A stretch of 64,000 bases of DNA from a virus (IMGVR_UViG_3300029798_000001); one strand, 5' to 3'; shown: positions 1 to 64,000, numbered from the stretch's first letter. Notes: generated from the letters alone by a model not told the origin. Made by a program: numbers and translations.

Positions 1-420
1 GCACAGAGTCTTTGCCGTGTATGGCCCAGCCATTTTACCGCAGATATTGCTGACCAATACGCACACAATCCCGAACGCATTGCCAATCGTGCCTATGCTG
101 GCCGTATGGGCAACGGTGACGAAGCGTCAGGTGATGGATGGAATTATTGCGGTCGCGGACTTATTCAGATTACTGGCCGCAACAACTATCAGGCCTTTGC
201 AGATAGCCTACAGATGAACATTGCGGATGTTCCTGCCTTCCTACAAACATTTGAAGGTGCTATACAATCAGCGACCGCATTTTGGGAAACCAATAATCTT
301 AATCAGTTTGCAGATAGTTGGAACATTCAAAAGCTAAGTATTAAGATCAATGGCGGAGAGTTGGGCTTACCAGAGCGTATTGCTCAATGTAACCATGCAC
401 TTCAAGTATTAAACACGTAA
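1..420 (+). CDS. GH19 chitinase/lysozyme-family endolysin, 5' partial
   Basis: Frame 1 is open from base 1 (AQSLCRVWPSHF...ANRAYAGRMGNGDEASGDGWNYCGRGLIQITGRNNY), with the GH19 GRGxIQxTGxxNY signature; followed by spanin-like genes. Confidence 0.9.
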   Translation, partial: AQSLCRVWPSHFTADIADQYAHNPERIANRAYAGRMGNGDEASGDGWNYCGRGLIQITGRNNYQAFADSLQMNIADVPAFLQTFEGAIQSATAFWETNNLNQFADSWNIQKLSIKINGGELGLPERIAQCNHALQVLNT

Positions 421-422
421 TT

Positions 423-557
423 ATGACAATAGCATTTTTATATCGATGGACTCAAAAATCTACAGGAATGTGGTATGAAGGCTCACGGACTGCTAACGGT
501 AAAGAAATGGATATCGATAATTTTAATAAATGGCTTAAGCGACAAGGAAGTGCATAA
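423..557 (+). pseudogene. Internally deleted GIY-YIG (Seg-like) homing endonuclease remnant
   Basis: 44-aa ORF MTIAFLYRWTQKSTGMWYEGSRTANG...; the start resembles the YxW...TGxxYxGSR opening of Seg-type nucleases but lacks the rest of the domain. Confidence 0.5.
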
Positions 558-1039
558 TGTTAGATATTATCATAAAATACGCAGTTGGTGGTTTTCCAAT
601 TTGGATGTGGCCTGCCTGTGCCGGCGGCAGTGCTGTGATATATTTTTTATTTCATGTTCTTAGTTCGTTACCACAAATTCGTCCATATGCTTTTTTAATC
701 AAACCAGTCAGTGCTATTGTGTTTATGATTAGTATTTTTATGTATGGTGGTGCTGGAGTAGATGCCATCTATAAAGCGGCATTTAAAGAACAACAACAGC
801 AACTTGAGCTGGCCCAACAGGCCAGCACCGATGCTACAAAACAGTTAACAGATGCTTTGGCCGCCAATGAACATTTAGTCAAAGGCCGTAATTATGGAGT
901 TAGTCAAATTATTATAAAAGACACAACCAAGATCAACGCAGATTGTAATCGAATCAACAACGATGCCTGGGAAGATTATAATCGTGCGGTAAAAAATACA
1001 GGTAGCAAACAATTGCCTGCTGCAGGAGCCAAACAATGA
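557..1039 (+). CDS. Inner-membrane spanin-like (Rz) protein
   Basis: N-terminal TM helices, Q/A-rich coiled coil, located after the endolysin and overlapping a lipoprotein gene. Confidence 0.6.
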   Translation: MLDIIIKYAVGGFPIWMWPACAGGSAVIYFLFHVLSSLPQIRPYAFLIKPVSAIVFMISIFMYGGAGVDAIYKAAFKEQQQQLELAQQASTDATKQLTDALAANEHLVKGRNYGVSQIIIKDTTKINADCNRINNDAWEDYNRAVKNTGSKQLPAAGAKQ

Positions 1040-1305
1040 AACAATTAATTGTTATTTTTGTATTTTTATTGACCGCTTGCGCCAACAATAAACCACCTGC
1101 TATTCCCAACTGGCCAACTGTGCCTGCTGATCTGCAACAGCCTGCTGCGGATCTAACACCCCTGGGCGCCAACCAGCATAATTTGTCCGATTTGATCAGC
1201 AATTCAAACGACAATTACACTCAATACTATATTTTAAAAGAAAAGTATGAAGGCTGGCAAAATTGGTATAATGGTCAACAAAAGATATGGCAAGGTCTTA
1301 AATGA
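1036..1305 (+). CDS. Outer-membrane spanin-like (Rz1) lipoprotein
   Basis: Signal peptide with lipobox LTAC, Pro-rich linker (KPPAIPNWPTVP); ATGA overlap with the Rz-like gene. Confidence 0.7.
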   Translation: MKQLIVIFVFLLTACANNKPPAIPNWPTVPADLQQPAADLTPLGANQHNLSDLISNSNDNYTQYYILKEKYEGWQNWYNGQQKIWQGLK

Positions 1306-1706
1306 AAAAGTTATTGTCGGCGGTATTTGTTCTTGCCCTCAACGGATGTGTTGCGTATGATGCTTACATGCTAACATCATTTGACTCAAATGAATACCAA
1401 CTAATGGCACAGATCCGTATTGATGCCAGGCATTTTGCCACCGCTTGTGCCAACCCTGTCATGGGCAAACCCAATGCTGTTGCCATGGCCAATGAAACAG
1501 AGCTGTTTGTGGCCTACAGCGAATACTTGCCACACAATAGCGATGCTGTCAACGCCGCTCGAGCATTGAATGAAATAGCACAAGGACTCAAAGATAGATA
1601 CAACTCGGGCGGTGCTGTTAGCCCGTTATTCTGCAGGTTAAAGTTCAACGGAATAGAACACAGCGCAGATTTAATACAACAAACCTTAGGAAATAGACCA
1701 AGATGA
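1302..1706 (+). CDS. Hypothetical lipoprotein
   Basis: Lipobox LNGC after a hydrophobic stretch. Confidence 0.6.
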   Translation: MKKLLSAVFVLALNGCVAYDAYMLTSFDSNEYQLMAQIRIDARHFATACANPVMGKPNAVAMANETELFVAYSEYLPHNSDAVNAARALNEIAQGLKDRYNSGGAVSPLFCRLKFNGIEHSADLIQQTLGNRPR

Positions 1707-1963
1707 CCATAGATGAAATTAACCAGCAATTGGCCGCATTGGCCAACTGCGGAGACCCACAATTTGCTCAGGCTGCACAGTATGTGGCACAGGCTACTGC
1801 TGCTGCTCAAGCAGGACAAATGAGCCCGCAAGAATTAACAGAAACTCTGCAGGACATGCAACGGCAGATGCAAATCATACAGGACATGGGTCAACTACAA
1901 TTGAAAGAAACCCTGAATACTGTAATCAATGGCCTGATCTTGATTGCCGCTGCGGCAACATGA
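1703..1963 (+). CDS. Hypothetical protein (Q/A-rich helical)
   Basis: ATGA-coupled ORF in the operon. Confidence 0.6.
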   Translation: MTIDEINQQLAALANCGDPQFAQAAQYVAQATAAAQAGQMSPQELTETLQDMQRQMQIIQDMGQLQLKETLNTVINGLILIAAAAT

Positions 1964-1997
1964 ATTTGTAATATAACAACACATAAATAGACGCACC

Positions 1998-3080
1998 ATG
2001 ACAAATAAAGTATTATTCATCCTTAAACGCAGAGAAGATTACAACGCAGTGGAGCACAGTCCACAGGGACTTAGCACGGGCCTGTATAACTCGGCCAGCT
2101 TCATGAAAAACATGTTGGTCAACGCCGGGATTGACGCTGAACTTGAAGTTGCCATTGACAATAATGATATCGATCGACTGGTCACATTACACAAACCAAC
2201 TCATGTGATCATTGAAGCATTATGGGTGGTGCCCAGCAAATTTGCGGTATTGATTCCACTACACCCCACAGTTAGATGGATTGTTCGTCTACACAGTGAA
2301 ATGCCTTTTATGGCCGGCGAAGGCATGGCCATGGATTGGCTTGGAGAATACATTAAATTTCCTGAAATCAGTATTGGGGTAAATGCTCCTAGAATGCTGG
2401 ATGAAATTCGAACATATCTAGCCACTACAACAGATCATACGGAAGAAGAAACAGAAAGTCGCGTGTTTTATTTGCCCAACTACTATCCACAACAGTATAA
2501 CAGCAAAGATCTAGACGAACACAATCGTTATCGTGGCTACAAGTATTGGATTGATGTGGCCTGCTTTGGAGCGGTTCGTCCACTTAAAAACCACATGGTG
2601 CAGGCCGTAGCAGCCATCAAGTATGCTAACCAATACGGTAAACAGCTACGCTTCCACATCAATGCTGGCCGCATTGAAATGAAGGGCGATCCTGTGCTAA
2701 ACAACCTGCGCGGCATGTTTGAGCATCTAAGTGAGCATGGGCATCAACTAATAGCACATCAATGGGCAGTTAGAGAAGAATTCTTAGAACTATGTGCCGA
2801 CATGGACATAGGACTACAAACAAATTTTAGCGAAACATTTAACATTGTTTCGGCTGACTTGATTAGCCAAGGTGTTCCTATTGTTACCAGTAGAGAAATA
2901 CCCTGGAGCAACTGTATATTCAACGCTCGCCCTACAGAAAGTGACGAAATATATCATGCCATGACTAGAGCCTTGGTTTTTCCCAAGGCCAATGTGTGGT
3001 TGCATCAACACAATTTGACCCGTTATACCAATCGAACAGAAAAAATTTGGGTCAAATATTTTAAGGAGCCACAAAAATGA
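1998..3080 (+). CDS. GT-B fold (GT4-like) glycosyltransferase
   Basis: C-terminal GAVRPLKN and ETFNIVSADLISQGVPIV motifs; TAAATA at 1984. Confidence 0.7.
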   Translation: MTNKVLFILKRREDYNAVEHSPQGLSTGLYNSASFMKNMLVNAGIDAELEVAIDNNDIDRLVTLHKPTHVIIEALWVVPSKFAVLIPLHPTVRWIVRLHSEMPFMAGEGMAMDWLGEYIKFPEISIGVNAPRMLDEIRTYLATTTDHTEEETESRVFYLPNYYPQQYNSKDLDEHNRYRGYKYWIDVACFGAVRPLKNHMVQAVAAIKYANQYGKQLRFHINAGRIEMKGDPVLNNLRGMFEHLSEHGHQLIAHQWAVREEFLELCADMDIGLQTNFSETFNIVSADLISQGVPIVTSREIPWSNCIFNARPTESDEIYHAMTRALVFPKANVWLHQHNLTRYTNRTEKIWVKYFKEPQK

Positions 3081-3274
3081 GTAAACATCACTACAAAGTA
3101 AAAACACACCACTGGAGACAAGGTATTTTACACACAGCCGAGCAGGTATTTGAATCATTAGAAGAAGCCATGCAATACGCATTACACGCTGGCGGACACT
3201 CGGTTAAAGTTTATAACGAAAACGATCAATTGATACATCAGACCTCCGGTCAATCCAGCGATACCTATGCTTAG
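3077..3274 (+). CDS. Hypothetical protein
   Basis: Coupled 65-aa ORF. Confidence 0.6.
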   Translation: MSKHHYKVKTHHWRQGILHTAEQVFESLEEAMQYALHAGGHSVKVYNENDQLIHQTSGQSSDTYA

Positions 3275-3314
3275 TTTATTGTAGTAAATATAATAATAAT
3301 AAAAAGGAGCAGGT

Positions 3315-3965
3315 ATGTCACAGTTAAGTGAATACAATCACTCTACCGACAGCGAAAAGAAAAAAGAAGACTGGATGAACAGCAAATGGCGTCCAATGAT
3401 GGGTTGGATGTATATGTGTATCTGTATGTTTGATTTTATGATTGCACCAATTCTTTGGTCCACGATACAAGCACTATTCCACGGTGGTATTACAACACAA
3501 TGGCAACCCCTGACCCTTCAAGGCGGTGGCTTGTTCCATGTGGCCATGGGTGCTGTTATTGGTATTAGCGCATACGGTCGCACACAAGAAAAACTAGAAG
3601 GTGTGGCCGGGTCCAATCAACCCATGGGCACACAGTATGTTCCGCCTGGCGGTATGGGCGGTATGGGCGGTATGGGCAGTATGAACTCAGGACAGGGTGG
3701 AGGATTTAACAATGGCGGATTTAACAATGGGTCGCAGTCAATGGGCAGTGGGTCAACATTTGGCGCACCTTCAACAGGAGGATTCGGAAGTCCAGCACCA
3801 GCATTTGGTAGCACACCGTCTCCAACATTTGGTTCAGCCCCAGCACCAGCATTTGGATCTACGCCAGCACCAGCATTTGGCGCAGCACCAACATTTAATA
3901 CAACACCACCGGTAACTGCCGCAGGCGGGCCAAGTGGTCCAGCGCAATCTTTTCCAGCACTATAA
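3315..3965 (+). CDS. 3-TM holin-family membrane protein with FG-repeat low-complexity tail
   Basis: WRPMMGWMY...LTLQGGGLFHVAMGAVIGISAYGRTQEK typical of the 3-TM holin family; RBS AGGAG; TAAATA at 3285. Confidence 0.7.
   Translation: MSQLSEYNHSTDSEKKKEDWMNSKWRPMMGWMYMCICMFDFMIAPILWSTIQALFHGGITTQWQPLTLQGGGLFHVAMGAVIGISAYGRTQEKLEGVAGSNQPMGTQYVPPGGMGGMGGMGSMNSGQGGGFNNGGFNNGSQSMGSGSTFGAPSTGGFGSPAPAFGSTPSPTFGSAPAPAFGSTPAPAFGAAPTFNTTPPVTAAGGPSGPAQSFPAL
3648..3880 (+). repeat. Coding repeats in the holin tail
   Basis: GGCGGTATG x3 at 3648-3674; CCAGCACCAGCATTTGG x3 at 3792, 3840 and 3864 (PAPAFG). Confidence 0.95.
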
Positions 3966-3975
3966 GGATACAAAA

Positions 3976-4179
3976 ATGATAAAATTATTAGTAACATCGA
4001 ACATAGCCGTTTGGTTATTTGTTGGATTCGAAGTAGCACACGCTGTTGAAACAAAGCAAGTGTGTCACGATGTTGTGGTTAAGGGCAAAACGGTTAATCA
4101 ATGTAAGACTGTTAAAATACACAAAAAAGTAGAAGGTACTCCTGTACCAGACGCACCTGCCAAAAAAGCCAAGAAGTAA
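3976..4179 (+). CDS. Small secreted, Lys-rich protein
   Basis: Signal-like N-terminus ending AHA; two Cys; RBS AAGGA. Confidence 0.55.
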   Translation: MIKLLVTSNIAVWLFVGFEVAHAVETKQVCHDVVVKGKTVNQCKTVKIHKKVEGTPVPDAPAKKAKK

Positions 4180-4208
4180 TTGACATCACCTCAAGCAGAC
4201 AGTATAAT
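4180..4208 (+). promoter_or_regulatory. sigma70 promoter (perfect consensus) for dnaJ
   Basis: TTGACA-17 nt-TATAAT. Confidence 0.9.
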
Positions 4209-4235
4209 TAATATGCTGTCTGCTTTTTCTTTTAT

Positions 4236-5036
4236 ATGACTAACCACTACCAAACTCTCGGCGTTAATCGTGACGCCACCTCGGACGACATTAAACGGGC
4301 TTATCGTCGGCTCGCTAGCCAGCATCATCCTGATAAAGGTGGTGACAAAGTTAAATTCCAAGAATTACAATCAGCATATGCTATATTAAGCGATGATCAA
4401 AAAAGAGCCGAATACGATAACCCAATGAGTAGAAGTAATGGGTTTAATTTTCATACCAATGGCGCTGGCCCGTTTAATTTTGAAAGTATTTTTGATATTT
4501 TTGGCGCCAAATTCCAAAATCCCCATCAGCAACACCATCGTAAGGCACAACATGCCGTAATGACATTATGGATCACCTTACGAGATGTCGCACAAGGCGG
4601 TAATAGAAGTATTAGTGTTGGTACCCACCAAGGCAATATGACAGTGGAAATAGAAATACCCAAGGGTATCAATGACGGCGATAGTATACAATATTCTGGA
4701 ATTGGCCCCGGAGGCATCGATTTAGTAATCACCTATAGAATACACCCAGATCCTAAATGGGCTCGTCAAGGCTCTACCTTACAAACAGAACATACTATAT
4801 CTATTTGGGATTTAATCCTAGGATGTGAGATACCAATAAAAGACATATTGGGTAATAATTTAAGTTTAGCTGTGCCAGCCGGAACACAGCCCGGAACCAC
4901 ACTACGACTACGAGGCCGTGGACTTACTCCTCGTAGCAGTGAAACTGGAGATTTATTGGTTAAGGTACAGGCACAAATCCCTACAGATATCCCACAAGAA
5001 TTATTGGATCATATTACTCAATTCCGCGGTCAATAA
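4236..5036 (+). CDS. Class B J-domain co-chaperone (DnaJ/CbpA-like, no zinc finger)
   Basis: J domain with HPD (HHPDKGGD), G/F-rich linker, DnaJ C-terminal motifs (PAGTQPGTTLRLRGRG, GDLLV). Confidence 0.9.
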   Translation: MTNHYQTLGVNRDATSDDIKRAYRRLASQHHPDKGGDKVKFQELQSAYAILSDDQKRAEYDNPMSRSNGFNFHTNGAGPFNFESIFDIFGAKFQNPHQQHHRKAQHAVMTLWITLRDVAQGGNRSISVGTHQGNMTVEIEIPKGINDGDSIQYSGIGPGGIDLVITYRIHPDPKWARQGSTLQTEHTISIWDLILGCEIPIKDILGNNLSLAVPAGTQPGTTLRLRGRGLTPRSSETGDLLVKVQAQIPTDIPQELLDHITQFRGQ

Positions 5037-5049
5037 ATACCTATAGAGC

Positions 5050-5078
5050 TTGCATTTTGTAATAAAACATAGTATAAT
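5050..5078 (+). promoter_or_regulatory. sigma70 promoter for clpA
   Basis: TTGCAT-17 nt-TATAAT. Confidence 0.75.
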
Positions 5079-5111
5079 AAACATTCGGATAACACATAAT
5101 AAAAGGAATCC

Positions 5112-7388
5112 ATGCAAACTAGTCCAGAAATTGAACAGATACTCGAAAATGCCGTTGGTTTGGCTCGTGAGTACAAACACGAATATGTATTAACCGAACA
5201 TGTGCTACTGGCCTTGATTCGATATAATCCTTTTAGAAAATGCCTAGAAAAATTTGGCACTAATGTTGAGTTGATGGATTCAGAAATATACGCATATCTA
5301 CTCAGTCTAGTTAATTTGGTTACTAATAAAGATGCGCCACCAAAAAAAACTAACGCATTAGAACGCTGTTTTAACCGAGCACTAACACAGGTATTGTTTA
5401 CTGGCCGCCGCCAAGTGGCTACCGCAGATTTATACATGGCCATGATGGCCGAAAACAATAGTCATGCTCATTATTTCCTACTCAAGTACGGAGTTAAAAA
5501 ACAAGAGTTTATGGAATTTTGGCAGGTCCATTATAATCATTCTGATGTTACCTTAAACGATCAACAGGCTACAGAAATACTCACACAGCATTGTTTAGAT
5601 CTTACTAAGTTAGCCAAAGAAGATCGACTAGAACCTATGATTGGTCGTAGTGAAGAACTTGATGAAATGATTACAGTACTAGCACGACGCTTTAAGGCCA
5701 ATGTATTGATGGTTGGTGATCCAGGGGTAGGCAAAACAGCTATCATCGAGGGCCTGGCCCAGGAAATTAATGCAGGACGGGTTCCTGAGTTTTTAAAGGA
5801 TCACGAAGTATGGAGCCTGGAAATTGGTAGCTTGCTCGCCGGTAGTAAGTATCGCGGCGAGTTTGAGGAAAAGTTTAAGGCAGTTATTACAGCTCTGGAA
5901 ACTAAAAAGAAATGTATTTTGTTTATTGACGAAGCACATACAATGATGGGTGCAGGAAGTTCAAGTAACAGCACATTAGACTTTGCAAATATGTTAAAGC
6001 CTGCTATTACCAAAGGTAATTTAAAAGTAGTAGCAAGTACTACCTGGGAAGAATATTATGGATCGTTTGAAAAAGATCGCGCTTTAATGCGTCGCTTCCA
6101 TCGTGTGAGCATTGACGAACCTACTCCAGCAGTAACTGAGCAGATCCTGATTGGACTTAGCCCTAGACTAGAAACATTCCATAATGTATTAATTGATACA
6201 GATGCTATTACAGCAGCCGTGGAGTTAAGTGGCCGCTACATACACGATCGTAAAAATCCAGATAAGAGTATTGATTTGATCGATGGTGCTTGTGCTAAAG
6301 AGCGGGTCAAAGACAAAGGTAATGTTACAGTTAATCGTGATATGATTATGGCGCAGTTAAGTCGTGTAACCAGTGTGCCGTTGGACCGATTGCAAAACGA
6401 ACGCAGTACCAATATTGTTGAGTTAGAAAGTAATATCAAACAAAAGCTCTATGGACAAGATGCCGCAGTTGATGCTGTGCTAGAGCGTGTCTATATTAAC
6501 TTCTCGGGTATTGGTAATCAAAAGCGTCCTATCGCCAGTTATCTATTCCTGGGGCCAACTGGCACAGGTAAAACAGAATTGGCCAAATTGTTAGCAGAAA
6601 ATCTAGATATGAAGTTGCTCAAGTATGATATGAGTGAGTATCAAGAACGGCATACTGTAAGTAGTTTAATCGGAGCACCCCCGGGCTATGTAGGTTTTGA
6701 AGATGGTAATATAGGCGGCGGCAAACTAATATCAGATATTAGTAAAAATCCTTTTAGCATTTTATTATTCGACGAAATCGAAAAGGCACATCCAGATGTA
6801 ATTAACATTATGTTACAAATGTTAGATGAAGCTCGTATCACCAGCAGCAACGGTAAAACCGTGGATCTTAAAAATTGTATCATTATTATGACATCTAATT
6901 TGGGTGCTCGTGATAACGAAAATAATAATATTGGATTTGGACAAAGTTTAGAAAAGACCGGCAGTGAAGACAAGGCTATGAAAGATTTCTTCAAGCCCGA
7001 ACTACGCAATCGTATTGATCAAGTATGTAAGTTTGTTAAACTTGACACCCTGGCAATTAAGAAAGTTGTTATTAAATTTGTAGATGAATTAAAAGCCAGC
7101 TTAGTTGAACGGAACATTCGATTAACTCTAGCCGAGTCAGTCATTGATATGTTAGCCGATAAAGGATATGATAGTAAGATGGGGGCTCGTCCGTTAGGTC
7201 GTAAAATTGACGAGTTAATTCGTGTACCATTGAGTAAACGCATCTTATTTGATCGCTTAGAAAATTGTACAATACATGCCGTTATGAATAATGATCAAGT
7301 TGAGTTTGTTTCGGATGAATCAATCATGCAACCCGGAGTTGATGAAGAAGGATATATAGTACTTGATCAATTTAAACCAACAGTTTAA
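5112..7388 (+). CDS. clpA: ATP-dependent Clp protease ATP-binding subunit ClpA
   Basis: Clp N-domain, two AAA+ modules (GDPGVGKT, GPTGTGKT), ClpP-docking IGF loop (NNIGFG), no ClpB coiled-coil M domain; 758 aa. Confidence 0.9.
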   Translation: MQTSPEIEQILENAVGLAREYKHEYVLTEHVLLALIRYNPFRKCLEKFGTNVELMDSEIYAYLLSLVNLVTNKDAPPKKTNALERCFNRALTQVLFTGRRQVATADLYMAMMAENNSHAHYFLLKYGVKKQEFMEFWQVHYNHSDVTLNDQQATEILTQHCLDLTKLAKEDRLEPMIGRSEELDEMITVLARRFKANVLMVGDPGVGKTAIIEGLAQEINAGRVPEFLKDHEVWSLEIGSLLAGSKYRGEFEEKFKAVITALETKKKCILFIDEAHTMMGAGSSSNSTLDFANMLKPAITKGNLKVVASTTWEEYYGSFEKDRALMRRFHRVSIDEPTPAVTEQILIGLSPRLETFHNVLIDTDAITAAVELSGRYIHDRKNPDKSIDLIDGACAKERVKDKGNVTVNRDMIMAQLSRVTSVPLDRLQNERSTNIVELESNIKQKLYGQDAAVDAVLERVYINFSGIGNQKRPIASYLFLGPTGTGKTELAKLLAENLDMKLLKYDMSEYQERHTVSSLIGAPPGYVGFEDGNIGGGKLISDISKNPFSILLFDEIEKAHPDVINIMLQMLDEARITSSNGKTVDLKNCIIIMTSNLGARDNENNNIGFGQSLEKTGSEDKAMKDFFKPELRNRIDQVCKFVKLDTLAIKKVVIKFVDELKASLVERNIRLTLAESVIDMLADKGYDSKMGARPLGRKIDELIRVPLSKRILFDRLENCTIHAVMNNDQVEFVSDESIMQPGVDEEGYIVLDQFKPTV

Positions 7389-8079
7389 ACTTATTGTTAA
7401 AGATCGATTATTTTATAATCGATTTGAATATGCCATCGGGTTTCACTTAGATGAAGTTAGTTGTCTGCGTGAGCTCGACCATGTTTATATCGATACTATG
7501 ATCGAGCGTCGTATTGCTTGGCGTGAAATAGCACAACAGCGTATTATCGGCCCAGGTAAATCTAATTTGTTTGGACAACAGACCATACTGTCTCGCAGGC
7601 AAAAGGATATTACTGAAAAAACTGTAAGTAATCTACATGAGTTGGCCGATATACTATTAACTACTTCTGCAGATTTTAAATTAGTTGTCAGTGTTAGTAA
7701 CGGGCATGTTTATACCAACGATCGAGCACTGTTTGACCAGCTGGACAATTTAGAATACATAACACACAAAGATTATAGTCGAGCGGTTATCTGTCGGCCA
7801 ACAAATACAATACAATTAAAAAATCCAAAACATCAGTTTCGTAGCTATTTTAAAATGAGTAAATTACCGTACGAACAAAAGGATTATTTAATAAGTTTTT
7901 TATTAAATCAGCCCACAGTTAGAATTAGTCCGGCCCTGGATAGTTGGTTAATTAGTAAATTTCATAGGACCCAGGATTACTTTTTTATTGATCACAACGA
8001 ACAGTCGTGGTTAACCATGCTAAGTTTAGTATGTCCTGGATTAATAAGAAAAACTATGCAGATAATTCAGGCTAAATAG
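7363..8079 (+). CDS. Hypothetical protein
   Basis: 238-aa ORF overlapping the clpA end. Confidence 0.65.
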   Translation: MINLNQQFKLIVKDRLFYNRFEYAIGFHLDEVSCLRELDHVYIDTMIERRIAWREIAQQRIIGPGKSNLFGQQTILSRRQKDITEKTVSNLHELADILLTTSADFKLVVSVSNGHVYTNDRALFDQLDNLEYITHKDYSRAVICRPTNTIQLKNPKHQFRSYFKMSKLPYEQKDYLISFLLNQPTVRISPALDSWLISKFHRTQDYFFIDHNEQSWLTMLSLVCPGLIRKTMQIIQAK

Positions 8080-8085
8080 TTGACT

Positions 8086-8250
8086 ATGGCAAAAATTAAT
8101 CAACAAAATTTGGTAGTAACTTTAAGTAGTTTGATCAAAGATTCAGACCCGGAATCCTTTATTATGTCGGCTGATGTCCTAGAACAACTAGAAGCTGTTA
8201 TTGCTGAACTTGCTGGCGCAGGTGTAATTGTGGAAATTCAACAAGTATGA
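8086..8250 (+). CDS. Small hypothetical protein
   Basis: 54-aa ORF (MAKINQQNLVV...) read manually; TAAATA at 8073; ATGA-coupled to the next gene. Confidence 0.6.
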   Translation: MAKINQQNLVVTLSSLIKDSDPESFIMSADVLEQLEAVIAELAGAGVIVEIQQV

Positions 8251-8615
8251 CAGTCTATACAAATTTAACCCTATTACCGTTAACTGTTAACGGAACACCA
8301 TCAGGTAACTACAATGGCACAAGTACTACATTCATAGGAAATCTTGTTCCTGCGGCCAATTATTATGCTGGGCAAGGAATAGTACAAACACTAACCTACA
8401 CAACCGATGGGTTGGTTGGAGTAATTACTATACAGGCCACACTAGAAGATAATACTCCGCAGGCCGCATGGTTTGATATAGACTCGTATGGCAACGCCAC
8501 AGTTGCTACTACTGGAACGCAATCCAATTCTGTTATTGGCAATTTCACTTATTTGCGGGCACTAATAACAGAGTTTACCGCTGGTAATATCACTATTGTA
8601 ACTACCTCATACTAA
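8247..8615 (+). CDS. Hypothetical beta-rich protein, possibly virion-associated
   Basis: T/G/N-rich; late-promoter operon. Confidence 0.55.
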   Translation: MTVYTNLTLLPLTVNGTPSGNYNGTSTTFIGNLVPAANYYAGQGIVQTLTYTTDGLVGVITIQATLEDNTPQAAWFDIDSYGNATVATTGTQSNSVIGNFTYLRALITEFTAGNITIVTTSY

Positions 8616-8629
8616 TTTAGAAAGATCAT

Positions 8630-9067
8630 ATGACAACTTATCAACTCTCTTGCACGATTGGATCCACCGACACCACCGCTAAACTTGGCCTAGAAATATG
8701 GCTTGATACAAATCAATTATATAATACAGATCATGTAACAGATGTCAGTTTACCGTTGACATTTGATTTAGATGAGGACGAGGCTGCTCACGAACTACGA
8801 TTTGTAATGAAAAATAAAACTGCAGAGCATACACAAATTAACGAAACTGGTGATATTATATCCGATGCGAGACTTACAATTTCCGATCTAGCATTTGATG
8901 AAATTGCGCTGGGGCAACTGTTTATTGATCTAGCAGTATACACCCACGATTTTAATGGCACTCAAGCAGAAGCTCAAACTAAATTCTACGGTGAGATGGG
9001 CTGTAATGGCTCCGTAAGTTTAAAATTTACTAGCCCAATTTATCTATGGCTTTTAGAGCACCTGTGA
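8630..9067 (+). CDS. Hypothetical protein
   Basis: 145-aa ORF in the operon. Confidence 0.6.
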   Translation: MTTYQLSCTIGSTDTTAKLGLEIWLDTNQLYNTDHVTDVSLPLTFDLDEDEAAHELRFVMKNKTAEHTQINETGDIISDARLTISDLAFDEIALGQLFIDLAVYTHDFNGTQAEAQTKFYGEMGCNGSVSLKFTSPIYLWLLEHL

Positions 9068-9083
9068 CACTAAATATGTTACA

Positions 9084-10055
9084 ATGAACTATCTTGTAAT
9101 ATATCCCGGCCGTTTTCACCCTTTTCATCGCGGACATCTAGCCAGCTACGAGTATCTGACTAAAAAATATGGGCCAGAAAATGTCTATATTGCTACTAGC
9201 GATGTACAAGCACCGATTACCAGTCCGTTTAGTTATAGCGATAAAGTAGCGATGATGACTAAGTTGGGTATCCCTGCTAGTCATATTGTGCTAGTTAAAA
9301 ATCCCTATCAGCCAAAAGAAATAACAGATAATTTGCCGGTGGAAGCAAAGAACGATACAGCATTAATATTTGCAGTCAGTGCCAAAGATGGAGATAGATT
9401 TACATTTGGTACTAAAAAGAATGGCGAGCCTAGTTACATTCAACCATTACCAGAAAATCTTAAACAATTACAACCGTTAACTAAACACGCTTATGTTGAT
9501 GTAACTCCTACAGTTAATTTTAAAATCCGAGGAGTAGATGCTAACAGTGCCAGCGAAGTCCGCAAAATGTATCTTAAAGGTAGCGACGCAGACCGTGATC
9601 AAATCATAACAGAATTATACGGTACATATTATCCAGAACTACGAGATATATTTGATAAAAAACTAGGCGTCACAGAACGGGCACAAGGATTTATTAAAGA
9701 AGCCCGTGCTAGTCGTCATCCTTGTGCTGTAATAATCCTGGAAAAAATGTTGCATTTAGAGCGCCTAGCATTAAACGAATATAACGGTATGGCAGAAGGT
9801 GAAGTGATACCCTTTCCTGGAAAAGCTATTCCGCCCGACTTAGACCAAGCACAAAAATTAGCCCGTGAATTAATTGATGCTGCCTACAATGGCCACGGTG
9901 ATCCTGGTCAAAAAACGGCAGATATACGGCAACAATTACAACGCATGGGTTATAGAGTCCGTGGTGCTGGGCGTGGATTTGAACTGGTAAATGATCGATA
10001 TACATTTAAGCAGTTAATTAAGCCCTTTGATTATCTCGAAGAAAAAAAGCATTAA
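9084..10055 (+). CDS. HxGH-family (cytidylyltransferase-like) nucleotidyltransferase with appended C-terminal module
   Basis: PGRFHPFHRGH motif; internal GMAE|G linker near 9786; TAAATA at 9071. Confidence 0.75.
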   Translation: MNYLVIYPGRFHPFHRGHLASYEYLTKKYGPENVYIATSDVQAPITSPFSYSDKVAMMTKLGIPASHIVLVKNPYQPKEITDNLPVEAKNDTALIFAVSAKDGDRFTFGTKKNGEPSYIQPLPENLKQLQPLTKHAYVDVTPTVNFKIRGVDANSASEVRKMYLKGSDADRDQIITELYGTYYPELRDIFDKKLGVTERAQGFIKEARASRHPCAVIILEKMLHLERLALNEYNGMAEGEVIPFPGKAIPPDLDQAQKLARELIDAAYNGHGDPGQKTADIRQQLQRMGYRVRGAGRGFELVNDRYTFKQLIKPFDYLEEKKH

Positions 10056-10116
10056 CAAAATTTTAGCTATCCTGTAAACTAGTGTAAATATTCTACATTT
10101 TACATAAAAGGAAATC

Positions 10117-11022
10117 ATGGCTGAAAAAGACGCAGTACCAACAACACAAACCCCACAAATTAATCAAGTAACCGAAACACCACAACCTGGTGCTAATCAA
10201 ATTCAGGTCAATGTTGATTTTCTAAAAACCACACGAGTTCATATATGTATGCCATGTTACGGGGGCATGCTCACAGAGTCATGCTTTATGAGCTATATTA
10301 AATGGTCCAATGTTTGCCGTCAATTGGGTATTGATTGGACTATGGAAACAATGACTAACGAAAGTCTTATTTCTCGTGCCCGTAATACACTTACTGCTAA
10401 ATTTCTGCATAATAAAGATTCTACACACCTAATGTTTATTGATGCCGATATTGGTTGGGAGCCATGGCATTTGTTAGCCATGTTAAACCGCGATGTGGAT
10501 GTTATTGGTGGATTATACCCAATGAAATCCCTGCCAGTTAAGTGGTGTGTTAATGGCTTTGAAGGTGCCGAAGAAGGCCCAGATGGCCTACAAGAAGTTA
10601 CTAAAACTGGTACAGGATTCTTGTTGATCAAGCGTGATGTATTCTCTAAGTTAGATGCACATCCGGCAGTTAAACCGTTTATGAATGATATTGGATTACC
10701 AGCAGAACTTAATCCGTTTATGAAAACTTACTTCGACACAGCAGTCCGTGAAAATCGCTACTACAGCGAAGATTGGACATTCTGCGAAAACTTCAGGGAT
10801 ATTGGTGGTAAGATTTGGGTAGACAAGCGTATTCTGCTCAGGCACACAGGTACCTATGTATTTGACTTTGCTACCCAGGATCAACTCTACAAAGATCTCC
10901 ATGTATTGGCCTTGGCAAATGGCGCGGCATTACCGGGTGCTGGCGGAGTAGCAGCACCAGTTGATGTACCGGCTGTACCCGCAGCTAAAGTATTAGCATC
11001 AAGTAAAAAGAAAAAGAAGTAA
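10117..11022 (+). CDS. GT-A fold glycosyltransferase-like protein
   Basis: MPCYGG, ISRARN, MFIDADIGW (DxD) and SEDWTFC motifs. Confidence 0.7.
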   Translation: MAEKDAVPTTQTPQINQVTETPQPGANQIQVNVDFLKTTRVHICMPCYGGMLTESCFMSYIKWSNVCRQLGIDWTMETMTNESLISRARNTLTAKFLHNKDSTHLMFIDADIGWEPWHLLAMLNRDVDVIGGLYPMKSLPVKWCVNGFEGAEEGPDGLQEVTKTGTGFLLIKRDVFSKLDAHPAVKPFMNDIGLPAELNPFMKTYFDTAVRENRYYSEDWTFCENFRDIGGKIWVDKRILLRHTGTYVFDFATQDQLYKDLHVLALANGAALPGAGGVAAPVDVPAVPAAKVLASSKKKKK

Positions 11023-11044
11023 TTAGTAATCCTGCTATTATACA

Positions 11045-11070
11045 AGAGCCGCTATCTAAGCGGCTTTTGT
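11045..11070 (+). terminator. Intrinsic terminator
   Basis: AGCCGC-TATCTAA-GCGGCT followed by a T-run. Confidence 0.7.
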
Positions 11071-11090
11071 TTATCCGGTAAATACATACT

Positions 11091-14000
11091 ATGAATATTC
11101 AAGAATTGGATTCCTACAACCTTGGCGATGCTGTTAAGTTTAACAAGAAGTTAAACCCTCGGCTGTGGGGCAAAGACGAACATTTACTGCCGGAAGTGCG
11201 CGATCATCTATTAAAAATAGCCGATGATTTCCGCGAGTTCCTTGGAGTGACCGACCTACAACTAAAAGATATTACTATAAGTGGTTCAAATGCTGCCTAC
11301 ACCTATACTCCACATTCCGACATTGATCTACATTTAGTTGTAGATTTACCCGAAGCAGATGGGTCGGAAGTTTACCGTGAATTATTCGATGCCAAAAAGT
11401 ACCAATATAATGATATGCACCATATTAAAATTGGTGGATATGACATTGAAGTGTATGTACAAGATGCTAACAAGCCACATCGCAGTCAAGGTATCTATTC
11501 TATATTAAACAACCGATGGGTCGATGTACCTAAGCGTCGTCGACCCGAAGTAGATGACATCAGTATACGCAGTAAGTATGAAGATTTAAACCATCGTATT
11601 GAAGACGCGATTAAATCTAATAACCCCGACACAATAGGTGCATTGGCAAAAAAGATCAGCGATCTAAGACAAGCGGGCCTAGATGAACATGGCGAGTTTG
11701 GTCCAGAAAATCTAGCATTTAAAATGTTGCGTAGCCAGGGCATCATACAAAAATTATACGATGCTCGCAATGCCGCCAAAGATCACGAACTAAGTCTTAA
11801 AGAAAAAGCACCTCCAACAAGAGTTACATATGGATTTAAGACTCCGACTGTGGTAGAAGATGTTGGCATGTCGTGGGATGGCGTTAGCCCTAGTACTAAG
11901 ATGTTCCTAAGTGAAACAGAGTCAGACGAAGAAATACTTAAAGACTTTATTGAATTTTGCGTTAAAGAATTAAAAATTGAAAAGATGCCCGCGATCAAGT
12001 TGCGTAAAGATCCGCAATGGCCAGTGGTACACAAAACATTTGGTCGTTATATAAATGACCGGCACTTATTAGAAGTAGCCTGGGGTTCCCGCCATATTAT
12101 GGATGTACTACGCACTGTAGCCCACGAACTTACACATCGTCATCAACACGAGCGTGATGGCAACCGCATGGGACCCGAAGCTGGTGAAACTGGTAGTCCA
12201 TGGGAAAACGAAGCCAATGCCCGTGCCGGCGTACTAATGCGTGACTATGCTAGACTACATCCTGACTATTTTGCTGTAGGACAAGCCCAAGGCTTACACG
12301 CCGATGAGGTAACAGAAGCTTCTGTTATACAAAATCGTTTGCCGCCTAAGTTGGTAATAGGCGGCTATACATTTGTTCTTAATCCAACTACCCGCAATGT
12401 TACTGTTACTCATGGTGGCAAACCTTTTACTACCTACCATTATACTGGACTTAACAACTACGAATCATATGCAGATATTGCTTATCGTAAAATAGATCAA
12501 ACCAAATCAAGCGAGTTGGCAGATATAGCTAAAAGAGATCGTGCCAGCCCCACAGCGGCTCAACGTAGTTTTGAATACCCAACTGATTCCAGATATCAAG
12601 TTGCCATGCCCAATCAAGATCTTGACCAACTATATCGTCAGCACGATCAAGCAACAGCGCAACACGGAATCGTGGGCGGCATTACAGATTTTGGCAAATA
12701 CAGTTCCTTGGCCAAACGACGTAGACAGGCCGCACAAGCACAGGCCGACGAAGTTAAAGAAGCCAATCCAAATCAACAGTTGTCTTTGTATCGACCTGAT
12801 GGCACCACATACCGTGGTGAAAAAATGCCAGTGTTAGATCCAAACGATTTCCACAGTGACACCAATCCTCGAAAGCGTGTTGATCAAGTTACCCATCAAG
12901 ACTTAGCCAACAGGACTGCACCTGACCTGGTGGATCCTATTGAGCGGACTGAACGCAAGATTGACTTGGACCGATTAAAAAATGTAATTCGTGCCAACAT
13001 GAAAGATCTACTGTCAACTGAAACAGCAGTATTAAACATGCGTTACTGGAAAGACTTGACCTTGGAACAAACTGCACAAGCTCTGGGACTCACTCCTGAG
13101 CGTGTAAGACAAATAGAAGCCAAGGCCTTGAGAAAATTGCGGCATTTTTCCAAGAGCGATCAATTAAAACCGTTTGTAGAACCGCGGCTCACATGGCCAG
13201 GCATAAAAGAAGCTGTGGGCTACATTCCTACCGCGGCAGAAAAAAATGATCCTAGATTCAGCATGGCACTTACACAGGATATCCGTCCAGGACAACTAGG
13301 CAAAGAAGCAAACAAATTAAAATTAAAAACCAACAGTCAAGGCCAGCCGCAGATAGCTAATCCCAATGGCCTGTTTGAGAAATTAGCACTAGAGTTAGCA
13401 CAATTTAAAACGGTATCAGAGTCAGTAGAACAGTTAGACGAAGTGCGTATGGCTCCTAGCAACCTAATGCAGTGGGCCACCAGTCCAGAAGCCAAAGGCG
13501 TCCGTGCTGGTTTTGAAGCAGAGTTAATTTTCCGTGACACACAGCGTGATGATGACGAAGACTATGAAATGGAACCCGACTATGATCAAGATGAGCGTTG
13601 CCGTAGTATCAGTCAAGTAATAGACTTTTTTGGCGGTGGTGACTATGGCATGAGTAGTCGTGCATTAAACCGATTGCAGGAACAACTAGATGAAGCCTAC
13701 ATGGAGTGGCTTGATGAACAAATGATCTCTGACTTCAAACACGAAGCCGAAGATTTAATTCGTAAAGTATTAGTTGACGAAGGCGATTGGGATCTTGACA
13801 ACGAAATACAAAAGCAGTTGGCATTGATAGACGACCTAACAGATGACCAAATGAATGCTATTATACAAGCTGGCGAGCGGGCTCCTAAGTTTACAAGCAG
13901 TAAAGAAAAGGTATTATACGCAGAAGCTAATCCGTTATATGAAAAGTATTTAGATGCACAAGAAGAAGCCGAAGACCTGTTAGATGAGTTAGTTCAAGAT

Positions 14001-15851
14001 CATCTTAAAGCACAAGATGGTATTTACGATGCTGCCCTAGATGATTTCCGCGACAATTATTACATTGATGATGATAGTGGGTTTTTTGACGATGCCGGCC
14101 TACGATATATGAGTGACATAGCCAATAACTATGATGCAGAATGGCCCTACATGACCGGCGGTAATTCAGGCTCTGGCAGTCGTGATTGGGATAGCCTTAA
14201 AGATAGTTTAGAAAATACTATTGATATGCCAGTTAAAGTTAGCTCGGGCTATCACAATGCCACACGCAAAGAAGGTTTATGGATTATTGAACCTGATTCA
14301 AGCCTAACACCCGATGACTCCGATGACATGGGACTAGAAATCGTAAGTCCACCTATGCCACTATTGATGGCCCTGGAAAAATTACAAGCAGTCACAGACT
14401 GGGCCAACAGCGATACGGGCAATGCCTACACTAATAGTTCAACTGGCCTACACATGGGCGTTAGTGTTCCATTTAAAGGTGGTGATGTTGACTATCTTAA
14501 ACTAATCCTGTTCCTAGGTGACGAATATGTATTACAGAAGTTTGGTCGCGAAGCCAATACCTACTGTAAATCAGCTATGAGCAAGTTTAAAGAAAATATC
14601 AAAGGTGGTCGTGCTGACCCAGCAGGTGCGCTAAAACTCATGCAACACGGCCTACTTGAACTGGCACATAAAGAAATACAAAAAGGTGTAGGCGATGGCA
14701 AGTATACTTCGGCACATATACAAAACGGCTATATTGAATTCCGTAGTCCAGGTGGTGATTGGTTAGCTGAAGAGTCGGCTGACCCAGAAGTATTACAAAA
14801 CACTATGTTGCGTTTTGCCCGTGCTATGAGTCTTGCCGCTAACCCCAGTGAAGAACGCAGAGAATATGCCAAGAAGTTATACAAGTTAATTGCTCCTGAA
14901 GGTGACAGCGAGTTTGCATTGTTTAGTCAGTTTGCCGCGGGCGAACTCTCAGCAGAACAACTTAAGAAGCGTTGGGCTGAAAAGACCATCGGCACTGAAA
15001 AGAAAATGAATCAGCGTTGGCAATTATTCCAATTTGATAAGATTGCTGACCAATGGTTGCCAGTTCCCGGGCAGAGCTATAATGGCTACTCCGAAGATGA
15101 AGTTAAAAATAGAATATGGAGTAAGTTTGGGCGTGAAGCACTAGACTCCGGCGAATACGAACTACGCAACATGAGTGAAGACCAGCAGTGGGAAGTCTAC
15201 GATGTAAACACTGGTGAGACACTTGAGATTGTTGCAGGTAAGAACAAGGGCGAAGTAGCCGACAAAGTCTACGACAAGTATGCGGAGCAGGGAATTGGAT
15301 TTAATGTTCGACCATACGAAGATCCGGCAACAATGACTCCTCGTGCCAAGTTGGCCAAGCGTATTGCAACCAAGAAACCAGAACCGCAAAAACCTGCACA
15401 GGCTACAAACGAACGCGGTGTTCCTTATTGGGAAGTATATGAACTTGAAACTGGACATGTTGTCCATACTTTACTAAGCGACGATCTACCAGACGCTGTC
15501 ACAGACGCATACAATTGGCTGACTAGCATTGGTGCTGAACAACCAGACCTGTTTAAAGTGCGTCCTAAAATGAATGCCGACACTCCGGTCAAAGACATTG
15601 CACCCGATGTTGCTCAGAACTTTGGAGACGATTCAATGGCCGCCTACGAGAGGAACAGTGATCGCATTGATGCTATCAGAGCCGGACAAAATGCTACAGA
15701 CAGAGTAGGGTCCTGGAGCATATACGATGTTACCTTGGGGCGTGAAATCAGCAGAATGACCGATGTTCCGTGGCAAGAAGCCAGTGATCGTGCCGACATG
15801 CTCGAACGCAGTACTGGACATAATATGTCGGTCAGAGGGTTATCAGCATGA
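11091..15851 (+). CDS. 1586-aa multidomain polyprotein: Pol-beta-type nucleotidyltransferase, HExxH peptidase, sigma70 region 4 HTH, amidoligase, C-terminal repeats
   Basis: SGSN...SDIDL; HELTH...ENEANA; LTLEQTAQALGLTPERVRQIEAKALRKL; EPDSSL/GLEIVSPP/STGLHM/IEFRSPG; TAAATA at 11079. Confidence 0.8.
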   Translation: MNIQELDSYNLGDAVKFNKKLNPRLWGKDEHLLPEVRDHLLKIADDFREFLGVTDLQLKDITISGSNAAYTYTPHSDIDLHLVVDLPEADGSEVYRELFDAKKYQYNDMHHIKIGGYDIEVYVQDANKPHRSQGIYSILNNRWVDVPKRRRPEVDDISIRSKYEDLNHRIEDAIKSNNPDTIGALAKKISDLRQAGLDEHGEFGPENLAFKMLRSQGIIQKLYDARNAAKDHELSLKEKAPPTRVTYGFKTPTVVEDVGMSWDGVSPSTKMFLSETESDEEILKDFIEFCVKELKIEKMPAIKLRKDPQWPVVHKTFGRYINDRHLLEVAWGSRHIMDVLRTVAHELTHRHQHERDGNRMGPEAGETGSPWENEANARAGVLMRDYARLHPDYFAVGQAQGLHADEVTEASVIQNRLPPKLVIGGYTFVLNPTTRNVTVTHGGKPFTTYHYTGLNNYESYADIAYRKIDQTKSSELADIAKRDRASPTAAQRSFEYPTDSRYQVAMPNQDLDQLYRQHDQATAQHGIVGGITDFGKYSSLAKRRRQAAQAQADEVKEANPNQQLSLYRPDGTTYRGEKMPVLDPNDFHSDTNPRKRVDQVTHQDLANRTAPDLVDPIERTERKIDLDRLKNVIRANMKDLLSTETAVLNMRYWKDLTLEQTAQALGLTPERVRQIEAKALRKLRHFSKSDQLKPFVEPRLTWPGIKEAVGYIPTAAEKNDPRFSMALTQDIRPGQLGKEANKLKLKTNSQGQPQIANPNGLFEKLALELAQFKTVSESVEQLDEVRMAPSNLMQWATSPEAKGVRAGFEAELIFRDTQRDDDEDYEMEPDYDQDERCRSISQVIDFFGGGDYGMSSRALNRLQEQLDEAYMEWLDEQMISDFKHEAEDLIRKVLVDEGDWDLDNEIQKQLALIDDLTDDQMNAIIQAGERAPKFTSSKEKVLYAEANPLYEKYLDAQEEAEDLLDELVQDHLKAQDGIYDAALDDFRDNYYIDDDSGFFDDAGLRYMSDIANNYDAEWPYMTGGNSGSGSRDWDSLKDSLENTIDMPVKVSSGYHNATRKEGLWIIEPDSSLTPDDSDDMGLEIVSPPMPLLMALEKLQAVTDWANSDTGNAYTNSSTGLHMGVSVPFKGGDVDYLKLILFLGDEYVLQKFGREANTYCKSAMSKFKENIKGGRADPAGALKLMQHGLLELAHKEIQKGVGDGKYTSAHIQNGYIEFRSPGGDWLAEESADPEVLQNTMLRFARAMSLAANPSEERREYAKKLYKLIAPEGDSEFALFSQFAAGELSAEQLKKRWAEKTIGTEKKMNQRWQLFQFDKIADQWLPVPGQSYNGYSEDEVKNRIWSKFGREALDSGEYELRNMSEDQQWEVYDVNTGETLEIVAGKNKGEVADKVYDKYAEQGIGFNVRPYEDPATMTPRAKLAKRIATKKPEPQKPAQATNERGVPYWEVYELETGHVVHTLLSDDLPDAVTDAYNWLTSIGAEQPDLFKVRPKMNADTPVKDIAPDVAQNFGDDSMAAYERNSDRIDAIRAGQNATDRVGSWSIYDVTLGREISRMTDVPWQEASDRADMLERSTGHNMSVRGLSA

Positions 15852-16807
15852 GAGCCCAAGAGTTTATCTTTGAAGAGTATCAACCGAAGCCTGCAACATT
15901 TGCCGACGGTACTCTTAAGCTGAGCCGTCATTTGTTGACTCGTAGTGCCCAGAGAGAAATTTCCATGCCAGATATAATGGCAGTACTACAACGACTCGAA
16001 GCATTGCGTGGCAAAGATCTACGGCAGTTACCCCCAACTGGTTTTATCGTTAAAACACCAAATGATTTTGAATTGGCTATAATTAAAAGCCAGGATATCA
16101 ATACTAAAAAAATAGAATATGTAGTAGCAACAGTTCGTAAACGATTAACACCTAGCCCAGGCCAACGAATTATATATTTAGAAGATCAAGTAGACGAAGG
16201 CTGGCGAGATGTAGCTGCTGGTGTTGCTACGGCTGGAGCACTGGCTCTAGGATCTCCACAGGCTGATGCTAAAGCTATGCCCGGGCCAGGCCCGTCAATA
16301 CAAGCGCAAGCGGCAATGACACCCGTAGACAAATTACGAACTGCCGCAAAGGCCAATGGCATTCAAGGCACAGAGTTAGCACAATTCCTAGCACAGTGCG
16401 CCCACGAAAGTGCCGATTTTAATAGCATGGAAGAACATGGTGATTCCAATTACTTTGCCAAAAAATACGATCCTAATTATGCTCCAAAGACAGCCAGGAT
16501 ACTGGGCAACACACAAGTTGGTGACGGTGAACGCTACAAGGGCCGTGGCTTTATACAACTAACTGGCCGTGACAATTATACCCGAGCCGGGAAGGCATTG
16601 AACTTACCATTGGCGGATAATCCAGCACTAGCAGCTCGTCCAGATGTTGCCGCTGTGATAGCTGTATGGTATTGGAAGAATCGTGTGGCCAGTAAAGTAA
16701 AGAATTTCCACAACACTCGACAGGTAACCCGTGCTATCAATCCTGCGGCTAAAGGCCTACAATCACGGAAGGATCAATTTAAAGCATATCAGGTGGCCCA
16801 ACGATGA
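15848..16807 (+). CDS. Two-module protein: small RNase-like (BECR/DUF4258-like) module plus GH19 lysozyme
   Basis: AQFLAQCAHES and YKGRGFIQLTGRDNY (GH19, strong); N-module HLLTRSAQREI (weak). Confidence 0.75.
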   Translation: MRAQEFIFEEYQPKPATFADGTLKLSRHLLTRSAQREISMPDIMAVLQRLEALRGKDLRQLPPTGFIVKTPNDFELAIIKSQDINTKKIEYVVATVRKRLTPSPGQRIIYLEDQVDEGWRDVAAGVATAGALALGSPQADAKAMPGPGPSIQAQAAMTPVDKLRTAAKANGIQGTELAQFLAQCAHESADFNSMEEHGDSNYFAKKYDPNYAPKTARILGNTQVGDGERYKGRGFIQLTGRDNYTRAGKALNLPLADNPALAARPDVAAVIAVWYWKNRVASKVKNFHNTRQVTRAINPAAKGLQSRKDQFKAYQVAQR

Positions 16808-17409
16808 GATTATACGAAATAGCCCGCATACCACAAAGCGAACTAGGTGACTGGGGCGATAAGGATACACTTGAGCCAATGACTACTCCGCCCAAGAATC
16901 GTCGACCCCTACCCGGTGGTAGTGGCTACACTTATGCTGTAAACCGAGGCGATCCCGAGTTTATGGAGATTATGATTTTTGAAGGTGACACATTGGCCGC
17001 AGAACTAGATTTATTTGCCACTCTTGACCCGTTAAAGACCTGGCGTGTCGAAACTGTAATAACCGATCCAGACTATCGTGGCAAGGGTTTAGGCAAAGCC
17101 TTGTATGGTATTGCTCTTAACATACTTAAACTTACAATTGAAGCCGGAGAAACACAGACCAAATTTGGACAACAGATGTGGCTTATGTTAAGCAGTATTC
17201 CCGGAGTAGAAGTCCTGGGTTATGCTATGGAATCAACTGATAGGTATCGTCCAAGACCGGGCGATCAAGTGGTAGATAAAAATGATACCTGGACTCGCTA
17301 TACATTCCCTGTAGAGCCCGGACGGCGTAGCATGCGTAGTACACGCCGCGGAACTGGCATTTATAGTAGTCAGTACGTTAGCATGATAGCAAAGTGGACA
17401 GGCCAATGA
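16804..17409 (+). CDS. GNAT-family acetyltransferase
   Basis: Motif A VITDPDYRGKGLGKALY. Confidence 0.75.
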   Translation: MRLYEIARIPQSELGDWGDKDTLEPMTTPPKNRRPLPGGSGYTYAVNRGDPEFMEIMIFEGDTLAAELDLFATLDPLKTWRVETVITDPDYRGKGLGKALYGIALNILKLTIEAGETQTKFGQQMWLMLSSIPGVEVLGYAMESTDRYRPRPGDQVVDKNDTWTRYTFPVEPGRRSMRSTRRGTGIYSSQYVSMIAKWTGQ

Positions 17410-17618
17410 GATTCCAAGAAATCCTCGAAGCTGTAAAAACCAACCCTGGTACAAATTATAAACTATGGGTGGCATCAGTTAAGATCAAACAACCTAACTA
17501 TGTGGGCTATATCGATGTCACTGCTACAGCTCCCAATATCCAAATAGCCCGTACACTAATGAAAGCCCAGTACGGTGTACAAGACTGGGAAATTGGCAGT
17601 ATCAAAGAAGTAAAATAA
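17406..17618 (+). CDS. Small protein with MRxxE(F/I) leader
   Basis: ATG at 17406 overlapping the upstream stop; MRFQEILE. Confidence 0.65.
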   Translation: MRFQEILEAVKTNPGTNYKLWVASVKIKQPNYVGYIDVTATAPNIQIARTLMKAQYGVQDWEIGSIKEVK

Positions 17619-17657
17619 GACTACATACCCACCAAGTAAAATTGCACTAAATACAGC

Positions 17658-17951
17658 ATGACCAAGCAATTTATCCGTTTGCTGTGTGATGTTGATTGTG
17701 AGTGGGAAAGTTTCCCACCCATATATCGTGCCTATGTCAACGACGAATTGTTTGCGGAACGCACCTGGCTGTGGACCGATTGTTATCTCGAAGAACTGTT
17801 TCAGATTGAAGCCGAGCCCGGTGAATACACTATACGCTATGAATTAGTTCCTCCACATCTGGCCCGGCTAACTGTGAAAAATATGCGTGTAGATCACGGC
17901 CCAGGAACCGTGGATAATAATGTATTAAGGATTACCAATGAGACTACATGA
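17658..17951 (+). CDS. Hypothetical protein
   Basis: TAAATA at 17648. Confidence 0.6.
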   Translation: MTKQFIRLLCDVDCEWESFPPIYRAYVNDELFAERTWLWTDCYLEELFQIEAEPGEYTIRYELVPPHLARLTVKNMRVDHGPGTVDNNVLRITNETT

Positions 17952-18150
17952 ATTTGTTGATTTAAAAGAAGACGGCGGTGCCAGCAGTGGAAGCACTTGT
18001 AGCGGCAGTATAGCCCCTGTAGTTACTGCGTTAGGCGGTACGATTAGTAGAAATAGCGGTAGTTTCTTTAGTGGAGTAAGCACCTCAGATCCGACCCCAA
18101 ACACACCTAAAAAATATAAAAAAAAATCTAGGTTTCAGAATAGTCTTTAA
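17938..18150 (+). CDS. Small G/S-rich protein with MRxxEF leader
   Basis: MRLHEFVDLKE; 3' end overlaps the convergent endonuclease gene. Confidence 0.55.
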   Translation: MRLHEFVDLKEDGGASSGSTCSGSIAPVVTALGGTISRNSGSFFSGVSTSDPTPNTPKKYKKKSRFQNSL

Positions 18151-18811
18151 CTATTTTCCAATCTTTATAGATTTCTCTTTTACCTTGTGCTAGTGCTCTT
18201 ATAGGGACTCTTCTAAGTTTTAATTTTTTGCTAAACTCGTAGGGAGTTTCTTTATATTCTTCTCCTGTTTTTTCGTTCTTAAAAACATAAAGGGTATGAT
18301 CATATCCGGGATTATTTTTTCCAATCTTAGATCTTGATCCAAATGTCTTTTTATAATCATCGGTAAAATATCGTCCTTTGGTCCATCCTGTTGGAATTTG
18401 GGTTGTTCCTTTGATCTTTTTGTTTTTACTGCCATTATTAATCCAAATAGTTCCATACATGGGATTATTTTTGCCAGCATTATTAATTACACATTTTTTC
18501 TTAAAGTCTTCTCCGCGATCACGACCCGCTACACCGCCAGGTCCACCGCCAGTTTCACGAATACGATTTGCCCAGGCTGGATCATTGACGATATTCCACA
18601 GATCGCTATAATAACGACCTGTTTGTTTCATTTCTTCTTTGTTTGTAGTTTCGAGTAGTATTTCGGTATTGACATCATACCCATATTCTTCTATATGAGT
18701 AGTCCAATCAACCCCAGATCCTTGGTATTTAAACGGATCTCTTTTTGTTTGTCCTAGGTATTGCAGACCTGTTTTGTTATGGGTCTTTTTGTAAAGGTAG
18801 TAAATACTCAT
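18128..18811 (-). mobile_element. Free-standing GIY-YIG (Seg-like) homing endonuclease, antisense
   Basis: YYLYKKTH...LQYLGQT...YQGSG; NUMOD-like GKNNPMYG and WINNG motifs; own TAAATA and GGAG RBS on the minus strand. Confidence 0.8.
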
Positions 18812-18874
18812 GCTGATTGCTCCTTCAAGCGTTAGAGTAGTTGGATATCCCCATATCGCGAACTACACATAAAC

Positions 18875-18893
18875 ATATTTATGGCATAAATAT
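18875..18893. promoter_or_regulatory. Back-to-back late promoters forming a perfect inverted repeat
   Basis: ATATTTATG-G-CATAAATAT gives CATAAATA on both strands, between the endonuclease (-) and dps (+). Confidence 0.7.
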
Positions 18894-18921
18894 AAAATAT
18901 AATAACATTAAAGGAACAGTT

Positions 18922-19362
18922 GTGTTAGCTGAATTATTAAAAACTCTGCTTGCTAGTCAATTTGCTTACTATTTAAAAGCTACTTTCTTCCATTGGAATT
19001 GCGAAGGAGCAGATTTTTATCAGCTACACAAATTTTTCCAAAAAATTTACGAAGATGCCTATTCTGCTGTAGATACTATAGCTGAAGAAATTCGCACTCT
19101 TGATGAATATGCCCCCGGTAGCTTTGAACGCTTTGCCGAACTTTCACAAATACAAGGACAAACTAAAGTTCCTAGAGCTAGGCTCATGATTGAGGAATTG
19201 TTGGCCGATAGTCAGACCATGATTGATCTACTCAATCAAATATTTGTTGTTGCAACCAAAGAAAACAAACAAGATATTGCTAATTTTATGGCTGAGCGGT
19301 TAACGGCGCAAAACAAATATATGTGGCAGTTAAAAAGTTTCCTAAAAGAAGCAAGGGCATGA
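18922..19362 (+). CDS. dps: Dps/ferritin-like protein
   Basis: FHWNCEGADFYQLHKFFQKIYED...DTIAEEIR; likely GTG start behind the AAGGA RBS. Confidence 0.85.
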   Translation: MLAELLKTLLASQFAYYLKATFFHWNCEGADFYQLHKFFQKIYEDAYSAVDTIAEEIRTLDEYAPGSFERFAELSQIQGQTKVPRARLMIEELLADSQTMIDLLNQIFVVATKENKQDIANFMAERLTAQNKYMWQLKSFLKEARA

Positions 19363-19365
19363 TCC

Positions 19366-20841
19366 GTGTCACAAGACCATAACGATATCTATTCTATTGT
19401 AGAACGTCTTCGTATGCTTGAAGAAGGCTTAAACACGAATCAACGAAGTGTTAATCAACTTTCGGCCACATTTCGACCAAAAACAGTAGCAGTGCTTACT
19501 GCCAAAACTGATCCTAAAAATCCCCTGGCCGGCAAGTTAGTTGGTGGTTGCGAGGAAAGTGAAGAGCTTGATGATGACAATGCTATTAATAATGCAATAG
19601 ATCCAGAAAGAGATCGCAATACTATTGCCTCTGAAAGTCGTGTAGAAGAAGATGTCCTGGATAAAGTTAAAAGTAGTTTTTCAGACTATCTAAAAAGTAT
19701 TGAGGACAAGTATCGAGATTCTCACTTGAAAGATAAAAAACACGAAGATACAGATTTACGAGCAAAAGATAAAACAGATCGGGATCTACGCCCTAAACAA
19801 GTTACTGCCGAAGGCTTAGAACAACAATATCTATGGCACGGGTCAAGACAAAAGATTCCTATGTTAGAACCACGCCAATCAGTAGATACAGGTGGTGCGG
19901 CAGGTAGCAATCAAAATGCTATCTATGCTACAAGTGATCCTAAAGTTGCTATAGCAATGGGACTTACAACTCCTGGTAGCGATACAGGTATGTTCCCTAA
20001 CGATCCTCAGATGGTCTTGTTTAGTGGCAAGATTAGAAAAGGTGAAAATGTTTACCTACACAAGGTGCCGATGAATGGACCTGATGGCAAACCGCAGTTT
20101 GTTCAAGGTGGCAACAGTAGAGAGTGGTATTCCAAGCCAGGTGTTAAAGAAATTAAGCCACTAGAAGTAAAAGCAGTTCCTGTGGACCAGTATCTGAACT
20201 TGATTAGACAAGCAACACCGCAAGATTTAGAACTACAGAAAAAGTATATGAAGCAAGGTATAGCGGAAGCCATCGATACACAGGCATATTATATTGTTAA
20301 TGCTAACAAGAATTATTCAATCTTGGCAGGTCCGTTTGCGTCACGCGAGCAAGGCCGCGCAGAATTTCAAAAAATAATACATCAATATCCTGGCGACTTG
20401 AAAGATCTTAGTTTACTACAAGGTCATGTATTACAGCAATCACAAAAAGATGCACTGGATGAACCAGATAGCAAAGAGCCGTGGCATGGTATTAAAGATC
20501 CTGAGCTATTAAAAGATTTAATTGCTGATGCACAAGTTATGGACTACGATGAGTTCTACGATGAATACAGTAGTATGTTTGATGATCCAGAAGAATTCTG
20601 GGATAACTATCATAACGACGAGCAAGATATAGTAGAAAGCGCACCAGTTAAGACTATTACCAATGAATGTGGGTTGTGGGAAGTGCATGGTGATGATCAT
20701 AGCGGGTTTGCAATTCGCCACGGTAATCGTCAACTACCCACACGCTTTAAAAATTTAGAAGAGGCCGAGTTGGCCTTAGAGATGTTTAATATTCGTCGCC
20801 GTCGGCGTGATGACGCAGCGGATTACATAGACGAAGCATAA
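19366..20841 (+). CDS. Polyprotein containing an ADP-ribosyltransferase-like module
   Basis: LWHGS...LEPR...AIYATSD (HG[ST]...Y[AF]T pattern of ART folds) bounded by TAE|G and QGIAE|A. Confidence 0.65.
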   Translation: MSQDHNDIYSIVERLRMLEEGLNTNQRSVNQLSATFRPKTVAVLTAKTDPKNPLAGKLVGGCEESEELDDDNAINNAIDPERDRNTIASESRVEEDVLDKVKSSFSDYLKSIEDKYRDSHLKDKKHEDTDLRAKDKTDRDLRPKQVTAEGLEQQYLWHGSRQKIPMLEPRQSVDTGGAAGSNQNAIYATSDPKVAIAMGLTTPGSDTGMFPNDPQMVLFSGKIRKGENVYLHKVPMNGPDGKPQFVQGGNSREWYSKPGVKEIKPLEVKAVPVDQYLNLIRQATPQDLELQKKYMKQGIAEAIDTQAYYIVNANKNYSILAGPFASREQGRAEFQKIIHQYPGDLKDLSLLQGHVLQQSQKDALDEPDSKEPWHGIKDPELLKDLIADAQVMDYDEFYDEYSSMFDDPEEFWDNYHNDEQDIVESAPVKTITNECGLWEVHGDDHSGFAIRHGNRQLPTRFKNLEEAELALEMFNIRRRRRDDAADYIDEA

Positions 20842-23800
20842 GGAAAAATAAATGTTTGCATTAGACCTATTCAACACAAAATACGAGAAGTCACTACAAG
20901 AGGGTGCCACAGATAACACGACCGAACATCTGCTTAAACCTCTCCATCTCCGTGCTGCAAACATTCTTACACAGTTGCGTTCCGGACATACTACTCCTGA
21001 AAAAGTAGCGGCCCTTACAAAAGAATATGAAGATTTAGTTGCAGAGCGTATGAGTATTCTTAAAGGTGAACACCCAGAATCAACAAACGAAATGGGTTAC
21101 GGTAGTCTAGGCGAAGATGATATGATTCCAGTTGGTCGTATGCAACCCGGTACACCAGAATATGCTGCCGCCCGTAATCGTTCTGTAAAATACGCAGAGT
21201 TGACACCAGATTACACAGGCGGGCATAAAACTGCTGGCCCTACTACTGTCGGATATAAAAAAGCAACAAACAAACCGTTGGTCCCAGGCGAAGTTGAAGT
21301 GGCGGAAGCCGGATTACCGGGCAATTTACCTCCAGAACAAATTCCGGGTAAAGAAGATTTACTAAAAGGTAAGGGTCGTCAAACTTACGAAGAAAATATA
21401 GACGAAGGGTTTGGCCCTGTTGGTAGTAAGGGATTAATGAATGGCAATTTTGCTACATTTATGAAAGCTCGCCAAAACAGGACACCAGTTACATTAGAAA
21501 TCGGTGGTGAGGAGTTTAGACTTACACCAACAATGATGGATGCTATGGCTAAGAAATATCTTGCAGATAAAGCCGCTAGTGATGCAGCCCCTACTAATCG
21601 AGATATAAAATTAATAGCTGTTAACAATTATCGTGCATTTGGTTATCCACAATTGATGAGAGCATTTATCGACGGTGTTGCTACTCACGACAACACTCCT
21701 CCGGCTAATGTGCCAGGTGAACAGTTGCCAATGTTCGAAAGAACTCAACAGGTTCAAAAAAAAAATTCTAAAAAAGCCGATCCAGATTTAGGTGCCGGTA
21801 CAGCTCGAGATGCGACGGTACAGAGAGAACTTCAAAAGGTTCGGGCCCGCCATCCTAATGCCCGTAGCGATATCGAAGCCCTGGTCAAAGACGAAATAGT
21901 TAATCAAGAACGAGTTGACCAGGAATTGTCTCAACAACAAGATAATATTCAACAACAAACAGCTCAATTAGCACAATTAGGTAGTGTAAATCGACAACAA
22001 GATACAAAAATAAACAGTTTACAGCAACAGTTAGCTACCGCGGTACAGTCTATTAAATCTGCACCCGTTACTCCAGCTACTACAAAACCCGCCAGTATGC
22101 CTGTTAGTAAGCCTGCTAGTGTTGCTCCTGCAACTACTACAGTGCCAAGTAGTATTACAGCAGCATTGCCGGTACCACAGACAGCCAAGGATCAAGAAAT
22201 TTACGATAAAGTTCAAAGTCTCGAAACAGAGCTTAAAGACAAAATTGATGCCATGGCTAGCTGGAATGCTATTGCACAAAAAGATCCTCAATCTAATAAT
22301 GAACTTACAGCACTGCGCAAAGAAGTTGAGCGCACTAAGAAAGAATTACAGCAACAAATTATTAAACTTAAACCAATTAAAAAGAAACCAACAACTCAAG
22401 CTCCGGCGTTATCAGACCCTAATGTAATTGATATAGATGCTTGGGAGGTTCCGGGGATGGCAGTACCCGAAGTGCCTGATAATATAAAAACCGAGCCAGG
22501 AACTGCTACGCCCGCAAAAGAATTACCGATTGATCAATTAGATCACCAAGTTGATACTACTCCATTCGCCGGTGGTACTAAAAACAATCAATGGGGTCCA
22601 AAAAATATGCCAGGTGGCAGATTTACAGTACAAGATGTTGACCCTTACGACATCGGAGTTCATGAAGCTGTTGAACCCGGTGAAGAAATCTCAACAAATG
22701 AATTACTATACCGTGCGGCTGTTGAGTATATGCAACACATGGGCCGCGAAGGTCAGCCAGTTGACTACGAAACAGCCGTTAAGTTGGCAGCCAAACATTA
22801 CCATATTCCTTACCGCCCAGGTATGGTTCCAGAATTACATGCCAAGCGTCAAGAACTAGATGCTAAACTTGATGCGGCTATTAGAGCTCGTCAAGCCGAG
22901 CGTGGTGCCCGTAAACAACGACAACTGGCTCGCACAGCGCCAACTACCCCAGAACAGGAAAAGAAAATGCAAGACTATTGGTCCAAGAATGCGCCACAGG
23001 CTACAAGAGTAAAAGCACCAACACGAAGTTTAGAAGAAAATCAACAGTTACATGTCGGTGATCCTATTGTTGTTACAGCACCCAACGAGTTTGAAGGTAA
23101 GACTGGTGAGATCTACGACTTTGCGCCAAGTGGCAAGTTTGTTATTGTCAACTTGTACAATCACGGCAAACACAGTATGCACCTAAGTGATGTTGAATAC
23201 AATCAATATGCCAACGACCAAGATGAGAAAGAATTTTGGAATGGTGATAAAGAAGTTAATGAAAGCAATATGAGTGAGTTAGATGCAATGCGTCAAGATC
23301 TTGAATTAATGAATGATCGCCAATTTAAAGTTGCCTATGGTATAAGCAAGGTAGCATTTAGGCAAAAGTATCGTGCATTATTGAATCCAGCACCTCAACA
23401 AGATGTTCCGGTAGAAGAAGGATGGCAAGACTTCAACAAGGTAGAGCCATATGCTGTTTGTTTAGCTGGCAAGCCTGTTAAGAAGTTTGACTACTATGAA
23501 GAAGCTCGCCGCTTCCACGATAACTGGAAGAAGAAGTTGTACCGCGAAGGCAACAAAGAAAAAGCAGATAAGATTACCTTGATGCCCATCATGGACGAAG
23601 GTGATGATCAGAATGGTCAACCTAGGGCTGGATTACCTGCAAATTTTGCAAACAGAATAATGGCATTAGATTTTCCACAAAGAAAAATATTTAGAGATTA
23701 TATAAATTCATTTAACAAAATTCGCCAGGCATCGGCCGATCTTAATAAGATGTTGGCTGGATTTCCTAAAGATATTATTGACGCTTATCAACAGTTAACT

Positions 23801-25144
23801 CCTGAGCAACAACAGTCAGTGTCAATGGTGTTAGAACCTGGTTGGGAAGAAGAAAACCAACTGGTACAAAAATATAAAAATGGAGTTGTAAAAAAACAAG
23901 GCGTGACAGAAGCTGGTAGCCCAGCACAACAGGCTGCCATCGCCATTGCTATGAAGCGGGCTGGTAAGAAACCTAAGCAAGCAGATGAGGGACAATTTAG
24001 CGTCACTGATGATCCATCTGCACATATTAAAGTATTATTTCTTAAAACAATAAACGGAAATGAATATCGTTTGGTAAAACAAGGCGGTGTGTATAAGATT
24101 TATGTAAACAGAAGTAAGAAAACCAAACAAGAATTTCCATCTTTTGACCTTGCTAAAAAAGCATTACAACAATTATTATTAAATGCAGTGAATACAGATG
24201 AAGCGTATACACCAAGTCCAGCTAAACCGTTTCGCAATCCTAGAGGCTTTAATAAACAAGGCACAGGTGTAGGCAATAAATTAGCACAACAAACTCGTGC
24301 TGAGTTAGCAAACATACAACCAAGGAAAGGTACACCGGTTCCAGCCAAAGAATTTGCTCAAGGTGTTTTGAAAGATTTAAAGAAGGTGAATGTAAAAGAA
24401 GCAGAAGGTAGTTGGATTGTGTATGATCCCGAAACCAAACAGATCAAGAAGCGTTTTAAAACACACACCGCAGGCAAGAGCTATGCTCAAACTCACGGCC
24501 TAGGATTTGCCAGTAGTGAATACTACTTTGACCGTGTTAAAGAACCGGTTAATGAACTTGATGTTAATACCTTAAAGAGTTATGCAGACAAGCGTGGAGC
24601 ACAAGTGGCCGCAATGAAGGCCGACAATCCTAATCCTCAAACAGGCAGTAAAGAATGGGTTCAACAAGCTGTTCCGGCACAACAAGTAGGTCTTGCAAAT
24701 CGTAAGATTGCTCGTAAAGAACGCCAGCAAGGTGTGGCGGAGGACTGGATTGATGACGATGCCGCAGAGCCATTGGCCAAATACTTTGCTGACTTATACT
24801 ATGGCGATTTTAGTGCTACTATGAAAGTTAAACTAACCTCACACATTTATCAAGCTATTCAAAACGGTGAGTTGAGTATTGAACAACTTAAAGCTGACAT
24901 TGATATGTTGGAAAAAGAAAAAGGCATTAAAGAGCAAGGTGTGGCGGAAGGCAAGGGTCTGGCTAAGAAGGTAAAGATTGTTAAAGGTCCAGATGCAGGC
25001 AAGACAGGTTGGATTAGAGAAGTTAAACATGGTGCTTTCAAAGGTGCTCCAAAAACTTATTATATTGATTTAGATGATGGTGGTCAGGCAAATAACTTAC
25101 CGGCCACAGCATTACGATTAGTTAAAGAACAAGGCATGGCGGAA
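20254..25144 (+). repeat. Dispersed 15-nt repeat CAAGG(T/C)RTRRC(G/A)GA(A/G) encoding QG(V/M/I)(A/T)E
   Basis: Copies at 20254, 23897, 24728, 24935 and 25130; partial copies at 21299 and 9786. Confidence 0.9.
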
Positions 25145-25930
25145 GGCTATACTCCGGATACAAACTATTCTTATACTATTGTAGGCAACGGTGACGAATC
25201 TAAAGCGTATGATAGTAAAGAAGAAGCGCGAGATGCCATGCGTAAACTTGGCGCTGGTTATAAGATTAAACGCAAGCCACGCACAAGTGCTCGTAGTGTT
25301 AAAAAACATTTTAGTAATCGCAATATGGAACTTGGTGAAACACACGAACCACAGAAGTTTATTGTTACTATCAATGGTAAAGCCACTAGCCCACTATACC
25401 CAGATATGGCAGATAAATTATACATAGCGGCCAAGCGGGCACAACCTAATGCTCGTGTTGAAAAGACTGTGGCACAAACTACGGAGCGTCAAAAAGGTAT
25501 TGATCGTGTTAAAGCTGGCTACGGTGATGAAGATGCATTAGAATTACATGAACAACTGCCATCAACACCGCCGGCTAATCGCAAAGAGTATTTAGATCAA
25601 CGCGATAAGTTATTCCGTATGTTGGCAGTTGACACCAACCCAGTTAATAAGCAGATTATTAAACAGGCATTAAAAGATTTAGACAATCGATATGGTTCTA
25701 TAAAAAATCCAGTAAATGAAGAAAATAGCACCAGCAGTGAAGCTGTTGAAATAGCCCTAATTCGTCGTGTATTAGTAGCACATACTGATTTAATCATGGA
25801 TTTTGGTCTTGACAAGGTTACACAAGCCATCGAGGAAGTTGCTTACAATGTTGGTGATGTGGATGAAATCGGCACCAGTGATGTTAGTGGCTGGATCCAT
25901 CAAGTCAAACAAATACTCGGTGTTGAATGA
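20852..25930 (+). CDS. 1692-aa modular polyprotein with many xxE|G/A/S linkers, coiled coil and two KOW/SH3-like modules
   Basis: Repeated QGVAE/QGMAE/QGVTE, VNE, VEE, IDE and MDE boundaries; VGDPIVVTAPNEFEGKTGEI and VKIVKGPDAGKTGWI resemble KOW. Confidence 0.75.
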   Translation: MFALDLFNTKYEKSLQEGATDNTTEHLLKPLHLRAANILTQLRSGHTTPEKVAALTKEYEDLVAERMSILKGEHPESTNEMGYGSLGEDDMIPVGRMQPGTPEYAAARNRSVKYAELTPDYTGGHKTAGPTTVGYKKATNKPLVPGEVEVAEAGLPGNLPPEQIPGKEDLLKGKGRQTYEENIDEGFGPVGSKGLMNGNFATFMKARQNRTPVTLEIGGEEFRLTPTMMDAMAKKYLADKAASDAAPTNRDIKLIAVNNYRAFGYPQLMRAFIDGVATHDNTPPANVPGEQLPMFERTQQVQKKNSKKADPDLGAGTARDATVQRELQKVRARHPNARSDIEALVKDEIVNQERVDQELSQQQDNIQQQTAQLAQLGSVNRQQDTKINSLQQQLATAVQSIKSAPVTPATTKPASMPVSKPASVAPATTTVPSSITAALPVPQTAKDQEIYDKVQSLETELKDKIDAMASWNAIAQKDPQSNNELTALRKEVERTKKELQQQIIKLKPIKKKPTTQAPALSDPNVIDIDAWEVPGMAVPEVPDNIKTEPGTATPAKELPIDQLDHQVDTTPFAGGTKNNQWGPKNMPGGRFTVQDVDPYDIGVHEAVEPGEEISTNELLYRAAVEYMQHMGREGQPVDYETAVKLAAKHYHIPYRPGMVPELHAKRQELDAKLDAAIRARQAERGARKQRQLARTAPTTPEQEKKMQDYWSKNAPQATRVKAPTRSLEENQQLHVGDPIVVTAPNEFEGKTGEIYDFAPSGKFVIVNLYNHGKHSMHLSDVEYNQYANDQDEKEFWNGDKEVNESNMSELDAMRQDLELMNDRQFKVAYGISKVAFRQKYRALLNPAPQQDVPVEEGWQDFNKVEPYAVCLAGKPVKKFDYYEEARRFHDNWKKKLYREGNKEKADKITLMPIMDEGDDQNGQPRAGLPANFANRIMALDFPQRKIFRDYINSFNKIRQASADLNKMLAGFPKDIIDAYQQLTPEQQQSVSMVLEPGWEEENQLVQKYKNGVVKKQGVTEAGSPAQQAAIAIAMKRAGKKPKQADEGQFSVTDDPSAHIKVLFLKTINGNEYRLVKQGGVYKIYVNRSKKTKQEFPSFDLAKKALQQLLLNAVNTDEAYTPSPAKPFRNPRGFNKQGTGVGNKLAQQTRAELANIQPRKGTPVPAKEFAQGVLKDLKKVNVKEAEGSWIVYDPETKQIKKRFKTHTAGKSYAQTHGLGFASSEYYFDRVKEPVNELDVNTLKSYADKRGAQVAAMKADNPNPQTGSKEWVQQAVPAQQVGLANRKIARKERQQGVAEDWIDDDAAEPLAKYFADLYYGDFSATMKVKLTSHIYQAIQNGELSIEQLKADIDMLEKEKGIKEQGVAEGKGLAKKVKIVKGPDAGKTGWIREVKHGAFKGAPKTYYIDLDDGGQANNLPATALRLVKEQGMAEGYTPDTNYSYTIVGNGDESKAYDSKEEARDAMRKLGAGYKIKRKPRTSARSVKKHFSNRNMELGETHEPQKFIVTINGKATSPLYPDMADKLYIAAKRAQPNARVEKTVAQTTERQKGIDRVKAGYGDEDALELHEQLPSTPPANRKEYLDQRDKLFRMLAVDTNPVNKQIIKQALKDLDNRYGSIKNPVNEENSTSSEAVEIALIRRVLVAHTDLIMDFGLDKVTQAIEEVAYNVGDVDEIGTSDVSGWIHQVKQILGVE

Positions 25931-26568
25931 GATTTGGTGAATTTAAACGAGCCAGCCAAGAACACCTTGACGAAATTCTAGTTCGTTTATGTGCTATGGT
26001 GGTTGACGGTCAGAAGAAAGACCCTGACCATTATGGCATGGTTGCTGCTGCGGTATTAGATCCTGATAATAATTGTGTTGCGGCTACTAGTTATAATGAA
26101 GATGGCAAGTGGGTGCATGCCGAGAGGGCGGCAATAGATGCATATCATAGTCGTGGTGGCCGTATTCCAGCCGGCAGTATTATTATTACAACCTGTAGTC
26201 CATGTAGTGAAAAAATGGATGACCGCTACAGTGAAAGTTGCACAGACTTAATTAATGATACAGGTGTAGACTTAGTCTATGCTGGCTATGAAGATCCCAC
26301 CCAACATGCAGAGCAGGCCAAGTTCAAGGTTGAAGTGTCCGACAATCCAAAGATACACGAACTATGCCATGTATTTGCATCAACCTTTATGGACAAAGAA
26401 GCGGCACAGTTAGATGAACTCAGCTTCTTAGGATCGCCATGCACCAAAGACTGTTCGGGTCATCGTGCTGGCTATGCCTGGAGCCAAAGCAAAGGTGGGC
26501 GTGTTGCCCAAAGTCCTTTTAGTCCTAGTTTCAATAATGGTAGCCAACTTCAAGTGGATGGTAAGTAG
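25927..26568 (+). CDS. Zn-dependent deaminase (CDA/dCMP deaminase superfamily) with C-terminal Cys module
   Basis: VHAERAA (HxE) and CSPC...C motifs; MRFGEF leader. Confidence 0.75.
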   Translation: MRFGEFKRASQEHLDEILVRLCAMVVDGQKKDPDHYGMVAAAVLDPDNNCVAATSYNEDGKWVHAERAAIDAYHSRGGRIPAGSIIITTCSPCSEKMDDRYSESCTDLINDTGVDLVYAGYEDPTQHAEQAKFKVEVSDNPKIHELCHVFASTFMDKEAAQLDELSFLGSPCTKDCSGHRAGYAWSQSKGGRVAQSPFSPSFNNGSQLQVDGK

Positions 26569-26652
26569 AGTTATGAACGAATACCCAGTATACCCAGAAC
26601 AACAAGGTGAGGAGGATCGACCAGTCCTTCCTTACTCACCTGTTTAAAGAAT

Positions 26653-26726
26653 AGCCTTAGGACCGCACTAGTTGCGAGGCTGGGTGGTTACTACCCTGGG
26701 TCATCCGATTCGCTACCGGAATCCCA
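26653..26726 (+). ncRNA. Candidate structured RNA
   Basis: GC-rich intergenic island with nested stems AGCC/GGCT, CGCA/TGCG, GGGTGG/CTACCC, TGGG/CCCA and TCCG/CGGA. Confidence 0.35.
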
Positions 26727-26750
26727 AAAAGTAACTTTACTAAAATATCA

Positions 26751-26778
26751 TTGACTTTCTAAAATAATACTGTATAAT
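26751..26778 (+). promoter_or_regulatory. sigma70 promoter
   Basis: TTGACT-16 nt-TATAAT. Confidence 0.7.
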
Positions 26779-26803
26779 AGTAAGACTTACTTAGGAGATT
26801 TAT

Positions 26804-27064
26804 ATGTCAGACCGTATTTTTACAGCAGAAGAGACCAAAAAACTTAATCAAATCATAAATGAGGGAATTCAAGTCACAATGGAAATCGAAACTCTTCAAG
26901 GTGGATTAACTGATACCGTAAAAGCAATTTCGGAAGAACTCAACATTAAACCATCTATCCTCAAAAAAGCAATCCGCCTGGCACATAAATCAGAATTTGG
27001 CCGTGAGCAGGATGATCACAGTTTGCTCGAGCAAATACTTACACAAGTAGGTAAGACACTATAA
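26804..27064 (+). CDS. Small DNA-binding protein, T4 DsbA/GapR-like
   Basis: 86-aa helical protein with LTDTVKAISEELNIKPSILKKAIRL, next to the polymerase. Confidence 0.55.
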   Translation: MSDRIFTAEETKKLNQIINEGIQVTMEIETLQGGLTDTVKAISEELNIKPSILKKAIRLAHKSEFGREQDDHSLLEQILTQVGKTL

Positions 27065-27142
27065 ATATTGTTTTACAACAGCGAGTCGCTCACGTTACGA
27101 ACATGAATCAAGGTCAGTGGGCCATAAGCCACAAGGAGAAGA

Positions 27143-29293
27143 ATGAGTTTTGTAGATGCACTTTTTGATCGTGAACACGATCGTATCCATGTAGTTGAGC
27201 GCCGAGACGGTGAGCGGGTATACAAAGAATACCCTGCAAATTTTGTATTCTATTATGAAGACCCTCGTGGCAAGTTTCAAAGTATATTTGGCACACCGGT
27301 AAGTCGTTTTAGCTCACGTAACAATAAAGAATTCCGCAAAGAACTTAGGATACAATCAGGCAAGAAATTATTTGAATCTGATATCAATCCTGTATTTCGG
27401 TGCCTTGAAGAAAACTACAAAGGGCAAGACGGTCCAAAACTTAATGTAGCGTTCTTTGACATTGAGGTGGACTTTGATCCTGAGCGCGGATTTAGCCGCC
27501 CAGAGGATCCATTTAATGCTATCACTGCCATTTCAGTTTACCTACAGTGGTTAGAGCAAATGGTCACCTTGGTAATTCCACCTAAGCATATGAGCAAAGA
27601 AACAGCTCAAGAAATTGCCAACGAGTTTGAAAACACAATCATATTCACTGAAGAAGGAGAACTGTTAAAAACATTCCTAGACTTAATCGAAGATGCAGAT
27701 GCATTGTCGGGTTGGAACTCAGAAGGATTTGATATACCGTACACTGTCAACCGTGTAACTCGTATACTAAGTAAAGATGATACCCGCAGGTTTTGCTTAT
27801 GGAATCAATATCCCAAGAAGCGTACATTTGAACGCTTTGGTGCAGAAAACGAAACTTACGATTTGATTGGTCGTGTACATATGGATTATATGCAATTGTA
27901 TCGAAAATATACATATGAAGAACGCCATAGTTACAGTTTAGATGCCATTGCTGAATATGAACTACAAGAAACTAAAACAGTGTTCGAAGGCACACTGGAT
28001 CAATTATACAATCAAAACTTTAAAACATTTATTGAGTATAATCGACAAGATACAATGATTCTTGCCAAGTTAGATAAGAAACTAAAATTTTTAGATCTAG
28101 CCAACACCTTGGCACATGAAAATACTGTGCTATTGCAAACTACTATGGGTGCCGTGGCTGTGACAGAACAGGCCATTATCAATGAGGCACACGAGCGTAG
28201 TATGGTTGTTCCTAATCGTAAGGAACGCTATTCGGATGAAGATACACAAGCGGCCGGTGCCTATGTTGCTTATCCACGCAAGGGTATACATGAGTATGTA
28301 GGATCAATTGATATTAACTCACTATATCCAAGTGCTATTCGTGCGCTTAATATGGGTCCAGAAACTATTGTGGGGCAACTCCGTCCTACAATGACCGATC
28401 GTTATATTGCCGATAAGATGCGTAGTGGAAGTAGTTTTGCCGCAGCGTGGGAAGGCCTGTTTGGATCATTAGAATATGAAGCTGTAATGGCCAGTGAGCG
28501 CGGCACAGAGATTACAGTAGATTGGCAAGGTGGTGAAGATTCTGTACACAGTGCGGCAGAAGTTTGGAAGATGATTTTTGATTCTAACCAACCATGGATG
28601 CTTAGTGCCAACGGTACAATCTTTACCTATGAAAAAGAAGCAATTATTCCGGGATTGTTAAAACGCTGGTACGCCGAGCGGAAAGAAATGCAGTCCAAAC
28701 TTAAAGAATGTAAAAATGCAGAAGACGAAGAATATTGGGATAAACGACAACTCGTTAAAAAGATTAACCTTAACAGTCTCTATGGTGCTATCCTTAACCC
28801 TGGTTGCCGCTTTTTTGATAAGCGCATTGGACAATCTACCACACTAACCGGTCGTGCTATCGCCAAGCACATGGACGCCTATGTAAATGAATGTATCACT
28901 GGCAAGTATGACCATGTAGGCGAATCAATTATTTACGGTGACAGTGTAACCGGCAATACTCTTATTAAGACTGATTCTGGAGAAATAGCTATTGAAGAAT
29001 TATTTAGACAGACTCCTGAACATTGTATTATTGGTGACAAGGAATATGCTACTGGAGCATTGGCCAAAGTTGTGGGATTTAATGCGTATGAAGATTCTCC
29101 TATAATGAGCAATATATCGTACGTAATGCGACACAAAACAAAAAAGAAACTGTACAAAATTACGCTAGAAAATAATAAGTCAGTCACTGTAACCGAAGAT
29201 CATAGTATAATGGTAGATCGTGACGGATTCCTAATGGAAGTAAAACCCAATGACATCTTGGGTAAAGATTTAATTATCAGTCTGAATACATAA
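27143..29293 (+). CDS. Family B DNA polymerase N-terminal half fused to split-intein N-fragment
   Basis: Exonuclease DIE and YNxxxFD-type motifs, SIDINSLYPS, KINLNSLYG, then IYGD followed by intein SVTG...TEDH; TATAAATA at 27060; RBS AAGGAG. Confidence 0.95.
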   Translation: MSFVDALFDREHDRIHVVERRDGERVYKEYPANFVFYYEDPRGKFQSIFGTPVSRFSSRNNKEFRKELRIQSGKKLFESDINPVFRCLEENYKGQDGPKLNVAFFDIEVDFDPERGFSRPEDPFNAITAISVYLQWLEQMVTLVIPPKHMSKETAQEIANEFENTIIFTEEGELLKTFLDLIEDADALSGWNSEGFDIPYTVNRVTRILSKDDTRRFCLWNQYPKKRTFERFGAENETYDLIGRVHMDYMQLYRKYTYEERHSYSLDAIAEYELQETKTVFEGTLDQLYNQNFKTFIEYNRQDTMILAKLDKKLKFLDLANTLAHENTVLLQTTMGAVAVTEQAIINEAHERSMVVPNRKERYSDEDTQAAGAYVAYPRKGIHEYVGSIDINSLYPSAIRALNMGPETIVGQLRPTMTDRYIADKMRSGSSFAAAWEGLFGSLEYEAVMASERGTEITVDWQGGEDSVHSAAEVWKMIFDSNQPWMLSANGTIFTYEKEAIIPGLLKRWYAERKEMQSKLKECKNAEDEEYWDKRQLVKKINLNSLYGAILNPGCRFFDKRIGQSTTLTGRAIAKHMDAYVNECITGKYDHVGESIIYGDSVTGNTLIKTDSGEIAIEELFRQTPEHCIIGDKEYATGALAKVVGFNAYEDSPIMSNISYVMRHKTKKKLYKITLENNKSVTVTEDHSIMVDRDGFLMEVKPNDILGKDLIISLNT
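28943..29293 (+). mobile_element. Split intein N-fragment (116 aa, Ser1)
   Basis: Starts after YGD with SVTGNTLI; block B VTEDHS; ends at a stop codon. Confidence 0.9.
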
Positions 29294-29320
29294 ATACTAT
29301 GAAGATAGGAGTATCATCAT

Positions 29321-30280
29321 ATGCCAACATGTTTAGAGTGCGGGTATTCAGCCCCAAGATTACAGTGGACACACTTCAAATACAAATGTACCGGAAAATT
29401 CAAAAACGGTAATGAGTATATGTCCGCACACCCCGGTAGTGAGATAATAGATCCAGAATTAAAGAAAAAATACGGGTTTACACTTGACTCGGCTGTCAAA
29501 AAGTATGGTGCTGTGGAAGGTCAAAAACGATGGAATGAGTATTGTGATGCGCAGGCAACCACTAATACTTTTGAATACAAACATGAAAAATACGGTTGGA
29601 CCCGTGAACAGTTTGACGAGTACAATTCATCAAGAGCAGTAACCATTGCAAACATGATCAAACGACATGGTGAAGAAATTGGAGTTGCTAAATGGCAAGA
29701 ATATTGCGAACGACAAGGATATACCAATACCAAAGAATATTTTATTGAAAAGTACGGTGCAATCATTGGCGTTAAAAAATATATTGAGGTTAACAAGAAA
29801 AAGAAAAACCCACACGACCCGGTGAGTATTTCTGAAAAATTAGGAATTACCTTGGACGAGGCGGTAGACATTATCTTGTCGAGAGAAAATTCTGGAAGAA
29901 GATATATTAGTAATCTTGAAGAAGAATTTACAAACATGCTTGAAGATAAAGTAGGACCACTTGACTATACCTCAGCTAAACGACCATTTGGCAAATGGTC
30001 TCATTTATTGAATACCTATGTTGTATATGATATAAAACACGGCAATTGCATTATTGAATTCAATGGTGATTACTGGCATGCTAATCCCAACATTTATGCT
30101 GGCACCGCTACAATAAGAGGTGTCCCGGCGGTTGATATATGGCGCCAGAATGTGTTAAAATTACAAACAGCACAGGATTTGGAATTCAAAACCCTAGTGG
30201 TTTGGGAAACAGAATTTCGAAATGATAAAGTTGGAACAATTAATAAGGTAGCAGAATGGATATTACAAGAACAACCGTAA
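29321..30280 (+). mobile_element. Free-standing Vsr-like/PD-(D/E)xK homing endonuclease between the polymerase halves
   Basis: N-terminal CxxC...H zinc finger, repeated KYG..G..(R/K)W.EY units, C-terminal IEFNGDYWH and VVWE; TAAATA at 29291; RBS AGGAG. Confidence 0.85.
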
Positions 30281-30381
30281 AAAGTATTGATTGTCTCGGT
30301 GAGGTGGATGACTATGTGTATGATCTCAGTATAGAAGATCAAGATCCTTATTTTTTTGCCAATGACATATTGGTGCATAAT
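30256..30381 (+). mobile_element. Split intein C-fragment (42 aa, ends HN, +1 = Thr)
   Basis: Block F VYDLSI and block G HN. Confidence 0.9.
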
Positions 30382-31239
30382 ACCGACTCGTGTTATTTCA
30401 CTGCATACCCTGTGTTGCAAAAAGAAATCGAAGCTGGTACAATGTCTTGGTCGAAAGAAATTGCGGTACAATTATATAACTCTATTGCCGACCAAGTTAA
30501 TGATAGCTTTCCAGGATTTATGGAACAAGCATTTCATGTACCTAGAGAAATGGGCGAAGTGATCAAAGGTGGGCGAGAGATTGTCGCAAGTAAAGGGCTG
30601 TTTATTACCAAGAAGCGGTATGCTGTATTGTATTATGATAAAGAAAATAAGCGTGTAGATACCCACGGTAGTCCTGGTAAAGTAAAAGCCATGGGCCTTG
30701 ATTTAAAAAGATCAGATACTCCCAAGGTTATTCAAGAATTTTTAAGCGAGATTCTCGACGAGGTACTCACAGGCTCCACCAGAGATCAGGTTATTGAAAA
30801 GATCCGCGAATTTAAGTATATTTTTAAAGAGAGGCCGGGTTGGGAGAAGGGTAGTCCTAAGCGTGTAAACAACTTAACCAAATATGGTAAGGAAGAAGAA
30901 AGATTAGGCAAAGCCAATATGCCAGGACATGTCCGTGCTGCACTTAATTGGAATAATCTTCGCAGGATGAATGGCGACAAATATAGTTTACAGATTGTTG
31001 ATGGCATGAAAACAATTGTATGTAAACTAAAATCTAATCCACTTGGCTGGACTAGCATTGGTTACCCTACTGACGAAACACATTTGCCACAATGGTTTAA
31101 AGAGTTGCCGTTTGATGACACCGAAATGGAAGCCACTGTAGTTGATCAAAAGCTAGACAATTTATTAAGTGTATTAGAATGGGACTTGGCCAGTGCTACT
31201 AACACTAAAAATATTTTTCAAACATTGTTCGAGTGGTAA
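30256..31239 (+). CDS. Split-intein C-fragment fused to DNA polymerase B C-terminal half
   Basis: VYDLSI...ILVHN then TDS completes YGDTDS; KKRYA motif downstream. Confidence 0.95.
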   Translation: MDITRTTVKSIDCLGEVDDYVYDLSIEDQDPYFFANDILVHNTDSCYFTAYPVLQKEIEAGTMSWSKEIAVQLYNSIADQVNDSFPGFMEQAFHVPREMGEVIKGGREIVASKGLFITKKRYAVLYYDKENKRVDTHGSPGKVKAMGLDLKRSDTPKVIQEFLSEILDEVLTGSTRDQVIEKIREFKYIFKERPGWEKGSPKRVNNLTKYGKEEERLGKANMPGHVRAALNWNNLRRMNGDKYSLQIVDGMKTIVCKLKSNPLGWTSIGYPTDETHLPQWFKELPFDDTEMEATVVDQKLDNLLSVLEWDLASATNTKNIFQTLFEW

Positions 31240-31240
31240 T

Positions 31241-32173
31241 ATGAAACTTAGCAACCTTATTAATTATCGTAATCAGTTAAATGCGTTATCGGCGACATCG
31301 GTATTGGAAACAGCCAATGTTGAGCTTGATAAAGTATTACATCTTGTTGACACCGAACCTGAGTTGATGAGTTTAGTTACCCATGATCTTGATCAACAAT
31401 ATGCAACTATACAACAGGCATTCATTAATTTTGAAACAGACCTTAATAATTTAAAAACCCAACTACAAGTAAAAATTGAAGAGGCAGAACGGCCATGGAT
31501 CCAAGAAGGGTATAATATGTACGACAAAGGAGAAGTAGATTATGTTAATACTATCCTTACTACCCGCAAAGATAATTCAGTAGATTCAACTCCGTTCCGT
31601 GCAAAACTGAATCAATATGCTAACTGGAAATATCCAGCAATGATCATTCGACCCGGCCTAGAAACATTTATTGAAGATATGGTAGCCTACGATCCTCTTT
31701 ACATTGTAGATCTATCCTATGATTTTTTACGACCTGCCATGGATCGATTTAATAAACAATACCAAAATCGACTGAGACTGTATGTTGTTAAAGAAGATCT
31801 TGACGCTGGAATATTAAATAAATTACCCAACGAACAATTTGGTATCTGTCTTGCTTACAATTATTTTAATTTTAGACCATTAGAAATAATTAAAAAATAT
31901 TTAGAAGAAATATATCAAAAACTTAAACCAGGTGGTATTTTTGTGTTTACCTTTAATGACTGTGATCGTCGTAGTGCAGTTGAATTAGTTGAAAACCATT
32001 ATTGTTGTTATACTCCAGGACATATTATTCGAGAATTAATTTCAACTGTAGGTTACGAAATTACCTATTCCTGGAACGACGACGGTCCGAGCACCTGGAT
32101 TGAAATACGAAAACCCGGTGAGCTGGATTCGTTAAAAGGTGGGCAAACCCTAGCAAAAATATTACCAAAGTAG
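31241..32173 (+). CDS. Class I SAM-dependent methyltransferase-like protein
   Basis: C-terminal YNYFNF...LKPGGIFVFT; N-terminal coiled coil. Confidence 0.6.
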   Translation: MKLSNLINYRNQLNALSATSVLETANVELDKVLHLVDTEPELMSLVTHDLDQQYATIQQAFINFETDLNNLKTQLQVKIEEAERPWIQEGYNMYDKGEVDYVNTILTTRKDNSVDSTPFRAKLNQYANWKYPAMIIRPGLETFIEDMVAYDPLYIVDLSYDFLRPAMDRFNKQYQNRLRLYVVKEDLDAGILNKLPNEQFGICLAYNYFNFRPLEIIKKYLEEIYQKLKPGGIFVFTFNDCDRRSAVELVENHYCCYTPGHIIRELISTVGYEITYSWNDDGPSTWIEIRKPGELDSLKGGQTLAKILPK

Positions 32174-32202
32174 TTGCAAAATCTAAATAAACCCTGTACA
32201 AT
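32174..32202 (+). promoter_or_regulatory. Nested sigma70 and late promoter
   Basis: TTGCAA-17-TACAAT with TAAATA (32184) in the spacer. Confidence 0.7.
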
Positions 32203-32222
32203 AAACAAATAAGGAGAATTAC

Positions 32223-32945
32223 ATGAGAGATCACTTACTAGACTTAGTAGAACACACTTACGACTTAGGTTGCATTGACCTAGTTAAAATTACTGGTGAT
32301 GATAAATCTACCGCAATTGCAGGAATATCTGAAGACCGTAGTGTTATTGTCGATGGAACATTTGCTGGCCCCGTGGCAGACTTTATCGGCACTTTTGGTA
32401 TGCCAAATTTAAGTAAATTGAAAATTTTATTAAATTTAGAGCCCTACAGAGAAAATGCCAAACTTGCTATTACACGCAAGGACACAGGTGCATTAGATCA
32501 ACTAACATTTGAAAATGCCACTGGCGATTTTAAAAATAGTTATCGTTTTATGGCAACTGAAGTTATTAACGAAAAGTTAAAAAATGTTAAAATGAAACCA
32601 GTTAACTGGAATTTTGAATTTGAGCCGACTGTTGCGTCTATACAGAGACTAAAAATGCAAGCTAGTGCTAATGCCGAAGAATTAAACTTTAAGGCCAAGA
32701 CAGATGGTACTGATTTGAAATTTTATTTTGGTGATCACTCAACTCATGCAGGTAACTTTGTATTCCAGGCCAGCGTAGGTGGAACACTCAAGCGTGAATG
32801 GGCATGGCCAGTTAAGACAATCATTAGTATTCTTGATTTAACCGGTGACAAAGTTATGCGCATTAGTGATGATGGTATTGCTGAAATCACTGTTGATTCG
32901 GGCCTGGCTGTTTATAGCTATAAGATTCCAGCGCAATCTAAATAA
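32223..32945 (+). CDS. Putative sliding clamp (gp45-like)
   Basis: 240-aa two-domain alpha/beta pattern in the replication cluster; no catalytic motif; call based on size and context. Confidence 0.5.
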   Translation: MRDHLLDLVEHTYDLGCIDLVKITGDDKSTAIAGISEDRSVIVDGTFAGPVADFIGTFGMPNLSKLKILLNLEPYRENAKLAITRKDTGALDQLTFENATGDFKNSYRFMATEVINEKLKNVKMKPVNWNFEFEPTVASIQRLKMQASANAEELNFKAKTDGTDLKFYFGDHSTHAGNFVFQASVGGTLKREWAWPVKTIISILDLTGDKVMRISDDGIAEITVDSGLAVYSYKIPAQSK

Positions 32946-32949
32946 GTTA

Positions 32950-34671
32950 ATGACCCAAGATAACTTAACTGCTAAACAACTCGGACCAGATGGGCAAAGC
33001 CAATATGCCGTTTTTCTCCCGGCCATCAGTGGCTTCTATGCTACTTACATAGGTAAACAGCGTGATCCTGTTAATGGTCCATATGTAGATCCCAAAACCC
33101 GCATGCCCGCTGGTATGAAAGATATGGAAATGATGAACTGGCTTAATAGTTCCAAAGGCCTATTTCCATACAAATGGTCCTTGTACTCGGGTGGCCACGC
33201 CAACTTAGACCTTACTAAGCAAGACTGGTCTGAAGACATGGTTCGTAATTGCGAACCCGGCACAGTCATGTTAGGTGACTCGGGTGGATTCCAGATTGCC
33301 AAAGGCTTATGGGAAGGTGAGTGGCGTGATCCAACTAGCCCTGCGGTGTTAGCAAAGATGGTCGAACTCAAGGCCAACGGGATCGAACATGTGCTAGATC
33401 TTAAACCAGACGGCACCGCAAAGCATGATAAAAATGGCAACAAAAAGTATGCCAAAATTGATCATGTTAAGAACTACCAGAACTTGCTAGATGCCGCACA
33501 GAAGAAACGAGAAGCAGTGGTTAAGTGGTTAGATGGTGTTTCAGATTATGGCATGACCCTAGATATACCAACTTGGGTTATACATGACAAGAATGCCAGC
33601 GACAAGTGTGGTATTACTACACTAGAAGAAGCAGTGGCCGCAACCAAGTATAATAATGATTACTATATGCGTCATCGTAAGGGTGCTCGGAACGGTGGCA
33701 TGAAGGTGTTGAATGTTCTACAAGGTGCTAACCATGCCGATGCTGATCGTTGGTATGATACTATGAAACACTATTGTGATCCTACTGTATATCCAGACAC
33801 ACACTTTGATGGTTGGTCCATGGGCGGTCAGAACATGTGTGATGTGCATTTGGTATTACGCAGACTTGTGGCACTACGGCATGATGGATTACTTAAAGAA
33901 GGTGTCCATGATTGGATGCACTTCCTAGGCACAAGTAAATTAGAATGGGCAGTATTACTCACAGACATTCAACGAGCTGTTCGCAAGTATGTTAACCCAA
34001 GTTTTACTATTAGTTTTGACTGTGCTAGTCCATTCCTTGCTACTGCCAATGGACAAGTGTATCACCACATTGATCTGCCACACAACGACAAATGGTGTTA
34101 TCGTATGAGTCCTATTGCTGATGATAAAAAGTATAGCACAGACACACGCCCATATGGTCAAGCGGTGGTGGCAGATGGATTGGTTGATCACTTTGATGAA
34201 AGTCCAATTAGTCTACAGTTACAAATGAAAGATGTTTGTTATTACCAACCCGGCATGTTAAACAAAATTGGCAAAGAAGGTAAGACATCGTGGGATAGTT
34301 TTAGTTACGCATTATTAATGGGCCATAATGTTTGGATGCACCTAGAAGCGGTTCAGCGGGCCAATCGTGAATATGATAACGGATCATATCCTGCTATGAT
34401 GTGGGATCAAAACGGTGATCATACACGATTTAAAGATATAGTTGAAGCTATTTTTGCTACTCCAGATCGTGCGGAAGCCGAAGCCATTATCGAAAGTTAT
34501 GACCGCTACTGGATGGACATTGTAGGTACTCGTGGGTTCAAAGGTAAGAAAGCCAAAAATGCACACAGCCAATTTAATGCATTGTTTGACGAAGTCGCTC
34601 CGGCACACGGCGAAAGTGAAGACGAAATAGAATTTGACGAATCAAAATTAAATAATTTAGAGGCCCTATGA
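32950..34671 (+). CDS. TGT-fold transglycosylase, DpdA-like
   Basis: DSGGFQI, TLDIP, VLQG, SMGG, HFLG and SFDCASP motifs of the tRNA-guanine transglycosylase barrel, with insertions. Confidence 0.75.
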   Translation: MTQDNLTAKQLGPDGQSQYAVFLPAISGFYATYIGKQRDPVNGPYVDPKTRMPAGMKDMEMMNWLNSSKGLFPYKWSLYSGGHANLDLTKQDWSEDMVRNCEPGTVMLGDSGGFQIAKGLWEGEWRDPTSPAVLAKMVELKANGIEHVLDLKPDGTAKHDKNGNKKYAKIDHVKNYQNLLDAAQKKREAVVKWLDGVSDYGMTLDIPTWVIHDKNASDKCGITTLEEAVAATKYNNDYYMRHRKGARNGGMKVLNVLQGANHADADRWYDTMKHYCDPTVYPDTHFDGWSMGGQNMCDVHLVLRRLVALRHDGLLKEGVHDWMHFLGTSKLEWAVLLTDIQRAVRKYVNPSFTISFDCASPFLATANGQVYHHIDLPHNDKWCYRMSPIADDKKYSTDTRPYGQAVVADGLVDHFDESPISLQLQMKDVCYYQPGMLNKIGKEGKTSWDSFSYALLMGHNVWMHLEAVQRANREYDNGSYPAMMWDQNGDHTRFKDIVEAIFATPDRAEAEAIIESYDRYWMDIVGTRGFKGKKAKNAHSQFNALFDEVAPAHGESEDEIEFDESKLNNLEAL

Positions 34672-34874
34672 ATACCCATTTAGAACATAGATTAACGCAT
34701 TTAGAAAAAGAACATGTACAGTTAGATAAGCGTATTGATGGGTTAGAAGCAACCGGTGTGTTTGACGATACTGTTTTAGAAGTTTTGAAGAAGCAACGGT
34801 TGCATATTAAAGACGAAATTGTTAAAATTAAACTTAAGATGGCCTATGATACCGGTGCTAACGAAAGTGACTAA
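34668..34874 (+). CDS. DUF465/YdcH-like small coiled-coil protein
   Basis: LEKEHVQLDKRI...LKKQRLHIKDEI. Confidence 0.7.
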   Translation: MNTHLEHRLTHLEKEHVQLDKRIDGLEATGVFDDTVLEVLKKQRLHIKDEIVKIKLKMAYDTGANESD

Positions 34875-35939
34875 TTGAACCGCAAAAACTTTTGTGCTGC
34901 TCCGTGGGCTGGACTTAGCTTAGATCCAGATGGTCAAGCTAAACTTTGTTGTATTAGTCAAGATCGAGTTCCATTGCAGGAGTTTGGTCATGCAAAATCT
35001 TTGTCTAAGTTTGTAGAAATTCGGCAGGCGTTTATTAACGACCAACAACACACAAATTGTAGTGCTTGCTGGCAACGCGAAGAAGTTAATACTAATTGGG
35101 AAAGTCGTCGTAGCATTTATCAACATGATGATTTTCATCATAATCTCAATTCGGCCACAGATTTTCAACTTGAACATTTAGATTTGCGCTGGAGCAATAC
35201 TTGTAATCTTAATTGTGTGTATTGCAGTTCAACTTTCAGTAGTCGATGGGCTGAATTACAAGGAAAAAAACAAAGTTTTAAAATATCCCCCACAGTGACA
35301 GATTTGGATTTGGCCAATCTTAAAATATTACAACTGGCAGGTGGTGAGCCTTTGTTGATTAAAGAAAATCTAGGTATATTGGAACGTTTAAATAAAGTAA
35401 ATCCTAATGTTAGTATCGAAGTCACAACCAATCTGACCATGATCAACAATAATCGTATCTATGATAATTTAAAGCAGTTTGATAATGTGACTTGGATAGT
35501 CAGTTTTGAATCAACTGAGAAACGGTTTGAATACATTAGAAATGGTGCTAGGTGGGATGACTTTTATAATAATTTAAATAAGTTGGCCATGGATTTTATG
35601 GACATACAAGTAACTATGGTTTATTTTCCACTAAGTGGGTTAGGCATTACTAATGCAATACAAGTGGCGTTGGAATTTACTTCTCCGGATAATGTGTTTT
35701 TGGTCAGTCAATCTGGAGGACACGGATTTGACAATCTAAGTCGCTCTGCGTTACAATACATAAAACAACATAATTTAGACCAACTAATACAGTTACCCGA
35801 TATTTTACAGACACGTTTACAAGATCAAATATTATCTGCTACAACGCAACAGACCGAAACACTATTACCGTTGTATGATAAATTTGATCAGCTTATTAAC
35901 CAAAATCACCGTTTACTTTTCTCGGAGTTATATGAATAG
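34875..35939 (+). CDS. Radical SAM protein with Cys-rich N-terminal (SPASM/twitch-like) region
   Basis: SNTCNLNCVYC (CxxxCxxC), AGGEPLL; TTG start. Confidence 0.85.
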   Translation: MNRKNFCAAPWAGLSLDPDGQAKLCCISQDRVPLQEFGHAKSLSKFVEIRQAFINDQQHTNCSACWQREEVNTNWESRRSIYQHDDFHHNLNSATDFQLEHLDLRWSNTCNLNCVYCSSTFSSRWAELQGKKQSFKISPTVTDLDLANLKILQLAGGEPLLIKENLGILERLNKVNPNVSIEVTTNLTMINNNRIYDNLKQFDNVTWIVSFESTEKRFEYIRNGARWDDFYNNLNKLAMDFMDIQVTMVYFPLSGLGITNAIQVALEFTSPDNVFLVSQSGGHGFDNLSRSALQYIKQHNLDQLIQLPDILQTRLQDQILSATTQQTETLLPLYDKFDQLINQNHRLLFSELYE

Positions 35940-36447
35940 AGCAGGACATGAAGAAATAAGTTTCTTTATAGGAACTGAAGTAGAGCACACCATTGCGTTT
36001 GGTCTGAAGACCTTGTTTGTGGTAGGCCTACAAGACGCACAGATCGTCCAACAAGAAGCTAAAAACAACAAGTGTGAGCATATCTATTTTGGTGCTGACC
36101 AAAGTTTTCCAGCCTTAGACAAGAATGATGGTGATGCTTGGCAGGAATGGGAATACATGGTGCAGTCATGCTTGGAGGCAGGATGGTTATGCACTCTTGA
36201 CCTAGATCATGCACAGGCAGAAGGCCTATTAGAATCCGGCCTAGTAGAGTTCCATAATTTTGTTCCAATGATCAGTGTCAAACTTCCCTATATAAAACAG
36301 TTTGGATACCATGCCACTCTTAAAATTGATGATAGAGATTTCGCGGCAACAAACCCAGGCGTGTGGTGTCACAGCCTACACGACTTACAAAATAAAGAAG
36401 TGTTTACTGACTGGTCTAAATATACCAAGGACGAAGTGATACAATGA
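35932..36447 (+). CDS. Hypothetical protein in the modification cluster
   Basis: Likely start ATG 35932 behind GGAG. Confidence 0.6.
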   Translation: MNRAGHEEISFFIGTEVEHTIAFGLKTLFVVGLQDAQIVQQEAKNNKCEHIYFGADQSFPALDKNDGDAWQEWEYMVQSCLEAGWLCTLDLDHAQAEGLLESGLVEFHNFVPMISVKLPYIKQFGYHATLKIDDRDFAATNPGVWCHSLHDLQNKEVFTDWSKYTKDEVIQ

Positions 36448-37028
36448 AGAATCCTACAAAAGTTAAAGTTTTTAAACTTGCCGGTCAATTGATCGGGCAA
36501 GAATTACCTACTAATCAAGGCGGACATGCCGGTCGTGCCGCTGAAGATTTGGTCGAACAATTACTAGGCATGTCTCTTAACAGAGGTAAAGGCACTGATG
36601 TTAAAATCTGGGGCTGGGAAATTAAAACTAGAAAACGTACAGCCACCAGTGCGCAAACAGTATGCACCGTAAGTACAAATGATGTTAAGATATTACCATA
36701 CAAACTAAGTCCAGTGTATGAAAAATTCCAACAACAGTTAAGGATTTATACTAATGCATTAGACATAATCGACGAAGCAATAGTAGTCGACTTTGATCAA
36801 CCTCACATACAAGATTTAATTGAAAAAGCATACGAGCATGGTAGGAAACAGATTATTAACAATCCTGATATAGGATATACTGAATATTCTGGCCACTGGG
36901 GATACTTTGAACAATGTCATTTACCAAATTCCACAGCATACTCTTTTAGGATTAGCGGTGCTGATATGGACAAGTTAGAAGATATGGCACAATCTACATA
37001 CAATGAATTATTTGAGGAGGCAGAATAA
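36444..37028 (+). CDS. PD-(D/E)xK restriction-endonuclease-like nuclease
   Basis: GRAAE...GTD...WEIKT pattern, similar to the MutH/Sau3AI/NaeI-type core. Confidence 0.55.
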   Translation: MKNPTKVKVFKLAGQLIGQELPTNQGGHAGRAAEDLVEQLLGMSLNRGKGTDVKIWGWEIKTRKRTATSAQTVCTVSTNDVKILPYKLSPVYEKFQQQLRIYTNALDIIDEAIVVDFDQPHIQDLIEKAYEHGRKQIINNPDIGYTEYSGHWGYFEQCHLPNSTAYSFRISGADMDKLEDMAQSTYNELFEEAE

Positions 37029-37375
37029 TGAGAAATTGGTTAAGACAGAAATTAATTAATATATTAATAGACGATGGCTCAGAGCCCGAGAAGAATGCCC
37101 GGCAACGACCTGCCACAATAAATCGTGCAAATCGAGGTAGTGGTAGTATTAGTGTTTGCTTGGATAACGGAGTTGATGATAGCCCAAGTGGAATTGATCT
37201 TCCGGATCCTATTGTGTTTAAGGTACAGGCAGTATCTGGAGGAACAGTGGTAGAAACTAAGTGGTACGACTACAAAAAAGACGAGCAACGGGTTAAACTG
37301 CATATCATCACCCAAGAGGAAAACTTATCCGAATCTATTGGTAAAATTGTAACTATGGAACTACTACAAAAATGA
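37028..37375 (+). CDS. Hypothetical protein
   Basis: Coupled ORF. Confidence 0.6.
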   Translation: MRNWLRQKLINILIDDGSEPEKNARQRPATINRANRGSGSISVCLDNGVDDSPSGIDLPDPIVFKVQAVSGGTVVETKWYDYKKDEQRVKLHIITQEENLSESIGKIVTMELLQK

Positions 37376-37815
37376 TACAAGAAGAACGCAACACCGTAGA
37401 AAGAGTTATAGCAGCTGCAGATAGGAAAATCTGGGTGACTTTCAAGAAGGAAGGAATCCATCGTTATCCTGCTGCCGCGACAGATCCGTTATTATGCACC
37501 GCTGGTGAATATGATGTTAGCTTTTTGGCTAATCCGCACAGACATATTTTCTGGTTTAAAGTTTGGATAGATGTATTTCATTCTAATAGAGATTTGGAAT
37601 TTATTCAATTTAAGCGTTGGTTAGAGAGTTTATATAGTAAAGATATTTTACAATTAGATTTTAAAAGCGTAGAGATGATTGCCGATGACCTATATATACA
37701 AATAGCCGATCGCTATCCTAATCGTGCTGTAGTAATTGAAGTATCCGAAGACGGCGAGAACGGATGCTCCATTAGTTATAACCTTACTCGTCCAACACAA
37801 TCAATTGTAATTTAA
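37372..37815 (+). CDS. QueD-like T-fold protein, DpdL-type (candidate CDG decarboxylase)
   Basis: LANPHRHIF matches LxxxHRHxF; terminal VSEDGENG T-fold motif; lacks the QueD catalytic Cys. Confidence 0.7.
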   Translation: MIQEERNTVERVIAAADRKIWVTFKKEGIHRYPAAATDPLLCTAGEYDVSFLANPHRHIFWFKVWIDVFHSNRDLEFIQFKRWLESLYSKDILQLDFKSVEMIADDLYIQIADRYPNRAVVIEVSEDGENGCSISYNLTRPTQSIVI

Positions 37816-37825
37816 AGGAAACATC

Positions 37826-38053
37826 ATGGGCAAACCCCAACACCGTGTAAACCCAAGAGCTCTTCAAGCATTTGAAGATTTGTCAACCTACTTGGAATTC
37901 TGCGTAAACTACGGATATCGTTATAACGAAGCCGACTTGTATAACTTTAAGAGTTATGCATGGCAACAGTACAACAAGTTTACACAAGGTAAGAACGCCA
38001 AGAACATGTGGGAAGAAGATACCCGCAGATTCTCAGGATATCGCCGTGCGTAA
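37826..38053 (+). CDS. Hypothetical protein
   Basis: 75-aa ORF with RBS AAGGA. Confidence 0.6.
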   Translation: MGKPQHRVNPRALQAFEDLSTYLEFCVNYGYRYNEADLYNFKSYAWQQYNKFTQGKNAKNMWEEDTRRFSGYRRA

Positions 38054-39248
38054 GTTATTCTACATGGGGATTGAAAAAATAGAATCCCGTTACACTTTAC
38101 AACTAACTGAATGGAATCGGCGTGTATTTGATCGCCGAGGATTAGATGTTGTGTATGTTGATGGTGCAAACATTGACAATACACAGAGTATCTCAGTCGG
38201 ACAAGTGTTAGATGCACACGGTCGTAGTTACTTTAGTATGAGTCAAATGATGAATCTTGTTAAGATGATGAAAGCAGGAGAAGTTACAAGCGACGATATT
38301 ATCTACTTTGAAGACATGTTTACTGTTGGTATTGAAAGCCTACCATATATCCTTGATCAAATAGATCCAAAGTATAGGCCAAAGATTTTTGTTAGATGTT
38401 TGGCCCAATCGGTGGATCCGGATGACTTTGTTCATGTGTGGGGCATGGCGGAATGGATGTCGACTTATGAAAAAATGGTCAACTGTTTTGTTACGGGCGT
38501 CTTAGCCACTAACGAAGAGATGGTGGCTCATATGCGTATTGCCGGGTGGTCAGCTCCTATCTACAATATTTCAGGCCTGGCATTTGGCAAGGAAGAAGTT
38601 CTAGAGCGTATAGGTGGCTCGCAAAATATTCGACCGTTTGACCAACGTAAAATGCGTGTGGGCTTTGCCGCTAGGTTTGACCAAGAGAAGCAACCAGGAT
38701 TCTTTATGGACTTAATTGAGATGTATTATAGTCAAGGTCGTCATAAGGATATTGAATTTGCTGTGTTCCAAGGTGGCCCATTACGCAGTAATAATCCTGA
38801 ATATATTGATCGGGCTCGTCGATTAGAAGCAGAAGGTCGACTTAAAATTTATGAAGGGTTAAAGAAAAATGACTACTATAATTTACTCAATGATACTCGT
38901 GTTTTGTTTAATTGCGCTTTACAAGACTGGGTCTCAAACACCGTTTCTGAAGCTGATACTCTTGGAAGTAATGTGCTTTATCCTGCTTATCGAAGTTTCC
39001 CAGAGACTTTTGCAGATGATCCAAACCGCTTATATGTCCCTTGGAGCATTAATGATGCTTATCACAAGTTAGAAAACTTGTTACAGGAACCCCATCACAA
39101 CCAGGGCTTGATTAGTGACTGGACTGATGGCACCGTAGATCGAGTTGTAGACATCTTAGAAGGCAAGGGCGAATCTTGGAATCGCGCAGGCAATCGTTAT
39201 CGTGATCATGTAAGTCAAGCCAAGTATCAACTAAGGAATAATAAATGA
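38046..39248 (+). CDS. GT-B fold glycosyltransferase
   Basis: FAARFDQEKQP and QDWVSNTVSEAD motifs; likely GTG start at 38046. Confidence 0.75.
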   Translation: MRKLFYMGIEKIESRYTLQLTEWNRRVFDRRGLDVVYVDGANIDNTQSISVGQVLDAHGRSYFSMSQMMNLVKMMKAGEVTSDDIIYFEDMFTVGIESLPYILDQIDPKYRPKIFVRCLAQSVDPDDFVHVWGMAEWMSTYEKMVNCFVTGVLATNEEMVAHMRIAGWSAPIYNISGLAFGKEEVLERIGGSQNIRPFDQRKMRVGFAARFDQEKQPGFFMDLIEMYYSQGRHKDIEFAVFQGGPLRSNNPEYIDRARRLEAEGRLKIYEGLKKNDYYNLLNDTRVLFNCALQDWVSNTVSEADTLGSNVLYPAYRSFPETFADDPNRLYVPWSINDAYHKLENLLQEPHHNQGLISDWTDGTVDRVVDILEGKGESWNRAGNRYRDHVSQAKYQLRNNK

Positions 39249-40198
39249 AGGTAATGGTAACTGGGGCCGCTGGATATATCGGCGGCGAAACGCTATTAAA
39301 ATTAGTGGATGCCGGGCACGAGGTGTTAGGGGTTGATATTCGCATGCCACCGGAGTATTTGTTAAGGGTGCTAGGAATCTGGTGGCACACTGGTGATTTT
39401 GCTGGCGAGGTTGGCCTAGAAACTATTAAAATGTTTCAACCTGAGGTAATTATCCATTGTGCTGGTACTAGCCTAGTAGGGCCTAGCGTACTCAATCCTA
39501 GATTGTATTATGATAATAATTTTGTTAAAACTAAAATATTATTAGATTATCTTATTGATAATAAGTTAAATCATATTCGAGTTATTTTTAGTTCTAGTGC
39601 CGCTGTGTACGGTGAACCTATAATGACACCATGTGATGAAGTAGATCCTACCTTACCGGTAAGTCCATATGGCGAAAGCAAGTTAATGATCGAGTGGATG
39701 CTATCTAATTACGCTCGGTCTTATGATTTAAATTATGTAGCATTTCGTTACTTTAATGCCTGTGGTGCAGATAGTCAAGGGCGACACGGGCAAGAACCTG
39801 GAGCGACACATATTATTGCCAGAGTACTGGAAGCTATTAAAAACGATCAAGATTTTACTTTGTACGGTACTCGGTATCCTACACCAGATGGTACTTGTAT
39901 TCGTGATTATATTCATGTGGAGGATTTAGCTGCCGCACATATTAGAGCAGTAGAAAAAGATATTACAGCAGGAATTTATAATCTTGGAAATAATACAGGC
40001 CACAGCAATCTTGAAATTATCCAGGCCGCTGCAAGAATTACAAACAAGGATGTGGGTGTATTGCATGGAGAACCAAGGACGGGCGATCCAGCGATGTTAA
40101 CCGCCCGTGCTGATAAATTCCAAAAATTATCTGGGTGGGTTCCTACATTTGGGTTAGATAGTATTATACAGCACGCCTGGAGCTGGTATAATAGATGA
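39245..40198 (+). CDS. galE: UDP-glucose 4-epimerase
   Basis: TGAAGYIG, SSSAAVYG, YGESK, FRYFNACGA and DGTCIRDYIHVEDLA. Confidence 0.9.
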   Translation: MKVMVTGAAGYIGGETLLKLVDAGHEVLGVDIRMPPEYLLRVLGIWWHTGDFAGEVGLETIKMFQPEVIIHCAGTSLVGPSVLNPRLYYDNNFVKTKILLDYLIDNKLNHIRVIFSSSAAVYGEPIMTPCDEVDPTLPVSPYGESKLMIEWMLSNYARSYDLNYVAFRYFNACGADSQGRHGQEPGATHIIARVLEAIKNDQDFTLYGTRYPTPDGTCIRDYIHVEDLAAAHIRAVEKDITAGIYNLGNNTGHSNLEIIQAAARITNKDVGVLHGEPRTGDPAMLTARADKFQKLSGWVPTFGLDSIIQHAWSWYNR

Positions 40199-40788
40199 GT
40201 TTTCAAACACTATTTGATTTTGAATTGGCATTAGCCAAATATACCGGCGCACCGTATGCGGTTGTTACTGATGGATGTACCCACGCATTGGAATTATGCT
40301 TTAGGCATGATCAAATAAAAAAAACAGCATTTACACCTTTTACCTATCTTAGCATTCCTATGCTAATGCATCATTTAGGTATTGAATACCAGTTTCATAA
40401 CGAAAGTCATAGACAACATACATGGACCGGTGAGTATCATTTTGAAGGCACTAGAATTTGGGATAGTGCTCGCAGACTAGAACACGGAATGTATAAGAAG
40501 GGATTTATGCAATGCCTAAGTTTTGGCTGGACTAAACCATTGCAAATAGGCAAGGTTGGTGCTATTTTATTAGATGATTATGAAGCATACAAAAAGTTTA
40601 GTCGTCAACGAGCAGACGGGCGCGATCTAAATATTCCATGGGAAAAAGAAACACAGTTAATCTTGGGTTACCATTACTGCCCTACATTAGAATTATGTGC
40701 TAAGGGGTTAGAGTTGTTACCAACTATTATTCCTCAATCACAATCTGCAGTTTATCCAGACTGTAGAAAAATTTCATTTGCACCTTGA
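40195..40788 (+). CDS. Short DegT/DnrJ-like PLP-dependent protein
   Basis: AVVTDGCTHAL, DSARR and CLSFGWTKPL (PLP Lys); shorter than the full-length enzymes. Confidence 0.7.
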   Translation: MSFQTLFDFELALAKYTGAPYAVVTDGCTHALELCFRHDQIKKTAFTPFTYLSIPMLMHHLGIEYQFHNESHRQHTWTGEYHFEGTRIWDSARRLEHGMYKKGFMQCLSFGWTKPLQIGKVGAILLDDYEAYKKFSRQRADGRDLNIPWEKETQLILGYHYCPTLELCAKGLELLPTIIPQSQSAVYPDCRKISFAP

Positions 40789-40813
40789 CACGGTCCTAAA
40801 TAACTGTTACAAT
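40785..40813 (+). promoter_or_regulatory. Nested sigma70 and late promoter for folE
   Basis: TTGACA-17-TACAAT with TAAATA (40797) in the spacer. Confidence 0.75.
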
Positions 40814-40833
40814 AGCAATATATCGGAGAATAA

Positions 40834-41580
40834 ATGAAATTAGAACCAGTAACACTAGATAACATCGACGAAGGTGGTTACCAAGATCACGAAATGAACT
40901 TAGCCGACTCTATCCGCCGTCAAATGAAGCGTGATAAGAAACGCTTTTGGGCAGGTGATAACATTAGCGATTATGTAGACGATTATCGCAAGCAAATATT
41001 AATCAACGAAGCAACTGTAGCATTTGAAAGTGTATTAGATGCATTGTTAATTGATCGTGAAAACGATCCTAACTCAAAAGGCACAGCACATCGCTTGGCC
41101 AAGATGTATTACAACGAAATTATGGGAGGTCGATATGATCCAGCTCCTAGCGCAACAGCTTTTCCAAACGATTCAGCGGATAGATATGAAGGTATGTTGG
41201 TTGTGCGTAGCGAGTTGCGTAGTATGTGTAGCCATCATCATCAACCTGTGTCTGGTGTTGCTTACATTGGAATTATTGCAGCCAATAAACTTATTGGCCT
41301 TAGCAAATATACTCGTATCGCTCAGTGGTGTGCTCGTCGTGGCACACTTCAAGAAGAACTATGTAATGACATTGCCCGCGAAATAATGCGAGCAACTGAT
41401 AGTGAGAATGTCGGTGTGTATATACAAGCTCAACATGGGTGTTGTGAAAATAGGGGCATAATGGCACACTCTAGTCTAACACAGACCACAGTATTAAAAG
41501 GTGTATTTCAAAGAGACCCAGGAACTAAGAAAGAGTTCATGGACAATATCAAACTACAACAGGACTTTGCCCCTAGATGA
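40834..41580 (+). CDS. folE: GTP cyclohydrolase I
   Basis: SMCSHH, GLSKY, LQE and HGCCENRG motifs. Confidence 0.95.
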   Translation: MKLEPVTLDNIDEGGYQDHEMNLADSIRRQMKRDKKRFWAGDNISDYVDDYRKQILINEATVAFESVLDALLIDRENDPNSKGTAHRLAKMYYNEIMGGRYDPAPSATAFPNDSADRYEGMLVVRSELRSMCSHHHQPVSGVAYIGIIAANKLIGLSKYTRIAQWCARRGTLQEELCNDIAREIMRATDSENVGVYIQAQHGCCENRGIMAHSSLTQTTVLKGVFQRDPGTKKEFMDNIKLQQDFAPR

Positions 41581-42296
41581 AAATATTAGACAATCTAAAT
41601 TTAGAATTTAGAGAAGCAGTATATATGAATGGCCCAGGACAATGGTTGTGGCCAAAAGATGATCAGCAGTGTTGGAATTATTTTAACACCAGTGAAAAGA
41701 CACTGTTTGACAGCAAAGGGAAAACCCCCTATCACTTACCACACGATATTATAGAATTATTACCAGTTAACAGACGAGATCTTATTTTTCAAGCAGGTGG
41801 CAATGGTGGATTGTATCCATCAATCTATGCAGAATTCTTTAAACAGGTTATAACATTTGAACCGCATTATAGATGGTTTGCTTGTTTGAGTATAAATGCC
41901 CCCGAGGATAATGTTTTTAAATATCGTGCGGCATTAGGAAATGATAACGAACCTATACAAATTGTAATACCCGATAACAATATGGGAGGTATGTATATGC
42001 AACCCGATGGTATCATTCCTAAGTTAAAAATTGATTCATTTGGATTAAATCCAGATCTAATACACCTAGATATCGAAGGTGCAGAATATGATGCCTTGTG
42101 TGGTGCTGTAGAAACCATTAAAAGATCTAGTCCGGCAATTGTTCTTGAATGGGATAGCGGCATTATGCGTAGGTTTGGATATTCAAGTGGTGTCCTTGAA
42201 CAATTTTTTAAAGATAACAATTATGTTTTACAAAAATCCTGGCCAAGAGATCGTGCCTATGTACATGAAAGTAATTATAAAGAGGAATTAAAATGA
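41577..42296 (+). CDS. FkbM-family methyltransferase
   Basis: QAGGNGG, TFEP and HLDIEGAE. Confidence 0.75.
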   Translation: MKILDNLNLEFREAVYMNGPGQWLWPKDDQQCWNYFNTSEKTLFDSKGKTPYHLPHDIIELLPVNRRDLIFQAGGNGGLYPSIYAEFFKQVITFEPHYRWFACLSINAPEDNVFKYRAALGNDNEPIQIVIPDNNMGGMYMQPDGIIPKLKIDSFGLNPDLIHLDIEGAEYDALCGAVETIKRSSPAIVLEWDSGIMRRFGYSSGVLEQFFKDNNYVLQKSWPRDRAYVHESNYKEELK

Positions 42297-42427
42297 TGAA
42301 CGCAAAAGATTTAGCAGATCAATTGATCGATTGTGCTAAAAATCTACAAGAGTTTTGTGTTCCGGCTATGACTCGGGCCGAGGCCGAAAGTCGTGTCGAT
42401 GCCCGGTTAAACGGTCAACGAGTGTGA
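42293..42427 (+). CDS. Small hypothetical protein
   Basis: 44-aa ORF behind RBS GAGGA, overlapping the ferredoxin start. Confidence 0.4.
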   Translation: MMNAKDLADQLIDCAKNLQEFCVPAMTRAEAESRVDARLNGQRV

Positions 42428-42750
42428 CCTATGTTGTAGCAGAAGGATGTATTCTCTGTAAGCATACTGATTGTGTTGATGTTTGTCCGGTAGATTGTTT
42501 TGTAGAGGGGCCAAACTTTTTGGCTATTGATCCTGACGGGTGTATTGACTGTGCGGTGTGTGTTCCAGAATGTCCAGAAAATGCCATCTACGCCGAAGAC
42601 GATGTTCCGGAAGATCAAAAGCAATTTATTGCAATCAATGCCGAACTGGCTAAGATTTGGAAACCTATTACCAAATCTAAAGACTCTATGCCCGAAGCTG
42701 AAAAATGGGCCGGTGTTGCTAATAAACTACAGTATCTAAAACGCAGTTGA
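42424..42750 (+). CDS. fdxA: 7Fe ferredoxin (FdxA family)
   Basis: TYVV..C..CK.TDCVDVCPVDCF...CIDCAVCVPECP; GTG start. Confidence 0.9.
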   Translation: MTYVVAEGCILCKHTDCVDVCPVDCFVEGPNFLAIDPDGCIDCAVCVPECPENAIYAEDDVPEDQKQFIAINAELAKIWKPITKSKDSMPEAEKWAGVANKLQYLKRS

Positions 42751-42775
42751 CCCAAAAATAGTTATTTGTTATAAT
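42747..42775 (+). promoter_or_regulatory. sigma70 promoter
   Basis: TTGACC-17-TATAAT. Confidence 0.8.
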
Positions 42776-42807
42776 AGTTGTATGATCAATTATTATAGAC
42801 TATAATC

Positions 42808-45420
42808 GTGAAGAAAAAAACTGTATTCCGTCGTACTGCCATGGCCATAGCGGTATCTACCGTTTTCTTATTATCAGCTTGTGGTGGAGGAGGTGGTGGA
42901 GGAGGAGGTGGAGGTTCCAGCCCTTCATATACTAAACCAGATACACCTACTCAGTATTATAGTTCTGGCACCCTGGCCAATTATGGATTTACCGCTGGGT
43001 CACGCTCGACGGTTCCTTACAGCACTCCTACTCTAGTCAGCACATTTAATCCTTACTCTGCGGATTCTAAGACCACTAACGTCAGCCAACAATATGTAGT
43101 AAATAATTTAACCGGCGATGGCGCCGATGATATGATTATCACTGGTCGTGCCACCCAACCGACTACTGCCGCAAACTGGACCAATTCTTCTATACAACTG
43201 TTCAATTGGGAAAACGGTCAGTTTGTTAATAATACAGCCAAGTGGTTTGCTTCTGGCACCAACTCTATTTTGGGGACTGATCCTACAGTGCAGTTTGCTG
43301 ATTTTTTCCATACCGGTCATACTGACATGTTGATCAGTCCCAGCACCGATATGCAATGGTTTGGATCCAGTGGTATTAGCCAAGCATGGTTATTTAAAAA
43401 TACAGGTAATCAATTTAATTTAAACACTATCGATCTTGGTGCACAAGTATGGGGGCACGGTGCTACCATTGCCGACTTGACCAAGACCGGCTGGATGGAT
43501 GCTATTATCACCGACTATGGTCCCAATACCACTTTCTTAATGAACAATCGCGTAAACGGATTTACAGTATATCAAGCAACCGGTAAAAATGATCTTTACT
43601 GGGGCACAAGTAGTATAGCAGCCGCAGACTTTATGAACAATGGTTCAACACAAATAGTAGCCACAGACAGCACCTGTGCAAATGGTAGTAATATGCTTGG
43701 TTGCGGAGCATCTACTACTAAAATGTATTCTTGGGCTATTGATCCTGTTACTAATAAACTTAGTATTAACTGGGCACAGGACTTACCAACTCCTATTCTA
43801 GGTAACAGTAGTCATAATTATCTGGTTATTAACTACGACTTCCTTAGCAACGGAAATCAAGATTTAATTGTGTTTAGCCAACCTAATTTGAGTTCTGTTA
43901 AACAATCAGCCATACAATTTTTACAAAACGACGGGCATGGCAATTTTACCGACGTGACCAGCAGTATGTTAGTGGGCTACAATACCAATACCTACGGCAC
44001 ATACCATCCACAATTTGTAGATCTTGGCAATGGTCAAATGAGTATGATAGTAAGTCAGCAAGATTATTCGGGCACAGCAAATAGTAGCACACAAATCTTA
44101 ATTAAACAAAGTGCCACAGGTCCGTATGTGTCAGCGTTTCAAAATATTATCACAGATTTTGCCAGCCAGGCCAATTTGATTGCCAGCAGTAGTAACAGTG
44201 GAAATCAAGTTGCTATAGTTAAAGATGCTAGTAAAAATTTATATCTAGTAAGCACTCTACAGTTCCAAGGTAACGCTAATAGTCCAATGCGGATGAGCAC
44301 CTATCTGAGTTTAATTGGCGGCAGTATAAGCACTACTACTGCCCAGGCCGCATTTAATCAAGTCAAGGCCGTGTGGCCTTGGATGAGTCCGGCCCAGGTC
44401 AACCAAGTTTTAGCGCAAACATCTAGTAGCTACATGACCGACGCCGGCGTCGGATTGGTATTAAATCCTGATAAGATGCTGAACCCAGTGGGCGCAATGA
44501 GCGTAGCTACTAGATCTGGTGCCATGCCCTTGTCTGGAGGTATTGCCGGTGTTAATCTTGGCGGCATGAATCAGCTACAGGCCTTTGACAGTCTTGGTCG
44601 CAACTATACAGTAAATTTTGCTAACAGTAATTACACAGGCCCTAACAGTTTTAACACCAACACCGAACATATCGATCAGTATAATATGACCAGTCACACA
44701 GAATACTTGTTAAACGGCCCTACTAATACAGTATATTCACCCATAGGTGCCATGCGCCTAGGGTATGAAAATCGTAATCCGTTTAACACCATGGGTGCTC
44801 CTGTAGCTCCTCGAGAGTTCGGTGACCAGTCCGGTAATCAAGGATTGTACTTGGGTATGACGCAACCTAAGCAGTGGAGTTTTGGCCTGCCCGAAATATA
44901 CCGTAATGGTAACTTCTCAACTGGCCTACAATATACCAGCCTTAACACCAACCCCTGGGTAAACTTCACTGGAGCATTTGGTTCAGTTAGTAATAGTGGC
45001 ACTCTTGAACAAGTAGCGACCTACGCACGAGACGGATTTAGTGTGCAGGGTGCCATCATGCGGACCACTACTAATTTTAGATCTGGTATGGTCACTGACG
45101 TAACTCCAATTACAGCGGCCTGGGCTGAAACCGGTTATAGATATCGCGAAGATCCGTTTGGTGATCTGGGTGTTTATGTGGGTGTTAAACCGGTAGTCCT
45201 AAATGGTAGTGTAACAGCGATCTTGCCAACCGGTGTTGACAATGCTGGCAATACCGTATATACTACAAACAAGATGGGTATTGCGAGTAACACTACTCCA
45301 TACCTTAGAGTTTTATACACTGGTGTTATTGATCGCAACAATGGCTATAGATTAAGTGGAATGACCACTCAAGACGGTTTCTACCGCGCAATGGCCGAAT
45401 ATAGATATACATTTAATTAA
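42808..45420 (+). CDS. Large surface lipoprotein: Gly linker, FG-GAP/VCBS-like repeats, probable C-terminal beta-barrel
   Basis: Lipobox LSAC plus 11 Gly; LTGDGADDMII, DFFHTGHTDML, DFMNNGSTQIV and DFLSNGNQDLI repeats; ends in amphipathic strands AEYRYTFN. Confidence 0.65.
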   Translation: MKKKTVFRRTAMAIAVSTVFLLSACGGGGGGGGGGGSSPSYTKPDTPTQYYSSGTLANYGFTAGSRSTVPYSTPTLVSTFNPYSADSKTTNVSQQYVVNNLTGDGADDMIITGRATQPTTAANWTNSSIQLFNWENGQFVNNTAKWFASGTNSILGTDPTVQFADFFHTGHTDMLISPSTDMQWFGSSGISQAWLFKNTGNQFNLNTIDLGAQVWGHGATIADLTKTGWMDAIITDYGPNTTFLMNNRVNGFTVYQATGKNDLYWGTSSIAAADFMNNGSTQIVATDSTCANGSNMLGCGASTTKMYSWAIDPVTNKLSINWAQDLPTPILGNSSHNYLVINYDFLSNGNQDLIVFSQPNLSSVKQSAIQFLQNDGHGNFTDVTSSMLVGYNTNTYGTYHPQFVDLGNGQMSMIVSQQDYSGTANSSTQILIKQSATGPYVSAFQNIITDFASQANLIASSSNSGNQVAIVKDASKNLYLVSTLQFQGNANSPMRMSTYLSLIGGSISTTTAQAAFNQVKAVWPWMSPAQVNQVLAQTSSSYMTDAGVGLVLNPDKMLNPVGAMSVATRSGAMPLSGGIAGVNLGGMNQLQAFDSLGRNYTVNFANSNYTGPNSFNTNTEHIDQYNMTSHTEYLLNGPTNTVYSPIGAMRLGYENRNPFNTMGAPVAPREFGDQSGNQGLYLGMTQPKQWSFGLPEIYRNGNFSTGLQYTSLNTNPWVNFTGAFGSVSNSGTLEQVATYARDGFSVQGAIMRTTTNFRSGMVTDVTPITAAWAETGYRYREDPFGDLGVYVGVKPVVLNGSVTAILPTGVDNAGNTVYTTNKMGIASNTTPYLRVLYTGVIDRNNGYRLSGMTTQDGFYRAMAEYRYTFN

Positions 45421-45421
45421 T

Positions 45422-45790
45422 ATGACAACATTACTAGACACACAAGAAGCAGGCATTGCACCCTGGATTGATAAGATAAAAGATCATCCATTGGTTGCAG
45501 TATACCTAGACCGATATCCTTGCACTCCCGGACATAGATTATATGTGCCTAAAGACGATAATCCAAATTGGATTGTGCAGGCCATGGAACAAGCCCTAGC
45601 CGACGGTAATCATATGGTAGAACAAGGTGAGTGTGATGGGTTTAACATTGGTTTTAATTCTGGCACAGCAGCTGGACAGACTGTTATGTATCCTCACGTT
45701 CATCTTATTCCACGCAGAGCGGGCGATGTAGAAGATCCAGTAGGTGGCGTTAGAAATACAATACCCGGTAAAGGAAACTATAAGAAATGA
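45422..45790 (+). CDS. HIT-family nucleotide hydrolase
   Basis: AGQTVMYPHVHLIPR. Confidence 0.9.
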   Translation: MTTLLDTQEAGIAPWIDKIKDHPLVAVYLDRYPCTPGHRLYVPKDDNPNWIVQAMEQALADGNHMVEQGECDGFNIGFNSGTAAGQTVMYPHVHLIPRRAGDVEDPVGGVRNTIPGKGNYKK

Positions 45791-45948
45791 TTATTGAATT
45801 AATTGGAACTTGGATAGTTATTGGATTCTTTACAGCAATTGGATGGGGCACTGCTCAAAAAACTGTAGTGGAGCCATACATTAATCCAGCAATTGACAAA
45901 GTAATGCCTCCAGTAAAACCAGAAGCACCTACTGAACAAACTAAATAA
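45787..45948 (+). CDS. Small membrane protein
   Basis: 53-aa ORF with one TM segment, read manually. Confidence 0.5.
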   Translation: MIIELIGTWIVIGFFTAIGWGTAQKTVVEPYINPAIDKVMPPVKPEAPTEQTK

Positions 45949-45969
45949 ATTCACTAAGAAAGAGATTAA

Positions 45970-46203
45970 ATGGCACAAGACAGAACTTTTACACTCGAAT
46001 TGAAAAATGATCAAACGATCACTTTGAAGTTTTCACCGATTGAATCTACCGGCGATCGCTTATGGCAGATGTTTGCAACTACAGAAGCACTCGATATTGT
46101 GGAACAACTGATTAGTCAAGGTGCTGATACTAGCACTAAGTCGGCTAGAAAAACAGCGCCAGATCCTGGTGCAGTCACAGTCACACCCAAAAAGAAAAAG
46201 TAA
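45970..46203 (+). CDS. Hypothetical protein
   Basis: 77-aa ORF. Confidence 0.55.
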   Translation: MAQDRTFTLELKNDQTITLKFSPIESTGDRLWQMFATTEALDIVEQLISQGADTSTKSARKTAPDPGAVTVTPKKKK

Positions 46204-46208
46204 ACAAC

Positions 46209-46275
46209 ACCGGCCTTTACGGCGTCACCCCGGTATACAAACTCTGCCGCCTATGCTATAATCTAACATAGGAGA
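46209..46275 (+). promoter_or_regulatory. Candidate structured leader (pseudoknot plus SD-sequestering hairpin), or extended -10 promoter
   Basis: ACCGG/CCGGT stem; loop GGCG complementary to CGCC at 46248; CCTATG/CATAGG hairpin covering AGGAG; TGCTATAAT at 46254. Confidence 0.4.
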
Positions 46276-46330
46276 ATATATTTAAAACTACCATAGTATG
46301 ATAAATAAAGTTAGACTATGGAGAGTTGAA

Positions 46331-47179
46331 ATGTATTATCTTATGATAAAAGAGATTGAACAAACAGGGTTAAAATACCTCTGTAAACGAAAACAATACA
46401 AAGACCCATTAGACCACATCAAATACAAGGGGTCCGGTAAACTTTGGAGACGCACTTTAAATGCTCATCCAGAGTATACACTAAAAACAACTGTATTAGG
46501 ATTGTATGATAAAAACGACCTAGCAAAATATGGTCTATATTATAGCAATCTATACAACATAGTTGAATCAAAAGAGTGGGCAAACTTGATGCCTGAAGTA
46601 GGAGCCGGCGGACAAACTCACAAAGGAACCCATCCATACAAGAATATTGAAACAGGTGCTATTGTGTATAGAACGGAATGCCCAGAGGGACACGAGCCAT
46701 TCTTTAACACACAAAAAGAAACCAGAGTTATACACAACCCATTGACAGGCGAGTCTAAAAAGGTCGAGCCAACTGCTATTACTCCAGAAGGGTGGGTAGA
46801 TGGCGGTGTTAAAGGCAAATCATATGGACCAAAAAAAGGACAGACTAAAGTTTATCATAATGGCAAACATAAGATTTATATCAAACACGGAGATCCTGTT
46901 CCGGAAGGATTTGAGCCCGGTGTCCATTATACAGGAACTACCAAAGGAAGAGTAGGGTGCCATAATCCACTTACTAAAGAAAAACGGTATATTGATAAAA
47001 ATGATCTTGTCCCGGAAGGATTTGTAGTAGGGCTCACTCCGACTACTGGCAAAAAAATAAGCACTCCGTTTGGAGTATTTAATAGCGTAACTGAGTGTAT
47101 GGCAAATACAAAGTTGACAAGATACGCTATTGAGTGTAAAATTAAAACAGAAAACAATTGGTTTTATATAAAGGATTAA
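46331..47179 (+). mobile_element. Free-standing GIY-YIG (Seg-like) homing endonuclease
   Basis: YYLMIK...TGLKYLCK...YKGSGKLW; three HN...PEG(W/F)..G repeats; TAAATA at 46302. Confidence 0.75.
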
Positions 47180-47180
47180 A

Positions 47181-47678
47181 ATGACATACCCAGCAATTCA
47201 AAAAAAGTATATGAGCACAAAAGAATATAAAGATGCCTTTCCTGTGGCATATCGCCAATGGCGAGATGATGGCAAATGTTCTATCGTTCACGGCTATGCG
47301 TTAACCGTTCGATTCTTTTTTGAATCGGATGAGTTAGATGTCCGGAACTGGGTTCAAGATTACGGCGGACTTCGCCCACTTAAAGAGCAATTAGAAGAAT
47401 GGTTTGATCATCGTTTATTAGTAGCCATTGACGACCCTCATAAAGATTTATTAGTAGCATTACACGATGCCGGTATTGCTAAGATTACAGAAGTAGAAAA
47501 GACCGGATGCGAAGGTATTGCTGACTTCTTATACGAATATGTAAACACTATCTTCTTACCAAGTTATGGTAAAGCAGAAGCAGAGCGTATTTGGTGTTGT
47601 CGAGTAGAGGTTCGTGAAACACAAAGCAATATGGCAATGCGGCAAGGGCATCGAGAGTGGAATGAATTCACAGATTAA
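47181..47678 (+). CDS. queD: 6-carboxy-5,6,7,8-tetrahydropterin synthase
   Basis: CSIVHGY, WVQDYGGL, FDHRLL, GCEGIA and VRETQSN. Confidence 0.85.
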   Translation: MTYPAIQKKYMSTKEYKDAFPVAYRQWRDDGKCSIVHGYALTVRFFFESDELDVRNWVQDYGGLRPLKEQLEEWFDHRLLVAIDDPHKDLLVALHDAGIAKITEVEKTGCEGIADFLYEYVNTIFLPSYGKAEAERIWCCRVEVRETQSNMAMRQGHREWNEFTD

Positions 47679-47687
47679 GAAAAATAT

Positions 47688-47912
47688 ATGAACGAGAAGA
47701 TTAATGGACTTTGGGACAAGGCTGTTACCTTGGTTGAACAAGAACCAGATGGGGATTGGTCGTTAGATACAATTAAAGACAAGTTCGCCGAGTTGATTGT
47801 TAAAGAATGTATTGGTATTTTAGAACCGAAAAGTAGATATATGGGCGAAGGTCCCGAAGTATTAAAAGATAAGATTAGACAGATTAACCGACATTTCGGA
47901 GTTGAAGAATGA
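47688..47912 (+). CDS. Hypothetical protein
   Basis: 74-aa ORF between queD and the queD remnant. Confidence 0.55.
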   Translation: MNEKINGLWDKAVTLVEQEPDGDWSLDTIKDKFAELIVKECIGILEPKSRYMGEGPEVLKDKIRQINRHFGVEE

Positions 47913-48007
47913 AGATATGGTGCTACTGTGTTGAAGTTCGTGAAACACAAAGCAATATGGCATTTCGTGAAAGCCACAGAGAGTGGTGCGAAGATTTATT
48001 TGCTTAA
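47909..48007 (+). pseudogene. Orphaned 3' end of a second queD allele
   Basis: KIWCYCVEVRETQSNMAFRESHREW versus queD RIWCCRVEVRETQSNMAMRQGHREW; 27-nt identity between 47610-47636 and 47936-47962. Confidence 0.85.
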
Positions 48008-48034
48008 TAAACGGCGCATATAAATATTCGCACT

Positions 48035-48853
48035 ATGTCAAATGAATACAAAATAGCAGTTATACTACCTACACGGGGCCGCACTGCGGCATTAACACAC
48101 AGTCTCGTCGGACTATTAGAAAAAGCCGCGGATCTGGACCAGATACAGGTATTGTTAGGCTTGGACACGGACGATACAGTAGGCATTAAACATTTCCAAG
48201 AATCATTACAACCCCAGTTAGATGATATGGGCGTGGCCTATACCGCCATGACATTCGAACCCATGGGCTACAGTCGTCTTAACGAATACATCAATACCCT
48301 GAGTAAAGAGTCTAGTGCAGATTGGATCTTTTTTTGGAACGATGATGCCTTGATGGAGAGTGACAATTGGGATTTAGAAATTGTTAAACGCACCGGTGAA
48401 TTTAAATTACTAGCAGTTCACACCCATAACGACCATCCTTATAGTATATTTCCAATCGTTCCAAGAGAATGGTTAGATGTCGTCGGCCATTTAAGTTTAC
48501 ACAGTATGACTGATGCTTGGCTAAGTCAAATTGCTTTCATGATAGATATTTGGGAACGTATCGATGTGCATGTTGTCCATGATCGGGCCGACCTTACTGG
48601 TAATAATTTAGATGCTACTTATAAACAAAGAGAACTACTAGAAGGCAATCCTAGTAATCCTAGAGATTTTCATAATCCTAGCATGACTGTATTGCGTATG
48701 CAAGAATGTGAAAAATTATCAATTTATATGAAATCGATAGGATTAGATACTACCTGGTGGAAAAATGTTAAACTTAGCAAACAAGACCCTTGGGAAAAAT
48801 TAAACCTTAACGATCCAAATGGCCAAATGAGACAGTTTCAATTTAAACCCTGA
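48035..48853 (+). CDS. GT2-family glycosyltransferase
   Basis: VILPTRGR, LDTDD and FFWNDD; TATAAATA at 48019. Confidence 0.8.
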   Translation: MSNEYKIAVILPTRGRTAALTHSLVGLLEKAADLDQIQVLLGLDTDDTVGIKHFQESLQPQLDDMGVAYTAMTFEPMGYSRLNEYINTLSKESSADWIFFWNDDALMESDNWDLEIVKRTGEFKLLAVHTHNDHPYSIFPIVPREWLDVVGHLSLHSMTDAWLSQIAFMIDIWERIDVHVVHDRADLTGNNLDATYKQRELLEGNPSNPRDFHNPSMTVLRMQECEKLSIYMKSIGLDTTWWKNVKLSKQDPWEKLNLNDPNGQMRQFQFKP

Positions 48854-49566
48854 TGAAATACCAAGTCACCACCCGGCATGGTCAAATGATACTGCCCTAC
48901 GCTAATGATTACATTGCACAACAATTAATTAGTAATGGCGAGTATGAATGGTATGTAGTAGATATTATTAAACAGCTTAGTCAAGGACATGCCACAGGAA
49001 TCATATTAGATATTGGGGCAAATATTGGAACAATGTGTTTGCCGTTAGCAAGAGATTTTCCTAATTATCAAATACATGCATTTGAAATACAGCCAAGATT
49101 GCTCAAAACTATAAAAGAAAATATCCAGCTCAATGGATTAACTAATATTGTATTATACGAACACGGGCTTGGAAATATAGTTGATATTATATCCATCAGA
49201 CAACCGGTTTATGATTCTGCTACCAATATCGGAGCACTCAGTTTAAATCCATTGGTGTGGGAACATAGTGATATTAGTGTTGGGCACGGTGATGCTATTG
49301 ACATTAATGTCGTTCCTCTTGATTCTATAAAGTTTGATATTCCTATTAGATGTATAAAATTAGATGTCGAAGGATATGAACGATTGGTGATTGAGGGTGC
49401 TGTTGAAACTCTTAAACAACATAACTACCCGCCAATAGTTTACGAACTATGGGGATACAATGCTTGGTGGAAAGAGGAAGCTAAAAAATTAAAAGACCTA
49501 TTGATTCAGTTAGGATATACTGATTTTAAACAAATCGATGATACCGGAATTGCTATACACCCATGA
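48853..49566 (+). CDS. FkbM-family methyltransferase
   Basis: LDIGANIG, AFE and IKLDVEGYE. Confidence 0.85.
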   Translation: MKYQVTTRHGQMILPYANDYIAQQLISNGEYEWYVVDIIKQLSQGHATGIILDIGANIGTMCLPLARDFPNYQIHAFEIQPRLLKTIKENIQLNGLTNIVLYEHGLGNIVDIISIRQPVYDSATNIGALSLNPLVWEHSDISVGHGDAIDINVVPLDSIKFDIPIRCIKLDVEGYERLVIEGAVETLKQHNYPPIVYELWGYNAWWKEEAKKLKDLLIQLGYTDFKQIDDTGIAIHP

Positions 49567-50288
49567 AAAATTATCTTGTAAAAAGTCTTTTTAAAATTAA
49601 AGATCCTGATTGGAAAATATTAGATCGAAGTTACGAAAAAAATATGTATGAAAACTACATAGAGATGCATCGTCTTAGTGTTGCCAGTTATAAAAAATAT
49701 TTAAAAGGCGACTGGGAATTAAAATTTATAACTGGTAATTGTGATCATATTAATCAGGCTTTTGAAAATACTTTCTGGGCTATACATGATTTGTGGCACA
49801 AAGAACCATGTAATATTCTGTATACCGACCCAGATACAGTAGCCATCAAGGATGTTGATCTGTGGGATCAATACGACCGTTTTATGATGTTTAATCATAC
49901 AGATCCAAAGTCATTGACTACTAATAACATATACAATAAACAGTTTGATAATTTTTTCAATGCTGGTGTACGATATTTTCCATCTACAATGACCGCAGAT
50001 ACTTGGAAATTAGGGACAGCGATTGCAAAAAACTGGGATTATACAACCTACAATACTGAACAAATTATCCTAAATGACATGTTATGGAATCAAGGTATCG
50101 GCCTAAAAGAAATTATAGACCCAACTATGGCTTATCAGGTTTTAACTTTAGACGAAGCGCAAAGTGATATATGGAATAACAGTAAGTTGAGCCAGGCAAA
50201 AATTCTACATTTTCATAGCAGCAGAGATTCGTTTTCCCGGCGAGAAATTATGAAACAAATTTCTCAAGCCCACGGAACAATTTGTTGA
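49563..50288 (+). CDS. Nucleotide-diphospho-sugar transferase-like protein
   Basis: LYTDPD (DxD), FNAGV, EQIILN and ILHF. Confidence 0.65.
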   Translation: MKNYLVKSLFKIKDPDWKILDRSYEKNMYENYIEMHRLSVASYKKYLKGDWELKFITGNCDHINQAFENTFWAIHDLWHKEPCNILYTDPDTVAIKDVDLWDQYDRFMMFNHTDPKSLTTNNIYNKQFDNFFNAGVRYFPSTMTADTWKLGTAIAKNWDYTTYNTEQIILNDMLWNQGIGLKEIIDPTMAYQVLTLDEAQSDIWNNSKLSQAKILHFHSSRDSFSRREIMKQISQAHGTIC

Positions 50289-50313
50289 CTTTATCTTAAT
50301 ATTGCGTTATAAT
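50285..50313 (+). promoter_or_regulatory. sigma70 promoter
   Basis: TTGACT-17-TATAAT. Confidence 0.8.
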
Positions 50314-50319
50314 AGTAAC

Positions 50320-50868
50320 ATGAAAAAAGTATATTACTCCTGGCAAGATGTTGAGAATCAGACTCAAGAGATCCTACGTCAGCTACAGCGTGATGCTTGG
50401 GTTCCTGATTATGTAGTCGGACTCACCCGGGGCGGATTGGTTCCGGCTAACCTAATTAGTCAGTACTTAGAATGCCCAATGGAAACTCTTAAAGTAAGCC
50501 TACGAGATGATAATAGCTCTCCCGAAAGTAACTTATGGATGGCCGAAGAAGCATTTGGGTATGTTCCAAAAGATGAACAGATATTATCTGAATTTGATTA
50601 TGCTATTACAGCCAAAAAAATCCTCATTATTGATGACATCAATGATAGCGGTGCCACATTAAATTGGATCAAGCAAGATTGGATGAGTGGGTGCTTGCCA
50701 GGGCATGAGCGTTGGAAAGGTGTTTGGGGTAATAATGTCCGTGTCGCCACCTTAGTAGATAACGAAGCAAGTGCTAGTGAATTAAATGTTAGTTATTCAG
50801 CCGTCGGCCTAAATAAGGCTGAAGAAGATTCGTGGATTGTTTTTCCTTGGGAAGATTGGTGGAAGTGA
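50320..50868 (+). CDS. Type I phosphoribosyltransferase (Gpt/Hpt-like)
   Basis: VVGLTRGGLVP, PRPP loop ILIIDDINDSGAT and WIVFPWE. Confidence 0.85.
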   Translation: MKKVYYSWQDVENQTQEILRQLQRDAWVPDYVVGLTRGGLVPANLISQYLECPMETLKVSLRDDNSSPESNLWMAEEAFGYVPKDEQILSEFDYAITAKKILIIDDINDSGATLNWIKQDWMSGCLPGHERWKGVWGNNVRVATLVDNEASASELNVSYSAVGLNKAEEDSWIVFPWEDWWK

Positions 50869-51296
50869 GATTACTAGCTAAAATTATATTGATTTTTTTA
50901 TTTGGTCTAAATACATCCTGGGCCGACACCTGGATTAGCATTGGCGGTGGCACTTATCATACTTGTGAAACTTGTGGGTATAACGGTGTTAATCCGGGAT
51001 TAGGAATACAAACCGACTATTCAAAAGACTTGCGTTTTGTGGCAGGTGGATATTATAATAGCTACTATAAAGCTAGTTTTTATGGTGGCGGTGCTTGGCA
51101 ACCAATACAGTACGAAATAATTAAAGTTGGAATAGTTGGCGGTGTAATATCAAACTATAATAATCTACGGGTGCCACTAATGGCATTACCCGTTATTAGT
51201 ATAGAAGGTGAGCTACTAGGTATTGACATTATGGGTATTCCGACAATAACAAACCATTCTGGTATTATAACTGCAAATTTAAAATTTAAATTATGA
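50865..51296 (+). CDS. Small outer-membrane beta-barrel (PagP-like)
   Basis: Signal peptide, NPGLG and GYYNSY strands, terminal FKL; GTG start. Confidence 0.45.
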   Translation: MRLLAKIILIFLFGLNTSWADTWISIGGGTYHTCETCGYNGVNPGLGIQTDYSKDLRFVAGGYYNSYYKASFYGGGAWQPIQYEIIKVGIVGGVISNYNNLRVPLMALPVISIEGELLGIDIMGIPTITNHSGIITANLKFKL

Positions 51297-52153
51297 AAAT
51301 TAAAGTAAGCGAATTATTTTATAGTCTACAAGGCGAGGGTCGCTTTGTTGGAGTGCCTAGTGTATTCTTACGCACTTATGGTTGCAATTTTACCTGCTCC
51401 GGATTCGGTTGCAAGCCCGGCGAAAAATCTACAGGCGCAGACGATGTAGCTGAAGTGGTTCATATGTATAATAACTTCTTAGAGTTGCCACTGGTTGAAA
51501 CCGGCTGTGATAGCTACGCATCTTGGCATCCAGCATTCAAGCATCTGAGCCCTACATACGAAACAGCAGATCTAGTAGAAAAGATGCTAGAACTAACTCC
51601 TAACAATATGTGGGCCCAGAATAATGGCAATGATGTACATTTGGTAATTACAGGTGGTGAACCTTTGCTAGGGTGGCAACGTGCCTATGCAGAATTATTA
51701 AGTCATCCACGTATGGCAGATTTAAAGAATATTACATTTGAAACAAATGGTACTCAAGAATTACACGCAGACTTTAAACTGTATTTGATTAAATGGGCTC
51801 AAGAGGTTCCGGGTCGCGAAGTTACATTTAGTGTTAGTGCCAAATTAAGTGCGTCGGGAGAAACTTGGGCGGATGCAATTAAGCCAGAGATTGTGAAGAG
51901 CTATCAATTATATGGACACACCTATCTTAAGTTTGTTGTTGAAACCGAAGAACATGTGGATGAAGCTGTTCGTGCTGTGGATGCGTTTCGCAAAGGTGGG
52001 TTTACTGGTGTAGTTTATTTGATGCCGCAAGGCGGTGTCGTTAAACCGTATGAAAGTAATAAACTAAACATTGCCAACATCTGCGTTGAGCGTGGGTGGA
52101 ACTATAGTCCACGTCTACACGTTGACCTTTGGGGCAACGGATGGGGCAAGTAA
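51293..52153 (+). CDS. queE: 7-carboxy-7-deazaguanine synthase (radical SAM)
   Basis: FYSLQGEG..VG.PSVFLR..GCNFTC...CD, ITGGEPL, ETNGT and SPRLH. Confidence 0.9.
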   Translation: MKIKVSELFYSLQGEGRFVGVPSVFLRTYGCNFTCSGFGCKPGEKSTGADDVAEVVHMYNNFLELPLVETGCDSYASWHPAFKHLSPTYETADLVEKMLELTPNNMWAQNNGNDVHLVITGGEPLLGWQRAYAELLSHPRMADLKNITFETNGTQELHADFKLYLIKWAQEVPGREVTFSVSAKLSASGETWADAIKPEIVKSYQLYGHTYLKFVVETEEHVDEAVRAVDAFRKGGFTGVVYLMPQGGVVKPYESNKLNIANICVERGWNYSPRLHVDLWGNGWGK

Positions 52154-52443
52154 AAGTAAGGTACGGAATGTTCCCACAAGGATTATACAATATAAATCAT
52201 ATGCCAATGCCCATGGAAATTTACATGCCAACTGACTACGATGACAAACGATTTCTAAGTCAAAATGATATAGAACTTGTCTGGTGCTTGTGGCCAAGGC
52301 GTTGTCAGGTTAGTCGCAAATGGATGTGGCTAACATTAGCTTACCGTGCCAGGTATGTTATAACTGGACCAGGGGATCCTGCTATATGGACACGGTGGTA
52401 CAGCAACACAGAAATGTTAATATTAAAATTAAAAGGGTATTAA
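52129..52443 (+). CDS. Hypothetical protein (start uncertain)
   Basis: ORF filling the queE-nadE gap. Confidence 0.5.
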   Translation: MGQRMGQVKVRYGMFPQGLYNINHMPMPMEIYMPTDYDDKRFLSQNDIELVWCLWPRRCQVSRKWMWLTLAYRARYVITGPGDPAIWTRWYSNTEMLILKLKGY

Positions 52444-53232
52444 ATGACTACATTCACAACAGAAGATAGATTATCAGCAACTAATCTACTACAAGATCGC
52501 ATTACCGACTGGATCAAAAACTATGCTCAACAGGCTGGTATGAAGTCATTAGTGATAGGTATCAGTGGTGGCATTGATAGTGCTGTAGTTAGTGCCTTAT
52601 GTGCTCGCACTGGATTGAATACGGTTGCTGTGTCTATGCCCATTCGCCAGCGTCCGGATCTACACGATTTAAGTATGCGTCAAGGTGCTTGGCTAGCCAA
52701 CAACTTTGATAATGTTCGTCACGAAATTATTGATTTAACTACAACCTTCGATGAGTTTGAACGTCGTCTTGCTACCTATCCTAACGAACTAGGACTAGCA
52801 AACAGTCGTAGTCGCTTGCGTATGGTTACGCTGTATCAAATTGCACAGAGCGTACAAGGAATCGTAGTAGGCACAGGCAACAAAGTAGAAGATTTTGGTG
52901 TAGGATTCTATACCAAGTATGGCGATGGTGGTGTAGACATTAGTCCTATTGCTGACTGTTACAAAACTGAAGTATGGCAAATGGGCCGTGAGCTTGGTGT
53001 ACTCGAAGACATCATCAATGCGGCTCCTACAGATGGACTTTGGGATGATGGTCGCACTGACGAAGATCAACTAGGTGGACTTAGCTACGCTGATTTAGAA
53101 ATGGCAATGCAAGTAGACGAGGCTGGTATGACCATATATGATCCAGCAATACAGGATATTGTAGAGAAATATCGTGCGATCCGTAGTCGCAGTCTACACA
53201 AGATGAATCCAATTCCGATATTTAAGAAGTAG
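52444..53232 (+). CDS. nadE: NH3-dependent NAD+ synthetase
   Basis: ISGGIDS, RSRLRM, GTGNKVE, FYTKYGDGGVD and PTDGL. Confidence 0.9.
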   Translation: MTTFTTEDRLSATNLLQDRITDWIKNYAQQAGMKSLVIGISGGIDSAVVSALCARTGLNTVAVSMPIRQRPDLHDLSMRQGAWLANNFDNVRHEIIDLTTTFDEFERRLATYPNELGLANSRSRLRMVTLYQIAQSVQGIVVGTGNKVEDFGVGFYTKYGDGGVDISPIADCYKTEVWQMGRELGVLEDIINAAPTDGLWDDGRTDEDQLGGLSYADLEMAMQVDEAGMTIYDPAIQDIVEKYRAIRSRSLHKMNPIPIFKK

Positions 53233-53304
53233 AAATTTTGGTCTGGTATCAAAACTACGATAAATTATAGTCTGTAGTATTCAAATATCATATCAAGGAC
53301 AAAA

Positions 53305-54549
53305 ATGAAACGATGCAAGGTGGGGTTTGTAGGAATTGGAAAATTAGGGCTCGATTGTGCCGAAGTATTTGCTGAAAAACACGAAGTTCGCGGTTACGAT
53401 ATATATCCACGCACTAGTGACACTGTAACAGTATGTAGTATCGAGGAAGTAGTCAACGAAAGCGAATGGATTTTTATCGCTGTTCCTACTCCGCATGCTG
53501 AAGGCTACGATGGATCTGTTCCGTCAAGTCACATGACTCCAAAAGACTTTGGGCATGATGCTGTTATTGATTCTATTAATAATATAAACAAGTATGCTAC
53601 AACTCCTAAAAAAGTTGTATTGATTAGTACAGTATTACCAGGCACTACTCGCAAGAAGTTTGTACCACTACTAGATCCCAAACATCAGTTTGTTTACAAT
53701 CCGTATTTGATTGCCATGGGGTCGGTTAAGTGGGATATGGTTAATCCTGAAATGATTATGTTGGGCACAGAGGATGGTAGTTTAACTGGGGTTGCTGGTG
53801 AACTCAAAGAACTGTATGAAACCATCATGCAAAATAACCCACGCTACGAAGTTGGCACATGGGACGAGTGTGAAGCTATTAAGATTTTCTACAACACATT
53901 TATTAGTGCCAAGGTTGGCCTAGTTAATATGGTACAAGACTTTGCTATGAAGATTGGTAATATCAATGTTGATGTGGTTACAGATGCCTTGGCTAAAAGT
54001 ACAATGCGTATCATGGGGCCCAAGTATATGACAGCGGGCATGGGTGATGCTGGCGCTTGTCATCCTCGTGATAACATTGCCCTGCGTTGGTTAGCTGAAG
54101 AATACGACATCGGCTATGACTTGTTTGACACAGTCATGCATGCCAGAGAAATACAGGCAAGAAACTTAGCTGAATTTTTAGTTATACAAGCTACCAAATC
54201 CAATTTGCCTATTGTAATTCACGGTAAAGCCTATAAACCAGATGTTGAATATTGTATTGGTAGTTACAGTACTCTTGTTGGGTTCTATGTTAAAGAATGT
54301 GGATTTGCTGTAAGTTATGTTGATCCGCTTGCTGACAATCAAGATGAGGTAGTTGCCACAGTAGATACCCCGGCAGTATTTTTATGGGCACATAATCGTA
54401 AGATCACTTACGAGTATACTGGCGACCAATTAGATACCCAACCATATTGTCCAATTTTGCCAGGATCGATTATTGTTGATCCATGGCGCAAATTACCCAT
54501 TGACATGCCGGGTATTAATGTAGTACACTATGGTAATACACGACAATAG
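53305..54549 (+). CDS. UDP-glucose/GDP-mannose dehydrogenase family
   Basis: GIGKLG, IAVPTP, IKIFYNTF, GAC and AYKPD. Confidence 0.85.
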   Translation: MKRCKVGFVGIGKLGLDCAEVFAEKHEVRGYDIYPRTSDTVTVCSIEEVVNESEWIFIAVPTPHAEGYDGSVPSSHMTPKDFGHDAVIDSINNINKYATTPKKVVLISTVLPGTTRKKFVPLLDPKHQFVYNPYLIAMGSVKWDMVNPEMIMLGTEDGSLTGVAGELKELYETIMQNNPRYEVGTWDECEAIKIFYNTFISAKVGLVNMVQDFAMKIGNINVDVVTDALAKSTMRIMGPKYMTAGMGDAGACHPRDNIALRWLAEEYDIGYDLFDTVMHAREIQARNLAEFLVIQATKSNLPIVIHGKAYKPDVEYCIGSYSTLVGFYVKECGFAVSYVDPLADNQDEVVATVDTPAVFLWAHNRKITYEYTGDQLDTQPYCPILPGSIIVDPWRKLPIDMPGINVVHYGNTRQ

Positions 54550-54557
54550 GAAACCCC

Positions 54558-54947
54558 ATGGGAATATTTGACATATTTAAAAAGAAAAAATCAGAAGTTA
54601 AAGCAGAGCCAAAACCAAAAAAAGCTCCTGTAAAAACTGAAAAAGAGATAGCCACAGAAAAAGGCGAAGCGTATGTTAATATTCTAAGCATGGATGTTGA
54701 TCCTGAAAATATCAGCGCAGGAGCATTTGAATTAGATTGGAATGAAAAGTTTGTAGCTGATCTAGTTCGCCACGGTTACATGATGGATAAAAACGATACC
54801 GATGCTGATATTGTTGACCGTTGGTTCACTGCTGTATGCCGTAATGTTGTACTTGAAACTTGGGAACAAGAACAAGCAATGAATCCCGAGCGTGATCGCG
54901 TAGTTAAAAGTCGCAACATAGGTGACGGTCTTTCTGAGGTTAGCTAA
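54558..54947 (+). CDS. Hypothetical protein
   Basis: 129-aa ORF with RBS AGGA. Confidence 0.6.
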   Translation: MGIFDIFKKKKSEVKAEPKPKKAPVKTEKEIATEKGEAYVNILSMDVDPENISAGAFELDWNEKFVADLVRHGYMMDKNDTDADIVDRWFTAVCRNVVLETWEQEQAMNPERDRVVKSRNIGDGLSEVS

Positions 54948-55001
54948 TGCGACCGTTGCCAGTTGAGCCGTATCTAAAAGTTTACATGTTAGTCAAGCAA
55001 G

Positions 55002-55109
55002 ATGGAACATATCATAAAAAATAATAAAGAATTTAAATACAAACCCCATTTGTCTATGAATGGTGGCAAAACTGAATGCTTATCAAAGGAAATTAAAAAT
55101 GATTTTTAA
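55002..55109 (+). pseudogene. Possible C-terminal remnant of a T5orf172/MUG113-type nuclease
   Basis: 35-aa ORF ...FKYKP...GGKTECL resembles the family C-terminal G.TE.F motif. Confidence 0.3.
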
Positions 55110-55578
55110 CAAGATTGCTGAATTAAAAAAGCAAGGTAAGAAAATTGGCATTACTTTTAGTACGTTTGATTTAGGGCCACACGCAGGGCACGTGGCTATG
55201 CTTGCCGAAGCAAAGAATCACTGTGATTACTTAATATGCGGCTTGCAAACTGATCCAACTATTGATCGTCCAGATACTAAAAATGCACCTGTGCAAAGTA
55301 TCGTAGAGCGTCAAATTCAATTGGCTGCTTGCCGTTATGTAGACGAGGTAGTAGTGTATCAAACAGAACAAGATTTAATTGACTTACTATTAATCCTCCC
55401 ATTGGATATTCGTGTACTTGGTGTTGAGTACGAAGCCAAAGAGTTTACTGGCAAGCGTGAAGGATATAGTCGTGGTATTGAACATATCTTTAACGGTCGT
55501 GATCACTCATTCTCTAGTTCAGGTCTACGTAGTCGTGTGGTAGAGGCTGAAACTATAAAACTACTCAAGAAACAATGA
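55099..55578 (+). CDS. Cytidylyltransferase (TagD-like)
   Basis: TFDLGPHAGH (HxGH), CRYVDEVV and SSSGLR. Confidence 0.85.
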   Translation: MIFNKIAELKKQGKKIGITFSTFDLGPHAGHVAMLAEAKNHCDYLICGLQTDPTIDRPDTKNAPVQSIVERQIQLAACRYVDEVVVYQTEQDLIDLLLILPLDIRVLGVEYEAKEFTGKREGYSRGIEHIFNGRDHSFSSSGLRSRVVEAETIKLLKKQ

Positions 55579-56279
55579 TTCTATTTGTAAATGGCGACAG
55601 TCATACCGCAGCGGCCGAAGCAGTTAATCCTCATGCCTTTGCCATGGACGATGGTGCTTTATTTTATCTAGGTCGTAGTCCACACCCTGATAATTTATCG
55701 GTTAGTTGGGGGAAATTATTAAGTCTAGCATTACACAGTGGGTTTCATTGTGCCGCAGAAAGTGCCAGCTCAAATGCTAGAATCTTAAGAACTACTCGTG
55801 CTTGGGTAGCAGAACATAAAAATAATCTACAAGATATTTTAATTGTTATACAATGGTCTACTTGGGAACGAGAAGAATGGGAATACAATGGTATTACCTA
55901 TCAAGTTAACGGTAGTGGCATTGACCATATTCCGCAGGAATTGCAAGAGAAATATAAACAATATATTATCGGAATAGACTGGCATCAAAAGACCCAAGAA
56001 GCGCATAATCAAATTTGGGAATTCCACCAAGAACTAATAGTCCAAAATATACCTCATATATTCTTTAATGGTAACAATGATTTTTCATCCATTACAGATC
56101 AAAAGGAATGGGGCAATAACTATATCGGCCCATACGATCCAGCCAGTACATACGATGCTCAAATTCGTAATGCTGGATTTGAAACTGTAGCCCCCAATTC
56201 ATGCCATTTTGGTAAAGATGCCCATGCATGGTGGTTTAAATATATCCTTAATTACATTATCAAACATAAGTTTATTTGA
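55575..56279 (+). CDS. SGNH-hydrolase-like protein
   Basis: NGDSHT, SN..I and a late D..H-like motif. Confidence 0.55.
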   Translation: MILFVNGDSHTAAAEAVNPHAFAMDDGALFYLGRSPHPDNLSVSWGKLLSLALHSGFHCAAESASSNARILRTTRAWVAEHKNNLQDILIVIQWSTWEREEWEYNGITYQVNGSGIDHIPQELQEKYKQYIIGIDWHQKTQEAHNQIWEFHQELIVQNIPHIFFNGNNDFSSITDQKEWGNNYIGPYDPASTYDAQIRNAGFETVAPNSCHFGKDAHAWWFKYILNYIIKHKFI

Positions 56280-56304
56280 CAAAGTCAGTAGAATCTGTTA
56301 TACT
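56276..56304 (+). promoter_or_regulatory. sigma70 promoter
   Basis: TTGACA-17-TATACT. Confidence 0.8.
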
Positions 56305-56310
56305 AGTATT

Positions 56311-57312
56311 ATGAAATATGTCTTAATTGATACCGCAAATCTCTTCTTCCGTGCCAGACACGGTGCTTTCCGTGCCAGCGATACTTGGGAAAAGATTGGA
56401 TTTGCACTTCATATTACCCTAATGGCCGCTAACAAAATGGCCCGTAGGTTTGAAGCAGATCACGTGGTTTTTGCCTTAGAAGGGCGTAGTTGGCGTAAGG
56501 ATATGTATAAACCTTACAAAAATAACCGTGCTGTAGCCCGAGCTGCCCTAACTGAAGAGCAAGCAGAAGAAGATAAGATGTTCTGGGAAACGTATGATTC
56601 TTTGACTAAATACTTGTCTGAAAGGACCAATTGCTCAGTCATTAGGTGCCCAACAGCAGAAGGTGACGATATCATTGCTCGCTGGATTGCATTACATCCC
56701 CGAGACGAACATGTAGTAATTTCAAGCGATACTGACTTTGTGCAGTTGCTTGCTTCAAATGTTAAACAATATAACGGAATTACAGACGAATTACACACTA
56801 TAGAAGGAATCTTCGATGCCAAAGGTAAACCAGTTATTGACAAAAAAAGCAAGGAGCCTAAGACTATTCCTGATCCGCAGTGGCTTCTCTTCGAGAAGTG
56901 TATGCGCGGTGACAGCTCAGATAATGTCTTCTCGGCATTCCCTGGCGTTCGGACGAAAGGTACCAAAAACAAAGTCGGCCTACAAGAAGCGTATTCTGAC
57001 AAGGATAAAAAAGGTTACAGTTGGAACAACCTTATGCTGCAAAGATGGACTGACCCAGACGGTGTTGAGCATCGTGTCCTAGATGATTACGAACGCAATC
57101 GTACGCTAATTGATTTAACAGCACAACCAGAAGAAATTAAACAAGTAGTAGACACTTGCATTCGTGAGCAGATTAGTCACAAAGACATTGGGCAAGTCGG
57201 TGTGCGTTTTATGCAGTTCTGCGGAAAATATGAATTAAACAAGTGTAGCGAGTCAGCCGATTCATTTGGTCGGTGGTTGAATGAAACTTATAAAGGCGTG
57301 TTAAATGGCTAA
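56311..57312 (+). CDS. rnh: T4-type RNase H / 5'-3' flap exonuclease
   Basis: LIDTAN, EGDDII, SSDTDF and GDSSDNV. Confidence 0.9.
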   Translation: MKYVLIDTANLFFRARHGAFRASDTWEKIGFALHITLMAANKMARRFEADHVVFALEGRSWRKDMYKPYKNNRAVARAALTEEQAEEDKMFWETYDSLTKYLSERTNCSVIRCPTAEGDDIIARWIALHPRDEHVVISSDTDFVQLLASNVKQYNGITDELHTIEGIFDAKGKPVIDKKSKEPKTIPDPQWLLFEKCMRGDSSDNVFSAFPGVRTKGTKNKVGLQEAYSDKDKKGYSWNNLMLQRWTDPDGVEHRVLDDYERNRTLIDLTAQPEEIKQVVDTCIREQISHKDIGQVGVRFMQFCGKYELNKCSESADSFGRWLNETYKGVLNG

Positions 57313-57496
57313 GGACATTTTTTGGGTCACAGTGACATTTGGTATTTTAATTGCAATATTAACATTAGTATTACTACCAGGTAGCAACGGTAGTGTAGTT
57401 GTTGTACAATATGATTGCCGGATATTGATCGGTGGTTGGCATCCAGATGTGCCAGTAGCAGTACAAGAAGAATGTAGGAAAAGGAGTAACAAATGA
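57305..57496 (+). CDS. Small membrane protein
   Basis: One TM segment, coupled ORF. Confidence 0.5.
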   Translation: MAKDIFWVTVTFGILIAILTLVLLPGSNGSVVVVQYDCRILIGGWHPDVPVAVQEECRKRSNK

Positions 57497-57945
57497 CACT
57501 AATAGCTCTACCAGTAGTAGACAAACAATATTGGATTTTAAAAGATAACGACCGCAAGGTTGGTAATGTAGAAGCCTGTGCAGGCGGCTATCAAGTTAAA
57601 ATCAACAATCAGATAGCACAATATAAAACTATCAAGATGGTCGAACAGCGAGTTAACATACATTTTGAACCATTGGCTAAACCTATAAAAATAAAAACAC
57701 CAACTAACTTAGTACACGGGTATCCTGTGCCGGGTCGCATGTATAATCCTATGTGGGATCTTTCACAAAAATTACCTGTCTATACCAAGACTGCCAAAAG
57801 TAAAAGTTGGTTTTCTGCTGGATGGTATCGGGTAAAGAAAGGTCGTGCGTGGCAAGTACTACAAGGACCAAAACTAATTATGTTACAACGATATCCATAT
57901 CACGGTCCGTTCCATTTAAAAGAGGAAGCACAGAGTCATGACTAA
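57493..57945 (+). CDS. Hypothetical protein
   Basis: Coupled ORF. Confidence 0.6.
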   Translation: MTLIALPVVDKQYWILKDNDRKVGNVEACAGGYQVKINNQIAQYKTIKMVEQRVNIHFEPLAKPIKIKTPTNLVHGYPVPGRMYNPMWDLSQKLPVYTKTAKSKSWFSAGWYRVKKGRAWQVLQGPKLIMLQRYPYHGPFHLKEEAQSHD

Positions 57946-58306
57946 TCCATTCCGTGATTCAGAAAAATTTATGATTTCTTGTGGACAAACAGTAGGCGAG
58001 GAAAATGTCAATCAGTATAAACTATACCTAGACTTAATCAACGAAGAAGTACAAGAGCTTAAAGACTCAACCACACCAGTAGACGACCTTGATGCATTAG
58101 TTGATATTTTAGTTGTTACTATAGGTGCTATCCATTCGATGGGTGCCGACGGTGAAGGTGCCTGGAGAGAAGTCATGTCAACTAACTTTGCTAAGATCGA
58201 TAGGGTAACCGGTAAAGTTCGCAAGCGTGAAGATGGTAAGGTATTAAAACCCGAAGGGTGGACTGCTCCTGACTTAATGAAATATGTAAACAGGAATCAT
58301 CAATGA
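57938..58306 (+). CDS. MazG-like all-alpha NTP pyrophosphohydrolase
   Basis: LINEEVQEL, DALVDILVV, STNFAK and DGKVLKP. Confidence 0.8.
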   Translation: MTNPFRDSEKFMISCGQTVGEENVNQYKLYLDLINEEVQELKDSTTPVDDLDALVDILVVTIGAIHSMGADGEGAWREVMSTNFAKIDRVTGKVRKREDGKVLKPEGWTAPDLMKYVNRNHQ

Positions 58307-58512
58307 GCATTTACCTACAAAAGTTTGTGGACCGTGTTAGAGGGCTAGAGGCTCGCGGAGCCAAAGACTTTACTATGAGCATGGCAGATGCCAAAGACTT
58401 GCACGCCGATATTACTAGACTGCTTATTGACCTGCAAACCCTGCGTGAACAAGCACTAACAACACCAACAGAAGAAGTAATTACAATTAAAATGGACGGT
58501 GGAACTTTCTAA
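58303..58512 (+). CDS. Hypothetical protein
   Basis: Coupled ORF. Confidence 0.6.
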   Translation: MSIYLQKFVDRVRGLEARGAKDFTMSMADAKDLHADITRLLIDLQTLREQALTTPTEEVITIKMDGGTF

Positions 58513-58554
58513 AAGTACCTATATTTTAGCATAAATAAATGTAGGAGTATTATA

Positions 58555-58842
58555 ATGTCCAGACCAAAGCCTACAGTACTAGTCGAAATAACTAACAAGT
58601 CTACCTATAAGACCGAGCAGGTATTGTCCAGCGAGGGTATATGGGCGGTATTTTTTGATAGTAACCCGATTAACCTCAAGACCAGCAATTTATTGGTGCA
58701 ATATCCCGGTCCCAAATATAAAAAAGTTTCGTTCTCTAATCCTGGGCATGCTATTAACCTCGCCCGCAAACTTAACACACAATTTAAAACAGAAAAGTTT
58801 TCTGTGGTATTACTCACAGCCGGCGACAAAGTTTATCCATAA
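58555..58842 (+). CDS. Hypothetical protein
   Basis: RBS AGGAG; TAAATA at 58532. Confidence 0.65.
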   Translation: MSRPKPTVLVEITNKSTYKTEQVLSSEGIWAVFFDSNPINLKTSNLLVQYPGPKYKKVSFSNPGHAINLARKLNTQFKTEKFSVVLLTAGDKVYP

Positions 58843-58843
58843 T

Positions 58844-59215
58844 GTGCGTAATAAAAAGAAACTTACAGAAGAACTAGTTAAGCAACTAGATCCTGAACTC
58901 GGACGTACAGTCAAGAGATCATTACATACCTGGTGGTTTAATATACGAAATAACGGCGGCATGAGATTAACCACTGCTGGCTATCGTGTATTTTGTGATG
59001 AGTTAGATCTTACTTATTATGAATTTTCTATCAATAATCCGCACGATTTTAATCAACATATGATATTAGAATTAGATAGCAAATTACAAATGCCGTACTA
59101 CATTCACGCGACTAAAGGGATACCCAAAAAGATTGTATTTTTTGGTAGCCAGGAAGCTATTATGGTTAATTTGTACGGCGATCTTAAAAAGTATCTTGAC
59201 AACTACGAGCCCTAG
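58844..59215 (+). CDS. Hypothetical protein
   Basis: Likely GTG start at 58844, immediately after the upstream stop. Confidence 0.55.
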   Translation: MRNKKKLTEELVKQLDPELGRTVKRSLHTWWFNIRNNGGMRLTTAGYRVFCDELDLTYYEFSINNPHDFNQHMILELDSKLQMPYYIHATKGIPKKIVFFGSQEAIMVNLYGDLKKYLDNYEP

Positions 59216-59224
59216 TGTTATACT
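59196..59224 (+). promoter_or_regulatory. sigma70 promoter for the tRNA
   Basis: TTGACA-17-TATACT, ending 10 nt upstream of the tRNA. Confidence 0.85.
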
Positions 59225-59233
59225 GTTATTGTT

Positions 59234-59311
59234 GGGCGGTTAGCATAGTAGGTTAATGCCGGCGACTCATAATCGTCAGAGTGATAGGTTCAAATCCTTC
59301 ACCGCCCACCA
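59234..59311 (+). tRNA. tRNA with CAT anticodon (elongator Met or lysidine Ile2)
   Basis: GGGCGGT/ACCGCCC acceptor stem, GCAT/ATGC D-stem, anticodon loop CTCATAA, TTCAAAT T-loop, encoded CCA; G1:C72 excludes the initiator. Confidence 0.9.
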
Positions 59312-59331
59312 AATAAGGTAAATACTAGACC

Positions 59332-59499
59332 GTGGAACAGCAAAAGAAACCCGTTAACCAGTATTACTATTCCGAAAAAGAATGGGCAAGATTGGGTTGT
59401 GGCCCGTTGCCCGACGAGCGTGATCGTTCTAAATTACTAGATGCTCATGCAAAAGGTAATCCAAAGGTTGACAATAATATAGTAAAAGGATATAATTAA
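59332..59499 (+). CDS. Small hypothetical protein
   Basis: 55-aa GTG-start ORF read manually; TAAATA at 59319. Confidence 0.45.
   Translation: MEQQKKPVNQYYYSEKEWARLGCGPLPDERDRSKLLDAHAKGNPKVDNNIVKGYN
59468..59496 (+). promoter_or_regulatory. sigma70 promoter (perfect consensus) upstream of cspA
   Basis: TTGACA-17-TATAAT. Confidence 0.85.
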
Positions 59500-59618
59500 C
59501 GATCATGATATGGTTAGCTATTTTTATTATCGGCGCTGTTGCAATGTATTTGTTAATTGAGCTAAAAGATTGGCTCGACAATGATCAGTAGTTAAAATTT
59601 AAAAGGAAGTATAGTAAA

Positions 59619-59822
59619 ATGGCATTTGGTAAAGTAAAATGGTTTAACGACGCAAAAGGTTTTGGTTTTATTACCCCCGATGGTGGTGGTGAAGATTTGT
59701 TTGCACATTTCTCAGCAATCGGTGGAAGTGGATTTAAAACTCTTAAAGAGAATCAAGCGGTACAGTTTGATGTAACGCAAGGCCCAAAAGGCAAACAAGC
59801 ATCGAATATTATACCTGCGTAA
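59619..59822 (+). CDS. cspA: Cold-shock protein
   Basis: [15 protein letters not shown] (RNP1) and LFAHFSAI (RNP2). Confidence 0.97.
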
Positions 59823-59919
59823 GCTGGTACTAACAGAATTGTTGTAACGTGGGCGCAGGGGTTAAATCCTGCGGACCATTTAGGTTGATTTTTAATTCGT
59901 TTTCTGCTACAATAGTAGT

Positions 59920-60531
59920 ATGAGAGTAAAGAATTTTGAGGTCGATTTAGATTCTGTAGAAGATTGCCAAAAGCTAATTAATCGACTTAAAAGTAATATA
60001 GGCGAACTTCGAATATTAACACACGGCTCTAAAAAGCAAAGAGTCCGTTCTGTATTTGAAGCTTGTCAAAAGATATACAATACCGATATCAGCGACTTGT
60101 ATCGTCATTTAGATTTGGATCCAAACCCGATTTATTATGTCTATACACATTCGGAACCTTCTAAAAAGATTGCTATAGGCAAAAACGGTATCAGTACTTT
60201 TGCGGCGACATTAGGAATGGAGTTAATTCCGTTCTATGTAGGCAAGGGTGTTGGCGATAGAGCTTACGATTTAAACCGCAACGAGACGCATCGTAAAGTA
60301 AGACAAAAACTTCAGCAGTTCGGGCAGGAAGTATCTGTTAAAATATTAAAATCTGGACTTACTGAGATGGGAGCATTAATATTAGAATCTAAATTAATCG
60401 ATATGTTCGGACTAATAGCTTCGGGCGGTAAATTAGTAAATTTGGACGAAGGTGTAAATAGTAAAGAACGACGCTTAAAATATAAAGACGAGCTTCGTGA
60501 GATAAGTATGTTATATAAGAATTCTGTCTGA
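59920..60531 (+). mobile_element. GIY-YIG nuclease adjacent to the tmRNA gene
   Basis: YYVY...PFYVGKG.G.RA...ALILE..LI...LVN; promoter TTGATT-17-TACAAT at 59885-59913. Confidence 0.75.
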
Positions 60532-60870
60532 AGTTAGACTGAAAGCTATGCAAGACGCGGAGTGGTGCCCGCCACCTCCACCACAAGCATACTGTGATGC
60601 GTTACCCAGCGTGAAGTTAAGAGGGTGAAAACAGTATGCTTTTGATGGGGGTGTATAATCCTTTCGATTGTGTAGGAAGTAAGAATAATTAGGAATCGGT
60701 AGGCGATGACCGTATAAATCAAGCAAATCTCGTAAATGCAAACGCAAATACAGGCGAAGTAACTGTTTCGGGCAAGGGCGTTAAGTTCTCTGCTCGTACA
60801 GCGAAAGCCGAATCTTTCGCAGTTTAATCACCGCGATTGCGGAGTTATCCGTAGAAACAGAAAATAACAG
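60520..60870 (+). ncRNA. ssrA: Circularly permuted two-piece tmRNA (outer ends approximate)
   Basis: Acceptor piece ...GACGCGG-AGTGGTGC-CCGC-CACCTCC-A-CCA (to 60583) precedes the coding piece GGGGGTG (60647); G3.U70 pair; CTATGCAA/TTGTGTAG helix; resume context TAAAT|GCAAAC; tag ORF 60738-60827. Confidence 0.85.
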
Positions 60871-60896
60871 ATAGGGGCTTCGGCCCCTATTCTTTT
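60871..60896 (+). terminator. Intrinsic terminator after the tmRNA
   Basis: ATAGGGGC-TTCG-GCCCCTAT followed by TCTTTT. Confidence 0.85.
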
Positions 60897-60927
60897 GACA
60901 AAATAATACAAAAATAAGACTTTTCTA

Positions 60928-60956
60928 TTGCTCTGCAACGACAAATACTATATACT
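60928..60956 (+). promoter_or_regulatory. sigma70-like promoter for glnK-amtB
   Basis: TTGCTC-17-TATACT. Confidence 0.6.
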
Positions 60957-60983
60957 AGTAGTATTAATCACGAAAGGCATATT

Positions 60984-61322
60984 ATGAAATTAATCACAGC
61001 AGTAATCAAGCCCTTTAAACTAGACGAAGTTCGAGAAGGTCTAGCCGAGGTTGGCATCACTGGGTTAACTGTAACAGAAGTCAAAGGCGTTGGGCGGCAA
61101 AAAGGCCATACCGAGTTGTATCGCGGTGCTGAGTATGTAGTAGATTTTTTACCCAAGGTTAAAGTCGAAGCAATCGTTGAGGAGGGCTTAGTTGATCGTG
61201 CTATTGAGGCCATTATCAAATCTTCCAAGACCGGTAAAATTGGTGACGGTAAGATTTGGGTTACCGCAATTGAAGGCCTGGTTCGTATTCGTACAGGTGA
61301 ATCTGGAAAGGATGCAGTATAA
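60984..61322 (+). CDS. glnK: P-II nitrogen regulatory protein
   Basis: 112 aa; KPFKLDEV, RQKGHTELYRGAEY (Tyr51), TGKIGDGKI and RIRTGE; directly upstream of amtB. Confidence 0.97.
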   Translation: MKLITAVIKPFKLDEVREGLAEVGITGLTVTEVKGVGRQKGHTELYRGAEYVVDFLPKVKVEAIVEEGLVDRAIEAIIKSSKTGKIGDGKIWVTAIEGLVRIRTGESGKDAV

Positions 61323-62698
61323 TGAAAAAATTACTAACAGCATTAGCATTGTTCGCAGTATCGGCAGTGGCATTGGCCGCAGATGCTCCGGTGCCTAACC
61401 CGGGTAATACCGCTTGGGTATTGACTAGTACAATCTTAGTAACACTCATGGCTATTCCAGGCCTTGCATTGTTCTATGGTGGACTAGTTCGTAGTAAAAA
61501 TATGTTGAGTGTGCTCATGCAGACCTTTGTAGTATTTGCTCTCATGGGTGTTCTTTGGACGGTGTTTGGTTACACACTAGCATTTACAGCAGGTACACCA
61601 TTTATTGGTAGTATTGACAAGTTGTTCTTGTTGGGTATTACTCCGGACTCTGTAGCGGCAACATTTAGTAAAGGTGTTGTTATTCCTGAGTTTAGTTTTG
61701 TAGCCTTTCAACTTACCTTTGCCGCAATCACTCCGGCACTGATTATTGGTGCGTTTGCCGAGCGTGTTAAGTTTGGCGCCTTGTTGGCATTTATTACCAT
61801 TTGGTTTATCTTTGCTTACTTGCCCATGGCACACATGGTTTGGTATTGGGACGGCCCTGATGCTATTACCAGTGCCGCCACATTAGAAGCAGTCACTAAT
61901 TCAGCAGGCTGGTTGTGGGCCAAGGGTGCTTTAGACTTTGCCGGAGGTACAGTAGTTCATATCAATGCTGGTATTGCTGGCTTGGTTGGTGCTATCATGT
62001 TAGGCCGTCGTGTTGGTCTTGGTAAAGAAAATATGAGTCCACACTCATTGACACTTACTATGGTTGGTGCCGCATTGTTGTGGGTAGGTTGGTTTGGCTT
62101 CAACGCTGGATCTAATCTCGAAGCCACAGGTGTTGCTGCTCTTGCAGTTGTAAACACAATGGTTGCCACAGCAATGGCTGTATTAAGTTGGTCTGGAGTT
62201 GAGAAGTTGTTCAAAGGTAAAGCAAGTATGTTAGGGGCCGCATCTGGTGCTGTAGCAGGCTTGGTTGCGATTACTCCTGCTGCTGGTTTTGTAGGACCGA
62301 TTGGTGCGTTAGTAATTGGGTTGGTTGTTAGTCCGATTTGTTTTTTCTTTGTTGACAAAGTTAAACGCACATTTGGGTACGATGACGCACTTGATGTATT
62401 TGGTATTCACGGTGTAGGTGGTATTGTTGGTGCTATCCTCACTGGAGTGTTTGTTGCTCCATACCTAGGTGGTACTGGTGTATACGACTATGTGGCCAAC
62501 AAGGTAGCAGACTTCGATATGGTGGCTCAACTTACAGCTCAATTATGGGCAGTGGGTACAGCCGTAGTGTTAAGCGGTGTAGTATCCGTAGTAGCATTCA
62601 AGTTAATTGACCTAGTCATTGGCCTGCGTGTTCCAGAAGAAGATGAACGAGAAGGGTTGGACATCACTTCACACGGTGAAACAGCGTATCACAATTAA
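61322..62698 (+). CDS. amtB: Ammonium transporter
   Basis: Signal peptide; FQLTFA, HMVW, DFAGGTVVH, WFGFNAGS, DVFGIHG and EREGLD...HGE. Confidence 0.97.
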   Translation: MKKLLTALALFAVSAVALAADAPVPNPGNTAWVLTSTILVTLMAIPGLALFYGGLVRSKNMLSVLMQTFVVFALMGVLWTVFGYTLAFTAGTPFIGSIDKLFLLGITPDSVAATFSKGVVIPEFSFVAFQLTFAAITPALIIGAFAERVKFGALLAFITIWFIFAYLPMAHMVWYWDGPDAITSAATLEAVTNSAGWLWAKGALDFAGGTVVHINAGIAGLVGAIMLGRRVGLGKENMSPHSLTLTMVGAALLWVGWFGFNAGSNLEATGVAALAVVNTMVATAMAVLSWSGVEKLFKGKASMLGAASGAVAGLVAITPAAGFVGPIGALVIGLVVSPICFFFVDKVKRTFGYDDALDVFGIHGVGGIVGAILTGVFVAPYLGGTGVYDYVANKVADFDMVAQLTAQLWAVGTAVVLSGVVSVVAFKLIDLVIGLRVPEEDEREGLDITSHGETAYHN

Positions 62699-62711
62699 AG
62701 TAGTCGTTAAT

Positions 62712-62745
62712 GATAAAAAGGTGGCATTTCTGCCACCTTTTTATC
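62712..62745. terminator. Bidirectional terminator-like hairpin
   Basis: 15-bp perfect stem GATAAAAAGGTGGCA-TTTC-TGCCACCTTTTTATC. Confidence 0.85.
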
Positions 62746-62820
62746 GTGGGTCAGTAAAAACCACTAAATATTATTCACGGGACATATATCTATGCCCTAT
62801 CTTAAAAGGAAATAAATCAA

Positions 62821-63564
62821 ATGAAAAAAGTACTATTAGCAATTCTTGCTCTGGCTGGCATTACCGCGGCTCACGCTCAGGTAACTGGCAATTTAGGGTT
62901 AGCTTCTGACTACCGCTTCCGTGGTATCAGTCAAAGCCAAAATGCTCCTGCTGTTCAGGGCGGCGTTGACTATGCTCACTCTAGTGGTTTGTATATTGGT
63001 AACTGGAACTCATCAGTTTCTAGCCAAGTATATACAAATGGCGCTGGTGTTGAGTCTGACTTGTACGCAGGTTGGAAAAAAGATATTTACAAAGGTCTGA
63101 CATTGGATGTTGGTTCTTATAACTATTTCTATCCTCGTGCTACAGCAGCAAAAACTGGTTCAAACTTTGATACTTATGAAGCATTCTTAGGTTTAGGGTA
63201 TGGTCCTTTAGCTGTTAAGTATAGCCAAACACTGGGCAACGGTTACTTCGGTACTGTTAATGCCAAAAACTCAAACTACACAGGTGCTGATGTAAATCAA
63301 TCCTTTGAGCCACTAAGTGATACGTTGAAAGACTTGAGCTTCCTAGCTCACTATGGTCATACTTCGGTTGCTAATAGTTCTAACTTAAACTACAACGACA
63401 TGAATGTTGGTCTAGGTTATGTATTGCCAAAAGATTGGAATATTGCTGCCAGGTACTATACTAATAGTTCAATGACCAGCACTTTCCAAAATGCTAACAA
63501 TGTAAATGGACAGAAACTTTACAAAAATGCAGTTGTCGCAACATTGACAAAAACATTTGAATAA
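62821..63564 (+). CDS. TorF-family (TIGR02001-like) outer-membrane porin
   Basis: Signal peptide, SDYRFRGISQS...PAVQGGVDY, GNWNSSV, ESDLYAG and terminal TKTF; TAAATA at 62765. Confidence 0.85.
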   Translation: MKKVLLAILALAGITAAHAQVTGNLGLASDYRFRGISQSQNAPAVQGGVDYAHSSGLYIGNWNSSVSSQVYTNGAGVESDLYAGWKKDIYKGLTLDVGSYNYFYPRATAAKTGSNFDTYEAFLGLGYGPLAVKYSQTLGNGYFGTVNAKNSNYTGADVNQSFEPLSDTLKDLSFLAHYGHTSVANSSNLNYNDMNVGLGYVLPKDWNIAARYYTNSSMTSTFQNANNVNGQKLYKNAVVATLTKTFE

Positions 63565-63579
63565 TTATTCAATGTAACC

Positions 63580-63606
63580 AAAAAGGGCTCTTCGGAGCCT
63601 TTTTTT
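63580..63606 (+). terminator. Intrinsic terminator
   Basis: GGCTC-TTCG-GAGCC core stem followed by a T-run. Confidence 0.85.
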
Positions 63607-63614
63607 ACGGCTGG

Positions 63615-63643
63615 TTGACCTTATACACTAACTAGTATATACT
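63615..63643 (+). promoter_or_regulatory. sigma70 promoter
   Basis: TTGACC-17-TATACT. Confidence 0.7.
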
Positions 63644-63714
63644 GAGCACTTAGTTAAAAATATTTTAGGAAATTAGCAAATATAGGGGTTGACAAAGTAT
63701 AAATAACCCTACAT

Positions 63715-64000
63715 ATGAAACGAGCAATAATTCTAGGATGTAGTCACGCAGCCGGTACCGAAATAGATAATGGCCGTACCTGTAGTTACCCAGTTAAAAT
63801 TGCAGAACAGCTAGGATACACTCCGGAAAATTATGCCATTGCCGGTGGCAGTAATGATGCGATGTTTCGCATATATGAAGAACAACACCCAAGTCTTGAT
63901 AGTGCTGATATAATTATAGCCTGTTGGTCTGGCTACAATCGTACAGAGATTTGGAATGATAAAATCAAAAACTGGCAAGCTCTTGCTCCCGGTAAAACAG
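63715..64000 (+). CDS. SGNH-hydrolase-like protein, 3' partial
   Basis: ILGCSHAAG, GGSND and WSGYNR; TATAAATA at 63698. Confidence 0.6.
   Translation, partial: MKRAIILGCSHAAGTEIDNGRTCSYPVKIAEQLGYTPENYAIAGGSNDAMFRIYEEQHPSLDSADIIIACWSGYNRTEIWNDKIKNWQALAPGKT

What the first reader, a model, noticed from the sequence alone, without database searches (positions are those of the whole stretch)
60928..63606. Complete ammonium-acquisition module (GlnK, AmtB, TorF porin) rewired to phage control
Seen: AmtB keeps the Phe gate, Trp/Ser site, both pore His and the C-tail. GlnK keeps Tyr51 but reads GVGRQKG where P-II proteins normally have GFGRQKG. The porin follows amtB behind a strong hairpin with its own TAAATA. 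The operon has a sigma70-type promoter and I see no sigma54 -24/-12 motif. Established: proteobacterial glnK-amtB is normally NtrC/sigma54-controlled and often preceded by this porin. Inference: nitrogen-status-independent ammonium uptake across both membranes, with a possibly altered P-II brake.
Basis: partly seen in the sequence, partly recalled or inferred. Interest (0 to 1): 0.7.

Follow-up and report, generated by a model that had tools for sequence, protein, structure and literature searches.

The report
Phage ammonium-uptake cassette beside resident porin
An uncultured 246-kb lake phage carries intact bacterial genes for an ammonium channel and its regulator, stripped of their nitrogen-starvation promoter and inserted as a self-contained unit next to an outer-membrane pore gene that many related phages carry alone; this kind of viral nutrient-uptake cargo is already known from marine viruses.

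Summary
glnK (60984-61322), amtB (61322-62698) and a TorF/Gcw_chp porin (62821-63564) are intact, lie in a freshwater jumbo phage, and are not contamination: many independent assemblies and diverged relatives share both junctions.

The "complete module" is composite. glnK-amtB is a 1.85-kb promoter-to-terminator cassette (about 60902-62753). It is missing from syntenic relatives, where the tmRNA terminator runs straight into the porin promoter. All 35 viral contigs found with the porin lack glnK/amtB. Phage AmtBs form one clade next to Methylophilaceae, while the porin has a separate history inside a phage-only clade.

The rewiring is supported. A sigma-54 -24/-12 element precedes 34 of 41 close bacterial operons and none of 8 phage loci. 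The phage copies have a conserved -10-like 14-mer instead.

GlnK V36 is a real allele but a segregating one. The sister strain and most other lake samples read Phe. GlnK keeps Y51, R47 and the rest of the T-loop, so the post-translational brake probably remains.

Marine viral glnK-amtB-porin contigs were published in 2021 (PMC8115048), so this is a new member of a known kind. The scan has already noted a stand-alone phage TorF porin on other DNA. No expression data exist.

The parts
60520..60827 (+). Permuted (two-piece) tmRNA gene; left neighbour of the cassette and conserved anchor in relatives
   Evidence: Rfam RF04321, 60.7 bits against a gathering score of 47. Its 3' part aligns to the cassette-less relatives L104-L115.
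60869..60892 (+). Terminator hairpin after the tmRNA, followed by a T-run
   Evidence: Folds at -15.6 kcal/mol. The stem shows compensatory changes among relatives: GGGGC/GCCCC, GGGAC/GTCCC, GGAGC/GCTCC.
60902..62753 (+). glnK-amtB cassette: a promoter-to-terminator unit (moron) that is present or absent among related phages
   Evidence: Relatives L104-L115 join window ~60884 to ~62750 with about 60 unrelated nt between. One contig in run X6 joins 60901 to 62754, skipping 1852 nt, and run X19 has loose ends at 60900 and 62754.
60928..60961 (+). Predicted sigma70-type promoter: TTGCTC (60928-33), 17 nt, TATACT (60951-56), inside the invariant 14-mer CTATATACTAGTAG (60948-61)
   Evidence: The 14-mer is invariant in 7 phage loci while the flanks vary. 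The same TATACTAGTA -10 with a TTGACA -35 stands before the 5'-3' exonuclease gene near 56270-56306, and TTGACC-17-TATACT stands at 63615-63643. It is a prediction only; no TSS data exist.
60984..61322 (+). glnK (P-II, 112 aa), with Y51, R47 and V36
   Evidence: PF00543. 3e-52 to Herbaspirillum PII 1HWU. dN/dS 0.06-0.13 among phage copies. Its stop overlaps the amtB start (ATGA).
61089..61091 (+). Codon 36, GTT (Val): a segregating allele where relatives have TTT/TTC (Phe)
   Evidence: GTT is in 9 independent assemblies. T at 61089 is the only allele in runs X10 and X19 and the commoner one in X5 and X6.
61322..62698 (+). amtB (458 aa): signal peptide, all pore residues and the C-terminal regulatory tail
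   Evidence: PF00909 and TIGR00836. Aligned to E. coli AmtB. Residue census. dN/dS 0.08. One phage clade, sister to Methylotenera.
62710..62747 (+). Terminator hairpin closing the cassette: GGTGGCA-TTTC-TGCCACC extended by A/T tracts
   Evidence: -25 kcal/mol, z = -7.3, 0 of 200 shuffles fold as well. Also listed by the terminator scan.
62761..62772 (+). Porin's own promoter-like element CCACTAAATATT, a variant of the T4-type late box TATAAATA
   Evidence: [C/A]TAAATA is invariant in 8 cassette-less relatives plus the window, about 50 nt before the ATG. CTAAATA occurs 13 times on the + strand and 6 on the - strand, several copies just upstream of genes. Its function is inferred.
62821..63564 (+). 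TorF/Gcw_chp-family outer-membrane porin (247 aa): signal peptide and a 12-strand beta-barrel
   Evidence: PF09694 and TIGR02001. AF2 model with pLDDT 89.8 and 12 strands. Best TM-scores to NanC/KdgM. Lies in a phage-only clade with support 99. dN/dS 0.09-0.14.
63574..63608 (+). Terminator hairpin after the porin
   Evidence: -14.6 kcal/mol, z = -3.5, followed by a T-run.

Best explanation
The window belongs to an uncultured freshwater jumbo phage of about 246.5 kb, distantly T4/PA5oct-like. glnK-amtB is an auxiliary metabolic 'moron', a self-contained unit of promoter, two translationally coupled genes and terminator. The phage lineage captured it once from a Methylophilaceae-like betaproteobacterium. 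It lost the NtrC/sigma-54 promoter and the Ala/Pro/Glu-rich N-terminal linker of AmtB, and it now moves among related phage genomes by recombination. In this strain it sits between the phage tmRNA gene and a resident phage gene for a 12-strand TorF-family outer-membrane barrel, which is transcribed from its own conserved CTAAATA-type element. Inferred mechanism: during infection the host RNA polymerase, with sigma70 or a phage-modified form, transcribes glnK-amtB whatever the Ntr status. Extra AmtB trimers enter the inner membrane and raise ammonium capture for phage nucleotide and protein synthesis. Phage GlnK is made in step with AmtB, can still be read by host GlnD, ATP/ADP and 2-oxoglutarate, and plugs the channel when nitrogen is sufficient. 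The porin probably eases ammonium passage through the outer membrane, as its operon partnership in bacteria suggests, but it is an older and independent phage gene. Shown here: gene integrity, phage location, the indel, loss of sigma-54, purifying selection and the phylogenies. Inferred: promoter use, timing, transport activity, the GlnK brake, porin substrate and host.
For: Phage location: 13 contigs carry the exact GlnK, and 6 of the 9 fetched are 100% identical to the window; L092 runs from 57984 to the window's end at 64000, across the whole cassette, the porin and both junctions. Diverged relatives keep GIY-YIG, tmRNA, glnK, amtB and porin in order. The source contig is 246,537 nt. The window also holds phage DNA polymerase, endolysin and Clp-type protease genes. 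Indel. Single capture: 20 phage-type AmtBs form one clade (SH-aLRT 99) next to the Methylotenera clade, and the best cellular identity is 74-77%. Separate porin history: 39 phage porins form one clade (99) with the amtB-linked ones scattered in it. The window porin is 88% identical to stand-alone porins but 62% to the L006 porin, whose AmtB is 87% identical. Window versus L093: 3 mismatches across about 3.2 kb (59400-62600, including glnK-amtB), then 102 mismatches in about 800 nt over the porin. Function retained: pore residues conserved 20/20 and dN/dS 0.06-0.14. Rewiring: sigma-54 element in 34/41 bacterial loci, 0/8 phage loci, background 5.8%. Conserved -10 14-mer and covarying terminator. 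Published precedent: PMC8115048.
Against: There are no RNA data, so the promoters, their timing and expression itself are untested (one search lists no RNA holder). The -35 hexamer is weak (3/6) and poorly conserved, so an activator or a phage factor may be needed. The host is inferred only from the AmtB sister clade and GC content. The porin occurs without amtB in most relatives, so its link to ammonium is circumstantial. Loss of the cassette from many lineages, instead of gain, is not excluded. The trees are quick searches with SH-aLRT support only, because the careful search did not finish.
Confidence: 0.72

Rival explanations
1. The porin has nothing to do with ammonium in the phage. It would be a general outer-membrane channel or a surface protein, for example for nutrient leak-in, receptor masking or superinfection exclusion. 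glnK-amtB would lie beside it only because the tmRNA/tRNA region is a hot spot for inserted cargo.
For: 35 of 35 viral porin loci lack glnK/amtB within 6 kb. Stand-alone copies lie in different neighbourhoods on 296-kb and 355-kb contigs. The porin allele is swapped between strains that are otherwise nearly identical, as is common for exposed surface proteins. In the window the porin has its own promoter element and terminator. An earlier scan note (e1-5362615) describes a similar stand-alone porin cassette in a marine jumbo phage.
Against: In all three phage architectures glnK-amtB directly abuts the porin: the window type, the L006 type with a 14-nt gap and no terminator, and lineage B with porin-glnK-amtB. 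In bacteria the same family is the first gene of the sigma-54 operon in 27 of the 41 close loci. Marine viruses pair a different porin family with glnK-amtB (PMC8115048).
Confidence: 0.3
2. The main payload is GlnK acting as a signalling decoy. Phage-made P-II would flood the host's nitrogen-signalling network (NtrB, ATase, other P-II targets) to reprogramme nitrogen metabolism. AmtB would serve mainly as its membrane sink or sensor.
For: The GlnK T-loop differs from bacterial P-II proteins, which can interact with many targets, only at position 36. P-II-only viral AMGs exist in marine viromes (10.1101/053090).
Against: In every phage locus seen here glnK is followed directly by amtB, overlapping by one base in lineage A (ATGA) and by four in lineage B. 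AmtB is under equally strong purifying selection and keeps all pore residues. No glnK-only relative of this cassette was found.
Confidence: 0.1
3. The Val36 form of GlnK is an adaptive change that weakens or alters the P-II brake.
For: Position 36 is aromatic (F or Y) in all 78 related sequences that cover it. Phe36-Gly41 contributes to the 2-oxoglutarate/ATP pocket at the T-loop base in a modelling study of Synechococcus PII (PMC4282546). The allele is real: it is in 9 assemblies and at least 2 strain backgrounds.
Against: All V36 copies share one identical glnK nucleotide sequence, two bases from the F36 sister, so the allele is young. Phe is the only allele in 2 and the commoner allele in the other 2 of the 4 other studies' runs laid. 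Every other phage lineage keeps Phe. This pattern fits a neutral or mildly deleterious polymorphism that hitch-hikes in one strain.
Confidence: 0.1
4. The region is host DNA joined to phage DNA by misassembly or contamination.
For: The three genes are of bacterial type, and GenBank 'phage' records that hold amtB are mostly contaminated or unannotated fragments.
Against: The junctions recur in independent assemblies from JGI, ENA and Logan and in relatives at 78-91% DNA identity. Phage AmtBs form their own clade with trimmed N-termini. GC content, 0.41-0.42, is close to the window's range. Phage-type promoter and terminator elements flank the genes.
Confidence: 0.01

Closest known systems
Marine viral glnK-amtB-ompL contigs (P-II-1 group; Gazitua et al., ISME J 2021, PMC8115048; first seen in Roux et al. 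2016, bioRxiv 10.1101/053090)
   Same: These are viral contigs with glnK followed by amtB and a porin gene immediately downstream. They have a predicted promoter before glnK and a terminator after amtB, keep Y51, and are interpreted as boosting or regulating ammonium uptake during infection.
   Different: Those are marine, derived from Flavobacteriales, on 13-35-kb contigs, with an OmpL-like porin said to have been taken together with the other two genes. Here the phage is a freshwater jumbo phage, the source is Methylophilaceae-like, and the porin is of the TorF/Gcw_chp family. The porin is an older resident phage gene with a separate history, and the cassette is a present/absent polymorphism.
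Betaproteobacterial porin-glnK-amtB operons under NtrC/sigma-54, e.g. nlmA-glnK-amtB of Herbaspirillum seropedicae (PMC3023670)
   Same: The same three protein families are involved. GlnK hits Herbaspirillum PII (1HWU) at 3e-52, the best solved-structure match. The AmtB pore, the periplasmic loop and the C-tail are the same.
   Different: In bacteria the order is porin-glnK-amtB, with a sigma-54 -24/-12 promoter in 34/41 loci and a spacer of about 200 nt between glnK and amtB (judged coordinates). The phage has glnK-amtB overlapping, the porin downstream on its own signals, no sigma-54 element and a shortened AmtB N-terminus. I did not test whether NlmA itself is a Gcw_chp protein.
Host-derived Amt transporter of Ostreococcus tauri virus RT-2011 (Monier et al. 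2017, as cited in PMC8115048)
   Same: It is a virus-encoded ammonium transporter of host origin, reported to raise nitrogen uptake in infected cells.
   Different: It belongs to a eukaryotic algal virus, has no P-II partner and no porin. My knowledge of it comes only through the citing paper.
Phage 'morons' (independent promoter-gene-terminator units inserted between neighbouring phage genes; concept of Hendrix and colleagues, from my own knowledge)
   Same: The unit is flanked by its own promoter-like element and a strong terminator, and it lies between two genes that are adjacent in related phages.
   Different: It carries two translationally coupled genes. The empty site has about 60 nt of unrelated sequence, so the event is a replacement and not a clean insertion.
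KdgM/NanC family of small 12-strand monomeric porins (PDB 2WJQ, 4FQE)
   Same: The predicted fold is a 12-strand barrel of about 225 mature residues, with TM-score 0.55-0.59 by query and 0.65-0.81 by target.
   Different: Sequence identity is only 9-12% and it is a different Pfam family. Those porins pass acidic sugars. No TorF-family structure or substrate came up in my searches.

Membership tests
Amt/AmtB ammonium channel (PF00909, TIGR00836) | Profile match above the curated cut-off over the full length | tested here: met
   PF00909 scores 374 bits against a cut-off of 23.2. TIGR00836 scores 411 against 343. The E. coli-specific equivalog NF007947 scores 463, below its cut-off of 657, as expected for a betaproteobacterial-type protein.
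Amt/AmtB ammonium channel (PF00909, TIGR00836) | Recruitment site (W148, S219), Phe gate (F107, F215), twin His (H168, H318), D160 and the C-terminal regulatory region | tested here: met
   All are present in the window and in 20/20 phage homologs. The C-tail reads GLRVPEEDEREGLDITSHGETAYHN.
Amt/AmtB ammonium channel (PF00909, TIGR00836) | Transport of ammonium or methylammonium | not testable with these tools
   This needs an uptake assay or complementation.
P-II / GlnK | P-II profile and the T-loop with Y51 (uridylylation site) and R47 (pore plug) | tested here: met
   PF00543 scores 101.6 bits. Y51 and R47 are present and residues 37-55 are identical to most betaproteobacterial GlnKs.
P-II / GlnK | GlnK subtype defined by linkage to amtB | tested here: met
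   The glnK stop overlaps the amtB start, and the linkage holds in all phage and bacterial relatives examined. Both NCBIfam equivalogs (GlnB-type 171 bits, GlnK-type 154 bits) are below their cut-offs, so sequence alone does not decide the subtype.
P-II / GlnK | Aromatic residue at position 36 (GFGRQKG / GYGRQKG) | tested here: not met
   The window has V36. 61 related sequences have F and 17 have Y, none V. It is a segregating allele. This is a conserved feature and not a formal criterion of the family.
TorF / Gcw_chp putative porin (PF09694, TIGR02001) | Profile match above the cut-off, a signal peptide, and a beta-barrel with a C-terminal aromatic residue | tested here: met
   PF09694 scores 157.5 bits against 24, and TIGR02001 scores 141 against 47. 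The signal peptide is MKKVLLAILALAGITAAHA|Q. The model is a 12-strand barrel with pLDDT 89.8. F246 is conserved, with one extra C-terminal residue.
TorF / Gcw_chp putative porin (PF09694, TIGR02001) | Channel activity and substrate | not testable with these tools
   My literature searches turned up no characterised member. The link to ammonium rests on operon context only.
Viral auxiliary metabolic gene / moron | Located inside a bona fide viral genome with viral genes on both sides | tested here: met
   The source contig is 246.5 kb. Phage genes lie on both sides. Relatives are IMG/VR viral contigs.
Viral auxiliary metabolic gene / moron | Own promoter and terminator; the flanking genes are adjacent in related phages | tested here: met
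   Conserved -10 14-mer and a -25 kcal/mol terminator. Empty-site relatives and a joint in reads. Promoter activity itself is untested.
Viral auxiliary metabolic gene / moron | Expression during infection | not testable with these tools
   No RNA holder is listed for this stretch.
NtrC/sigma-54-controlled glnK-amtB operon | A -24/-12 element (TGGCAC-N5-TTGCW) upstream of the first gene | tested here: not met
   0 of 8 phage loci have one, against 34 of 41 close bacterial loci; background is 92 of 1600 random 300-nt windows.

The most novel reading that the evidence does not exclude
TorF/Gcw_chp barrels are dedicated outer-membrane ammonium channels. On this reading, freshwater jumbo phages that already carried such a porin added the inner-membrane channel and its regulator next to it, arriving at three different gene orders. 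That would rebuild, under phage promoters, a two-membrane ammonium pathway that bacteria run from one sigma-54 operon. The phage data would then be independent evolutionary evidence for the function of an uncharacterised porin family. The cassette's present/absent polymorphism within single lakes would mark ongoing selection by nitrogen supply.
Probability: 0.25. Interest if true: 0.6.

Novelty: new member of a known kind. Interest (0 to 1): 0.4.

Why it matters
The finding extends virus-encoded ammonium uptake (glnK-amtB plus a porin) from marine Bacteroidetes viruses to freshwater jumbo phages of probable methylotroph hosts.

It adds three things that the published cases do not show. First, there is direct comparative evidence that the nitrogen-starvation (sigma-54) promoter was lost on capture. 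Second, the inner-membrane pair is a mobile promoter-to-terminator cassette that is present or absent among co-occurring strains. Third, the porin is a separate, older and far more widespread phage gene. Cassette-carrying and cassette-less phages in the same lakes form a natural experiment for asking whether nitrogen supply selects for viral nutrient-uptake genes.

The repeated pairing with a TorF-family barrel also gives a testable lead on the substrate of a large uncharacterised porin family. The GlnK Phe-to-Val change, which looked striking in one sequence, turns out to be a minor segregating allele.

Tried and rejected
1. Whole-genome search of the window's own assembly: no genome is held.
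2. Megablast of 59500-64000 against GenBank phages: no match. tblastn with AmtB and with the porin against the same collection found only matches of 50% identity or less, in records that look like bacterial contigs or unannotated fragments filed as phage.
3. Expression and TSS: no RNA holder is listed for the stretch. All runs laid were DNA contigs, so nothing can be said on transcription.
4. Sequencing error as the cause of V36: rejected.
5. Host contamination or misassembly: rejected.
6. A sigma-54 element in the phage loci: sought and not found. The raw 3-mismatch scan of the whole window was too permissive to be informative.
7. A T4 MotA-box reading of the -35 region (TATTGCTCT): considered. 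The TGC is not conserved in L006-type relatives, so I do not claim it.
8. The careful maximum-likelihood search for the porin tree did not finish in the time allowed. Quick IQ-TREE trees with SH-aLRT support were used.
9. Complex prediction for GlnK-AmtB was not run. It is a textbook pair that would pass by likeness to 2NUU/2NS1 and would not discriminate F36 from V36.
10. Literature search for freshwater phage amtB, or for a characterised TorF porin in ammonium uptake: nothing specific found.
Full report
**What is there.**
Three + strand ORFs occupy the stated interval.
- glnK lies at 60984-61322 (112 aa).
- amtB lies at 61322-62698 (458 aa). Its ATG overlaps the glnK stop.
- A 247-aa ORF lies at 62821-63564.

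They match P-II (PF00543, 3.5e-29), Ammonium_transp (PF00909, 9e-112; TIGR00836 above cut-off) and Gcw_chp (PF09694, 7e-46; TIGR02001 'TorF family putative porin').

Against E. coli AmtB, the window protein keeps F107, W148, D160, H168, W212, F215, S219 and H318 and the C-terminal GLRVPEE..EREGLD..SHGE region. So do all 20 phage-type homologs I aligned.

GlnK has Y51 and R47, and its T-loop is otherwise identical to that of most betaproteobacterial GlnKs. It reads V at position 36, where 61 related sequences have F and 17 have Y.

The porin has a signal peptide. It gives a confident AlphaFold model (pLDDT 89.8, pTM 0.83) of a 12-strand barrel. Its best TM-scores are to the small monomeric porins NanC and KdgM.

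The hairpin after amtB is strong: 17 bp, -25 kcal/mol, z = -7.3.

**It is phage DNA, not contamination.**
- No cellular genome is held for the window.
- The window is a one-strand array of phage genes: a split family-B DNA polymerase, endolysin, Clp-type protease, 5'-3' exonuclease, MazG-like protein, CspA, a tRNA and a permuted tmRNA.
- The exact proteins occur on a 246,537-nt contig.
- The closest cultured phages by DNA polymerase are PA5oct-like and other jumbo myophages, at about 50% identity.
- The exact GlnK sequence is on 13 contigs from JGI, ENA and Logan. Of the 9 fetched, 6 are 100% identical to the window. One of them (L092) runs from 57984 to the window's end at 64000, across both junctions of the cassette and the porin.
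- Relatives at 91%, about 80% and about 78% DNA identity keep the same order: GIY-YIG-like ORF, tmRNA, terminator, glnK, amtB.
- The DNA is held by freshwater and lake metagenomes of 11 studies.

**The module is composite.**
A scan of viral contigs with the porin returned 35 loci at 49-88% identity. None has glnK or amtB within 6 kb. Other stand-alone copies lie on 296-kb and 355-kb contigs.

Several of the 35 loci (L104-L106, L108-L111, L114, L115) are syntenic with the window from about 55 kb onward. Their alignment runs through the 3' part of the tmRNA to about window 60884. It resumes at about window 62750, with only about 60 unrelated bases between.

Laying contigs of four other studies' runs on the region gave two further results:
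- One contig joins 60901 directly to 62754, skipping 1852 nt.
- Loose ends at 60900 and 62754 read like the spacer of the empty-site relatives.

So glnK-amtB, with its promoter-like region and its terminator, is a 1.85-kb present/absent unit. It lies between the tmRNA gene and a porin gene that is resident in this phage group.

The porin's upstream element, CCACTAAATATT at 62761-62772, is invariant in cassette-less relatives. It resembles the T4-type late box TATAAATA. An exact TATAAATA stands before the next gene, at 63698-63705.

**The two parts have different histories.**
- *AmtB.* In a quick ML tree all 20 phage-type AmtBs form one clade (SH-aLRT 99). This covers the 458-aa 'lineage A' and the 438-aa 'lineage B'. 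The clade lies next to the Methylotenera/Methylophilaceae sequences. The best cellular identities are 74-77%.
- *Porin.* The 39 phage porins form a phage-only clade (99) separated by a long branch from the bacterial glnK-linked porins. The four amtB-linked porins are scattered within it.
- *Mismatch in identity.* The window porin is 88% identical to stand-alone porins. It is only 62% identical to the porin of L006, whose AmtB is 87% identical to the window's.
- *Allele swap.* Between the window and strain L093 there are 3 mismatches across about 3.2 kb (59400-62600, including glnK-amtB). A patch of about 800 nt over the end of amtB and most of the porin has 102.

Three architectures exist:
- the window type: P-glnK-amtB-T, then P-porin-T;
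- the L006 type: amtB followed after 14 nt by the porin's ribosome-binding region, with no terminator;
- lineage B, on a 226-kb contig: small lipoprotein, porin, glnK, amtB, behind a TTGCAA-17-TAGTAT promoter-like site.

The simplest reading is one capture of glnK-amtB from a Methylophilaceae-like host, followed by spread and rearrangement by recombination beside an older phage porin. Repeated loss of the cassette is not excluded.

**Rewiring.**
I searched 300 nt upstream of the first operon gene for TGGCAC-N5-TTGCW, requiring the GG and GC cores and at least 9 of 11 matches.
- Among bacterial loci whose AmtB is at least 62% identical, 34 of 41 have such a site. The closest Methylotenera MAG is one of them.
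- Random 300-nt windows from the same loci have one in 5.8% of cases.
- None of 7 distinct phage loci nor the window has one.

In lineage A phages the upstream region has two conserved parts:
- a tmRNA terminator whose stem shows compensatory changes;
- the invariant 14-mer CTATATACTAGTAG, which contains TATACT. A weak -35, TTGCTC, lies 17 nt upstream.

The same TATACTAGTA -10, this time with a consensus TTGACA -35, precedes the 5'-3' exonuclease gene. Loss of Ntr control of transcription is therefore well supported. The identity, strength and timing of the phage promoters remain predictions.

The phage AmtBs are also streamlined. Cellular relatives carry a signal peptide plus an Ala/Pro/Glu-rich linker of about 45 residues. 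Lineage A keeps only the signal peptide, and lineage B starts directly at the first helix.

**Function is maintained.**
Pairwise dN/dS among phage copies is 0.06-0.13 for glnK, about 0.08 for amtB and 0.09-0.14 for the porin, at dS of about 0.6-1.6. With the conserved pore and T-loop residues, this argues for active proteins.

GlnK is retained, translationally coupled to amtB and unchanged in its signalling residues. I therefore infer that the host GlnD / 2-oxoglutarate / ATP-ADP system can still close the phage channel. 'Nitrogen-status-independent' applies at most to transcription.

**The Val36 allele.**
- GTT is present in nine independently assembled contigs and in at least two strain backgrounds, so it is not an error.
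- All V36 copies share one identical glnK nucleotide sequence. The sister strain L003 differs by that base and one synonymous change and encodes Phe. Every other phage lineage encodes Phe.
- In runs from four other studies, T at 61089 is the only allele in two and the commoner allele in the other two.
- Phe36-Gly41 lines the effector pocket at the base of the T-loop in a modelling study of Synechococcus PII (PMC4282546), so an effect on signalling is possible.

The population pattern fits a young, minor polymorphism and not a designed change of the brake.

**Comparison with what is known.**
Roux et al. 2016 (10.1101/053090) reported viral P-II genes next to amt.

Gazitua et al. 2021 (PMC8115048) described marine viral contigs with glnK, amtB and an OmpL-like porin immediately downstream. 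They predicted a promoter before glnK and a terminator after amtB, attributed the genes to capture from Flavobacteriales, and made the same functional proposal.

The bacterial counterpart is the NtrC-dependent nlmA-glnK-amtB type of operon (PMC3023670).

The present case is a new member of that kind. It comes from a different biome, phage group and probable host, and it has a different porin family. It adds the indel, the separate histories and the sigma-54 comparison.

Earlier notes of this scan had already recorded:
- a stand-alone, mobile TorF porin cassette in a marine jumbo phage (e1-5362615);
- the two-piece tmRNA upstream (e1-5380891).

My own results agree with both.

**Limits.**
- No RNA data were available.
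- The trees are quick searches rooted at the midpoint.
- The host is inferred only from the AmtB sister clade.
- The porin's substrate is unknown.

Noticed in passing
window 60520-60827 (tag reading frame about 60738-60827): A permuted two-piece tmRNA (RF04321, 60.7 bits) lies directly upstream of the cassette. It has an unusually long predicted tag that ends ...SFAV. Its terminator stem covaries among relatives. Earlier scan notes already cover it.
   Followed up: partly
window 62600-63400 versus L093 4600-5400: The porin allele is swapped between two strains that are otherwise almost identical: 102 mismatches in about 800 nt, against 3 in the preceding 3.2 kb. This suggests frequent recombination or diversifying selection on this surface protein.
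   Followed up: partly
L093 1-1327 and L095 1-1331: Strains 97% identical to the window around glnK carry DctP (TRAP) and TctC (tripartite tricarboxylate) substrate-binding protein genes upstream of the CspA gene, where the window has other small ORFs. This is further transporter-related cargo that varies between strains.
   Followed up: no
L009 6666-6911 (lineage B, 226-kb contig): An 81-aa ORF with a lipoprotein signal (…LIQGC) directly precedes porin-glnK-amtB and appears to share their promoter-like site. It may be a fourth member of that version of the unit.
   Followed up: no
window 61322-61400; P0025, P0045, P0056 N-termini: Phage AmtBs have lost the Ala/Pro/Glu-rich periplasmic linker that follows the signal peptide in Methylotenera AmtBs. 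Lineage B has lost the signal peptide as well.
   Followed up: partly
window 27143-29293, 29321-30280, 30256-31239: The family-B DNA polymerase is split into two ORFs, with a 319-aa ORF of unknown function (phrog_22677) between them.
   Followed up: no
window 63561-63564 and alignment A3: Many phage porins end ...TKTFE or ...TKTFN, with one residue after the conserved C-terminal Phe. The aligned bacterial fragments stop at that Phe, but they were cut at the end of the tblastn match, so their true ends were not examined. Any effect on outer-membrane assembly is unknown.
   Followed up: no
window 63615-63705: Downstream of the porin terminator there is a TTGACC-17-TATACT site and then an exact T4-type late box, TATAAATA, 9 nt before the ATG of the next ORF (63715...). 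Early-type and late-type signals appear to be stacked before one gene.
   Followed up: no
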